A DNA stretch of 64,000 nt. Source: Selaginella moellendorffii. Lineage: Eukaryota; Plantae; Lycopodiophyta. The DNA lies in assembly GCF_000143415.4 (NCBI RefSeq), contig NW_003314262.1, forward strand, positions 5,349,876-5,413,875. The letters are read 5' to 3'. The notes below the pieces were generated by a model. That model was not told the DNA's origin and did no database searches. It was given only the letters and a program-made list of their open reading frames with translations. The stretch's first letter is position 1; the number at the start of each line of letters is the position of its first letter. Made by a program: the position numbers and the translations under genes. Below are positions 1 through 64,000 of this stretch, piece after piece.

Positions 1-774
1 AGTAAGAGGTTTTGGAAATGAATGCAAAATTGCATTACTGAATTAGATGGTCCTTGATGAAGACAATACAATTGTTAAAAGGTATTCTCATAATTATTAA
101 CATGTCCAAATGCATGCTTGAAGATGTTCAAAAGAATGCTTTAATCCTCAAAAGTGGTTATGTTCAAACCATTATACAACTGTAATGTTATCCCTTAAAA
201 ACTGTGGGAAATTCATGAAAATGCCAAATATCATCCCAAAAATGATATATAGCAATCATTATAAAGTGATTGAACCAATGGTACACATCATCCCCAAGAC
301 TTCCATAGAAGAAATCTAGCTAGACACAAGGATTGACACCAAGAGCAAGAGGAGTTGTATTATGTGCTGTGAATGTCATTATCAACTAAGTTTGATTATT
401 CAACTGTAATCATATACATTGAACAATTGCATGAATTACTACTCCAAAGTCAAAACAAGAGGAGGCTACTGCTTTGCCAAGAAGATGAACAAAAAAGAAA
501 AAGTAAAAGAGAAGAAATTAACAAAACTATAAGGAAAAGAAGATCTAAATAATACAAAAGCTAAATTTAAATTAAAATCCCAAATCCAAACACTGTTGAA
601 AGACAATCAAAATTGCCTCCACTAATGAGTGCATGGAATATGGAAATAGAATACAAAAATGTGCATTTCAATTAGCCTAAAGTTTTAATTTATATATAGG
701 AGCAAATGGTCTGGATTGAAATAAATCTAACAGCTATCAAAATCCCACTACACTAATATTACTTGGCCCTCAAA
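1..774 (-). mobile_element. Degenerate copy (5' LTR, PBS, UTR, start of gag) of the Ty3/gypsy element at 30480-43387; truncated by the window edge
   Basis: The reverse complement aligns by eye to 30480-30724 and 38785-39250. Examples: ACTTGGCCCTCAAA at 761-774 matches the LTR start, and AACCAATGGTACACATCATCCCCA matches gag. Most differences are C>T/G>A. Confidence 0.9.
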
Positions 775-889
775 GATTTATCTAATACAGTTTAATAGAA
801 AATTTCTTTTACTCTTATTTGTTGTACTTCTAATACTTTTCAAAATAACAAAACTTGGTTGGAGAGGGAAAAACTTAAAACAACTTGAG

Positions 890-1107
890 AATGGACATGA
901 AGTATTGTCCTGGAATAGATCTCTCCACCTCCTCAAGAGACTTTACATTGTAGTCTACCACACTGCCAAATTTGAGGAGGGACTGGGGCAGCAGTCATTG
1001 GAAGGATACTCACGCAGCTTAATTACGAGCACTGATGTTGTATAGTTTCTGGAACAAAGAAAGAAAGGATTTAGAGTTTTGTCCCTGCAATTGTGTTTTG
1101 AGGCTGG
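890..1107 (-). pseudogene. Deleted fragment duplicated from the GDSL lipase gene
   Basis: TTACGAGCAC.GATGTTGTATAGTT.CTGGAAC.AAGAA.GAAAGGATTTAGAG and flanking blocks match 8087-8415, including intron sequence. Multiple deletions. Confidence 0.85.
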
Positions 1108-1269
1108 AGTGCTCAAGGACGGGGTGTGCGATGACGGAGGTTGTCGAGGCGAGCAGGATGTGGAGCTTTCCCAATCTCGCCACTTCGAGCGAGGGGTTGG
1201 GTTCCCCAAATACGTTTTCAATTTAACTGTGAAATTGAGTCAGGGTTAGGGCTCTTGAGCTAGGGTTTG

Positions 1270-1758
1270 ATGGCGTGGGCGAGGGCGATTGGCGGCTTAT
1301 GCAGGCGCGCGGGCAGCGGCCGCTTAGATTCTCTTTCCAACCCAGGATTCCAGCGGATTTCTAGCTTGTTTGGCCAAAGGGGCTACTGCGCGCCGGTGGC
1401 AGCGCCACTGTCAGATAATTCGGCGGCACCGGCGCTGGCCTACGAGCTCAAGTCCTCGCTCAAGTCTTCGCCGCGGCACGATTTGGCGATGATCTACACT
1501 TGCACGAAGTGTAACACGCGATCGGCCAAGACGTTTAGCAGGGAAACGTACGACAGTGGGGTGGTGATTGTCCGGTGTGGGGGATGTAGCAATCTCCACC
1601 TCATCGCGGACAGACTTGGGATGTTTGGGGACAAGGGGAGCATTGAGGATTTTCTAGCGGAGAGAGGTGAGAAGGTGAAGAGGGAGTCTGAGGATACGTA
1701 TGAGTTTGCGCTCGAGGATTTAGTTGGAGCAAAATCCAGTGAAAATTCTCGGGACTAG
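1270..1758 (+). CDS. DNL-type zinc finger protein (Zim17/Tim15/Hep1 Hsp70 escort), probably mitochondrial
   Basis: YTCTKCNTRS...VVIVRCGGCSNLHLIADRLG motif; Arg-rich N-terminal presequence; intronless; ATG at 1270 follows a telo-box-like TAGGGTTT. Confidence 0.92.
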   Translation: MAWARAIGGLCRRAGSGRLDSLSNPGFQRISSLFGQRGYCAPVAAPLSDNSAAPALAYELKSSLKSSPRHDLAMIYTCTKCNTRSAKTFSRETYDSGVVIVRCGGCSNLHLIADRLGMFGDKGSIEDFLAERGEKVKRESEDTYEFALEDLVGAKSSENSRD

Positions 1759-1789
1759 TTTCTAGTCGATTCTTGCTTAGAATCAAGTC

Positions 1790-2132
1790 TACAGTTCAGT
1801 TGCCCACTCTCGCATCCCGGTAGCATAGCGTTTGACGACACTATCCTGCATGCCCACCAGTGTGGTTTGCACGTAACGTCTTGAGCGCCTGTCCAGAAAC
1901 TTTGGCTTGTCTTTCGGATTCTTCTTGGCGCAGCGCAACCAGAAGAGTCGCCCATCCTATCAAACAGCTCCAAAGCCAGACGATCCTCCGATTTCGACGT
2001 CATTCTTCTCCTCCATCTCGTTCGCGAGCTAGCACTTTGCGTGCATGTCCTGGTACTCGCTGGAGAGGAGGGACACCACTTACGAGCTTGCCCGAGTTGC
2101 AGGAATACTTTGACAGCTCCTGGTTTCAACAC
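1790..2132 (-). pseudogene. Possible PPR gene remnant
   Basis: Scattered PPR-like peptides (LALELFDRM, IVSSNAML) with no continuous repeat frame. Confidence 0.35.
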
Positions 2133-3903
2133 ACCGTTGTCTTTTTGTTTGTTGTCAGCAAACTAGGCTGGGAAATATCTCATTCCCAGCTGTTAGATCA
2201 AAGAATTAAGTAATTCTTTTTACTTGGCTCCACACATTTATAAAAATGGTATATAAATTTAATGACTATAAAATATGATTTGGATATTTAGTTTCTAAAT
2301 TACAGTTATTTTAGATTGAAAATAATGTTGATAATAAACAAAATGGTTGGGTGCCCATAAAACATTTTAACCATGTCCTAGGGCTGTTCATAGCCTTATC
2401 ATTTGGCTTCTTTGCTGAACCATTTATCTATATATAGTTTTTTATTAAAGTTATTTTTTAACTTTAATAATTAAATTTAGAATTCCTTGTGATATAGATA
2501 TTTTAGTACTATCACTATAACTTATTAGGTATTGATATACTAATTCTAGTTTATTTATTAGTTGATAATAAGTTGCAATTATTTATGTAATATCATGAGT
2601 ATTTAAAATTCTAAGTTTTTCAAACTTTGGATAATAAGTTGTTGCAGATAAGTCTTGAAAATAATGAACATTATACAAAAATTGTTTTATACTTTTTATT
2701 GACCATTTGTAAAAGGATATGAATATTTATATATATGAGCTTTTAAATTATTAACTTATTTATTCAAACTGATTATGAATTATTTACTTAAGAAAATTTT
2801 AAACAATGTGTTATAAAGAAAAAAAACTACTTTATTCTAATTTCAATATTTTCTATTATACTTTATATATTCTTAAAACATTTTCACACTTATTTGTATT
2901 GCTTTTTTAGTCTTATAGTGTATTAATTCTGAAAGGAAAATTGTATTCTCTCTAAAAAATAAGAATATAAAAAATGTGCGTAATTTATAGTAGTTTAGTC
3001 GAAAACTTTATACTAATTGTGAATTTTAGTTTTATATGTGAATTTAGCACTACTTATTTGTACTAGTGATGATACTTAAAATGCATTTTCTAATGTCTAA
3101 CAATAGAATGGAAGGTTGTTTCTTATGGATGAAGTGACTAGTTTGATTTGTTAAATAGATTGTTACAAAGTAGTTCATTTAAAATAATGAAATACAATTT
3201 ATAAGTTTATGAATATTATACACAATAGTAGTAAATGAACATTAGCCATCAAAATTAACACACCCTTATACTTAAATTGTTTACTAATATTATATATTAT
3301 TAATACTAGGTTATAACTGAAAACTAAAGAATCATTACTTTTTCTTTTATTTTATGTATTTCCAAACATGCAAAAAGGATAGGACACCATTGCCACTACT
3401 GATTGATGGATGTTTGCTATCTATGTAAACACCATTAAATCCAATATAAGAAGAGAATAGCTGGTTTTCTTGCTCGCACGATACAATCACTCCCGTTTGG
3501 AAGCATCATCTAGAGCTGTTACCACAAGAGCTGCTGAAACTGATGCTCTAAAAGCAACTAGACATTTATGTGAAAAGGATTATATAAATCTTACTCAAGC
3601 AATCTGTTAGAAGTGTCTTATGGCAATGTTGGTTTGGAATCCTGTCACCTGCACCTCTGTGATAGCAAGGATCCGTACTGTGATCAGTACAGAATATATT
3701 AGAATCTAGTATGGTAAGCAAGGAGCTGAAGTGGCAGCAAGGTGTCAGGAGCAAGGAGCTCGAACTGGGTTAAGCGCCTTGTTTTAAGTGTAGATCATCG
3801 CCAAATCGTCTTGAAGCTCATCCGCTGGAACCTCCGGCTGGAAAGACTAGAAGCTAAACTCCCGCTACTCGCGCGCAGCGTGTGCAAATTCAAATTTGAA
3901 ATT

Positions 3904-4596
3904 TCAAACGTATTCGTGGCCGGGCTCTGCGAGTGGCGAGTTCTCGGCCTGCATGCCCGTCTCGTTCCAGTAATCCACGAGAATGAAATCCTCCACGAAC
4001 GGCCCCTCCTTGAGCTTCGCCAGCACCACTTCCGGGCTGTTGTCAATCAGCTCCGCCTCGTCGATCCAGCGGAAGAACGCCAGGTAGCCGAAATCAAACC
4101 CCCTCGCTCGAACCGGCGAGAAATTGGGGCCGCCACCATCGAAGCTCGAGGTCCTGCTCGCCTCGGCGATCTCCGAGACGAGCTGCTCCCTGCCATCGCC
4201 GCACACCCCGTCCTTGAGCCGGCACAGCACGATCCTCTTTGCCTCGAAGAACTGGTCGACGTGCTTCTCGACGCTCGACTCCCAGTCCAGCGCCAAGACG
4301 GACTCGCAGATGGGATTCACGAACTTGTCCATGCAGTAAATCTGCGCTGGGTGGAGCGAAAGCGCGGCCAGCGCCGCCTTGTTCTGGTGCCGCGAGTGGA
4401 GGACGTGCGTGTAGCCACCGCTGAGAATTTTGTGCGCCGGCCATATAGACAGCACCGGTCCGGCCTTGAGGTGGAGGACGCCGTTGATGGCCCGCAGCTT
4501 GTTAAGTTGTTCCACCATCTCGGCTCGCTTCTCGGCCGAAGCCCAGTGCCGGGCCTTGAAAAGAAGGACGTGCTCCACCAGGTGAACGATCGGCAT
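3904..4596 (-). CDS. Stress-responsive A/B barrel (Dabb) domain protein with two domains
   Basis: VEHVLLFK...HLKAGP...GGYTHVLHSRH...HPAQ and a second domain GGPNFSPVRARGFDFG; intronless, 230 aa. Confidence 0.88.
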   Translation of the reverse strand: MPIVHLVEHVLLFKARHWASAEKRAEMVEQLNKLRAINGVLHLKAGPVLSIWPAHKILSGGYTHVLHSRHQNKAALAALSLHPAQIYCMDKFVNPICESVLALDWESSVEKHVDQFFEAKRIVLCRLKDGVCGDGREQLVSEIAEASRTSSFDGGGPNFSPVRARGFDFGYLAFFRWIDEAELIDNSPEVVLAKLKEGPFVEDFILVDYWNETGMQAENSPLAEPGHEYV

Positions 4597-4790
4597 CCTG
4601 GAGCTTCACTGCAAATCTCTGGAAGAAAACCAAGAGCACAAGCGTGAGAATTGTTGTCGCGCTGTTGCTTCACCATCTTGATCACAGCGCTACTTTCACT
4701 GAAGGGAGACTTGCTTTTTCTCACTCGCTCATCGAAACGACAGCACACCTCTTCGTAAACGTCTCCAGAAACTAAAAGATAAGTTTATAA

Positions 4791-4864
4791 TGCCGGAGAG
4801 TGGGATTGAACCACCGACCTTGTGATTTTCAGTCACACGCTCTAACCAAATGAGCTACTCCGGC
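4791..4864 (-). tRNA. tRNA-Phe(GAA), non-canonical body, copy 1
   Basis: GCCGGAG TA GCTC ATTTGGTTA GAGC G TGTGA CTGAAAA TCACA AGGTC GGTGG TTCAATC CCACT CTCCGGC A folds into a full cloverleaf, with a T4 run downstream. Confidence 0.92.
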
Positions 4865-5051
4865 ATCGTGCTGCCCTCATGAAGATATTCACAAGCCTGA
4901 GCGTGCTTTATGCATTGCTAAAATTAATGAAAAACAGCAAAAAGGTAATAAATGGTCGGGAAACTCGGGCAACAGCAATATATTGCAGCAAAAAACTTCC
5001 AAGCGCATGATCCTGCCAAGGTCTGTTTCTTCTTGAAAAAATCTAGACTAG

Positions 5052-5188
5052 AGCTTGCAGCAAGAATACAATGCAACTTTATGCTAAACAAAACCATAGA
5101 CTACATGACTACCATACAGCTTGCAGCAAGAATACAATGCAACATTATGCTAAACAAAACCATAGACTACATGACTACCATACAGCTT
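5052..5188. repeat. 66-bp tandem duplication between the tRNA genes
   Basis: 5052-5117 and 5118-5183 differ at one position. Confidence 0.95.
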
Positions 5189-5190
5189 TA

Positions 5191-5264
5191 TGCCAGAGAG
5201 TGGGATTGAACCACCGACCTTGTGATTTTCAGTCACACGCTCTGACCAAATGAGCTACTCTGGC
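5191..5264 (-). tRNA. tRNA-Phe(GAA), non-canonical body, copy 2
   Basis: Same as copy 1 except A4-T69 in place of G4-C69 and C at 20a. A CAACAA motif lies just upstream, as is typical of plant Pol III tRNA genes. Confidence 0.92.
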
Positions 5265-5503
5265 ACCTTGTTGCCCTACCGATGAACTTCGCGAGCCTGA
5301 GCAAACTTTGTACACCTGCATTGTAAAGTAAAATCTTAGACAAACCATAACTAAAACCAAGAGCTCCTGTATAAAGTGTTCGATCATAAGCACCGGATGA
5401 ATAGTAAAGAAACACTTAACTCTGTTAGCAGAGGGATGAACGCTGAGCAAAGCACAATCCAACAACATGATAGATTAATTTCGCAGCGAGGAAATCATCC
5501 AAT

Positions 5504-6132
5504 CTAAGCAGGATTCACAGTCCTCCTTGCGTCGGTCCACGCCTGAGCAATCGTTTTCTTCATGTTATCGTCGCCCTCGTCGTACATATTCTGCAACAAC
5601 AAGGTCACGATCGATCCAAAACCATGCATCCATGGAAGTTACCTTCGTCAGGTCCATGATGCCAGCCGTCGAATTCTTCCCTTCATCCGGCTTAAACTGT
5701 GCATCCACAATCGATCGTCTCAGACAAGAGAGAAAAGCGCGAAGAACAGACCTTGTCTTCCTTGTAGTGTAGATCGGTCCACCACAAGGCGCTTGGGCTT
5801 GACAATCACATTACTTGCCGCTGGATCTATAGGCTTGTGGAGCCTTGGAACACCCCACCGGTAGTTCTTCCCTGCCAAGACTCGTCCCGGAACTTCGATG
5901 ATACTTTGTCAGCGGAGACACCCTCGATTCCAAGGTAGATCTTCAAACGAGAAGAAAGCAAGTGAGTCGCTAGGCGAGATCGAGAGCTCACCCGCGAGGA
6001 GAGGGAGGATTCGTCGCCGCCAAGGCCGATGCTTGCGATCTCGGCGGAGAGCAGCGATTTCAGTCGCGGCCGCTTGGCTTGATCCAGCAGCGCCTTGAGC
6101 TCCTGGAGATCATCCATGACGTCTGGCGCCAT
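5504..6132 (-). pseudogene. Calcyclin-binding protein (CacyBP/SIP; CS and SGS domains), probably disrupted
   Basis: DLQELKALLDQAKRPRLKSLL; GKNYRWGVPRLHKPIDP; AGIMDLTK|NMYDEGDDNMKKTIAQAW. A frame change or deletion occurs near 5875. Confidence 0.75.
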
Positions 6133-6194
6133 CAATCCGCCCCACAGACCAGGGAATCCCGCTCGCGGCGTCGCCCACTTCGAAGCACATTCGC

Positions 6195-7145
6195 TCTTAT
6201 TTTCTTTCCCCTTGCTTGCCTTGTCTTGCATCGTTAGCTTTGGCTGCTGCATCGAGGCGAGCTTTCCTTCCTTCTCTTCTCTCACGCGAGCGCCATAGCT
6301 CCCTCTCACCTAGAGATCGTCGAGGTACTTGCGCTGTGGAAAGCTCTCGGGGCACAGCTCCTTGAATCGTTTGTAGCATCTCTTGGCCCTCTCTTTCTCG
6401 CCGAGAGAATCATAGAGCAGTCCCTGGAGAAATCGTTGGATAAGTCACAGAAACTTTGAGAGCTAATCGAAGAACTTGGAAGTTCTCGTGAAGTTCTTCG
6501 TCACTCACCTGGCGGAGATATGGACGAAAGTCAGATCTTCCTTGGTCAGTTCCTCGTACTGCTCGAGAGCCTGTGTCAGCTTCTCCTGGAAGAAATCCAC
6601 CACTGGAGCTTAGAACAAGAAAAGAAAAATCTCACAAAGCTAATTCTAGTACCTGAGACGTAAGAATCTGGCCGAGAAGCATCTTAAAGTTGCGAGCTGC
6701 AAAGCTTTCTTTATGGCGGCATGGATCATCTCTAGAACCTGGGAGTCGTCTTCTCCATCTTTCTCCATAGCTAAAGCCAGTTCCTGGAGCAAAAAACACA
6801 CTGGTGCTTCTAAGGAAAACGACTGATTTGCAAAGCCTTCGCGGAGAAAGGTTGGATCTCCACAAGCTCCCGGAACTCCTCCCTGGAATGTCTCACATCC
6901 CCAACAAGCCCGTAAGCTCTGGCTCTCATGAATCTATACTCGAGATGCTCTGGCTCCAACTCGATCATCCTTCCCAGAACCTCAATCGCCTCCCCTCACC
7001 TCGCCATTTTCCATCCTGAGCGAGAGCAAAGCCTTGTAAGCCACCAAGTTGCCCGCCTCCTCCTCGATCGTCTTTAGCACCGCCTTGAGCGTCCTCTCAT
7101 TGGCCTTTGCGCGAAGAACCCTGGACGGAACCTTTGAGCTCTTCC
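6195..7145 (-). pseudogene. SLOW GREEN1-like TPR protein remnant
   Basis: AIEVLGRMIELEPEHLEYRFMRARAY...RNFKMLLGQI...ALEQYEELTKED...QGLLYDSLGEKERAKRCYKRFKELCP. Frameshift near 6985 and an in-frame stop near 6310. Confidence 0.7.
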
Positions 7146-7149
7146 CTGG

Positions 7150-7375
7150 CTTCTCGACGAGCTCTCTCTTGATTCCTTCTCTGCGTTTGAGCTCCCAGAA
7201 GATCACGTAGTGCGCACGAACAGCGGTGGAATTGCCGTAGGCTATGAAGTTCGCGACCTCGATCCCTGCCTCTTTTAACACCTCCTTTACCACATTTTGG
7301 AGCTCTTGCTCGTCGACCATCTCGTTTTGGACGCTCAGAACCGCGTTCTTGCGGTGGCTAAAAGCCAGCTGGGAA
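7150..7375 (-). pseudogene. GH3 acyl-acid amido synthetase C-terminal fragment
   Basis: RKNAVLSVQNEMVDEQELQ...HYVIFWEL resembles the GH3 motif RKNxxLS...PGHYVIFWEL. The rest of the gene is absent. Confidence 0.75.
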
Positions 7376-7771
7376 AAACTTGATACTTTCATCATAGCGT
7401 GGTTATTAGGAATTCTCAACCATTCATTTAAGGAACCTATAGCCAAACTAAATAAGGTTGCAAGTGATCTAAAATGCACTTGTATAGCTAATAAAAGATG
7501 GCAAAAGCATTATGGCATTGATGGGTTGCAGACATTATATAAGGCACCACCACCACCTATTTTGCATAGAGCCGCTAAAAGCAATCTCCTCTAAGTAAGA
7601 CATTTAATTTACATCTGGACCATGTGGACACGCTTACCTTTGCTCAACACCATTTACTCATTTTAGTCAGTCGGGATCCCAAGTTCAATTACGGAATTTG
7701 CTTTTGTTTTCTCTCCGCTGACATATAGTGAAACCATAAATTCAATGGTGGTGTAATTTATTTTTATAGTT

Positions 7772-9130
7772 TCAACTGGAGGTAACTAGTTGATAGACGT
7801 TGATCGGGTGATTTACATCCGGCCCTCCACGAAAGGCTTTGATAGCAACATCTCGAGCAACTCCAGCAGTAGGATGGAACTCATCGAAGAAAATGTGTTG
7901 CGATGGATTGGAGCAATATGGAACTTTGGGCAGACAGAAGAAAGAGCCTCTGTAAGGACCGATACCACAGCAAGCAGTCCCTGTGACCTTGAATCCTGCT
8001 CGGGAAAGTAAAGACATAAAACCTGAGACCTGGAGATCCAAAGGGTAAAACTTGAGATGCTCACCGTGCTGGCTTGGATTGTTGTAGATGGACATGAACG
8101 AGTAGTACGAGTCCGTGTAGACGGTCCTGAGACCAGGAAGAGATCTCTCCACCTCCACGAGGAGGGACTTGAGTCCTACATTGTAGTCCACCGCGAGTTT
8201 GTTCACAAAGTCTATGCACTCGTCGTTCTTGCTGCCGAATTTGAAGAGGGACTGGGGGCAGCAGCCGATGGGAGGCATGCTCACGACATGCAGCTTACGA
8301 GCACCGATGTTGTATAGTTCCTGGAACGAAGAAGGAAAGGATTTAGAGCTTCGTCCCGTGACGAAGGCTTTAAGTTTTGGAAAGCAACGAACCTGCAATT
8401 GCGATTTGAGGCTGGACAGCAGCAAGGCCTGGAATTGAGCGGGAGTTCCTTCCCTCGGCCTGACGAGATAATTGTTGAGATAGTCGTTGCTTCCCGTGAC
8501 AACAGAGAACAAGGCCTTGCTGAGAAGCGTCCTCGTGCGTTTTTCTCCAATAAGCTCTTGGATTTCCTGCTTAACTTTGTGCATGCTTTTCAGTTGAGAG
8601 CCCATTGGCATGTTCTGCCCCTGCAAGAAAACGCTCCAAAGCAAGGGTCAGCTCCAGATTTGCTGTTGACAAGAACTTACGAAAATCTTTCCAGTGAAAT
8701 CAAGGATTCCAGAGCCTGAGGACGCAAAGTTGACGCCGAGGAGAAGCTTGCTGCCTTTGGTAGAGGGGTCCAGATAAGCGGGAACGAAAGGCAGTCCCAG
8801 AAGCTCAGCTGTTCACCACGACGGGAAAAGAACAAAAACGAAGTTAACACACAAAAAGTCTTGCAAAGGTGACTTACTCAGGTAGTCGACTGAAACTCTC
8901 CCATTGCTGAATCGCCCCGTTGCAATGTGCGTGTCAAAGTCGACTCCATACGGATGGAAGTTGCTCTTGGCAAGCGTGAAGAGATGGTTGTTGTTGCCAA
9001 CGTCAACCAGGGAGTCTCCAAAGATGAAGTACGCGGGAACGAGCGGAGAGCTCGCATTTGCTGCCCAAGACCCAGAGATCCAAAGGATCCACTGGAGCAC
9101 GACGGCGAGCAAAATACGAGAGAGTTGCAT
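7772..9130 (-). CDS. GDSL esterase/lipase, secreted, multi-exon
   Basis: Signal peptide, [41 protein letters not shown]. Confidence 0.95.
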
Positions 9131-9393
9131 CCTCTCGCCCGTTCGGATCCTTTCCCCTCGCCCGCTGCTTATATTCGTGTCTTTTCCTCTCCTTTTACCT
9201 GTCGAGTGAGGAAGGTTGGTGCTTTTGCTTTCGATTTTTGGTTCTGTCGTTCATGTGACTCCATTAAATGAGAGTTCTAAACTTGGTTATTTTTGACCCG
9301 CCAAAGGGGCACCGCTGTATTAATGTTGTCAATATGCAATTTACGCTTCCAACAACAATTACCTGTTTAGGCGCCTCACGTCTACAGTAAAGC

Positions 9394-12300
9394 TCAGTAG
9401 AACTGTGCTTTAAGTTCCTGAGCACGGTCGAGAGGAGCGCCGCATGAGTCACGAAGCCAGTCGAAGATTGACAGGAATGTATTCTTCTCACAGGGCGCCA
9501 GAAGCTTTAAAATAAGCCCAAAACGCTTCACTTTCACCAGCCCGCCAAGCACTGCCATTGTTCCCTGGAAGAATCTTCCCGTTAAGGTAGAAGAAGAGAT
9601 AGAAAGATAGGAACTTACCGCGGGATCGTGTGGCATGAACGCAGCTTGCAACGACTTTAGAATGATCCTCAGGACTTCCACGCTCAGGTTCTCCTTGAAA
9701 ATCCCCGGATACTCGTCAATGTGGATCCTGCTGATGAACTCTCTAAGCAGCTGTGATTGGCCTTGTAGTCGTTCACACGATCGCTGGAACTCTATCGCGG
9801 TCCTTGGCTTTTCAGGAACTGTCGTTGCCCTGGCTTGTCTGACGTTCCGTTCAGGAGCTATTGGACGCTCTTGTGGTTGAGACACTGGAATGCAAGCTCC
9901 TTCGCCAATCTGAGTCTTTATTTCGTGCATCGAAGGGCTCCTTCCCGAGGTTTCTTCAAGATTCTTGTCGCTGCCAGCCTCTTCCTGGGATGACTCTTTG
10001 ACAAATGATACTCGAAGCTTCCGCTTGATAGTCCTGAGCTTCTCACCGATTTCTGAATCATCCGGTTGCAATTTCAGAGCGGCCTGAAGATATAGAAGAA
10101 GAATCATGAGTAACAGAAAATGTTTTCCTATATAGAAAAGAAAATGTTGGACCTGTAGGTCTTTGAGGGCCCCTCGAAGATCACCAAGGCCTTCAAATGC
10201 CAATGCTCTCCTGTAGTATGCCTTCGCATATCCACAATCTATGGTAATTGCTTCAGAACAATCCGATATTGCGGTATTCCAATCTCTCATCTGCAATGCA
10301 AACAAAGTTGGCCATAACGCAGACACTAGAATTTACCTTTAGATAGCAGAGTGCTCGGTTAGCAAAAGTTGCCGCAATGCCATGATCTAAACTCAAACTC
10401 CTGCTGTAACACTTGATCGCTGCGCAGTAATCTTGAGACTTGAAATGTTCATTCCCGATTGTTCGCTGCTTGTTTGCTTCTTCTCGAGCGTCATTGGTAT
10501 TTTCAGGCCGACACGCCGTCGATGATTCCTCATGCTCGCATTTCTACACAAAGGTCATCACGTCAGTAAACTTCAAATGGAAAGCGCTAGATACCGTCTC
10601 AACGATCTCCTCAATCACCATCGGCCCAGCTCGCATAGGAATGTACGAAGAGTTCTCCTCGAGCGCAGGAGAGAGTTTACGTTCAGATAGGATCTTTAGC
10701 TCGCCCTGCAAAAGTTACAAGATTGGCATCGAACATCTATATAGAGATAAGCTTAATAGATGAAATCACCTCGGGAACACTCTCTTTCGTAGATATTTCA
10801 CGTTGAGGAAATTTCTGCGTCTTAGTCACCCGAGTTCGAAGGGCTGGAGTTCGACTCTCCATCTCTAGCAACGCTGAAGAAGAACGGGATTCCTCTTCAC
10901 CTCCAACCTCTTCTATTGAAATTCTTTTACAACTGTCTGCAAGCTTATCATCGTCTTTTTGCTTCTTCCGAACAGCTCTTTCTGCCTTTTCTTTCAAGGT
11001 CGAGGCCTCCTTACAAGATGAATCCAAATCAAATGCAGCGGTTAAATCTGCAACGTGGAATTCAGAAACGTCATAAACTCTAAACCGAATGAGCACCTCT
11101 CAAGGCCGCCTCCGGCCTTCCTATTTCCAGATAAGCCACTCCACGACGAAGAAGTGCCTGCTCTTGCGACGGCATTGTTCGCGTTAGCTCAAAATCAGAA
11201 ATATTGTATACCTTGACGTGATTTGGGTCGAGTTGAAGTGCTTTGGAACAGTCTGCAACAGCATCATCCCATCGATTCAGCTGTTCATATATGCTCGTCA
11301 TGGATGTGCAAACTAGTGTCAATTGACGATTACCTTAACTTGAACTGCAGCACGATTAGCAAACGTCGTCGCCGAATTCGAAAATAGTTCGAGGGACAAG
11401 CTGTACGCATCTAGTGAAGCAATATATTCTCGTGCCTGAATATAAACAGAATCAGTCCCCAGATTGCAAATGCAGTTATTTTTACCTTAAACAGCTCATT
11501 GCCCTTCTCTCGCTCTCGGTTTGCATGCCATTCCCTCTCTGTTTGCGATTTAGAAACAATAGCATTCCTGCATACAGATTATTAGCGCTATAGATTTTTG
11601 CAAAAACTGGTATACGGACCTTTCTTTGGTTTTCTTGGGACGAGGTATCTTTTCTTCGGTATTGCAGTCGTCTTCCTGGAGAAAATGTACAACATCAACC
11701 CAGCACTGCCAATGATAGAAATGACTTGCGTTTTCGCATTTTGCGGCGAATTCATCCCATAGTCGGTAATAATCTCTGCCACTTTTTAAGTCTTTACCCT
11801 CTTTCTTCGTGCGGGTATTTAAAACTTCAGAAGGCTTAGTTGTTTCTTGTATAGTTGGCCTGGCCTGCGCATAAAAACCGGAAAGCGTAAGAAACAGAAA
11901 ATGAGCGCGTAGCCTACTTTGTCGCCGGACTCTGCAGCTTTGGGGCCTTTCACTCTCTGAAGCTGGCGAAGCTTGTCATCGGCACCTTTGATCGCGTCCT
12001 GGTGGTGAGAAGAGTGAAGAAATAAGAGCTTGAGAAGTCCCCAGAAGATTTTTGGACGCACGAATTCACCTTCCACGAGTCGAAGGTCTTAAGAAAACCA
12101 TCGAAATCTTCGTCGTATTCGTCAACTCTGAGATACACGATGAAAAACCACATGAAAAAAGGAGAAGAAGAAGAAACACTTACCGAGTTTCGCGCTCTCC
12201 GGGACGAAAAACCCGGCCCCCTAGTTTGATAATAGTTTCGTAAGCAGCCTCGGCAGTTTGGGGAAATCCCTCTTCCCTGGAATCGACTAAATCAGCTGCG

Positions 12301-12520
12301 AAAGCTAGAAAGAAAGAAATCCTCACCGCATATATCTCTCGAGTTTCTTGAGCTTCCGGAGATCCGTCATGCCGCGGATTTGATCTCCGCTAGAAAGTAG
12401 AGAACCAAAACACATTTAACCGGAAAAATGCAGCGATGGCGGCAGTAAATCTTACGTGATATGATCGAATTCGTCCATCTCCTTGTCGGAAATCCATGAG
12501 CGCTTCACGCCAGCGACCAT
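9394..12520 (-). CDS. SPAG1/RPAP3-family TPR co-chaperone with an RPAP3 C-terminal domain (many exons; start approximate)
   Basis: Two carboxylate-clamp TPR clusters (REKGNELFK, FANRA, KAYYRRA); C-terminal PRTAIEFQRS...IFKENLSVEVL...VKRFGLIL; N-terminal LRKLKKLERYMR|SREEGFPQ resembles the SPAG1 N-terminus. Confidence 0.8.
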
Positions 12521-12685
12521 AGCTGCGAGAAGCCCTAAGAACAAACTCGGGAATCCAACGGAGGTTTTCTCGACAGCCGTCGGATCCTCCCGCCAGAAAT
12601 TCGTAGCAATATAGAATTAGGGTTCTTATTTTGGAGCTCGGCTATGGCGGAATGTGAGGCGCTCTGGTGAGGCAATCTGGTCGAA

Positions 12686-15222
12686 ATGGCAGCTCAAGAA
12701 GAGGATGCGACTCGCCTGAGATTGCTCCTCGAGTCGTCCTCGAGCTCTCTTGGCGACATCGCCGCCGCCTGTCATGCGGTGGAATCCGTCTCCAGGCACT
12801 TGCCAAGATCGTTCTTTTGCGTTTGCTTCCCGCTCCTCCTGCGCAGATTGTTTGGATTCAAGGACTTCCAGGCAGGGGCAGTGACTTCCTCGGAGGGATG
12901 GCTCTCGGTCGTCTCGCAGGCGGGCTGTGAATCGGCCGCGACGGTAGTAATCGCTCTCCTAGCGCCCGGGAGCTCGCTCTTCAAATCCCTCCTCGCCTCG
13001 GACAGCGAGAGCGTCGTGAGGTATGTGTTTCCATTCGAGCGCCTCCCGGAATGGGTCCGCCGCCTCTTGGCGGTGGAGGGCGGCGGCCCAGTGCTGGAGC
13101 ACGTCTCGATTCTCTTCCGGAAGAGGCTCAAGGAGGACATCACTGGGTCGATCCAGATCGAGCTAGACATCTTCCAGTATTACATCTTCTGGTTTGCCTA
13201 CTACGCGGTTTGCAAGGAGTCTCCAGCCGCCAAGACTTCCAAGACTGGGCTCTCTCGATCATCCCAGCTGCGCAGCCAGATCGAGAGCTGGGCTTCTTCC
13301 ATCCCGGGGCTCCATCACTCTCACCAGGGAAGCTTGGTCTCGCCGCTTCATCCATACTTGCAGCTCCTCCAGCTCTATCTTTCACACTTTGTTGGTCCAG
13401 CGATGATCCGGAAAGACAAGCAAGTGATCTCACTATGGGAAGACTACGTCATCTCGCACGCCGACATACTCGTCCGGACTTTGATCGATTTTTGGCTCAT
13501 TGACGACGATCCTTGTCCGTTCTCGCTCGCGGTGTGCCAGTCTTTGCAGCTCCACACTTTGCCGCCACCTTCGTCTTACGTGCCGCCAGGAAGAGATCTC
13601 ATCGATGCCGTGAAGCTGCTCATCAACTATTTCAGTGCTCTTCTCCAAACGCAGATTGGTCACCACGAGCAGTTCTTTGCTTCGCCAGAGTCACCGGCTG
13701 GATTCAGGAGGAAAGCTTCGCTTCTGTCGGATTTGCGAGCAAGTTCCGCGCTGAATGCCAGTCCGTATCTGCAGTCGCTGCAAAGGCCGCTCTATCGGTT
13801 CTTTCTCCGGGCGTTTTGTTTGTGGCCGGTTGGGACGTCCCTGACCAAGGTGCTGCCGATGGTCGACCTGTGGCTGCACTACTTGGAACCATGGACGGCG
13901 ATTCTTCTCGTCCCAAAGGACAGCAGCGTTCAGCCTGGCTCCAGAGTTGTTCTTGACGAGTCGAAGCGCTTCTACTCGGCATACTGGCAGGAATACGTTC
14001 TCTCCAACTATGGTTTCTACACGTCGCTGGTTTCGCACTTCCTGGATTTCGCTTTGAAGTTTCTACACGTCGACATGGAGCTGGTCGTCCAGGCAACATG
14101 CAAGGTGAACCCATCGCTCCACTTGCTATAGGTGGCTCCTATACATACACCCATAGAAACTGACCAGAACTGGTGAACTGATGGCGTCGTCTCTTTTTGT
14201 TGAAACAGGTTCTCGGTGTTTTGGCCAAGTCAGATGATCTGTTAGATCTTCTGCGGAGGGTTAATGCCGCGTACACGGAAAGCTTTCTCGGGAGGCATCA
14301 CTATACGAGTAATCCTTTTGTTGACAGAGTCCCAATCATCATGGAACAGCTACAGGTAACTCTTTGCCTATCAAAACTTCCCGTTTTACTCTTTGCTTAT
14401 CAAATGTTCCCGTATCCTTTCAGGATTGGGAAGAGGGGATGACAAATTCAGAGAAGGAGCATGGCGAGATCTTGCACTCGAGCATGCAGACCAGTGCCCC
14501 CCAGCTGCATTTATTTGGTGTGGGAGAATACGGAGGCCATTATGTCTTACAGGTGATATTTGTGAACTTTGGTATCTCTTTGCTAAACAGACTATTCCTT
14601 TCAGAGCATCATCTTGCTGGCGGAAGCGGAAAACCGAGCTTGCAACACCGACAAGCTGCCAGTATCTCCCAAGACCTTGAGAAATCTGAAGGAGCTAGTC
14701 CTGAAAGTTTTTGAGCGGGAGGTTTTGGGAAGGCAGCAGCCGCTGAGGTCGGACTCTGGCTCTCCACTCCCCGAGATGGTGATCCCGGAGACAAATCACT
14801 CGGAGGAGACCCCGGAGAGAAGTCCTGGACTCCAGAGGCACAGCGTGGCGGAGGTGAAGTACAAAGGCGATTGGATGAGACGTCCGATAGAAAGCCAGGA
14901 GATCGGGTGGCTTGTCCGGCTGCTGGTGGAGGTCTCGGACAAGCTAAACGGTTGCCTGGGATTTACCGGAGGCAGGGAATTGATCGAAGAACAGGGGTGC
15001 TCATCACACTCGCAGGTGCTCGACGCTGTTTTTCCCGAAGTCCTCAAGCCAGTGGCGAGAGCTCTACTCGCAGCTTTCCTCTTCGTGGTGAAGGAGTTGC
15101 GGAAGCGGGGATTTAGAATAAATTTGCGGCCACTAGCGAGCAAGCAGGCGATCAGTTCCGGGGCTCTAGCGCTCTTCTTCTACTGGCTGGTCAAGAAGAT
15201 CGCGGGGTATTTCTTCAAATAA
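12686..15222 (+). CDS. Sphingomyelin phosphodiesterase 4-like membrane protein (4 exons)
   Basis: FQYYIFWFAYY, LQRPLYRFFLR, WLHYLEPW, YKGDWMRRPIESQEIGWLVRLL, FRINLRPLA and a C-terminal TM segment. Confidence 0.85.
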
Positions 15223-15582
15223 TAGCCGTTGGATGGATGGGATCGACGGCTAAGGCGCTAGGGTTCTTTACGACGCTTGAGGCATATTCCATTGGCGGGT
15301 TTTTCAAATAAGTCCAACACGTGGCTTATCCGAGTGCTACGTGGCAAGGCCGTCATAACGTTGTGGCTTCCAAGGACGTGGCGTTTAGGGTTTATAGCAC
15401 AAGAAGAGGCGGCAGGAAGCATCCAGGCAGGTTGAGGGATATCACTTTGGAGTTTTTGGTCACTGTGGATTGAAAATGGAAGAGTTTTCATCGTCTTCGT
15501 CGGGATCTCTCTGCGTTTTGGAGCAATGGCGATCGGGTGGTCTCGTTGGTGTTTGTTTTATTGATGGATTCGGCCGGGATCA

Positions 15583-17010
15583 ATGCAGGGAGTGGCCGGG
15601 AATTGTTTCGAGCTTGTGCGGAGAGCCATGGTGGGAGCTTTGGAGTCGCAAGCAGCTATCAGTCTTGCGACGTTTGGGGGAGTGAAGAGACCTCAGTTGC
15701 CGATCAATTTTTTCAAGTTTCCTGCCGCCACGCGCCTCAAGGCTGTGCAACAGGTTTGTCTAGCGTCATTTTCGTTTCCACAAGAAAAAAAAGCTCTCTC
15801 ATGTTCGTTCTTTGCAAATTTGATTTCTCTTGCAGTACATAGGCTGCTTTGAGTACCGGATAGCGCTTCAGCCACACTACAATGTTAATAAGTACAGGCC
15901 ACTGGCAAAACTTATGGACACTGCACAGATGGTTAGTTTCTTGAGAGTTTGTAGCGATTAGTTCTTCAGGGTTGGTTTTTATTTTTGTTTCTCTCTTTCC
16001 AGATGATTCACAGTCCTCAGGCAATTAAATGCGTTGAAGGTGTGATTTTGGCAATTTATCTCACCGTAAGCTTTCGACATCTTTGTTGGGAAGTTCTTAA
16101 TGCGTGCTTGCTTTTGTGGAGTAAGGCCGGACTCCAAGGCGTGGAACGACTTCCCGTGGGTTTTGAGACTGAACAAGACACGAAGGTACATCGTCCATAT
16201 GATATCTGCGGTGGTTTTCTAAAGAGGTTTTTTGTATGAGCTACAGATCCATCAGCACATCATTCTAGTGGTGCGCAATGGAAAGAAGTTTGGTGCGTTT
16301 GGGATGAGCCGCGAGGCCGACTTGGCAGGAAGAGAGATTGAGTTTGATAGGTTCTCGTCACAGCTCTTAAGTTTGTCCTTCTACATCCTTTTAAATTTTT
16401 GCAGCTTCTCAAGTATTGTTTCTGATTACAAACGAGCCTACGAAGGCCATCGCCACACCATCCAGAAGCTATGGGTTGGACTGCCGGTAATCTTTCTTTT
16501 TCTGTTTTGGAAACTTGAACCATTTAAACTTTTAATTTGTCCTCCTTTTTTATCAAGGTGGAACTCAATGTCGAGTCTTATAACTACGTTTGCTGGCGGT
16601 ATTTGACACTCACGCCAAACTTGCAACCATGGATAGAGGTAATTCTTTGCGCATACTTCTCTAAAGTGACTAAAATTCTTACTTACAGTGCTGTGCCGAA
16701 ATGGACAAACACTTCTCGCAATCGAAAAAACTCTGGGAAAGGTCAGTCTACCTTATAGACAACCATGCTAATATTTTTCTTAAATTCTTTCCTTCTTTTC
16801 CTTAGATGGCTGCTCGAGGGACAGGGAGAAATCCCAAAGAACCAAAGCATCTATAACAACGCCAAGAAACTGGATATAAACGCTGTTCCCAGAGCTGCAG
16901 GCGCGATCTTGAGGATTCCAAGGCCGCCTTCACGCTCGACGATCTTACCATCGATCGTGAACCTCAACGATGAGGCTACTACTCCTGGTAAGAAAAGCGC
17001 TGAAAGTTAA
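15583..17010 (+). CDS. Vasohibin-family protein (putative tubulinyl-Tyr carboxypeptidase), multi-exon; ends approximate
   Basis: Spliced peptides RLKAVQ, IKCVEGVILAIYLT, ERLPVGF, HQHIILVV...FGAFGMSR, IVSDYKRAY...HTIQKLWVGLP match the vasohibin core, including the catalytic Cys and His. Confidence 0.85.
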
Positions 17011-17348
17011 TTAGCTAGGTAGAAACTGGAAGAAAAAACAAAAGCCAGAGAGAAGAAGACCAAAAAAGCGCTATCTTTTCCCTGACTGAATTTACAGTGC
17101 CATCGCGAGTGGGTTTTCATGAGATCCCGTCCATCAGATATTTCCACGACTAACTTTTAATGGGAGTTTTTTTATTCTACCTTTAACTTAACCCCGCCTT
17201 TTATCGTGTGACGTCTGCCCTAGTTTCTTGTTTCATGTGAAGAGGTCCATCGTCGAGGGTTTGGAGATCGCGTGTCCGCGTCGGCGCTTCCGGTTTGCCT
17301 CGATCCCTGGGAATTTCTCACAATGCAGGGCTGAATCGCCGGGGATTG

Positions 17349-20053
17349 ATGTCATCAATGCGTGGAATGCTAAGAATGCGTCGCAGATTCGCTGCCGCTG
17401 CTACGAATGGAGCTCTCAAGTCGTACTCTGTCGCGGCGGAATCCCAGGTGCGATTGCCAGATGAGTTGTGTTGTGTAGTCGAGCGAAGAATCGTTCGAGA
17501 ATTTGTAGTCGAGAGAATCGTTAGAGAAATTCGTCCAGTTTGGTATTGTTCTTTCTTGTGATTCTTTGTTCTGTTTCCTTTGCTGATACATATCTTCGTT
17601 TTTGGTCAGGGCGTTGGGCTTTGTCCCTATGGACGTCGTGAGCATATGAAGCTTCTCATGGAGTTCTTCCAGAAGAATCTTCCCAGAGCGTGTACTTTCC
17701 TGGCCCCGTCGACGAACTTTGCATCAGCGTCGTACCGATTTCCTGTCAGGAAGTTCCAGTTTAGATCGTCGTCTGTGCAAACAATCGGGCCGAGATGCTG
17801 CGCTTTGCCCGTCAGATATTTCTCGAGCACTCCATCGCCAGAAGCACTAGATCGGCTAAGTTGCTGCAGCCACAAGAGGGACTCCGACTCCGACGATGAG
17901 ACCGAGTCTCTGGGGCGGTGTTCTTACGTCCAGCCTCCAGGTAATCGGGAAGAGGCAACCGAGAAACTCCAGGAGGAATTCGAAACTGCGATGAAGTGCT
18001 TCGAAGACGCTCCACCATGCCTGGACGACATTCCGAAGATAAATCCCAATGGTAGGTGAGTATATTTGCGTTTTCATCTTCTAGCTGCTCGAGAATTGTG
18101 TCTAATGCTCGGGTTTTGCAGGTGTTTATGCCAACCATAACTTGCGCTTGGATCTCATCAGCGTCTATGGATTTGACTACGACTTCACGTTAGCTCACTA
18201 CACTGCGAGTTTGCAGCATTTGATTTACGACCTTGCCAAAGAACAGCTTGTAAAAGAGGTATTTGCGGTATTTTATTTTCTTTGCACAACGATTTAGGCT
18301 GATATCTTCTATGAACAGCTGAAATATCCGGAGTCATGCTTGGATTTCAAGTATGATCAGAGTTTTCCAATAAGAGGGTTATATTACGATAAGAAACGGA
18401 GCTATCTGCTGAAGCTAGACTTTTTCCACTGTGCGGAAGTTGCGAGCTGTTTCTTTGGCCGCCGGCGTGTAAGTGGATGTTTCTTTCTGTTCCTTCTTAA
18501 CAGTGAGATTTCAGTTAACGCATGAGGAAGTCGAGCAAGCATATGGAGGAAAGCATATAAGCCCAGAGAACTTAAGTAACCTCGTCCCTCTTATGGATTT
18601 ATTTTGCTTGAGCGAGGTACATTTTTTATGTTTATTTTTTCTTCTTGCTATCGATGTTATTGTCTATACAGGTCTGCCTTCTCTCCGATGTTATTCAACA
18701 TTTCGTAGATCAAAAGCTCCAGTTTGATCCTGGTTATGTGTACGAGGACGTAAGACGCTCTGTTGAGAATATCCATCGAACCGGACTTTTACATAAACTT
18801 GTCCTTGAACGCCCAGAGGAGTACCTTGTGAAAAATGTAAGAACTTGGCTTTCTGTTCTCGCATTTTAAGCGCTTGTGAATACAGGAAGCTGTCACCCGG
18901 ATGCTAAAAAGGCTTAAAGAGATAGGAAAAAAGACGTTCATGATCACAAACTCTCCTTTTCCGTTTGTAGATGGAGGGATGAGATACTTGTTTCAGGTAA
19001 ACGGACTGTCTTTTGATTTTCCTGTCATAACATTGTTTATATGCGTAGGAAGACGGAGACGACGGAAGCTCCTGGAGAGAGTTGTTTGATGTTGTTGTGG
19101 CTCTATCAGATAAGCCAAACTTCTATTCCTCTCAACGACCATTCAGGTAATGTTTATTACGTACATAGCAAAAGATTTAATGAATACTGTGAAACAGGCA
19201 TTACGATATAGAAGCCGACAGCCTAACCTTTAACAAGGTGGAGGAGTTTGAACCTCATGCTGTTTATTACCATGGATGCTTGAAGGACTTTCTTCAAATC
19301 ACGAAGTGGCGAGGAACAGAGGTGTGAAGGTTTTGCACTGGACAGCTTTAAAATGCTTAACATTTGCAGGTCCTGTATTTTGGAGATCACTTATTTAGTG
19401 ATTTACGAGGCCCTTCAAAGGCTGGATGGCGCACGGCTGCTATAATTCGGGAGCTTGAGGTCTGTCTTGAGATATAAATCAGTATAAAGCAACTCATGTT
19501 CCACTTTCAGAGGGAGATCGCTACACAAAATGAAGATGAATATCGCATCCACCAGGTATTTAAAAGGGCCTAGCTGTCTTATCGTAAACGTGATAGTAAT
19601 CTGTTAACAGGCACGATATCATATGGTTCAAGAGCTGCTTGGCAAATATCACGGCTTGCCTGTGGGACCTAGAAGGGACAAAGAAAAAACTCTTCTCCTG
19701 GCATTAAGAAAGGAACGCTTGAATGCGAGATTATCGATGAGCCAGATGTTCAACCGCTACTTTGGTTCAACGTTCCTCACAGATACTGGCAAAGAGTCGG
19801 CTTTCGCATATAACGTGCAGAAGTACGCGGACGTGTATACAAGCCGCCTTGAGAACTTGATGACATATTCCAGTGAAGCGTGGCTCTATACCCCGTTCGA
19901 CGTGAAGATTTTGCCGCATCATATCAAGGTACTCATGTCTAGTGGTTTTTCTCTGATTGTTCACTAATTCGTGTTTCAAAAGCTTGTGTGTGACTACAGG
20001 TCGGGCCGTCTAAAGTTTTCAAGGATTGGCCATTTGAATCCTACCCAGCATAG
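17349..20053 (+). CDS. HAD-superfamily 5'-nucleotidase (cN-II/NT5DC type), probably organelle-targeted
   Basis: [60 protein letters not shown]. Confidence 0.92.
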
Positions 20054-20440
20054 TGAAGATCAGCTGTAAGCAACTTATGAGACTTTTTTCGTAACTGCTA
20101 ATTTGCAATGTTTCTAGTCATGAACACCTGGAGCCACAACTGGAAATGGCGGATCGCTGATGTGGATAGATTGGACGAGACACGACTTGTGGAAACGGGG
20201 AACAAAAAATAACGAAGATAGGTACCGTTTTGGAGTTAAGTTTCGTGGAGAAGTTTTGGGAAGCTCCGCTGTATGTTGTCTCCAGCTGAGACTCTGTCCT
20301 CTTGGGCTTCCTCCACACTAGGCCGGTTATGGAGGAGGAGGACTAGTACTGGCGGAATTGTAGAGGAACCAGCGGTAGCAGGAAATCCGATAGGTGGGGA
20401 ATCAGGAACTTCGAGTGGAGCAGCAGCTCCAGAATCAACA

Positions 20441-20652
20441 ATGGTGCTGCGATCGCAATCTAGAAGAAGGAAAACTCCGGAGCCGTCTATCGTGCGTCGT
20501 CGCAGAAGACCAGGAGGCAAGGTAAGATCTTTGTTTTGTTTTGGTTCTTCGTTTTCTCGCTTGGATTTCTCATTGCGCGAGTGACTTGTTGTTTACAGGG
20601 ACGCAGGAGACGACGGAGAAGACGCGCGAAAACTCACTCAAGTCGTTCGTGA
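20441..20652 (+). CDS. Predicted 44-aa Arg-rich protamine-like protein, 2 exons (20441-20521, 20599-20652)
   Basis: AACAATGG start context and a GTAAGA...TTTACAG 77-nt phase-0 intron. Product MVLRSQSRRRKTPEPSIVRRRRRPGGKGRRRRRRRRAKTHSSRS. Absent from the ORF track. Confidence 0.6.
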
Positions 20653-20766
20653 TCCATGGAACCATTCTTTCAATCAGAGCTGGGAAAATCTAGCTTTTAA
20701 TGCGAGTTTATAGAGCTCTCTCGTGTCTATCGAGCTAGGGGTTTAGGTTTTTGAAATATTTGAGCG

Positions 20767-23026
20767 ATGGAGCGCGCGCTCTACACATCGATCTCCGCGG
20801 CGCTGGAGCCGCTGGTGATGGCGCATCTCTTCTCGCGAAAATGCCGAGGTCTGGAGCATCCCACGCGATGGAAGGAGCGCCTCGGCTATCCCTCGCTTCC
20901 TCGCCCCTCTGGAACCCTCATCTGGTTCCACGCCGTGTCGCTAGGTCGGTTTCTTTCTTCCTCTGCGATCGATCGTTTTTTTCTTTGGAATTTTTCAAGG
21001 TTTTCTTCGCTCATGGATTCTTTCTTTGTTGGAATTCTAGGAGAAGGGCTGTCAGCCATACCGATCATCGATAGATGCTTGCAAATACATCCTTTCGTTA
21101 ACGTTCTTCTTACTACTGGGACTTTGACAGCATTGTGAGTAACTCCAAGTACATTTCGCGATTTATCCAATGTGTTCGTCTTCTTTTCCGTAGCAATGTC
21201 CTCCGGAGCAAACTTTCTCATGGTGTAATCTTCCAGGTACTTTTCTCTGTTAGCTGTTATATGGTTTGCGAAGTTCTAAAATACGATTGGAAAGTTTGTT
21301 CCGGTGGATACTCCAGCAGCGGTGGACAGATTTTTGAGTCACTGGAAGCCACAGGCTGGTATATTCATGGAAAGTGAGCTTTGGCCAAATCTTCTCTTGT
21401 CATCGTCCTCGAGAAAGGTGCGTGATCGTTGAAACTGTGGAATTGAAGTTTTACTTACCTTGCTTCCTGTGCAGATTCCTATGGCTCTGTTGAATGCGCG
21501 GGTATCTGAGAAATCTTTCACTCGATGGTCTTGTTTCACCTCGAAGTCGCTTGTGGGTGAAATGCTTGGAAGTTTTTCTTTGATATGCCCTCTGGTATGC
21601 TTTGGAAGTTTTTGGTCCTTTGCCTGACCAACTTTATATTCTACTTGACAAGGTAGAGCACCAATGACGCGGTACATCTGCAGCTTTTGGGTGCGTCTCC
21701 TGGCGTCATACATTTCTCTGGAAATTCGAAATACGGTGGGTAGTGGTATCACAAATTCGTTGACACCATGTATTTTTCCAGCATGGGGAGCATCTCAGGA
21801 CAAGTCGCAAATGGAAGATCTCCTGCTAATGAAACGAAAAGTCTGGCTAGCATCGTCGACACATGCTGGTGAAGAGGAAGGTACAGCTCTGTTTAGGACT
21901 TACAAAACTCCATCTCATATACCACCGGGGGCTCTAGTTATTGCAGAGGTGCACTTGACACTCAAACGAACATTTCCAGAAATTCTTACAATCCTCGCAC
22001 CACGGCAACCCAGTCGTGCAGAGTCAATCATGATGGTTAGATACAATATCACTTGTTTTTATAAGTTTTAACATTTTCTTTCAGGTGCTGCGAAGCCATG
22101 GATTGAAGGTTGCACAGAGGTCCATCAACGAGAATATTTGCCTAAATACTGACATCTATCTCGCAGATACCGTAGGTACGTGATTCTAGAGCGTTTCTCG
22201 GTTTTTCTCTTCTAAAACTCTTGTCTTCCAGGTGAATTGACAAGACTTTACAACTCTGTTCCAATAGCTGTTGTTGGTGGCTCGTTACTAAAAGGTTTAG
22301 CTGGTCACAACATGGCGGAGGCTGCAGCATGCGGTTGCGCTGTTCTTACAGGTTGAGAAGTTTCCATACTCCGATCTAAGCTAAAAGCATTTCTATCTAA
22401 GAACAGGAACACACTTGGGTCACTTCTCCAAAATGCTGAAAGAAATGCAGTCGATCTCTCCATTATCCATCTTACAAGTAAGGAGCTTTGTTTCTCCATT
22501 TACCCAATTCTCATTTTCTTTTCTCAAGGTTTCCTCCGCGGATCTAGCGTCCGCCTTGATGGAGCTTTTCTCTGACGAAGGAGTTCTACGACTTCGTAGG
22601 AAAGCCGCAAAAGCAGCTTCAACCACTGCGGCTGCTGGCATCATCGACAATATCTTCAAGCTGCTAGAGCTCACCATATTCCAAGGTGTGTATTGCGACA
22701 CTCTCATGGGTTTAGGGTTTAGTGAGAGGAAGCAGGGGTCTATGGTGAATGCAATCCACTTGGAAGAGAATGCCGGTGGTACTGAGACGCTCCTCTCTTT
22801 TTTACTTCCAGGAATCGCGATGGGAGGCGAAGTTCCAGCAGCTACGCACGATGGTGAGTGCTCCAAAGATGGGTCCTCCTCCTGCTGGAAGAAGGATGAT
22901 GATTCCCAAGGCCCAGAAGAGGATGAAGATCTACGACTTGGACGAGGCACTGATCATGTACAAGAAGTTCCGGGATATTGTCAAGCTCAGGGACTTGCTG
23001 GAGATGTCGCAGGGCCATGTCCTTAA
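20767..23026 (+). CDS. KDTA: 3-deoxy-D-manno-octulosonic acid (Kdo) transferase, GT30, multi-exon; 3' end uncertain
   Basis: IWFHAVSLGE, PVDTP, FMESELWPNL, LLNARVS, WLASSTHAGEE, GGSLLKGLAGHNMAEAAACG. Homology ends near 22690 but the frame stays open to 23026. Confidence 0.88.
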
Positions 23027-24296
23027 CCTCCATGCACTGGGAAGGCTCAAGGGAAGATTCAAACTCGACCCGGCAAGCAGGATTTCATCGTATCCAGACG
23101 CTCATCCGGGCGTGGTGAAGCTCACGACCGACGCAGACGGCTGGAAGTGGCTCGAATTTACAGACGAGGCCGAGGACTTGATAGCCGAGAAGGGGATCTA
23201 CATGAGAGAGGTTCACGAGGCACAGGTGGTCAAGTGGATCCGGAAGATGCTGATGATGTCGCAGACTCGAAGCATGCCTCTGATGCGGCTCCAGCACCTC
23301 AGGAACGTTCTCTTCCTGCCACCGGACTTCAAGTCGAGGATCATCCACGCATATCCGCAGTACTTCCGGGTGACGACCGTGAGGGGGGCTCTCACTCTCG
23401 AGCTCGTGGAGTGGGACGAGTCGCTGGCGGTGACTTACAGGGAGCAGAGGCTGAGAGACAACGCTCTGGAGCTGGACGAGCTCATGGGCGACACGAATCC
23501 TCACGCGTTTCCGATGTCGTTCCCGACCGGCTTCCACCTGAGGAAGAACGTGAGGGAGTACTACGAGACGTTTCAGAAACTCCCGTTCCAGTCGCCTTAC
23601 GAGATATGCCGGACGATCCATGGGACGATGGAGGCGGAGAAGCGGAACTTGGCCATCGTCCACGAGATACTGAGCATGTACGTGGAGAAGCGGGCACAGA
23701 TCGCGCAGATCGCGGTGTTCCGCAAGGACTTCAAGCTCATGAGCTCGCTCCGGGGGCTCATCGAGCGCCACCAGGGGATCTTCTACACGTCTTACAAGGA
23801 GGACCTCTTCACGGTCTTCCTCAAGGAGGCTTACAGCGGCATGAGACTGATCGATCGCAGTCCGCTGCTGGACTTCCGGGACAGGTTCATAAGGCTGTGC
23901 TTGATCCAGCCTCGGGAGAAGCGGCTGGATCCGCGAAGAACTTCTCCCGAGAATGTGGAGAAGCGGCTCCGGCAGATGGACACGATCAAGGAGGAGGTGG
24001 GGAGAATGGACTGCGAGGGGAAGATATCATGCAAAGGATCCAAGAGGGAGATGAGGAGGTGCCTGGCGAGTGGACACGAGGTGGAGATACTCGGGGAGGA
24101 TAGAAACGCAAGGTGGAGGAGGCCGAGGGTGCTGTTCGAGGAGATGATGGACAAGACGCCGGACTACAACATCACAGAGCTGGAGAAGGCGCTGTATAGA
24201 TTCAAAGGGAAGGCTGATAAGTGGCCAAACCGGGAAGATGGAAGCTGTGAAGGCTTGGATGACGACGACGACGGTGACTCCGACTTTGAGTGGTGA
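22749..24296 (+). CDS. PORR (plant organelle RNA recognition) domain protein, intronless
   Basis: IRKMLMMS...LFLPPDFK...YPQYFRV...LELVEWDESLAV...FQKLPFQSPY...EKRNLAIVHEILSM...TVFLKEAY; presequence-like N-terminus. Confidence 0.93.
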   Translation: MQSTWKRMPVVLRRSSLFYFQESRWEAKFQQLRTMVSAPKMGPPPAGRRMMIPKAQKRMKIYDLDEALIMYKKFRDIVKLRDLLEMSQGHVLNLHALGRLKGRFKLDPASRISSYPDAHPGVVKLTTDADGWKWLEFTDEAEDLIAEKGIYMREVHEAQVVKWIRKMLMMSQTRSMPLMRLQHLRNVLFLPPDFKSRIIHAYPQYFRVTTVRGALTLELVEWDESLAVTYREQRLRDNALELDELMGDTNPHAFPMSFPTGFHLRKNVREYYETFQKLPFQSPYEICRTIHGTMEAEKRNLAIVHEILSMYVEKRAQIAQIAVFRKDFKLMSSLRGLIERHQGIFYTSYKEDLFTVFLKEAYSGMRLIDRSPLLDFRDRFIRLCLIQPREKRLDPRRTSPENVEKRLRQMDTIKEEVGRMDCEGKISCKGSKREMRRCLASGHEVEILGEDRNARWRRPRVLFEEMMDKTPDYNITELEKALYRFKGKADKWPNREDGSCEGLDDDDDGDSDFEW

Positions 24297-24739
24297 GAAT
24301 TTTGGTGGTGGCAGGAGAGATCGATCGAGCTAGCTAAGATTCAGTGAAGAAAACTCGGAGAGATGATCATGGATATGATATACTAATATTCGTGAAAGTG
24401 GATGTTGTCTTCTATCTTAGAAAAGCCACCATGGACTGGATGATTTTGTTCTTCCTTTCTTGAGGAAGTTCATGCTGGAATCGAACCCGGCTCTGTTCCA
24501 TGGCATTTTTCAGTTAGCTAGATTAGCAAAAAAGGATAGAAAATCTTTTGTGTAGACACTATATAAAGGAGTGTTTAGGGGAAGTTTAGTTTTAACGATG
24601 AGCAAAAGGTTGAGCTAACAATCAAGAAGGCATAAAAAATTTAATCAAGAGAGTGGACAATGAATTTTAACTATATGATCATTTAGTCCGAGAAGTTGAT
24701 CTCATGCCCACGAGAACGTCATAAAAGTTCTCGAGAAGA

Positions 24740-25270
24740 ACATGCAGTTTACGTGGGGAGAGCTTGTAATACACCTTATTGAATTCCTTGATTTCCAATA
24801 AGTGCTGGATTAAAGAAACTATGCGGCAGCTCTTAGTGGGCTTGGCGAGCTTGCATGAGCGAGAGTTGTGCATAAGGACATGAGTGTCTCAAATTTGAGC
24901 TCAATGGAAACAACTTTGTGGTGAATTTGGGAGATTTTAGCTGCGCAAGGAAGCACCAACTATACATATTGGATCACTGGGATTTAAGGCTCCTGAAGTT
25001 ATCGCTAGAGAGATTGAGAAGTTTGGGACAGGTATAGACATGTGGGGTGCTGGAATGGTGTTTGCAGTGTTGCTTTTGGGAAAGAAGCCTTTTGGTGGCC
25101 ATAGAAATTATTATTTGAGCTGAGAAGAGGATGAGGCAAAGGTGATGGACAAGATTCTGAGAAGAATTTGTTTAATAAAATTGAAGACAAGGATGCTGTG
25201 AATTTGTTGCAGGGTTTGCTTGGATAATAGGCTTACAGCGGCACAAACTTTAACGTCGATGTATATTAGG
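24740..25270 (+). pseudogene. Ser/Thr protein kinase remnant
   Basis: MRQLLVGLASLH, VVHKDM, GDFSCA, GSLGFKAPEV, IDMWGAG occur in shifting frames with stops. Confidence 0.75.
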
Positions 25271-25334
25271 GAACCTCGCAATGTTCTCCTTGATCATAGG
25301 AACTTTGGAATGGATTTTTGACCATATTAAGCTC

Positions 25335-25570
25335 ACAGCACCGTCCATAAGCACATTATCATACTCTGGACACCCAACAGTGTCTCCTCACTGCCAATGA
25401 TCCGCAACTTTTGGACAAGCCGTCTGGGTTGTATGGCGTCTCGAGTTGACACAAAGATGCAAAACTCCTCGTAATTCACAAAGCCTTCGAATGGAAGCTG
25501 TATGTCATCGCTGACAATCACTGGAATGCACAGGCTTGCGATGGCATCGTAAAGCCTGCATGAAGCGCTG
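25335..25570 (-). pseudogene. Exostosin (GT47) glycosyltransferase 3' fragment
   Basis: RLYDAIASLCIPVIVSDDIQLPFEGFVNYEEFCIFV with no intact upstream exon visible. Confidence 0.75.
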
Positions 25571-25851
25571 TCCTTTTTCTCGTACAGAAGTACCTATAAA
25601 CAAAACGAGTTCCATAGGGACTATCAATCTTAAAGAAAAAGAAAAAGGCGTCACAAACCAGTATGGAATGCCTCCTAGGCAATAATAAGCAATGAGGATG
25701 AAAAATCAAGAGAAAAAAGGATTTCGAGCTTTAGCTTGAATTTACACTCACATTCTTCTTCCAATCCAAGATGGTTATAGTCAAACTGGAAGACACTTTT
25801 AAAACCATTTCAAGGAAACCATAAGAGTTACCTTATGTTGCATGGAGGATC

Positions 25852-26725
25852 NNNNNNNNNNNNNNNNNNNNNNNNNNNNNNNNNNNNNNNNNNNNNNNNN
25901 NNNNNNNNNNNNNNNNNNNNNNNNNNNNNNNNNNNNNNNNNNNNNNNNNNNNNNNNNNNNNNNNNNNNNNNNNNNNNNNNNNNNNNNNNNNNNNNNNNNN
26001 NNNNNNNNNNNNNNNNNNNNNNNNNNNNNNNNNNNNNNNNNNNNNNNNNNNNNNNNNNNNNNNNNNNNNNNNNNNNNNNNNNNNNNNNNNNNNNNNNNNN
26101 NNNNNNNNNNNNNNNNNNNNNNNNNNNNNNNNNNNNNNNNNNNNNNNNNNNNNNNNNNNNNNNNNNNNNNNNNNNNNNNNNNNNNNNNNNNNNNNNNNNN
26201 NNNNNNNNNNNNNNNNNNNNNNNNNNNNNNNNNNNNNNNNNNNNNNNNNNNNNNNNNNNNNNNNNNNNNNNNNNNNNNNNNNNNNNNNNNNNNNNNNNNN
26301 NNNNNNNNNNNNNNNNNNNNNNNNNNNNNNNNNNNNNNNNNNNNNNNNNNNNNNNNNNNNNNNNNNNNNNNNNNNNNNNNNNNNNNNNNNNNNNNNNNNN
26401 NNNNNNNNNNNNNNNNNNNNNNNNNNNNNNNNNNNNNNNNNNNNNNNNNNNNNNNNNNNNNNNNNNNNNNNNNNNNNNNNNNNNNNNNNNNNNNNNNNNN
26501 NNNNNNNNNNNNNNNNNNNNNNNNNNNNNNNNNNNNNNNNNNNNNNNNNNNNNNNNNNNNNNNNNNNNNNNNNNNNNNNNNNNNNNNNNNNNNNNNNNNN
26601 NNNNNNNNNNNNNNNNNNNNNNNNNNNNNNNNNNNNNNNNNNNNNNNNNNNNNNNNNNNNNNNNNNNNNNNNNNNNNNNNNNNNNNNNNNNNNNNNNNNN
26701 NNNNNNNNNNNNNNNNNNNNNNNNN
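25852..26725. other. Assembly gap (N run)
   Basis: Continuous N bases. Confidence 1.
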
Positions 26726-27689
26726 AGGGATGATTAGCTACTCCATTGTCTTCTTCCTCCGTTCTTGAAAAACCTCTGCAAGCGAGAACTGGATTTGAGT
26801 AGGAGCGGATAGACACACTGGCTGTGTTGTCGGTGTGATAGATCAGCCAAGAAACAGTCTTTCTCACTCTTGGAACTTGATGCTTGTGCTCTGATCTCTT
26901 GGACGCTTCCAAACTTCCAGGAGCTCGTTTTCAAAGGAGAAGGCCTGCCATCTCCATGCAGCGTAGAATTTCGCCAGCTGGGACTTGATTCTGGAAAGTG
27001 TCTGTCTGGTGTGCCATGGGGAGATGGGAAATACGCTTTCACAGAGACCTGGATAAGTTACTTGAAAGTTTCAACACTAAGAAAGTGTGTAGAGAGAAAG
27101 ATCTTAACTCATCTCCCTGTGTGTGTGAGGTGAGTACTGGATGATTGGACTAGCTCCAAGATTTGAGCATTATGGTTTAGTTGTTGGCATTAGAAAGACA
27201 AACCACGAAAATGGGAATGGGGGCCAGGAGGAAGGGTTATATTGATTAAAAATATAGTTGACCACTTGAGATATTAATTTAACTCTTGTTGAGCTATGTT
27301 GTTCCTTGTTCTTTTGTTGAATTTGGCTTGGGTCTAAACCCAAACTTTATATTGCTTTAGTTGATATGGTATTCCACTGGTATATCAAAATTATGTCAAA
27401 CATCATTTACATGTAGAAGCTGGATATAAGGAATTAATGCTTGTAAGGAATACTAAGTGTATATTGGACCTTTGTTTCATTAAGTTTAGAGTTTTGTAAA
27501 TACACTACATAACACTAAATTGGTATGCAAAATAGAGCCAATGGTGGCTTAACTCAAGAATATAGGTACTCCATTAGCTAATATATTATGAAGTTTGAGT
27601 TTAAACCCAAGTTAGATGTAAAACAAAGATAAACACACCTAATGGGGAGTTAAACAATGTCTCAAGTTAGTCAATTATACCATTCTACC

Positions 27690-28310
27690 CACTATCCTTT
27701 TTTTACATTCCTTATAAAGTACCACAATGATCCAAGCTTATTCATTTTGCCTTTATATCTTTGGAAAATATGTGATAAAATCTATGGATATGCTCAATCT
27801 ATATCCTCCAAGATAGGCAATAGCACCAAAATCCTACCAACATTTCCTTTGGCACTTTTACTTACTAATAATTCTTGTATATTTTACAATACTCAAGAAT
27901 GTCATTTTTCATTTTATTTCAAAAGAATCTACACTTGATCAACTTATAAGTCTTTCTCCCTCTAAAATGGCCAAAGTTTTAGGCAAAGAGTTAGAATAAT
28001 CTTAATAGGAATCACACAATATTTCTGACTAGTCTAGAGTTTTTGCTATCAAGGCACTTAGATCTATAAGCATTATATACTTTGCTATATAATGGTCATA
28101 GGTATCTTAAACTTTATCATCATAATGTAAGAGATTAGCATGCAAGCTCATTATACTTCATAAGACAATGCTATTATGTTCTAGTTTATTAAAAGTTTTT
28201 TTCTTATTAAGAGTGCTTTAACACCTTTTATACAAACTAACATAGTCTATACCATTAAGAATTGTAGTAGCACATGTGGTTTTCACTCTTTACCTTATGG
28301 TAAATTACCA
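27690..28310 (-). mobile_element. Highly degenerate gypsy pol (RNaseH end / integrase) remnant
   Basis: The reverse strand near 27760-27800 reads SIDFITYFPK, similar to the integrase motif SMDFITxLP. AT-rich, with many stops. Confidence 0.55.
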
Positions 28311-28316
28311 TAGTAG

Positions 28317-29430
28317 TGTAAGACACAAATCTCTAAATCCCAAAATAAAGCTAACGATTTGCCATATAATAGTGGCTAAAGTAGAAGTCCAATAAATATA
28401 ATACATTTAAACCAAAAGCTATGACTTAAAAAGTTAAGAGAGGGAGTGGAACTCTCAAAGAAGCTATTAAAGAATAAGCACAAAATGATCAATAAGTGAG
28501 TGGATAAGTGTTAAGATTAAGTTTGAGACTGAGTTAAGTCTAAGTCTGAATACTAATACAAGTCATGGGATGAAATCCCAAAGTGTTTATCTTTTAAACC
28601 CTAGAAGGTTTGGTATGAGATATATTAGGGGGAAGGACTCTTAAGAAATTAATATGACTAATAAAGGTTATATTCACTTGGTGGGTGATAATATAAACAC
28701 CAAGGAGTCCAAGGCTGAGTGAATATGGAGGTGTGAAGTGTTCAAAAGCCTCTAAGAGATAAAATGATTAATGCTCAATCCAAGTGTGGATAGCACTACC
28801 TATTTTAATACCTTATATAGCTCATTAGAACCTTGCTTTAGCTATGTAATTGGGACACTCTGATGAAAAAAGGTAGGGAAAGTAGTATGAAGTTTGTGTT
28901 GTGCTGTGGTGTTTTAAAATATCATTCTAAAATCCTAGACTATGGAAAGGAATAGTGGTCTTTTTACTTAATAACTAAAAATATAGTTATATGCTGAGGA
29001 AGTCTTATAAGTTAATGGGACTTATAAAAAAGGCTTTTAGGCCTTGACCCAATGGTGGTATTAACAAGTAAAGGGGAATTTTGTGGGGATTAAAAAAGGA
29101 ATATTAGGAGAGGATGTTCCTTTATGTTTTAGGGCATCTTAAAGATGTTCATGATGGACAATCTAGTTTTAAAGAGACTAAACTATAGTAAAGGTTTTAT
29201 ATATGGCCTTAGTATAAAAAGTTAATATATCAAAGGCATCTTTAGGTGTTTGAAGTGTATGTGAAGAATTTAAACTAAATGCAAAGTTAATATGGCTTTA
29301 AGGCTACTTTTGAGGTCTTAGTAAGTACTTCAAGTTGGGATGAGGATCATAGAGGTTATGAGTGAAATTCTTCCAAATGGTCAAAGGTATATATAAATAA
29401 CTAAAATAGAATAGAAATTTTAGTTGTTTT
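28317..29430 (+). mobile_element. Old degenerate solo-LTR-like copy of the nested element's LTR
   Basis: Starts TGTAAGACACAAAT (young LTR: TGTGAGACACAAAAT); ACCAAAAGCT..GACTT.AAAAGT.AAGAG.GGGAGTGGAACT is shared. Similarity is traceable to about 29430. Confidence 0.8.
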
Positions 29431-29681
29431 GAAGTAGATCATATAACATTTGGACATATATGCTAAGAACAATGGAGTGAGATATGAGTTTTAGGACTTT
29501 AGGCTATTGAATATAAGGACAAAGTTGAACTCTCAAGTATAAAGCTAAAGAGAGAAGAAAAAAAAAGGACCATGGAGTAATATTAAAATAGTCTTATAGA
29601 ATATAGCATTTTAACACTAAAACTACTACATAAACAAAGCTATATAATGTTTATCATTATTTCAACATACTTATAGCCTAC

Positions 29682-29812
29682 TGTAAGGATATAGGTACTC
29701 CATCGGCAAATATAGTATAGAGTTTGAGCTTAGACCTAAGCCAAATGCAAAACAAAAATAAACACATATAGTGGGGAGCTAAATAATATCTCAAATTAGT
29801 CTTCTTCTTACA
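29682..29812. repeat. About 130-bp TG...CA LTR-like repeat; related copies at about 27560-27672 (direct) and about 27260-27375 (inverted)
   Basis: Shared TATAGGTACTCCAT...AGTTTGAG...AAAACAAA.ATAAACACA...GGGGAG.TAAA...TCTCAA.TTAGTC. Confidence 0.7.
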
Positions 29813-30479
29813 TTTAGAACACCTCATAACCCCCAATATAAAAATATATTTTGGGCTTCACCTTAGCCTTAAAAGTTGGTCTTTGGGCAAACTTAAAAAA
29901 TTATTAAATATGGAATTGTGCTAAATTGTGAATGTTGATGTGAGTACAACACTATTGTGTTCAAGACAATTTCTACATTCTAACAAATATAAACACTTTC
30001 TATAAATAGCTAATGAGACCGAAATATATAAAACCTAATACCAAGAGTGTTAGCAGATATATTAAGAAATCACATAATGAGCTAAGGGTTTTCAACGCTA
30101 ATAAATGTAAGCCAACATTTAGGTCAAGAACATTTAAGAGTTTCATCTTTATGCTCTTATAATTGAGTGGATACATAATAACTAGTTTCTCAAATATGTT
30201 GTGTGGAGATTAACAAACAGAATTAGCAATACTAATCTCAAGATGTCGTGATAATAATAGAAGAATATCTGAAAGTACTTGTCAATAAGTAACTTTCGAT
30301 ACCCATAATCACATTCATGACAGCTAAGATTTTACTAAATTAATTGATTAAATATTATTTTAAATAATTATTTTAACTAATTATATTATAATATAATTCT
30401 TTAAATTGAAATTTTATCTATTTTTTTTAAATTAAAATTTTATTTTTTAAAAAAAATAAATATAATTATTAAAAATGTT

Positions 30480-30653
30480 TGTGAGGGCCAAGTGTACAGC
30501 TACGATGCCGTATACTAATATTAGCGTAGTGGATTTTGGTATCCGTCGGATTGGTTTCAATCCGGACGACTCGCTCCTGTATATAAGCTAGGGTTTTTGG
30601 GTTAATTGATATGCACATTTCTGTATTCCCTTTCCATATTCCATGCACTCACA
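30480..30653 (+). repeat. 5' LTR of the outer element
   Basis: TGTGAGGG...ACTCACA; contains TATATAA. Confidence 0.97.
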
Positions 30654-31728
30654 TTGGTGGAGGTGAGGGGCACCTTTGATTGTCCCTGGGGAGTGCTTGG
30701 ATTTGGGATTTCGGTTTAGATCTATGTAAGCGATTAAATTTTCCATTCTACTTTAGTCACTTAACCACACCTCCGACCACTTGGAGGAGTCTCATTCACA
30801 ACCTCCATCAGTCCAATTCAGGACTTGGGACTTGCTAGCCCCAAGAATGGCATCCATGCCACTCCACACTTGCACCTGGTCCAAGTGCTCCACGTGTCCA
30901 GTCCTGAGACCGACACCCAAAGGTACCACTGACATCTCGGCCCGTTACGCTAAGGCCATGCCCATTCACCTTTGCTGCACTAGTGGTTCAACACTACTTG
31001 CATCACCACCTCGTCTCTCCAAGACTGGGCCATGTGTCCACGAGTGGTCATCCTAGATCCACTCCTTAGCATCCTTAGGATGCCCACAGACCTGGGGAAT
31101 TGCCTTCCCCAAAGTCCCATTGTCAGTTCCTACCAAGTCCCTTTCTGCACCTAGCCGTGTTTGCCAACACTGCCACTGGATCGAGGCTCACAGGCCCGAC
31201 CACTAAGTCCCATGGTCCTCTGGGACTTCCTCACCACATGACTGTGTCCTTGGTCACTACCCCAGAGGGCTGCTCCTCTTCCTTTCCACAGTCTGGGCCT
31301 TTGGGACAACATTTCGGAACACCGTGGCCTTACGCGAGCCACCTGGGTACTCTCCCCACCTATCGCCTTTAGGTGCTCTAGCCATGGGCTTAGAGCGGGT
31401 TCCGTTGAGCCACACCAGGTATCCAAGTAGGTAGTGCCACCCACACTTGGACTGGGAGCATCGGCCAGTCGATCTCCCGGGGGAACTAGAGCCGGCTCTT
31501 GAACACTTCACCAAGCTACCCCGCTTGTCGGTCCGTGTTCACTCTAGTCTTGGACTTCCCAGTGGGCAGCTCATCACCCAACACTGGGTCCGGCCTTCCT
31601 GGGCCAAACTGGCCTTTCCTGGCCAAACTGGCTCCACTGCAGTCCTCCCCCTACTATACTTTTGGAGCTCACCAAACCCCCCAGGGTCTGGGAGACGAAC
31701 GCTTTGGGCTTTCACCCTCTCAGGCTCC

Positions 31729-32388
31729 GGACTCGGACTCGGACTCGGACTCGGACTCGGACTCGGACTCGGACTCGGACTCGGATTCGGACTCGGACTC
31801 GGGCTCGGGCTCGGTCTTGGCCTCGGCCTCGGTCTCGGTCTCGGTCCTGATCTCGGTCTCGGTCTCGGTCTCGGTCCCGGTCTCGGTTCCGGTCTCGGTC
31901 TCGACTTCGGACTCCATCTCGGACTCCATCTCGGACTCCATCTCGGGTCCATCTCGGGTCCATCTCGGACTCCCTCTCGGGTCCATCTCGGACTCCATTT
32001 CGGGTCTATCTCGGGTCCACCTCGGACTCCATCTCGGACTCCATCTCGGGTCCATCTCGGACTCCATCTTGGACTCCATCTCGGACTCCATCTCGGGTCC
32101 ATCTCGGACTCCATCTCGGACTCCATTTCGGGTCCATCTCGGGTCCACCTCGGACTCCATCTCGGACTCCATCTCGGACTCCATCTCGGGTCCATCTCGG
32201 ACTCCACTTCGGACTCCAACTCGGGTCCATCTCGGGTCCACCTCGGACTCCAACTTGGACTCCATCTCGGACTCCATCTCGGACTCCATCTCGGACTCCA
32301 TCTCGGACTCCACTTCGGACTCCAACTCGGGTCCATCTCGGGTCCACCTCGGACTCCACTTCGGACTCCATCTCGAGTCCATCTCGGA
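31729..32388. repeat. Tandem array inside the LTR: (GGACTC)n/(GGTCTC)n followed by the 12-mer (GGACTCCATCTC)n
   Basis: Directly visible. Confidence 0.97.
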
Positions 32389-35300
32389 CACTCCCACGTG
32401 TCATGTGTTGGTCCTTTTGGGTCCCTTTTTGGAGCCTCGCCTTTTGCTCGCTTCGTGCTCATTCCTCGAGCACTTCGTTGGGAGTTCCACTCCCGCTCTT
32501 GACTTTTCAAGTCGGAGCTTTTGGTCCAAACGTGTTACGCTCGTTTTGCTCTCGCTTCGGCCACTACCATGTGGCGCCCTTCCAGCTCCACTTTGGGGCC
32601 TAGGGATTTTGTGTCTCACAACTCCACCACCCATAGACGAAGTTCGATGTCCTCATCGAACGGTGAACCATTTTATAAAGTAACACCCGCATGTGTTACC
32701 ATTTCCATCCTTGGCGCGTAGCCAATATTTGTCAATGGTGTGACATTGAAGGCTCACCATGCCTTCTCCATATTCATCAATGGTTGGACATTGAAGGCTC
32801 ACCATGCCTTTTGCATATCCTCTAAGGAGGGTAGTCTTTCCAACTTAGAGACTGATTGGACCACATATAGTGGTTCTCTCGTTTTATTGGTTTAGTTCTC
32901 GCTAAACCTCTTAGAGACCCTTCTCTAAGTCAATCCCACTACTCCTTCTCGAGTAGTCTCAATTTCCATCGATATAACCTTTGCACTTTGGAACTTTGAA
33001 TTTTGACTTCTTGGAGTCGATTTCCTAGGTGTCTCCGACACCTTGCCTTGCACCTTTTGTGCAACTCCACTTCCCATCCTAGGAAGTTCTCTACTCGAGG
33101 GCACCATCATCCTCTCTTCTATTTCGTGCCAAAGTTCCAGTTATCATGCTTTGTGCTAGGGCTGTTCATGGCCCTATCATTTGGCTACCTTACCGCTCCC
33201 TCCCTTGGAGCTTCCACTTTTGCCAAATCGGAGCATTTCGGAATCCCTCCTTGGAAACACACTTCCTTTCCTGCAACTCGTTAGCGTCCAACACATTAGT
33301 GTTCCTCGCCTAACTTTGTCACTTGGATTCCTTCCAATGGATTCCACGGCTCTATCTTGGCCACTCATCTTTTGCTCCTATCCGTTGATTGTTGCACCAA
33401 GCAACATCGAATCTCTACCTCCCTCCTTGAGGTATTGTTTCTGTTCCATAGCAAAGACTCTTCTTTGCCAAGTCCGGAGGATGTTCACCCCTAGTACGTC
33501 TCTTTAGCATCTTCTGCTATGGGCTCTATCCACGGCCCAACTTCGTGACCCTCCCATGGGTCTTTTATAGAGACTACTTTCCTCGGACTCACTATGCCAT
33601 CGCACGGACATAGTTTATTTCCCTTAGGTGCTCTTCCCACTTGGTTATCACGACCAAGCCACACCACCTTAAACAGTTCAATTTCAACATTTTGAACCAG
33701 GAACTTCATTCCTTAGCCAACCAAGGACCTCGTCCTTATCTGGCCATAAGATCACCTAGTGATCTCACCTTGGCACCTTAACAGAGTTGCCAAGAGGTAC
33801 TTGGTCTTCCAGACCTCCAAGTTGTTGACTATAACCCCGGGGGCATCCCCCACACTTGGCGGTGCACCCAAGCTAGCCCTTACGGCCAAGGGTTCATAGC
33901 AACTGAGATTAGGTGTCCCCATCTCACTCACCACGACCTTGGTGCCACTTGCACCAAAGTGTTCAAGTTAGATATGCTGAGCTTTCACACTAAGCAATCT
34001 AACCGTGCATCATGACTCCGAGGCATCCCTCGCTTGGCGGTGTGCCCAAACCAGTCTCCCCACTGAGAGTCCATGACCACCGAAATATGAGTGTCCTCAT
34101 ATTCCAAACCATCACCACGCCCTAGTGATTTGGGACTCGAACCCAAGCACTAGAGGGTCGGGACTCGAACCCAACCTCCGTATATGCATCTACAGACGGC
34201 ATCACACTAGATGCCTGGCGTGACTCCCCACGCCGGTGCACCAACCTATTTTTAAAGCGCGCTACAGATCATAGCTTAGGAACCTAGTTCCTCCACACTG
34301 CCAAGTCCTCTCACTTGACATGTCTATGATCATGCATGGACTCCTCCATGCTCGGCCCCATAGCCCACCCTTTTTGAAGTTATCACCTTCAACTAGGGTC
34401 TTTGTTCCCCCGACGTGCCAATCTCACTTGGCAAGTTCTCCGACCATTGTAACATGGTTCCTGCATAAGCGTGAAAGTCCTTGACCATCGACTTTCGTTC
34501 AAAGCCCTCTCTTTGAACACTCGGGAACTACTTCCCTAACCTTGATAACCTTGCCTCATGGCAAGCTTCAAGACCACGCTTCTGCTGCGCCACTTTGATT
34601 TCGCGCGTTCCATGAACCATTTACACTTGGCCTTTCTAGGTACTACGCTACCTAGAATCGTCTTTGGGAACCTTGAAGGAACTCTATCCCTCAGCTTGCT
34701 AAGGCCTCCCTTTTTGCAAGCCTTCCAAATACCATATAGTCTAACATGGACAATTCCATATTTTAGACTTTCCATGGCATCACGGTTGCTAGCGGCAACA
34801 CCCTTGAGCCCCCACTTGATTTTCCACTCCCAGCTGGCATAACCAACCTTGGTTATGCCCTTTGATTTCTATGGTTCAGTTCCATCCCAACACTACTTGC
34901 CTTTGGCTTCACACCTTTCCTTCGGTCATTCTCCTCCAGACCAGGAGGATAGCTTTGCACTTTCTATCATGCCTTAGCAAGTATTCTTAGGGATGAACCT
35001 ACCCAATAGCCCAGGGAGTGGTTCCTCAATCCGGGTATGCTCAGCTTATAATCCCACACACTGGGGTTACATTGTTGCTTATGGGCCTTTACATGCCCAT
35101 CACTAGCCTTGCCAAAATTCCATTTTTGGCTTTGTCCAACTTGGGTAGACAGTCCTCTCCTGTCTCCGCAACCTTGAACATTTGGATAGCACCTTCTATC
35201 CATCATTCGCTAGGGACTTAGTCCCTTGGGCTTTATCCATTGCCCTCGCGACATCAAACACCACCTCTTGGTGTTCTAGAGTGTTCGGGTGTCCCAATGA

Positions 35301-37725
35301 CGGCTTCCTTGACAATGAGTATTTCCTTTCATGACATTGACTTACTATATCGCAACATAAGCAATTTATCCCCCGTAAGGGTATATCTAACTTCTTTATA
35401 CCATTAAGAAGTCTTGGGTAGTTACCTTCTACCCGTTTAACCAATTATCTTGCACCTCTTGCTTAGTTGCCCCATAGCTGTCAAGTCTTACAACTCATTG
35501 CTTGGTGCTTCCACACCTCCATCATTATCTGGGTCACCACACTCTAACCGCATGCCTTCCAGCTTAGGCCTTGCCATTCCCATTTCCATTGGGACTCCTT
35601 TGGCAAGGGGTTCTCATGAACCCAACAACATAGCCTCAAGGTATCACACCTTGGCACATTTGGTGTCTCCACACCATCGGCTCCACGAGCCTACCTCTAT
35701 GACACTTTTTCTTTGTGTCTAAGTCTTTGCCAAGACCAATACCGCTCTTTCTCATGCCAACCATTTGTTAGCACGGCACCATAGAGGTCACACACGACTT
35801 TGTGTCAAAGTTGTTTTCTATTTGGGAACACCTTTCCCACGACTTTTAGCACGGCACATTTTGCCATCGATGAGATACCCTCTGTTCTCATCCTTGGATC
35901 CTATGATCCCCCCCCATCCTTCGTGGGGTAAAACAAACCTCAGTCCAAATGCTTCCATCAATCCTTTTAGGACCATCCCTTGACTCTACTTGAGTCGTCT
36001 AGCAACTTTGGACTTGGTTAATCCACCGACCCCTAAGGTCCTACTTGTGAGGCACTAGCTCACTGGAATACACTTCTTGCATTCCTGTCCTACTCAAAAG
36101 GACTATTTTCACAAGTGTTACTCCGACACTTGATTTTGTTCTCTGGGGGCAACCTTTGCCCCTTAGGACTAATTGTCCATGTGATGAGAACACCAACTCA
36201 TCCACTTAATACACCCCCAACTCCTGGGGTTGTTCCAGCATTTATTAGAGGTAGCCCCGGCTACCTTTTCAAGGACTTGAGTCCTCTTCCGTATTTGACC
36301 TCCCACGGTCATTACTTCTGGTCTCACATTCATGAGCACCAACCTCAACTATATGAGAAAAATCTTGTGACTCCTTTATTGTTTTGGAGTCTCTATCTTT
36401 CCCGTGATCCCAACTATAGTTATTTACCACAACTACATTAGCCAGTTTGCTAAGTCAAACGCTCATCTGGATCACATCCTCAACTCTTTGAGAAAAGCCA
36501 TCTACTGTTCCCAAGATCCCAAAGTCGTTCCATTATTGGCCCTTTTCTATCCACCACCTCGTCTACAAGTTCGCACATGAACTGTAATGGAGAGCCATGT
36601 CTTCCCGACTTGCTACTCCTCAAGGATAGGCCCACTCCTCGGACCTTCCGATGCCAACACTAGTGGTGATATACTTGAGCACCAATAAAAGTCGGACTAA
36701 GGAACAGCTCCGATACCAAATTGTAAGCGACTAAATTTTCCATTCTACTTTAGTCACTTAACCACACCTCCAACCACTTGGAGGAGTCTCATTCACAACC
36801 TCCATCAGTCCAATTCAGGACTTGGGACTTGCTAGCCCCAAGAATGGCATCCATGCCACTCCACACTTGCACCTGGTCCAAGTGCTCCACGTGTCCGGTC
36901 CTGAGACCGACACCCAAAGGTACCACTGACATCTCGGCCCGTTACGCTAAGGCCATGCCCATTCACCTTTGCTGCACTAGTGGTTCAACACCACTTGCAT
37001 CACCACCTCGTCTCTCCAAGACTGGGCCATGTGTCCACGAGTGGTCATCCTAGATCCACTCCTTAGCATCCTTAGGATGCCCACAGACCTGGGGAATTGC
37101 CTTCCCCAAAGTCCCATTGTCAGTTCCTACCAAGTCCCTTTCTGCCCCTAGCCGTGTTTGCCAACACTGCCACTGGATCGAGGCTCACAGGCCCGACCAC
37201 TAAGTCCCACGGTCCTCTGGGACTTCCTCACCACATGACTGTGTCCTTGGTCACTACCCCAGAGGGCTGCTCCTCTTCCTTTCCACAGTCTGGGCCTTTG
37301 GGACAACATTTCGGAACACCGTGGCCTTACGCGAGCCACCTGGGTACTCTCCCCACCTATCGCCTTTAGGTGCTCTAGCCATGGGCTTAGAGCGGGTTCC
37401 GTTGAGCCACACCAGGTATCCAAGTAGGTAGTGCCACCCACACTTGGACTGGGAGCATCGGCCAGTCGATCTCCCGGGGGAACTAGAGCCGGCTCTTGAA
37501 CACTTCACCAAGCTACCCCGCTTGTCGGTCCGTGTTCACTCTAGTCTTCGACTTCCCAGTGGGCAGCTCATCACCCAACACTGGGTCCGGCCTTCCTGGG
37601 CCAAACTGGCCTTTCCTGGCCAAACTGGCTCCACTGCAGTCCTCCCCCTACTATACTTTTGGAGCTCACCAAACCCCCCAGGGTCTGGGAGACGAATGCT
37701 TTGGGCTTTCACCCTCTCAGGCTCC

Positions 37726-38385
37726 GGACTCGGACTCGGACTCGGACTCGGACTCGGACTCGGACTCGGATTCGGACTCGGACTCGGGCTCGGGCTCGGT
37801 CTTGGCCTCGGCCTCGGTCTCGGTCTCGGTCCTGATCTCGGTCTCGGTCTCGGTCTCGGTCCCGGTCTCGGTTCCGGTCTCGGTCTCGACTTCGGACTCC
37901 ATCTCGGACTCCATCTCGGACTCCATCTCGGACTCCATCTCGGACTCCATCTCGGGTCCATCTCGGGTCCATCTCGGACTCCCTCTCGGGTCCATCTCGG
38001 ACTCCATTTCGGGTCTATCTCGGGTCCACCTCGGACTCCATCTCGGACTCCATCTCGGGTCCATCTCGGACTCCATCTTGGACTCCATCTCGGACTCCAT
38101 CTCGGGTCCATCTCGGACTCCATCTCGGACTCCATTTCGGGTCCATCTCGGGTCCACCTCAGACTCCATCTCGGACTCCATCTCGGACTCCATCTCGGGT
38201 CCATCTCGGACTCCACTTCGGACTCCAACTCGGGTCCATCTCGGGTCCACCTCGGACTCCAACTCGGACTCCATCTCGGACTCCATCTCGGACTCCATCT
38301 CGGACTCCACTTCGGACTCCAACTCGGGTCCATCTCGGGTCCACTTCGGACTCCACTTCGGACTCCATCTCGAGTCCATCTCGGA
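37726..38385. repeat. Same tandem array in the other LTR
   Basis: Directly visible; unit counts differ from the first copy. Confidence 0.97.
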
Positions 38386-38784
38386 CACTCCCACGTGTCA
38401 TGTGTTGGTCCTTTTGGGTCCCTTTTTGGAGCCTCGCCTTTTGCTCGCTTCGTGCTCATTCCTCGAGCACTTCGTTGGGAGTTCTACTCCCGCTCTTGAC
38501 TTTTCAAGTCGGAGCTTTTGGTCCAAACGTGTTACGCTCGTTTGGCTCTCGCTTCGGCCACTACCATGTGGCGCCCTTCCAGCTCCACTTTGGGGCCTAG
38601 GGATTTTGTGTCTCACAATCTAGCTTTTGCATTGTCTAGATCTAGCTTTTTCCATTTCCTTTCTTTTGTTCTTTCCTTTCAGGATTTTGGTTTAGATCTA
38701 GCTTTTTGCATTGTCTAGATCTACCATTTCTTTCCAGCTTTTTGTCATTTCTCTTCTTTTGCTCTTTCTTTCTCATTCATTTTC

Positions 38785-39717
38785 ATGACCGATCTGCAAT
38801 CTCCTCCTTTGACTCTAGAGCAGCAGTTGGTTCAATTGCTTGATGCTATGCGCTTGCAATTGAACAACCAAACTCAGTTGATGGTGGCGTTCACGGCACA
38901 TGGTACAACTCCTCCTGCTTTTGGTGCCAATCCTCGTGTTCGGCCGGAGTTCTTTCGTGGGAATCCTGGGGATGATGTGTACCATTGGTTCGATCACTTC
39001 ACGGTGGTTGCCACATATCATTCTTGGGATGATGCTCGACGTTTGCGTGAGTTCCCCACATGTCTTCAAGGGACGGCATTGCAGTGGTACAATGGATTGA
39101 GCGCAGCTACTCGTGGCGATTGGAGTGTTCTTCCGGACGTCTTCAAACGCGCCTTCGGACACGCCGACGATTGTGATGATGCCTTCCAACAATTGCATCG
39201 TCTTCACCAAGGGCCATCTGAGTCGGTGATGCAATTTGGCGTTCGTTTCCGAAGTCTTTTGCTTCGTGCGGAGCCAAATATGTCGGAGCAGATCAAGCTA
39301 GGAATGCTGTGGCCAGCACTTCGTCAGGATCTTGTCGGACTTGTGCATGCACTTGCTCCTACCACTCTTGACGATGCTCTTCGCTTGGCACAACGTTATG
39401 AGACGTCGCCTCTTCCACTTCTTGCTACACGTCCTTCAGCTCCACTTCCTATGAGTGATGGTCCTGTTCCCATGGAGGTTGATGCTGCTGCTACTCGAGT
39501 CCAAGGACAAGGGCGAGGACGTGGTTGTGGCCGTGACATTCGTTGCTGGGCGTGTGATGAAGTTGGTCATACTTATCGGCGTTGTCGGCGCTTTCCGGAT
39601 TGGCGACCTCCATTTCCTGGGTGGAGACCTTGGCGTCAGCAACGTCCCGTTAGTGCTGCTGTGGTGGAAGGTTTGGATACCGAGGTGCATTCGGGAAACA
39701 AAGAGTCGCGCGAGTAA
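38785..39717 (+). CDS. gag: Gag polyprotein
   Basis: Retrotransposon capsid motifs (FRGNPGDDVYHW, LHQGPSESV, GPVPMEVD) and the zinc knuckle CWACDEVGHTYRRC. Confidence 0.93.
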   Translation: MTDLQSPPLTLEQQLVQLLDAMRLQLNNQTQLMVAFTAHGTTPPAFGANPRVRPEFFRGNPGDDVYHWFDHFTVVATYHSWDDARRLREFPTCLQGTALQWYNGLSAATRGDWSVLPDVFKRAFGHADDCDDAFQQLHRLHQGPSESVMQFGVRFRSLLLRAEPNMSEQIKLGMLWPALRQDLVGLVHALAPTTLDDALRLAQRYETSPLPLLATRPSAPLPMSDGPVPMEVDAAATRVQGQGRGRGCGRDIRCWACDEVGHTYRRCRRFPDWRPPFPGWRPWRQQRPVSAAVVEGLDTEVHSGNKESRE

Positions 39718-39756
39718 TGGAGGGACCTTACGCGAATAAGTTAGTGACCCCTCCAT
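39693..39756 (+). promoter_or_regulatory. Putative -1 ribosomal frameshift signal (G GGA AAC plus H-type pseudoknot)
   Basis: The slippery heptamer is in the gag phase, followed by a 6-nt spacer and stem TCGCG/CGCGA. Loop ATGGAGGG is complementary to CCCTCCAT at 39749-39756. pol is in the -1 frame. Confidence 0.8.
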
Positions 39757-42700
39757 CTTTCTTTCGGGAGTATCATCAAGGGGTTCACTCAGCACCGGTT
39801 CATCTAGTGTTTACTTTCCAAGCTCGTTTTTATAACAAGAGGTCTCCTATTCTTCTCTCCGTGTTGGTTGATACAGGTTCGAGTTTATCTTCTATTGCTC
39901 GACCTATTGCCACACGTTGTCGTCTACACTTGCGTCGTGCAGCGGATCCAGTTTTCATTCTTTATGGCAACGGCCGTACACATGCATGTGCACGAGATGA
40001 GGCGGACCTGGTTGTGCATGTGGGCGATCTCGAGCTTGAGTTGCAGTCGTTGCGGGTGGTGCCGAGTCAAGCTTTTGACCTCATTCTTGGTATGGATTGG
40101 TTGCAGCACAATCATGCCAAGTGTGACTTTGAGGCTTTTCCCCCTTGTCTCATACTTCCTTATGTTTCATCCATTCCTCTCACTTTCGTACCTCTTCATC
40201 CCTCTACTTCTACCTCTGCTTCCATTACTTTTGTTCCCCCATTATTTCCTCTTGTGTTTCCATCTTGTTCTGCTCTTCCCTTTTCCGATCCCTCCGATGA
40301 TCTTTGTGTTGTAGCTGTTGACCAGCTCATGAAGGAGTATTCTGATCTCTTTGAATTTGACCTATCGTCTGGGGCCAAGATTGCCACACGTCATCCCATT
40401 CCAACCGGGGATGCTCGTCCAATCAAGGTTCCTGTTCGTCGTCGGTCACCCAAGGAGATCAAGATTTTACGTGCAAACGTCAAGGAGATGTTGGAGAAGG
40501 GTGTTATTCGGAAGTCGCGGAGTCCTTGGGCATGTGAACCTCATCTTGTGACAAAGCCTGATGGGAGTATTCGTTTCTGCATCGACTATCGTCCGTTAAA
40601 TGAAGTGACGATCCCGGACGTATACCCTCTTCCTCACACTGCTGATCTCTTGGATCGTCTGGGGCGAAGTCGTTGGTTCACCAAGCTAGATCTTGCTTCT
40701 GGGTATTGGCAAGTACCGATGGCTGAAGACGATATTCCTAAGACTGCTTTTCGTACACCATTTGGTTTGTACGAGTTTTTGGTGATGCCGTTTGGTTTGA
40801 ACAATGCTCCAGCAACTTTTCAGCGGATGATGGACGAGGTTCTTTGCGATATGCCGGAGGTGACGGCTGACTTCATTGATGATGTCTTGATCCACTCGGA
40901 GGGGACGTGGGAGGAGCATGTTTGTGATGTTTGTAAAGTGTTGGATCGGCTACGCAACGTTGGTTTAAAGCTAAAGCGGTCGAAGTGCGTGTTTGGGTCC
41001 AAGGACACAACTTATCTTGGGTACCGTATTTCTCGTGAGGGTTTGCAAGTTGATCCTGACAAACTTGTGGCTGTTCTAAAGTTTCCTACTCCGAAGTGTG
41101 TGAATGATGTGCAGTGTTTTTTGGGTAAGGTGCAGTATCTCGGTCGTTTTGTGGATCATCTTTCCGATCGCACTTTACCATTGCGAGCGTTGCTAAAGTC
41201 ATCAACGTCATCTTTCATCTGGTCTCCCAATTGTGAGCGGGCGTTCGTGAATCTCAAAGAGCTATTGACGACTCCTCCGGTTTTGGCATATCCTGACTAC
41301 ACTCGACCTTTTATTTTGCGCGTAGATGCTTCTGACATTGGTCTTGGAGGTGTGTTGATGCAAGAGAGCTCGAGTGTGCCTGGTCAGTGCCATCCCATTG
41401 CATACATAAGCCGTACATTACAACCAGCGGAGATGAACTACTCCACGACGGAGAAGGAGTGTTTAGCAGCAGTCTGGGGTTTCGAGAAACTTCATGCCTA
41501 TCTACATGGTTCTCGGACGTTACTTGAAGGTGACCATGCTGCTGTTACTTCATTATTGAAGCGGAAGAACCTGGTTGGTCGTACGGCTCGATGGGCTTTG
41601 AAGCTTCAGATATATGATTTCGATGTTGTTCATCGCCCAGGGAGTTCTATGGCTGATGCTGATGCCCTTTCTCGAGCTCCTCTTCCTTCTCCACTCACTT
41701 CTCATGTTTCTGACGAACCTGTTGTTCCAGCATCTGTGGATTTTCTAGATGAGGATTCTGTGCCGTCGGCGGTTGCTGTCCTTGACGTTCAGTGTCCACA
41801 GGGCGTAGAGCAAGATCTACCTTCTCTGGATGAGGTTCGCGAGGCTCAAAAGATTGAGCCGTGGTATCGAAGGCTTCGAGATGGGTTTGAGAATCCTGCA
41901 TCACTTGCTGATGACTTGCCTTTTCGGCATTTACATTCTCAATATCACCTTGAAGATGGCCTTCTTTATTTTGTGGGGACGGATCCTGATGCTCATTTAC
42001 GGCTGGTGGTGCCTTCGGTGTTTATTCCGCGGTTTCTCCATGCCTACCATGATTCTCCTATTCTAGGTGGGCATATGGGACACCATCGTGTCACCGAGAA
42101 GTTGCGCAGATCTTTCTATTGGCCAGAGATGCGACGTGATATTATCCGGTATGTGCGTAGCTGCATTTGGTGCCAAGCTCGTAATACTCCCCCTTGTGCT
42201 GCGGAAGGACGGTTGGAGTCAATTGCAGTTTCTCGTCCGTTTGAGTTGGTGGCGTTTGATCTTATGGGACCTTTTCCGCGATCGACTGCTGGCAATGAGT
42301 ATGTTATTATTGCTTCTGACTACTTGACTCGTTGGGTGGAAGTTGGTGCTCTTGCTAGTGCCTCTGCAACTGCTGTTGGATACTTCCTCCTCAATCGAGT
42401 GGTGTTCCAGCATTCTTGTCCAGAACGGATTCTTTCGGATAATGGTCCTGCATTTATGGCTGAGGTATTTCATGTTTTGACATCTCAGTTGGGGATACGC
42501 CACACTTTTACGAGTGCTTATCATCCACAATCAGACGGTATGGTGGAACGGCTCGTTCGGACATTCAAAGGGATGATTGCGAAGTATGTGAACTTTCAAC
42601 ATTCGGATTGGGATGGTTATTTGCCGTCTCTTTGATATGCTTATGTCACCGGGGTGCAGAGTTCTGTTGGTGCTTCACCATATAAACTTCTATATGGTCA

Positions 42701-43181
42701 TGATCCAATATTACCAACAGAGCTGGGTTTACCTTCACGATTGCCACGAGCTCCTGATGCTAGGTCATGGGATCAATATTTGACAAGCATTCTTCCACTT
42801 GTCCGAGCAGAGTCTACTGAACACTTAGGCCGCGTACAAGTGGGACAACAACGGCGCTACAATTCCCATCATCGTCCACCAACGGAGTACAAAGTGGATG
42901 ATTTGGTGTTAGTCCGTTTTCCCCATCTTACGGTATGTGGTTTATCTAAGGGGCTCCTTGCGCAGTGGAAAGGACCGTATCGGGTGTTGCGGCAAGTTGG
43001 ACCACAAGTTTATGAGGTTCGGCATGACGTTCAGCAGGCCGATCCTCCGGAGATTGTGCATGTGCAGCGGTTAAAACGCTTCATACAAAGGGATCAGGAA
43101 CAGTTAATATCGTCTACAGATCCACCGATGCCTCCTCCTGACGTTCCTCCAGATCCCGGCCCATCTACAAGAGAACCCTGA
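39717..43181 (+). CDS. pol: Pol (protease, RT, RNase H, integrase) with a premature TGA at 42633-42635
   Basis: LVDTGS, FIDDVLI, VDASD, HHCC, ILSDNG, WKGPY. The frame resumes in phase after the stop. No chromodomain. Confidence 0.95.
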
Positions 43182-43213
43182 CGGCCTTCCATTATTCCGA
43201 GAGGAGGGGATGA

Positions 43214-43387
43214 TGTGAGGGCCAAGTGTACAGCTACGATGCCGTATACTAATATTAGCGTAGTGGATTTTGGTATCCGTCGGATTGGTTTCAATCCGGA
43301 CCACTCGCTCCTGTATATAAGCTAGGGTTTTTGGGTTAATTGATATGCACATTTCTGTATTCCCTTTCCATATTCCATGCACTCACA
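43214..43387 (+). repeat. 3' LTR of the outer element
   Basis: 173/174 identical to the 5' LTR. Confidence 0.97.
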
Positions 43388-44399
43388 TGTTCAATTTATA
43401 ATATTTATTAGTCATAAAAATAGCCAATGCTATTGTATTAATATTATTTAAAATAACCTTAACAACTAAAATAATATAATATAGTTTTCTGAAGCAAACC
43501 AAATGGTGCTACATAGTGTAGTAAATTATTAAAGAATAAATTTTTAAGTTTTGCTTTGTAGTTTTATGTCTGTTTAGAAATTTTCCTTACAAAAAACTCA
43601 TTTGCATGCAATATAACAATTCTATAATAGATGCTAAAGTATAATATATCATTATAATCCTTTTTATATAGATTAACTTGCTAGAAAAGATCAAATAAAC
43701 ATATTTAAAAAAAATTTAAAAGAAGTACAAATCAAGTAAATAATTTCTTTGTTAGATTTATATTCATACAACATTATATTAGTTTGCTTAAGTAAACCTG
43801 TAGGGGAATGAATATACCTAGAATAATCTTGGATATTCTAAGGTATTTTACCATCTATTTAGATTAATCTTGTATTTATAATTTATAAAGTTTCAAACAT
43901 TTTCTAGGATATTTATAATAATGTTAATCTACTTTCAATTGATCAATGCAATTAATAAATAATAAACACTACCAAGTGCATTGCTACATGTAATGTGGAA
44001 CAAATTTTTTTGCTAGTTTGTTAGTCTACCCCGTTCCCTCTCTGACCAGAAATGGTTGTTCTATTCGTTCTTGCCACAACCAATCTCTTCACAGCTCCTT
44101 GTGCTGTGAAGAAATTATTAGGTCTGTTCGGAGTAGACTGAATTTTAAAATTTCAAGGTTATAAGCTCAAGGTGGCTACCACACTTAAAAATTTGCATCT
44201 GAATCTGGATTGCAAGCTCGCTAGAAATGCGTCTCAAATGCAAACACCTATCACAGGCAAGTCTCTTGTTTAAGTGGTCCTTTTCTCTTTTTTTTTCCTT
44301 GAAGTTTTTACTAGGAAGAGAAGAAACCATTTCTCTCGACGAGCAAGCTTCTTGTTCGTCGGTGTTCGTGGCACTTTCTTCTTCGCGTAAACCTCCGTT

Positions 44400-45215
44400 A
44401 TGGATGGATACCAGCTCGTTGAAGACTTCCATATCTTGCGAGGTAAGCCACGATTTTTGACGATTTTTTTCTTCACGCACTAAGCTTGGATTCGGATGCT
44501 GGCAAGTCTTACGGCCTTGTCATGGCTCTAGGAAAAAGGTTTGTTCTTTTGCTCTTTTCCATGGTCTTAGATTTGTGGACAGGAAAATGATCTTAGCTCC
44601 AGAGTTTGAGATGCCAAACGTCCTGGAGCGGCTGCGCTGGTACGTTTTTAGTTTACTCACTTCGATCATACCCGTTTCTTTCTTGGCAGGCTACAAGGTG
44701 GGAAGCTAAGCAGCCATACCGGCTGGAAAGCTTAACGAGAGAATAAGCCGATCATGGAGCGAATGCGAAGCATCCCACTTCTAGCCGAGTTCTTCCCGAA
44801 CGAGATGAGCTTACTGGAGTATATCAAGGAATCGGGGCATTTCCTGCGGCCTCACCTCGACGATCTCCAGGTTCTCTCCATCCTTCCGGACTGTCTCCCA
44901 TTTGTTGTTGCTTGTTTCTATGCCTATTTAAGATCGCAAGTGTTTTTTAGCTCTCAGGCACCTTGATCGTCAACTTAAGCATGTGTGGAGAATGCTACAT
45001 AGAGAGGAAAGGGTGCTTACGAGTGTCATAAAATCCTATTGAAACAACGATCTCTTCAGGTAAAGTGCATCTATTCTCTCCAGATAAAAAATGGATATTT
45101 TTGTCTCTTGTTCTAGATTCTGTGGAGAAGAAGATATAACTTCACAGATGAGATTGAGAACCGGGTCATACTACCCAAAGCGAGTTAGCATTATATTTAG
45201 AAGTGGTTTCTTAGG
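44400..45215 (+). pseudogene. AlkB-family (ALKBH4-like) 2OG-Fe(II) dioxygenase pseudogene
   Basis: GYQLVEDF, PNEMSLLEY...GHFLRPHLDD, IVNLSM, LLKQRSLQ, RYNFTDEI...RVSIIFR. Frameshifts and stops are present, and the distal His is missing. Confidence 0.7.
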
Positions 45216-45294
45216 GGAAACAGTCAAATTTTAGTCAACTTTCTGTGTTTCTAATCCAGAAAAACTGAAGTCACACTATTGTATGTGGAATGCA

Positions 45295-46626
45295 TCACTC
45301 CTTTCCGTCGGCCTTCCTGAGTGAGCCGAGCTGGACTGGAGCTTGAGTTCCCACAACCTTGGAGGAGCTGTAAGCTGCCGCCAAGTCGTGTGATCCCTCC
45401 GCCATCTCCTTCTCAAGCTGCTCCTTGATCCACATGTAGGTGATTCGCAGCCCATCTCTCAGTCGCATCGAGGGAGCCCAGCCCAGCTTCTCCTTGATCA
45501 GACTGTTGTCCGAGTTCCTTCCGCGGACTCCCTCCGGCCCGGGGATGTGCTGGATTGGAATTTGCTTGTTTTCAAAGCCCAGGATCATCTCCGCCATCTC
45601 GTTCATGCTCACCATCTCGTCGCTGCCGATGTTGAGCGGCTCCCGGAAGTCGGATTTGGTGAGTCGCAAGACTCCCTCCACGCACTCGTCGATGAACGTG
45701 AAGGATCGCGTCTGCATACCATCGCCCCACATCTCGAATTTGTCGGTGGAAGTCAAGGCCTTGCGACAAAACGCGGCTGGAGCCTTCTCTCGTCCGCCTG
45801 TGAGATCGATTTGTCAGTCACCCATCACACTCTAAGCTTCGAGCAAGAGAAGAAAAAGGAAGTTCCAAGAATCTAAGCTCACCTTTCCAGGTACCAAAAG
45901 GCCCGTAGATGTTGTGGAAGCGCCCAATCCGGCACTCGATTCCAAAATCCTTGGTGTAGTGCTTGCACAGCTCTTCGGTGCACAGCTTCTCCAGCCCATA
46001 GGCATCTTGGGGCTGCAAGGAAAACAAGAGTTTTACAACTTCCAGATCAGAAAGAAAGGGTTCTTCGTTCACATACCTCTGCCGGCCATGCATCGCCTTC
46101 TTTGAGGCTCACGTTCGTTTCTAGCTGTTTGAACTCCGGATAGATGCATGCGCTGGACGCGTAAAAGAATCTGCAAGCCAAAAGGAAAATGAGCTCCAAA
46201 TTCTCGGAACCAAAAGAAGAATCCACACCTTTTGACTCCATTGATTCGGGAGGCCTCGAGCATGTTGAAGCTGATCATGGTATTGTTGAAAAGGATGACC
46301 GAGTGATTCGACTGGATGAAACCCATCCCGCCCATATCAGCCGCGAGATTGAAGACATGATCCACGCCCTTTGTCACCACCATGCAATTGTCCATGACGC
46401 GCAGATCCACGAGATGGAACTCGTGGCAGAACATGTCCTCACTCATGTGTTCGTTCTTCTTCCAGTCCGATGCGATTATGTAGTGTCCCTCCGCCTTGAG
46501 TCGCCGTGCAATGTGTGATGCAATAAATCCTCCAGCGCCGGTGATGCAAATCCGGAGCTTGGCTGCTGGCCAGTAGGCCTCACGCTCCAGCTCCGCCCCA
46601 ACTGTGTAAGCTCCAAAGGATTCCAT
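45295..46626 (-). CDS. GME: GDP-mannose 3',5'-epimerase
   Basis: ICITGAGGFIASHIARRLK, FNLAADMGGMGFIQSNHS, AYGLEK, GREKAPAAFCRK, C-terminal GSLRKADGKE. Confidence 0.97.
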
Positions 46627-46775
46627 CGCTGCTCTCTCTCTCTCTCTCTCTTTTCTTTAGGATACGGCTAATGTTTCTCCCCTATTTATACTAGGCTAAC
46701 CAAAAGGTCTTTCCACCTTTTTCCAAGGAAACCTTTTTCCAAGGAACCTTTTGCCACCTTTTTCAGAAAAACTTG

Positions 46776-49683
46776 TTAAGTATTAACTTGGAACAGCTTG
46801 ACTGCATGATCGGCACCGCAGGACGCGAGTCTCGAGCGCTCTTGATCTTCACTCCAGCACAGCCGATTGACAGCCGCCGCATGACAAAGCTGCGAGTCGA
46901 ATCTGGTGACGAGGCTGGGAGCTTGTTTCGCTGCGACGCTCCACAGCTCTATCATCCCGGATTCCATCCCAACCGCGAGTAAATCCTTGGACCCCCACGC
47001 GAGAGCCGTGACGCTGCTTGCGAAACTCGGCAGTGTCGAAAGCAGCTCCACCTTGGCTTGTTCTTGTTCTTGGTCTCCTTCTTGTTCGACTATCGACCAG
47101 ATTTTCACGCTTTTGTCCCGCGAGCCTGTTGCAAACCTGTTGTCGTGCGGGCTCCAGGAGCACGTCCACACAATCCGTTTGTGGGCCTCGAGTTTTACCA
47201 GCAAGCGTTGGAAAGCTGGCACAATGAAAATGGTACCTAGCTGAAAATGGCTCGAAGCTAACGTACCTGTTGTAATCCGGAACAAAGACAAGTGCCTGTC
47301 CCTGGACACCGAGAGAAGGAAGCGGTCGTCGTGCGAAAACTCCATCTGCGTTACCGTGAGCGAGTGCGAGCGAAGTTGCGTGATCGGCCGCCAAGACTTT
47401 GTCTCCCAGAGCCATATCTCGGCTACGCTTGGAGTTTGCGCCTGTGAAACTTTGTGTGAGTAAGTTGACAAGAGATACAAAACTCGCATACCTTGCATGC
47501 AGTGGCAAGAATTTCGCCACCATGGTTCGAGCACATCGAGTAGAGCTCGTTGCCGTGTCCATATAACTTGTGGGACTCCGGCCACAGCGTGTTTTGGACG
47601 AGCTGTTCCTCCAGTGGTGGTTTTGTGAGGACACTAGGAACCGCCTTTGGCACGTACTCACTGTCAAACGCATTACTACGGGAATCCTGGTTTGCGTCGG
47701 CTGCAAGAGAGAACGAAGTTAGTAGTGCAAAAGAAAAAACATTTTTTTGTCTCAAACCTTGAGTATATATTGGTTTCTGAGACAAGCCCAGTGCGGACAT
47801 ATTTGCTCCCAGGATTTGGACGCCTTGCCTCGCCTCCTCGTTGCCACTCGAGCTTGTGAGAAGATCGAGCGTGTCTAGAAACGCGGTGGGAGCCTCAAAC
47901 ACCCTCGCAACCTTCTCGTCGGCTCCACTTACGTATCTATAGTTTCCTTTCCCTCGGATAATCGCCAGACAGTTCATGTCATGGCCATGGACTTGCGGCC
48001 TCGCAACCTCGTGCCAAGTCGAGTTCTCTGCGTCTTTGTTCCAGGAAGTAAACACCCGGGTAGTCTGCAAAGCACGAAACCACACACACTGCGAATAAAT
48101 TCTAGCAAGAACAAGCCGTACCTGGTCGTGACTCGCTGTAAGCAGAAACTGCCCGTTCGAAGCCCAGGCAACGTCGACAACAGGACCAAAATGCCCGGAC
48201 GGGACGAGCTGCGGCATCCATCCAGTCGACACTTCCTTCCAGAGATGGAACGAGCCATTAAATCCGTGAGCCAAGATGGCATCACCACCGGGACTCCAGA
48301 CACCACCGTAGAAGCCGAATGCCGTTTGTCCGAGCTCGCCAACCGTGACTTCGTTCATCCAAATCCCCGACTTGGCTTCTGGTCGCCAAACCATCATCGT
48401 CTTGTCCATGGACGACGACAGAACCGACATTGGCTGGACTTTGTTCTTCAGAAGAGGCTGCCAACGTACGGAGTACACCCAGTCTTCATGGCCAACGAGC
48501 AGCGACTCGAGAGAGATTTGCCAGGTTTCTTTACCAGCCCGGAAAACAGGACCTTCGATGTAAGTTCTCAAACTGGGACCTCTCGAGGCAGCGCCAGGAG
48601 ATCTCGAACGTATTTTCCAGATTCTGATGTTCCTGTCCTGCGAAGAGCTTGCCAGAAAGAGAGATTCCACCCCATCCTCTTGATGTACGATGCCGGAGAA
48701 GTCCAGACCACGGATCCAGTCTTGATGTCCTTTAAGTTTGCAAGCGTGAGTAAACTGGAGAGAAAAAAGAAAATTAGAGGGTGACAAAGCAAAGCATCAA
48801 ACCTTTTCCAGTTTACTCCCGGCGTAAATGTTGATGGTGTTGTCTAAACTTCCGACTGCTAGTATAGTGATATCGGAAATTCCTGGTAAACGAGCCATTG
48901 CCACAGCCACCACTGGCCGAGATACTACCATTTCAACAGTGTCAACAAGCAAAAGGCTGCAGTCTCCTGTTAAACAAAGAAAGCTTTTAGCCAGCAATAA
49001 AAACGAAAATTGCAAACAAGAGCCTACCAGGAAGTAAAGAGGCACTCCATACACATACTCCGCCATCAGATGTGCTTGTCGCAAACAATGCCTCGGTGGA
49101 TGAAATCATCATACTCGCAATGCAGGTCACTGAGCCTCCTTTTGAAACTGTTGCTTGCGAACCAATCCTCCACTAGAACATCGCAATGCAAACTCAGCCG
49201 AGAACGAGAAACTAAAAAACAAAAAAGAAATTCAGTCGCAGACCTTTTTCTGTGATGGAACAAACGACCACAAGATCACAACCCCATCCGCGCTTCCGGA
49301 TAAAATAAAGCACTCACCAGCATCTGAGAAGAACATTCATCAACGAAAGAGAAGAGAAGAGAATTAAAAAGCCAGGAAAGAAATTTATGCCATGCCTGTT
49401 CCTGTATAGTCGAGCCATTCCACGCAGTTGACACTGCTCTTGTGACCGGAAAGCGATACAAGTATCTGCGATGCCTGGAAACGGAAGCAAATATTTTCTC
49501 AATCGACCACTGTGATCGTAAAACAAAGAACAGAAAAAAAAAAAACCAGACCTTTGGCGAGAAGATGCCGACAGAGGAATGCGTCGCAAATGCGACGAGA
49601 TCGCAGCGCCCCCACGCCGCGGCTTTCACCGTTTTGTTGCAGCCGGCGCTCACGAACACGGCCTCCACCCGCGCCATCGCCAT
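46776..49683 (-). CDS. ELP2: Elongator complex protein 2 (WD40)
   Basis: LKGHQDWIRGLDF, LESLLVGHEDWVYSV, WHEVARPQVHGHD, GANMSALGLSQKP, TLWPESHKLYGHGNE. Confidence 0.96.
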
Positions 49684-49899
49684 AAGCCCTATACCCTAGA
49701 AAATCACCAAACAAGAAATTCGACTTAAAAGCTTCCCGCGAAAAAATTCGCTGTATAAACTCGAGTTGGTATGCTACAAAACTGGCCTTTGAAGCCGATC
49801 AGTGAGTGTTCCTATCCTGCTAAACACGAAAGAAAAAAACATCGTCAAGAGAGAAAACGAGAGAGAAACCACCTTACCAACAAGAAAAATAAGAGACCT

Positions 49900-52054
49900 T
49901 CACCGCGTGAGCGATCTAACCAGGTTCAAAATCCTCGAGAACTCGAAGAACAGCACCGAGTGCTCGCCTCCCAATCCCGTCCTCGACGACCTGTTGTTCC
50001 CGGTGAGATTGTTGCACGGAGAGCCGCCAATGACGAGATCGAATCCACCACTCTCCTCCATGAGCCGAGCCACCACCGCCATCGTCAAGTCCTGGACGTC
50101 GTCGAGGATCCGGTGCTGTCCAGTCTGCCCCGACGTCGACCACCACCTCTCCAAGATCCTCCTGTTATCGACGTTGGACTCCACGGACACCACGAACTTT
50201 AGCTTGATCCCGGCTCGATGCAGCGCCACCTCCGCGCCGCCGATGCCCGAGAAGAGCGAGAGCATCCGGATGCCATCGGGGAAGAGCGGACGGAGCGCCG
50301 AGAGGTGGAAGCCGACTACGTCCACCTGGAATGTGTTGCCGAGCGACTTGAAGCGCTCGTTGATCGTGATCGCTCCTCGCGTGTGTCCGCGCTCGTAGCC
50401 AAGCGCTTGCTCGATCTCGTGTGCTTCCAGCGGCGAGCACGTCCCCGGCCCCGTCCACACCAAGTTCCACCTCCTGACGAGCGACATGATGGTCTTCTTT
50501 GCTTCCTCCGACGGCTCGCCCGCGGCCATCAACCTTTGGACGTTGCGGCAGAAGGACGCTGTGTTCCCGCAGGTGTTGATGCAGTTCAGCTGCTGCCGGG
50601 TGTCCCAGGCGGGTGTGTACTGCACCGTCGCTGGCAGGAACTCTCGAATGGTCTTTGGTGGAATCGGGAGAATCAGCTGCCTGTTCTCGAGCGGGAGGTT
50701 GTGGATGTATCCTCTTGCTCTACGAGAAACTGAAAAATGGCTGCAAAGGAAAAAAGAAAGCAACAAAGCATGGTGGCTTTCGGAAAAATGAAACACACGG
50801 AGCTACCTCGCGCACACAAACTCTGGTTGGATACCATAAAGTGAGTTGGAAATGATATCCCAGGATCCATTCGGCATCGTGCGCACATTCTCGAAGTAGA
50901 AGTACGGTTTCCTTGCTTGAGTAGAGGTGAGACTAAGAAATCGACAACAAATATCAGATGTAAAGCTCAAAAGAACGCACATATACTTACTTCCTGGGAA
51001 TGGGAGTCTCGGCCGGCAAGCCGAAACCTTTCAGTCGACGAGAGTGACGTTCCAGAGTCTCGTCCGGCGAGCCAAAACCGTTTAGTGGACGAGAGTGATG
51101 TTCCACCCGCGCTCGTTTTCTCTTCCGGGGAACTGCTACCTCCAGATCGTCCTCGAACGCGTCGAAGTCGCGAGCTGCGAGGAAATCGACAAGAACATCG
51201 ATGTCCTCCGCCCCTGAAAATGCAAATCTTGATAGACATCCTTTTCGAACGGAAAAAGCTCACCACACGATGCAATTGCTTGTGACGCCTGCTCGTAGCT
51301 GTAGCCGAGTGTCGTCAATGTATCTAACGCAGTCATATCCTCGTCCTGCAGATAAAGAATTCTCAACACCAGAAAAAGCTGACATTTCTACCGGCTGAGC
51401 GCCAGATCCATGCTCAATTATATACGCAATGATCGTTTGAATCGCCGCTCCACTTCCTGCGCCAGATCAGAAACCAGAAAAGAAAAGATCGTTCTCACCG
51501 CAGCTGCTCATAGCTTCAGCGATGTCTTGAGTGGAAAAACCCATGCTGCGGAGGAGATCATTTCCAGTACTATCGTCTAGTTCCTGCTTCAGAGAAGTTA
51601 GCAATGAGAAACCAAAGAAAGAAAAGAAAAAACTGTGCCTCTGAATCTCCAGTTACAGAGATGGCACTAGATGTGGATGCCACTGCCGGAGGAGCAACCT
51701 AACAAACGTTCGTGTGTCAGAGAAACCAAGAAGAAACGAAACGAAAAGAAGAAAAGAAAGAAAAAACTTACATCGTGTTGCATCGCAAGAATGTAGTCGA
51801 TGATCACATCGTCCGGAGCGTCGTCGCCGTGGACGCGCATTGCAGCACAGGCTTGCTCCGCCGTGAAGCCCATCGTGGCGAAGGCCAAGGCCCGATCACT
51901 GGGCGGGGCATCATCGCGAGCGGCCGGGGCAGGATCGCCATCGCCGCTGTCATCATCGGAGCTGTAGTCGACGATCGCCTGCAAGCATGGCGCAAGAATG
52001 CGGGTAAGGAAGCGGCAGAGACGGTGGAGGAATCCAAACCTCCGGCCGCGCCAT
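49900..52054 (-). CDS. DRM: DOMAINS REARRANGED DNA (cytosine-5) methyltransferase with N-terminal UBA domains
   Basis: Three UBA-like exons (MGF/LGY); permuted motif order YFENV, RARGYIHNLP, SLGNTFQVD, LSLFSGIGG, GGSPCNNL; the catalytic Pro-Cys is intact. Confidence 0.95.
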
Positions 52055-52165
52055 TCCCTCGCTCGCTTAAACCCTAAAACAATGGTTTGATTTGAATAAA
52101 ATGCATATAAAACAATGGGGGGTCCGCCCAGCCCAAGGGTTTAAAGCGCGAATAGCTAGCTCGGG

Positions 52166-53179
52166 ATGGAGGGGGCGAGGACCGATACTCTCCCGCCGAT
52201 CCATCCAGCGCTGGCGCCGCTGGGTTTTCTACTGGGATCTTGGCGGGGAGCTGGGGAGGGCGGCTTTCCCACCATCAAATCGTTCGGCTATGGCGAGGAA
52301 ATTCGCCTCTGGCACACTGGAAAGGTACTTTTGGGATTTTTCCTTGGAATGGCTTGCTTCTAGAGGAGAAAGCTTCTCTTTTGTGTGTCCATCTCTCGAT
52401 CAATTCCTTTCGCTGCGTGGAAAGTGTCCAAACTTGCGATTCCTTCCCGTTCGTTCTTTGCAAACTTTGACATTGCTTGAGTTTTCTTCTCGTTAGTTGT
52501 TTGCAAACCTTGAGTCATTGCTCGAGTTTTCTTCTCGTTAGTTCTTTGCAAACTTTGACATTGCTCGAGTTTTCTTCTCGTTCTTTGCAAACCTTGAGTC
52601 AGTGCTTGCGTTTTCTTCTTGTTTGTTCTTTGCATTTTTTTATTTTTTTTGCCATGATTTGTTTGCTCATCCGGTACTACGATGGACTTGTTTTCCAGCC
52701 AGTGATGGCCTACACGCAAAAGACATGGAAGGCATCGTCCGGGGAGCCTATGCACGCCGAGAGTGGCTACTGGAGGCCCAGGCCCGATGGCTCGCTCGAG
52801 GTTGTCATCGCACAAAGCACCGGTCTTGCGGAAGTCCAGGTACTGTACAGAGCGAATTTCTCGTTTTCAAGTCTCCGGACGTTCGTGCTAATGAAGCAAA
52901 ACCATTTCTCCTGAACAGATAGGTACGTACGATGCCGAGAACAAGACCGTGACGCTTCACTCCTCGCTAGTGGGAAACGCCAGCAAGGTTCTCACTCTTC
53001 AAGTTAGCAATCGTGTTTTTCCTTTCTCACGCTGTGCTTGGTTTCAGGTCACAGCGATTTCGAGGCGCTTCCAAGTCACTGGAGACGATGAGCTCAGCTA
53101 CACGGTGGAGATGGCCACCTCGGGTACTAATCAACAGCTTATGCCTCATCTTCGAGCGGTCCTGAAGAAAGTAAGCTGA
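52166..53179 (+). CDS. Nitrobindin/THAP4-like heme-binding beta-barrel (DUF1794), 4 exons
   Basis: FLLGSWRGAGEGGFPTI, PMHAESGYWRP, LSYTVEMAT...PHLRAVLKK with the heme His. Confidence 0.93.
52450..52635. repeat. Degenerate minisatellite (about 40-43 bp) in nitrobindin intron 1
   Basis: Recurring TTTGCAAAC.TTGA...ATTGCT.GAGTTTTCTTCTCGTT units. Confidence 0.85.
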
Positions 53180-53418
53180 TGATAAATCTTTGAAGCACAG
53201 CAATGCATCTAAAGCTCGAGATTCCAGCTATGGCGGTGAGTCTTGTTTCAGTCTTCACTGTCCTAACATCAAAAACTATTCTTGCTCGCTATGAACTTGC
53301 ATTTAGGAATCTTTTGCTGTCAAGTTTTTTACAGTTTCTCGCATTCTCTTTGTGCCTTTGGAGTGAGAAGTATACACAAGCAACGAAAAAATGGACACTT
53401 TCTACGGTTCCAACAAGA

Positions 53419-54009
53419 TCAAGGTTTTGTGATTCTCTTGATGCATGGAAGGTCAACGTTAGAGTAGAGCGTGTAGTTTCTCCACTTGTTGGGTTTGACC
53501 GTGGCATACTCGAGCACAAACTTAGTGGGCTTGAGCCCAAACGACTTAAACACACGCAGCAAAGCCGCTTCTTCCCGCCTGAGGAATCCCAGCACCAGCT
53601 TGCAATTCGCTCTGTTCTTGGTGATGCTCGTCACCGCCTCAAACAGCACCTCCAAAGGAATGTAGAAGAATGGAGGGTCAAACACGATTACGCTCATCGG
53701 ATGATCTCGCTCGGACCCCAACGAGGCCGGCATCCGCAAGTCGAAGTAGCGGAATCCTGGGAGGTAGCGGAAGCGAGTGTCCACGTCGAGCAGCAGCTCG
53801 GTCCGCTGGTGCTGGAAGTAGAAGGCGTGCGCGAGCGAAGGAGTCGTGAGGCAGCAGATCTCGCCCTCTTTGATCCCCTCGAGCGCCTGCGTCAACCGCT
53901 TGACCGTGGCCTCGGTCCAGAAGTACTGCTCCAGATCGTGGCGCTCCTGGAATCCATCTGCGAACATGGATCGCGAGCTCGAGGATGCGGATCGATTTGT
54001 TGCCGCCAT
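53419..54009 (-). CDS. N6-adenine-methylase-like (EEF1AKMT1/N6AMT2 family) SAM-dependent methyltransferase, intronless
   Basis: ERHDLEQYFW, ICCLTTPSL, LLDVDTRF, VIVFDPPF. Confidence 0.8.
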   Translation of the reverse strand: MAATNRSASSSSRSMFADGFQERHDLEQYFWTEATVKRLTQALEGIKEGEICCLTTPSLAHAFYFQHQRTELLLDVDTRFRYLPGFRYFDLRMPASLGSERDHPMSVIVFDPPFFYIPLEVLFEAVTSITKNRANCKLVLGFLRREEAALLRVFKSFGLKPTKFVLEYATVKPNKWRNYTLYSNVDLPCIKRITKP

Positions 54010-54667
54010 CGAATTGAGTGCTGGAGCTGCGAGAGATGAGGAAGGATGGAGTTTTACGTTGAGCTTGCTTGGAGCACAAGGTACCTGACTTTGTCAACAC
54101 GAAAGTGCACGATTTTCATTGTAAATTAAATTCCTGAACAGCAGTAATATGAGTTGGTTGATGGACGTGAGACGGAGCTTGTATAAAATTTGTGATCTTA
54201 GACCTATAGAATGGAGAACCAATCCATTTTGGTTCTGTCCATAGCAGCATTCCAGGATATCTGGAGCTACGACTGGCAGCTCCTTTGAGAAGCAGTTTCA
54301 AACAAGTTTCCATACCATGGGATTGTATGAATCATAATCGAAATTAAAAGATCTTCTAATCTTGATTTAAGACAGTGCGCACTGAGCTCTTGACAAGATG
54401 ATGGTTGTTCTTAGCAGGTCGATAGTTGTTCTCCCTGGTACCAAAGCTCTTATAAAAATCCATATTGGCTCTGTCCATACTAGTATTCCACTACATCTGC
54501 CTTTGCTTGATTCATAATAAGCAGGGAGAGAAAAACAAATCACTGCAATCTGTTCAGAAGCAAAGTTTGCATAAGCTAAATAACTTCCCTGAGGACTGGA
54601 GCTTCCTTGTGGAGAATGTGGTGCTTATCAAGGTGTAATCTTGACTTAAGACAAAGTTTCTGTTAAT

Positions 54668-54741
54668 GGTTTCATGGTGTAGTTGGTCATCACGTCAGTC
54701 TAACACACTGAAGGTCTCCAGTTCAAACCTGGATGAAGCCA
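54668..54741 (+). tRNA. tRNA-Val(AAC)
   Basis: GGTTTCATGGTGTAGTTGGTCATCACGTCAGTCTAACACACTGAAGGTCTCCAGTTCAAACCTGGATGAAGCCA forms a cloverleaf with a T-run downstream. Confidence 0.95.
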
Positions 54742-55167
54742 AATATATTTTTGTCACAAGTAACCTTTAGTCAACTCTTGATATTCTTCATAATTAAATG
54801 GACAAATAACAAAAGATAAAGATAATTCCAGCTAAACGAAAGACCATATGGATGTTAGGATGATGGTTGTTCTTTGCAGTTGATAGTTGTTCTTCCTGGG
54901 GCAACAAGCACATCTTGAAACCGATTTCAGTACCAAAGCTCTTATAGAATGGAGAACCTGGTTCTGTCCATACCAGTATTCCAGGACATCTGGGGCTCGA
55001 TCCATGATAAGCAAGGAGAATAAAACAAATCACTCCGATCTGTTCAAAAGAAAAGTTTGCATACCTTGATAAGCACCAACATTCTCCATGAGAAGCCTCC
55101 AGTGCTTGGATAACTTATTTATCGAAGAATATATTGTGGTCCTGGCTTAAGATGAAGTTTTGTTAAT

Positions 55168-55241
55168 GGTTTCATGGTGTAGTTGGTCATCACGTCAGTC
55201 TAACACACTGAAGGTCTCCAGTTCAAACCTGGATGAAGCCA
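55168..55241 (+). tRNA. tRNA-Val(AAC), identical copy
   Basis: Identical to 54668-54741. Confidence 0.95.
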
Positions 55242-55819
55242 GTCACAATTATATGTTGCAAGCCACAAATCATATCTGTTTTGTACAGGTTAACTCTTCA
55301 GAATACTCAAATCATATATAAATGGACATTCCAAAGACTCGCCAGACAATCTTCCAGCTAAACGAACTCCCAGGTTTCTCAGCAATGCCGTCACAGAATC
55401 AAGGGTATCCTCTAGCCAGAGCTACAAACCCACCGCTAGAATCTTTTCTGCCACCTGTGCTCCATCTACATCAAACAAAACGTCGCTACGTACATTTTTT
55501 CCACGAAAAAAATGAGAAACAAGTTTACCCCATACTGCTGCACCAGCGAGAAGATCCGATCCACATCAGAATCGCAAACAGCATGTTTGACGTTATCGAT
55601 TTATATAAGAAAGCAAACAGCAGACCTTCGGGGATGTCCGACTCGATTCAATCGTCACCTCGTCAAGAAGTACTTGACTGGCTCCGGGTGGCTCGGTTCT
55701 ACAGTAATGTCTCTCTCTTTCTGTTGTTTGCTCGGCCCCGCAAATATTTCTGTCATCAATTCCTTGGTCAGCTTGGCGGGGGAATCTAGGAATTTCAACG
55801 TACCATGGCCCTGTTCCGC

Positions 55820-56297
55820 AGCAAGTTATGGCCTACACGCAAAAGACATGCCCAGCAGGCACCGTCCGGGGGGCCTAAGCACGCCGAGGGTGGCTACTGG
55901 AGGCCCAGCCCGATGGTTCAATCGAGGTTGTCATCGCACAAAGCACCGGACTCGCGGAAGCTCAGGTACTGTACAAAGAAAAGCTTCTCGGTTTAAGTCT
56001 CCGGACGTTCCTCGTCCATGAGTCACCTGACCAGATAGGTACCGAGAACAAGACCGTAGCGCTTCACTCCTCGCTACTGGCACACGGCAGCAAGGTTCTG
56101 TAGCCAAACTCTCGAAGTTAAAACATCGTATCTTTTCACGCTGTTTACCTCTATTTCCTTCGTTCCTGGTGCCAGCGATTTCGAGGTAAATTCAGAGTCA
56201 ATGGCGACGATGGATTCAGCTACACGGTCGAGATGGCCACCACGGGTACCAAGCAACAGCCATCTCCGAGCTGTCTTAAAGAAAGCAATCCGATGAT
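55820..56297 (+). pseudogene. Nitrobindin pseudogene (exons 2-4 duplicated, frameshifted)
   Basis: Matches 52700-53180 including introns; has indels; exon 1 not found. Confidence 0.9.
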
Positions 56298-58600
56298 AAA
56301 ACTCTTAAAACAAAATCTCTAAGATTGCTTACTCTCAACAAGCTTGCATTATAAAATAACGTGGTGGCGATGCAGCGTACATCGGATAAAAGCGTTCAAG
56401 CTGGAAGGAAGCACAGCCAATGCATCACAGAGTAGTTGGAAGGATCTGCAAAATCGTCCCAGGAATTTTTATAGCCGTAGCCTCATCATTGGCAATGACG
56501 CAGCAGCGGCATTCCAGCGACAATGCAAAGAAAGGACTAAAAAGGAGATGGCTGCTTGGCTCCTCCTTCCTACTGTTAGTAGTGCAGTTGCTTCTACTGT
56601 TTCGTAAGGTACTTACTTGACTTTAGTGTTAGCTTGAATGGATGCAGTTGCGCTTTTACTACTCCACAGTGTTGACCACTCTGCTGACGAGAAATCATTC
56701 ATGCAGGTTGTTGTTGCTGAAATCTCCTACAGTAATCGAAGAGTCGGTGTTAGATTCCAAATTAGATTTCAGAGGAAAAAAATTGAAAAACTCTGCACGC
56801 TTCTTCCTTATCATATTATCTCCATGTGTCGAGTGAATAAACTAAGCGCCTCTCATCATGCTGGAACGAACATCGGTGACAGATCTGTCTTTCTGTCTCA
56901 CGAGATTTTTCTAATCCTGCAGCAACTTAGCTTAACTCGAACATGAAGAACTCATGACTACGTATGAAATTAGAAAATTAGAAAATATGAATGGGACCAC
57001 TCACCTTCGTTCGCCCTGTCAAATCGCTTCTGTTTTGCCTGGATAGAGAGCTGTAATAACAAATGTACCTGTATACGCCCAAGAAAAACAACCCTTCTCT
57101 ATGAGCAGCAGACACTATGGATACGCTCTGTGGGAATTGAAACAATTCCCAGCCTGTCGGGCAGGAATGGCTAAATCCCAACATGTGGTCAGCGAGACAA
57201 GACGGCATAGAACACATCCTGTTGGCTTTCCCAGCGTTACTTCCGTTAACAAGAGATGCTTAGTGGAAGAAAAAAGCAGCTACAGACCTGTTACTAGTGC
57301 TGCAAGCTGTAGCATATGTCTCCTCCAAGTTAAAAAACAGAAACTCTTTTCAGAGAGCACTTTTTCGCGTTCACATGCAGCTGGCTGGCTCTGATTCTCA
57401 TCACCACATTTCCATTTGTGTTAGCGGCACATACGTATCTGCTGCTTCGAAATCTCCTGTTTGAGAAAACTGCACAGAACCAAGCAGCGTCGCGTCCTCA
57501 GCGAAAAAGACAAACAAGAAAGACGATAAAGTGAGAGAAAAACAGACAGAGAAGCGAAGAGACGCATAGCCAGAAGCATACCATGCATTATTACCGCATG
57601 TGAGCGTTCCCAGGGCACCAGAAAAAAAAGGAGAGAGAGCAAACAAAACAAAAAAACCTCTTGAAATCCTGAATGACTGAGCTCGTTTCGAGACCGAGAA
57701 AGGAGCTTAATTGAACTTACGGACTAGTCGACCCCAGAAGACGAACGGAGTCAAGGCAGGACTTGTTGAGTTAGAGGAAACCAGCGTGTCAGGCTGATAC
57801 ATAGAAAGAAGAGAAAAGAAAAGTTAAAGCTTCAAGAGGAGGGATGCCTTGGCAAGCTTATGATATGCAATGAGGCAACGGTAGGTGAGGTACCTTCAGA
57901 GCTTATCATGACTTGCTGTATAATAGCTTGACAACAAGCCTCGCCCGCCGCTGCACAAGCTGTATATGCTGTATGGTGTACCACGACGGTTCAGTGCAGC
58001 ACTTCCTCTCTTGCGCAGCGTTCATTAAACCAGGAGGAGGTTGACACCACGAGAAAGAAACACCTGCATATACAAACAAGCGAGTAAATTCGTTACTACA
58101 AAGGCATAATTCTCACATTACCTCCCGGCCTTTCTCAATCACAGCAATGCATAACCGTATTTCTTCTTTAGTTGTCCACCCTCTTTCCCCTGTCTCTCTC
58201 ACACAAACAAATACGAAGACAAATATATCACATTCGATCCACGTACCTCCTATTACGAACCAGATGTTGATGTGCGCAATGCGTGCCTTCTGTAAATGAT
58301 CCTGTGAGGAAAAAGGAGCAAGATATCAACTGGCCAGTGTCTAGGCGCGGAAGCCAGCTTTATGAACCGAAGAGGATCACATATACTGTAAATCTCAGCG
58401 AAGGAACTTGCATTGATTCGCACTTCCTAACAGTTTGCTGCCTGTCAATCCGCCAGGCACCGACCTCAGAATCAAAGAGAGGCCTCTCACTCCGCACAGC
58501 ACCTAACTGTTACAACAGCAGCAAGATCACTCTTAAAGAATCAACCGAGAAACACCAACCAACCTCACGCCGGAGAGTGGACGGGCATCAAGCGAGAGTT

Positions 58601-60375
58601 TCAATCGCCCTGATCAGGAGAAAAGTCCCACAGGTGAAGTCCCGTATCCCGCGAGCTCACGGCAAGGCACGAATCGCTAGCAACCATGTCGTTGTACATG
58701 TACCCCGTCTCCTCCCGCAATGAATACAGATGCTCGCCCGACGAACAATCCCACGCATTGACAGCCCCGGAGAAGCATAGGAACAGCTGTCGAGAATTCA
58801 ATGTGCCAAATAGCTGCTGCATCTGTTCCCGATCATCTGGCCGGAGCCTCGGATTCGCATGCACCCCCGCATGCCGCACCGTCAACACTTCCACCATCGT
58901 CGGCAATTCCCGTATCCGCGCAAGCCCCTCATACGACGCGCTCAGCAACTTGTTCCCTCTCACGTCCATGGCCTCCACGGCATTGTTTTCCGCCTCTTGA
59001 TCCCTCTCCACGATCAGTGGCATCCCATGAGTCCCCAAGTCGTGAACCCTGATCCTCCGCCGGTTGGCAGCGACGAGCAGCTCTTCATTCACTATCCTCA
59101 CGCGGCCAACTCGCCCGGCTCGCTCCACGAGCATATGCCAGCCCCGCATTGCATCATCGTCAGTCATGTTGCCACCCCTGTACACCACCTGCTTTGTGGC
59201 AGCGTCCCACAGCCGGAAGCAGTGCCCGACGCTCCCAGCGTAGAGAGCAATCCACCATCGCTGGCTCGCGGCGAAACTGATGAGTGCCCCGTCCTGGATC
59301 ACTCTCCCCACATGAACTCTCACCCGGTTCCCTCGGCTGGCACTTGCAGTAAACACGTTCCCGTCCACTGACCCAAAAACGATGTCGTCCCCTTGCAGTG
59401 AGATCCCCGCTATGGCTCGGGACAAGGGACCGAAACCCTCCTCCTGGTTGGCTCGTAACGTCCACACGCACGCTTTGGTCTTGAGGTCGAAGACGCGAAG
59501 TGCTCCATCAAAGTGGCCCCCGACCAAGTAGTCATTGGAGATGGCCAGCGAGCGTGGTGGCTCGTAGTGTCTCCCGCCGGTCTCCTCCTCGACGAGGATC
59601 GTGTGACGGGCACGGCCTCGGCGGAAATTCGATGCGGTCGTGTGGGCTCGCTGGAATTCCCGCCGCCAGGAGCGCTCCGGCTGGCGGGCTTGCGTTGGCC
59701 AGACGACGTTGAAAGCGTTCTCCCATAGCAGTTCCGACTGTGAGACAGATCTCCAGACCGAGCAAACCTGGCGGAAAGAAACTTGTATCAGCGAAGAGAT
59801 CTTTATAGAAGAAAATCGCGAGGAGAAGAAAAGCGAGCAAAGATCTTCCCGATCGAAATATCGACACCAAGAACAAGCAATCCGTGCAAGAAGATCGATG
59901 TTTCGAGCAGCGCAGGAAATCTTTCGGGCAGCCAAGCACACAAAGACGTCGATCGATGCATCACGGATGTGGATCCATGCAATGGAAAGCCACAAACCTG
60001 AAATATGCACGCTAGGGTCCGCGACGCCGCCATCGCTCCATGCGCTCTCGCGGCCGCTGCCGCGGCCTCCACGGCGACGGCCTCGACGACAGATTCCGGA
60101 AGGAACGCCGCCGCGCCGCCGGATTCCACCATCGCCGCTGCGCTCAGCCGTCGGGGCGCGCTAGAGGATTCACCGCGAGACCATCGCGATATGGATGAAT
60201 CTTGCGGCGCTGGAGAGGAGGAAGAAGGCTCCGCCGCGGATGAATGGCGGTAATCCCTAGCGCCTTGGCCTTCCTCGGGGAGCTCCTGGCCATTGTCGCC
60301 GCGCCGGCTAGTGGAAGACGTAGTAGTAGCAGCGGTGTTAGGCAACGAAGAAGCAGGCCTATCAGGCTGCCGCAT
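58601..60375 (-). CDS. SAP: STERILE APETALA-like F-box/WD40-like protein, 2 exons (60375-59998, 59767-58601)
   Basis: LPESVVEAVAV...LACIFQ|VCSVWRSVSQSELLW, FGPLSRAIAGI, DGALISFAASQRWWIALYAG...GHCFRLWD, GEHLYSLRE, LHLWDF follow the SAP motif order. The start could instead be at 60132. Confidence 0.9.
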
Positions 60376-61861
60376 TTTTACTGAAGGTGTGTCTCTATGG
60401 TAAGTGTGGCGGCCGTACGTCTGCCCTATTTGTGGGCCGGTTAAAAAGGCCATGGCCAACGGCACGTGTGAGACAGCTTGCCAATTCCCCCGCCGTACGT
60501 ACCGACCCGTCGCGAATTTCGGCCCGTCGCTGTCACGTACGGCCGCCGGCGGCCTAACGAACTCGCCAAGCGCCCTAAAAGGCGAGAGTATATTCCATGC
60601 CTTGGTATCTTTCACATGCCGCCTTCGAATATTCCCATCTCGGGTGTCCGATGTGGAGTCCGAGGTGGAGCCCGAGCTCTCGGGAAACGCGAATTTTTGT
60701 TTCGAGTCACGGTCTGTGAGTGTCAGGTTGACCCCATTCAAAGAAAAAAGAAAAGCTCCCTCGACTGGACGCATGGGAACGCTGCCAAGCTCCTGCCACG
60801 GTACACTAACTCTCATGGCTCTTCCTTTCATCTCGGCTTCCAAAATCCTTGGGCTTAGCGATCACTTTTTTCTAATGCTGCTGCTGCTGTCGTCGCTGGT
60901 CGAGCGACGGGAATTTGCGCTGTTACATGAGTTGCGACGAGTGAGAGAGTTTCAATGCAAAACCCGTGATGAAGTTAAGTGGTTTATCAAATCGAAGTGT
61001 TAGAATCCAGAACCTGGGGTATGTAGTGTAGCTGCCAGAGAGAGCCAAAGGTCTATCATGGAGGCGAGAGGAGCTTGGGTGGCACTGCACACATAATTCT
61101 CGCCCGCATTCTGCGAGAAAACGTCAAGAGCAGCAAAAGGTGAGGCCAAGTGAAGCGAACATTCCTTCCTAGCACCCACCAAAAAAATAGACTTTTGGTA
61201 CTCGCATCGCCCGACGTACTGTCGACCGTGCACTGCGAAGGTTGCTCCTCGAACAGGTTGTTTCCCTGTTCGTGGACAAAGAAAGAAGACGGCTTTTATG
61301 GGTGTTAGCAGCAGTAGAGTAGTACTTGGAAACCTGTTCTTTCTGACTCCTGGAAGAGCTTTGCTTTGCTTGTTTCCTTCCTTTCTGTAGCATAGATCTT
61401 AAAACAAAGCTATCGCCTTAACAAAGTTGGGAGCTCACCTTTTACCGTTCCGTCCTTTCCATGTATGCACCCTGTTTCTACGTAGCAGTAGCTTTATCTC
61501 CTCGAGAAACGATGTCCTGGTTAAGCTGTTGTTATCAGAAGATGCAAGAGCTAACAAAGCTTGCATAGCATACCTCGATAGATATTAGAACGGAATTAAC
61601 ATCGGATTCTTCTAGTTGGGACCTGTGTATGAAAGCAGTCCAAGTTAACCGAACATTCCCTTCTCGCAGCTCCTCTCACGCACATTACTGACTGATCTGA
61701 TATTTCTTGGCTTTGAAGTTGTAAATCCTCTGGTAGTAGTCTATTCAGGCGCATTCACTGGTGGTTCCTGGCACTGCTATAATTGTTGCGAGGATTTCGT
61801 AACCATGAGAACGGGTCTCGGGTGCTCTCGCTATACAATTGCCTCTACTATTGTTAAGTTC

Positions 61862-64000
61862 TCATCTGTATGTAAGGAAGGACGCTAACCCACGCCGGAG
61901 TTCAGCTAGACATTGAAACAACCTTTCCAGCTGAAACTCCGAGGGAAGCTCTACTAGACTGTGTAGCTGCAAGAAAAAAATGTCTTAATGAGAAACTGTA
62001 ACGCGGCGATTTCAGAACAAACCTCCAATCTCCCATTGGAAAAGCTAAGCGAGGACTTTAAAGGTGGGGAGGCCATGGAACAATGTAGGACTTGAAATGC
62101 GTCGGCGTTCATGTTCGTGAGCATTGTTATTTGTTTCCCTCTCGTTTGAATGTGATGAATTCCCAAATCTGCAGCCATTCTCTTCGCATAAATGGTCTTT
62201 AGAAGAGCCTGGTCACAAAACACATTATTTGTAAGCTTTACAACATAATTACGTACCTCTAGAGGTGGTGGTTCCTTTCCTCTTTCACTGCGCAGATTCT
62301 CCGTAAAACGAACAAGATCTTTGATACCTTTTTTCGCCGCTTCCTCAGCTGAATCAGTGACTGCTTCCCACTGCATGCTACTCAAGCTACAGACTTGACA
62401 GTTCGACTCCATTGCAAGCTGCATGCCATTGGTCAGGTCACATAGAAATCCACATGTGTCGTTTTACCTGCACATCTTCGTACTCTAGTTGAGGAAGACT
62501 ATGGTATTGCGCCTAAACCGCAAAGATAGTCAGGAAAAGCTGTGAGAATTAACAGAATTTACCTTCGATATTGCTTCAAAAAGCATTTCTGCGTACAAGT
62601 CGACTCCAACTTTGCTGAATTCCCCGCTCTGTTTCTCGCCAAAAATGCTTCCAATACCTCTAATGGCCATGTCTCTTTCAGCAAGCTGGAAACCTTGGCC
62701 TAGTGCACAACAGTCCTCGAGTGCACTCAATCTTTCCTGGAACGAAAAGTTTCTATATAGAAAGAAGAATTAAGAGACTTTCGTACCAGTGCATCGGAAC
62801 TAAGAAAATCCTTGGGTGGATGCAGCATATAGGCATGCGCTACCTTGTCTGCTCTCCCAACCCGTCCGCGAAGCTGATATATCTGTGCAAGTCCGAACAT
62901 CTGTACATTCTCCACGATAATTGTATTTACAGTTGGAATGTCCAGCCCACTTTCAATAATGTTGGTGCATAAGAGTATGCTCGTCCCCTTTTCAGTAAAC
63001 TTGGTCATTGTTGCCTCCAGCTCAGTTGCACATTTCTGAAGTCGAAATCATATACTTACGTTGAGATGCTCAAAACTTAATCACGGTACCTTGCCATGCG
63101 CAATGGATACTTGTACTCCAGGAACCAGCAATTTGAGTTTCTTTTCGGTGGACTCCATATCTGTAGAAAGGGTCTTAGTGTCATCATCAGTGACCAGCTA
63201 ATAGAGAATCATCACTACTACCTTGAATCCTGGGTACAACATAGAAGACTTGGCCTTGTCGATCCAGTTCAGCCTTGATGGCATCTTTCACCATGTCCTG
63301 AGAGTAGACGCATACATGTGTCTTTATGGGCCGCCTTTCCGGTGGTGGTGTTGTCATCAAGCTGAATAGGGATAACTTCAAGCACATAAGTATAACACTC
63401 TTACGTGCAAAAGGAAAACTACCTTGCATCTCGAAAGCCACTTAATGCCATGTGTAGTGTCCTAGGAATCGGCGTCGCGGACAGAGTCAATATGTCTACT
63501 GTCGTCTTCAGCGTTGAAATCTTCTCTTTTTGAGCAACACCAAATCTCTGGAAAGAAAAAACGAAAAGGTATGCGTAAAAATGCAAAGGCAGGAATGAAT
63601 GTACCTGTTCCTCATCGACAACCAAAAGTCCAACTTTTTCGTACTGTATATTGTTGCCAAGAAGAGAGTGAGTTCCAACGGCAATGTTTACAACCCCATC
63701 GTTGATTCCCGCAATAACCGCTCTCCTATCTACGTTGTTCTGCCATTAAAAAAATTCAAATAAGCATGGAACCTTATAACATAGTTGTGCCATACCTGAA
63801 ACCGGCTGAGAAGAGCCACTTTAATGTCTGGAAAATTTGCAAAACGCTCCTTGATGCTCTCATGGTGCTGCTTAGCAAGTACGGTCGTCGGAGCCAAAAC
63901 CATGACTTGCTTCTTTGCGGAGACTGCGTAGAATATTGCACGCATAGCAACTTCAGTCTTTCCAAAACCAACATCCCCACAAATAAGCCTGTCCATTGGC
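61862..64000 (-). CDS. Mfd/TRCF-like superfamily-2 helicase (plastid type), 3' part only
   Basis: [56 protein letters not shown]. Runs off the window. Confidence 0.94.

Follow-up and report, generated by a model that had tools for sequence, protein, structure and literature searches.

A tandem pair of non-canonical nuclear tRNA-Phe(GAA) genes in Selaginella moellendorffii, probably with a tRNA-Asn-type body

Two tRNA genes in a 64,000-nt stretch of Selaginella moellendorffii DNA (contig NW_003314262.1; the whole stretch is called the window here) carry the phenylalanine anticodon GAA together with U20 and A37, where the canonical cytosolic tRNA-Phe has G20 and G37. The question is which kind of tRNA supplied this body, which amino acid it would receive and in which compartment it would be used. 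The best explanation, with a probability of about 0.55, is that selection has kept two nuclear genes of the RNA polymerase III kind, arranged in tandem, for a non-canonical tRNA-Phe(GAA) isodecoder whose body is of eukaryotic cytosolic tRNA-Asn type. If so, a plant nuclear tRNA has probably changed its identity at this locus, a rare event.

ARAGORN predicted four tRNA genes in the window, of which two on the minus strand, at 4790-4865 and 5190-5265, are tRNA-Phe(gaa). The genes themselves, copy A (4791..4864, minus strand) and copy B (5191..5264, minus strand), score 71.8 and 71.3 bits with the Rfam model RF00005 (gathering score 29). Read on the minus strand, each copy forms a complete 74-nt cloverleaf: the acceptor stem has 7 bp and the D loop 9 nt (A14 U15 U16 U17 G18 G19 U20 U/C20a A21), the anticodon loop reads CUGAAAA, the variable loop AGGUC and the T loop UUCAAUC. 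Both carry U15, U20, G34, A35, A36, A37, A38, C48 and A73. U8, A14, G18, G19, U33, G53, U54, U55, C56 and A58 are all kept, and the sole exception is 15:48. Since G15 is invariant in the aligned comparison tRNAs for Asn and Phe (37 of 37), U15 is truly unusual, and it leads to a non-standard U15/C48 pair. An earlier note on this DNA had described full cloverleafs with GAA, A37, U20, A73 and an odd U15, and ARAGORN, Rfam and the sequence confirm this description.

The two copies differ at three sites, namely 4, 69 and 20a: G4:C69 in copy A is replaced by A4:U69 in copy B, and position 20a in this haplotype is U in copy A and C in copy B. The earlier note had recognized the paired swap at 4:69 and had overlooked the third difference. 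It had also placed the swap at CCGG sites, and the context is as it said (GCCGGAG / CTCCGGC); as both differences lie in CCGG, each step was likely a CpG transition. In the window, no further copy with up to 3 mismatches was found besides A and B (0 expected by chance), and no degenerate copy appeared in a covariance-model search of 98 kb from both haplotypes. A tRNA-derived SINE or other dispersed repeat would show many scattered copies with a common non-tRNA tail; these 98 kb, which are a part of the genome, contain the two genes in the 64 kb and their two alleles.

Ancestry of the tRNA body

The comparison tRNAs came from one metagenome pattern scan, whose pattern fits both the query and the eukaryotic Phe and Asn tRNAs over the D stem, anticodon arm and variable loop. 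The scan gave 120 loci carrying 42 GAA, 40 GTT and 39 GAT tRNAs. The query itself satisfies this pattern, and the set is metagenomic; S. moellendorffii's own tRNA-Asn and canonical tRNA-Phe stand outside it. One member from a human-gut metagenome is a bacterial-type tRNA-Ile(GAT) (L029), which was used in the pooled tRNA table only.

Two reference types are of particular use. A tRNA-Phe starting GCGGGGA, with G20 and G37, was recovered in 16 copies (e.g. L118), and the tRNA-Asn(GTT) sequences L006 and L116 fit the template TAGAGCGTGTG.CTG..AA.CACAAGGTCGG.GGTTC exactly. Both the Asn template and the GCGGGGA form of cytosolic tRNA-Phe had been quoted in the earlier note, and both prove to be real sequences; we take the L006/L116 type and the L118 type to be those of plants, by their likeness to the Arabidopsis genes.

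In a positional alignment that leaves out 35, 36 and 73 (71 positions), the pair has 12 differences to either tRNA-Asn (L006 or L116) and 23 to the plant-type tRNA-Phe L118, a contrast that is borderline (Fisher p=0.05). Free pairwise alignment gave a near tie (59/74 for Asn, 58/74 for plant Phe), which was set aside as an artefact of gap-shifted alignment; the positional values are 59/74 and 51/74. Asn-like states occur at 6:67, U20, U20a, 28:42, 29:41, A37, 50:64 and 52:62, and the 9-nt D loop matches the eukaryotic tRNA-Asn set. The Phe-like states are A31:U39, the GAA anticodon and A73.

In a maximum-likelihood tree with 34-36 and 73 masked, the pair nested among 20 tRNA-Asn in one clade (ultrafast bootstrap 96, SH-aLRT 92), apart from the eukaryote-type Phe clade and from both groups of A37-containing tRNA-Phe. 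The Asn tRNAs were still the nearest neighbours when position 37 was masked too, though the Asn clade itself was lost.

As a stand-in for the isotype models of tRNAscan-SE, three small covariance models (Asn, eukaryote-type Phe and A37-Phe, the last from organellar and bacterial tRNAs) were built from the pattern-selected set. Although their anticodon and discriminator do not suit the Asn model, copies A and B reach 83.2 and 80.1 bits with it, while the Phe tRNAs tested reach 63.9-80.3 (67-74 for true eukaryotic Phe, 64-80 for A37 Phe). With the eukaryote-type Phe model they reach 75.7 and 73.9 bits, and true Asn tRNAs 65-69.5. The A37-Phe model gives 83.7 and 82.5 bits, as high as the Asn model, and the eukaryote-type Phe model is the best profile for neither copy. 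In this stand-in, Asn lies above eukaryotic Phe for each gene, the outcome that the earlier note had named as support.

The most serious competitor on ancestry is a divergent lineage of ordinary cytosolic tRNA-Phe with no Asn ancestor, in which drift, convergence or patchy gene conversion from tRNA-Asn would account for the Asn-like states. With 37 also masked, a union of the pair with eukaryote-type Phe passes the AU test (p=0.26), and so does one with all A37 Phe (p=0.068). A31:U39, GAA and A73 are states expected of such a lineage, some non-plant eukaryotic tRNA-Phe (L050) share the 5' GCCGG at 59/74 identity, and isodecoders of Selaginella can differ by 18-20 nt. However, this history needs changes at 6:67, 20, 20a, 28:42, 29:41, 37, 50:64 and 52:62, all of them toward Asn, and the free tree and the covariance-model scores favour Asn. 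We regard it as possible but doubtful.

The signal lies in only about 70 columns, in which paired sites are not independent. Because the columns are few, the references pattern-selected and Selaginella's own Asn and Phe genes absent from the set, the evidence on origin is consistent but not decisive for a molecule that behaves as an Asn body with Phe identity nucleotides. To turn Asn into Phe, the anticodon must also change twice and pass through that of Tyr or Ile, which counts against such a switch. Among the alternatives tested, a remodelled tRNA-Asn body, as the earlier note had suggested, is nevertheless the best-supported origin, given the difference counts, the Asn clade and the model scores, with the AU tests leaving room for Phe.

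The best metagenome matches were rejected as evidence on plant ancestry: L036 is a tRNA-Asn (65/74) on a giant-virus-like contig (Bro-N, Rpb5, T5orf172), and L054 is a tRNA-Phe (64/74) on an AT-rich organellar contig. An exhaustive search for a syntenic tRNA by way of the neighbouring Dabb gene gave a paralog in S. moellendorffii itself (L242) and a single further, unrelated genome (L243), with a tRNA near neither.

For the Asn-derived body we propose the following course. A tRNA-Asn(GUU) gene would have been duplicated, and the duplicate altered at 35 and 36 (GUU to GAA) and at the discriminator (G73 to A73), by which the AsnRS determinants would be lost and the main PheRS determinants gained. 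The switched gene would afterwards have been duplicated in tandem. U20 and A37 would be inheritances from the Asn ancestor, and they would make a tRNA that has no G20 and is unable to carry wybutosine at 37; its A36-A37-A38 loop would be a candidate for i6A37 instead. The product would be charged with phenylalanine and decode UUU and UUC. The order of these events, the charging by PheRS and the modification at 37 are what we infer from the nucleotides present.

Charging and a possible organellar role

Cytosolic PheRS of yeast and human is reported to recognize G20, G34, A35, A36 and A73 (Sampson 1989; Nazarenko 1992). AsnRS depends on the GUU anticodon and G73, and A36-A37-A38 is the motif used by tRNA isopentenyltransferases. 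The pair has GAA and A73, and it has neither G20 nor G37; G37 is found in all 7 aligned eukaryote-type Phe tRNAs and G20 in 6 of them, the seventh having a G at a neighbouring D-loop position. Four of the five PheRS nucleotides (G34, A35, A36, A73) are therefore present and only G20 is missing, while G73, which is invariant in the aligned Asn tRNAs (20 of 20), and GUU are both replaced. With four Phe nucleotides and neither Asn determinant, charging with phenylalanine is the expected outcome, perhaps less efficient with cytosolic PheRS owing to U20. The earlier note had described the pair as lacking cytosolic Phe identity, which holds for the missing G20 and is overstated for the rest. It had further taken U20 and A37 for bacterial or organellar traits. 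Both nucleotides occur in tRNA-Asn as well, so they are most simply leftovers of an Asn-type body, and adaptation to an organellar enzyme is not needed.

The organellar background that the earlier note had invoked holds. Selaginella mitochondria have no tRNA genes (Berrissou et al. 2024, PMC11573648), and the plastids keep 11.6 tRNA genes on average. In S. kraussiana, the plastids import about forty nuclear tRNAs, including a plastid-like tRNA-Pro and a bacterial-like tRNA-Arg (PMC11573648). A plastid-encoded tRNA-Phe is retained and expressed in the same species, and the probed nuclear one is excluded from the plastids (PMC11573648). With trnF kept in the plastid and a mitochondrion free of tRNA genes, only the mitochondrion would need an imported tRNA-Phe. 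Only two nuclear tRNAs are found in S. kraussiana plastids although the plastid encodes a counterpart of its own. One of them is the nuclear tRNA-Asn, which makes up 40% of the plastid tRNA-Asn; an Asn-type body may thus be import-competent. On the enzyme side, cytosolic PheRS has two subunits and was never seen retargeted to mitochondria, the "two-body problem" of the Sileneae work (PMC10375062). Organellar PheRS must therefore charge the imported tRNA-Phe, and it does so with the canonical tRNA, sometimes after duplication of the enzyme (PMC10375062). Given this two-body problem, a solution on the tRNA side is conceivable in Selaginella.

On these grounds the pair might be an organelle-dedicated tRNA-Phe, chiefly mitochondrial, which would have been kept for the fit of U20, A37 and A73 to the monomeric, bacterial-type organellar PheRS and would be imported. 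This reading is compatible with the Asn origin and adds a function to it. It draws on the tRNA-less mitochondria, the need for charging by organellar PheRS and the possible import competence of the body, on the lack of the cytosolic determinant G20, on S. kraussiana isodecoders of one family that differ in plastid import, and on the nuclear plike Pro and blike Arg genes that are expressed and imported there (PMC11573648). Against it, Asn ancestry alone accounts for U20 and A37, the cytosolic enzyme too has GAA and A73 as its main determinants, and the plastid retains trnF. Arabidopsis mitochondria, moreover, cope with imported canonical tRNA-Phe and an ordinary organellar PheRS (PMC10375062), and no tRNA-Phe isodecoder of this kind is described in the article of Berrissou et al. 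(PMC11573648). A search of the literature found no paper with part of this tRNA sequence, and nothing relevant on Selaginella together with phenylalanyl-tRNA synthetase. The import idea is weakly motivated, and we rate such a role as a tentative possibility. The still more specific proposal, in which an import-competent tRNA-Asn body was rebuilt as a dedicated nucleus-encoded organellar tRNA-Phe with U20, A37 and A73 tailored to organellar PheRS, the mismatch being solved on the tRNA side, is speculative and a little less likely again.

Maintenance, transcription and remaining rivals

The other S. moellendorffii haplotype (GL377570.1 of GCA_000143415.2; L121), whose contig codes for the Dabb protein SELMODRAFT_406351, carries the same two tRNA genes. 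G4:C69 in copy A and A4:U69 in copy B are fixed in both haplotypes, while position 20a is swapped between them: A has T and B has C in this one, and A has C and B has T on the other. U20 and A37 are found in all four gene copies (two per haplotype), and so are a perfect cloverleaf, an intact B box and the T runs. Between A and B the identity is 71/74 within the tRNA, 34/50 upstream and at random level downstream (Fisher p=5e-5), and the similarity stops 50 nt upstream and at the 3' end of the tRNA. The duplication is thus old, and constraint has acted on the tRNA part. Of the three differences between A and B, two form the compensatory pair G4:C69 to A4:U69, and the two CpG-site changes at 4 and 69 occurred together with pairing preserved. 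Divergence between the haplotypes (2/148 in the tRNAs, 27/664 in the flanks) is not significantly different (p=0.14), and this comparison is too weak statistically to reveal constraint.

Sampled words of the tRNA are present in sequencing runs under at least 5 organism labels. A 1214-nt contig from a run labelled with a different organism (X6) covers 4791-4877 with 3 differences, none of them listed inside the tRNA; its spacer to the 5' region of the Dabb gene is 202 nt, against 139 here, and the remainder is unalignable. We read this contig as the tRNA conserved in a related species with diverged flanks. The earlier note's view of intact nuclear tRNA genes is supported by the cloverleafs, by the constraint between paralogs and by this contig; both genes appear to be intact and maintained by selection, and they are almost certainly functional.

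Each gene has type-2 RNA polymerase III elements in its sequence, with the B box GGTTCAATCCC and the A box TAGCTCATTTGG, the latter off consensus at position 15. On the minus strand, T4 runs that are candidate RNA polymerase III terminators follow copy A after 14-17 nt (4774..4777) and copy B after 32-35 nt (5156..5159). Plant tRNA genes usually have CAA motifs upstream, and CAACAA stands just before copy B in its upstream region of about 50 nt (5265..5314, minus strand). The corresponding region of copy A (4865..4914, minus strand), which is the 34/50 stretch aligned with that of copy B, is a remnant of the duplicated unit and a possible promoter region. With a B box and T4 runs belonging to each gene, it is plausible that RNA polymerase III would transcribe the two independently.

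The neighbouring genes lie on the same strand. Downstream of copy A is a gene for a two-domain Dabb (stress-responsive A/B barrel) protein (3904..4596, minus strand; Pfam PF07876, E=2.9e-20), 97% identical to SELMODRAFT_406351, with its ATG 195 nt downstream of copy A. Upstream of copy B is a CacyBP/SIP-like gene with a Siah-Interact_N domain, an SGS-like C-terminus and the stop codon TAG at 5506-5504. A 3052-nt contig from a run guessed to be RNA (X16; depth 389) is spliced across a 54-nt GT..AG intron (5367..5420, minus strand) in the 3' UTR of this gene, and the next exon passes through copy B to 5152. From the spliced contig and the position of the TAG, copy B lies in sense orientation within the last exon, in the 3' UTR of the CacyBP-like gene. 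The X16 contig and another one (X19) both stop at 5152, inside a 66-nt tandem repeat at 5049-5180; this end is read as a break of the de Bruijn graph at the repeat, and the reading as a transcript end was rejected.

These transcripts bear on the reading that there is no working tRNA here, either with silent or decaying copies or with a tRNA-like element that matters only within the neighbouring mRNAs, as copy B would in the CacyBP-like 3' UTR. The place of copy B inside a spliced, apparently RNA polymerase II transcript agrees with it, as do the U15/C48 combination in place of the usual Levitt pair, the CpG context of the 4:69 swap and the lack of a significantly lower haplotype divergence in the tRNAs. 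No reads of mature tRNA were seen either, with 0 reads on both genes in the RNA run X31 (paired cDNA, about 12% read), but this is expected and uninformative for CCA-tailed tRNA because the library is of poly(A) type. Decay is hard to reconcile with perfect cloverleafs, B boxes and T runs in four of four gene copies, with the strong constraint between paralogs, with CpG changes made jointly so that pairing is preserved, and with conservation in another organism's contig amid diverged flanks. We consider this reading quite improbable.

The least likely source is a bacterial, mitochondrial or plastid tRNA gene moved to the nucleus, in the manner of the blike tRNA-Arg and plike tRNA-Pro of S. kraussiana, and the earlier note's alternative of a bacterial-type tRNA is not supported by the searches. 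Across 185,579 species of bacteria and archaea, with one genome per species, the anticodon arm with the start of the T loop has 0 exact matches, and it has 0 among the viral contigs of IMG/VR. The variable loop and T arm are common in bacteria, but only with CGT, TGG, CAT, GAC or TAC anticodons and never with GAA, at up to 61/74 identity. Within the comparison, which covered tRNAs other than the organellar tRNA-Phe of lycophytes, the pair has no close bacterial or organellar relative of the same isotype. Land-plant organellar tRNA-Phe has a GUGUC variable loop and would be much less similar to the pair. Although U20 and A37 are typical of bacterial and organellar tRNA-Phe, the A37-Phe model reaches 83.7 bits and the organellar L054 (with rps12 and rpl2) shares the 5' acceptor strand, these search results, the separation from both A37-Phe groups in the tree and the 9-nt D loop of the eukaryotic Asn set make a bacterial or organellar origin unlikely, and such a transfer is a very remote prospect.

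Significance and comparison with known systems

If the switch from Asn to Phe is true, the locus is a clear plant case of a nuclear tRNA that changed identity by coordinated changes of anticodon and discriminator and was then kept and duplicated, and Selaginella would have a phenylalanine tRNA without G20 and without possible wybutosine. It would serve as a test case for two questions that arise from studies of tRNA import in Selaginella and of PheRS in plants without mitochondrial tRNA-Phe genes of their own, which were lost: what decides which isodecoders enter organelles, and whether tRNAs rather than synthetases can adapt to bridge cytosolic and organellar translation. Should the pair prove to be a minor isodecoder of the cytosol, its interest would be modest, as a curiosity in the annotation of tRNA genes.

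With canonical eukaryotic cytosolic tRNA-Phe, the pair shares GAA, A73, A31:U39 and the AGGUC variable loop. It differs in U20 instead of G20, in A37 instead of G37 (hence no wybutosine), in U15, in a D loop of 9 instead of 8 nt, and in the anticodon and T stems, with the 23 differences to the plant-type sequence. With bacterial and organellar tRNA-Phe, it shares U20 and an A37 within the A36-A37-A38 loop, whereas its anticodon arm is absent from the bacterial and archaeal genomes searched and it does not cluster with them in the tree.

The plike and blike tRNAs of S. kraussiana are likewise non-canonical nuclear genes that stand beside canonical cytosolic ones. Their bodies are plastid or bacterial and they are enriched in plastids, while the S. 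moellendorffii pair has a eukaryotic body of Asn type with no bacterial relative in the genomes searched. Another parallel in the same genus is the nuclear tRNA-Ile(CAU) found in S. kraussiana, which arose from a eukaryotic tRNA-Ile(AAU) (Berrissou et al. 2024, PMC11573648); there too, a eukaryote-type nuclear body acquired a new anticodon and several copies are kept. In that case the new anticodon still stands for the same amino acid, and the tRNA is expressed and found in the cytosol and plastids; in the S. moellendorffii pair the amino-acid identity would have changed, and the pair is known from its genes alone.

The nearest kind is the alloacceptor anticodon shift in eukaryotic nuclear genomes, of which 30 cases were reported, none from plants in that paper (Rogers & Griffiths-Jones 2014, PMC3923123). 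Here too, a nuclear body of one amino-acid family would bear the anticodon of another, and an identity position, in this case the discriminator, would have changed as well. Those shifts are mostly single anticodon substitutions between close relatives and were detected by synteny, whereas the Selaginella pair would need two anticodon substitutions plus G73 to A73, with flanks decayed with age and a later duplication. The pair would thus belong to this known kind as an unusual member, found in a plant, with two anticodon changes and a discriminator change, and kept and duplicated since.

Transcript and gene neighbourhood of copy B

Copy B (the tRNA-Phe(GAA) gene at 5191-5264) is located in sense orientation in the last 3'-UTR exon of a minus-strand CacyBP/SIP-like gene (region from the contig end to the stop codon, window 5152-5506). 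A spliced contig of high coverage traverses the tRNA gene. The stop codon of the CacyBP/SIP-like gene is found at 5506-5504 (minus strand), and its 3' UTR contains a 54-nt intron (5367-5420, minus strand). The CacyBP/SIP-like message and copy B may be transcribed together as a dicistronic mRNA-tRNA, a type of RNA that has been discussed in connection with mobile mRNAs in plants. Between this gene and a GDSL-lipase gene lies an ORF (6982-7479, minus strand) in which domain search detected a fragment of the GH3 C-terminal domain as the sole domain, and this ORF is probably a GH3 pseudogene remnant.

Differences between the two haplotypes

Directly downstream of copy B, sequence comparison revealed two copies of a 66-nt unit (window 5049-5180), which takes in the T run of copy B. 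The two copies are 97% identical, while the other haplotype contains only one. Assembled contigs from two runs both end at 5152, probably because this unit is duplicated.

The haplotypes also differ at position 20a of the tRNAs, where the bases of the two genes are swapped: in the window haplotype copy A, the tRNA-Phe(GAA) gene at 4791-4864, has T and copy B has C (window 4844 and 5244), while on the contig of the other haplotype (L121) copy A has C and copy B has T (5336 and 5754). This swap could mean that the tandem genes have exchanged sequence, reciprocally or by gene conversion, or that an unconstrained site in the D loop has mutated repeatedly.

A tRNA-Val(AAC) pair in the same window

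Two tRNA-Val(AAC) genes with identical sequences are located on the plus strand at 54668-54741 and 55168-55241, with a spacing of 500 bp. They score 59.9 bits in an Rfam search restricted to their region, and are absent from the results at the gathering threshold when the whole window is the query. This failure is a filter artefact, and the genes themselves are not defective.

Look-alike tRNAs on metagenome contigs

A tRNA-Asn(GTT) (4798-4871) comes from a giant-virus-like metagenome contig, L036, with Bro-N, Rpb5 and T5orf172 genes. Compared with the Selaginella tRNA-Phe, it has an identical anticodon stem and a single changed base pair in the T arm (50:64), and the overall identity is 65/74. 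A tRNA-Phe(GAA) with A37 (150-221) comes from L054, an AT-rich organellar contig (18–27% GC) carrying rps12 and rpl2; its T stem contains a U51/C63 mismatch, and it has the 5' acceptor strand in common with the Selaginella tRNA-Phe genes.
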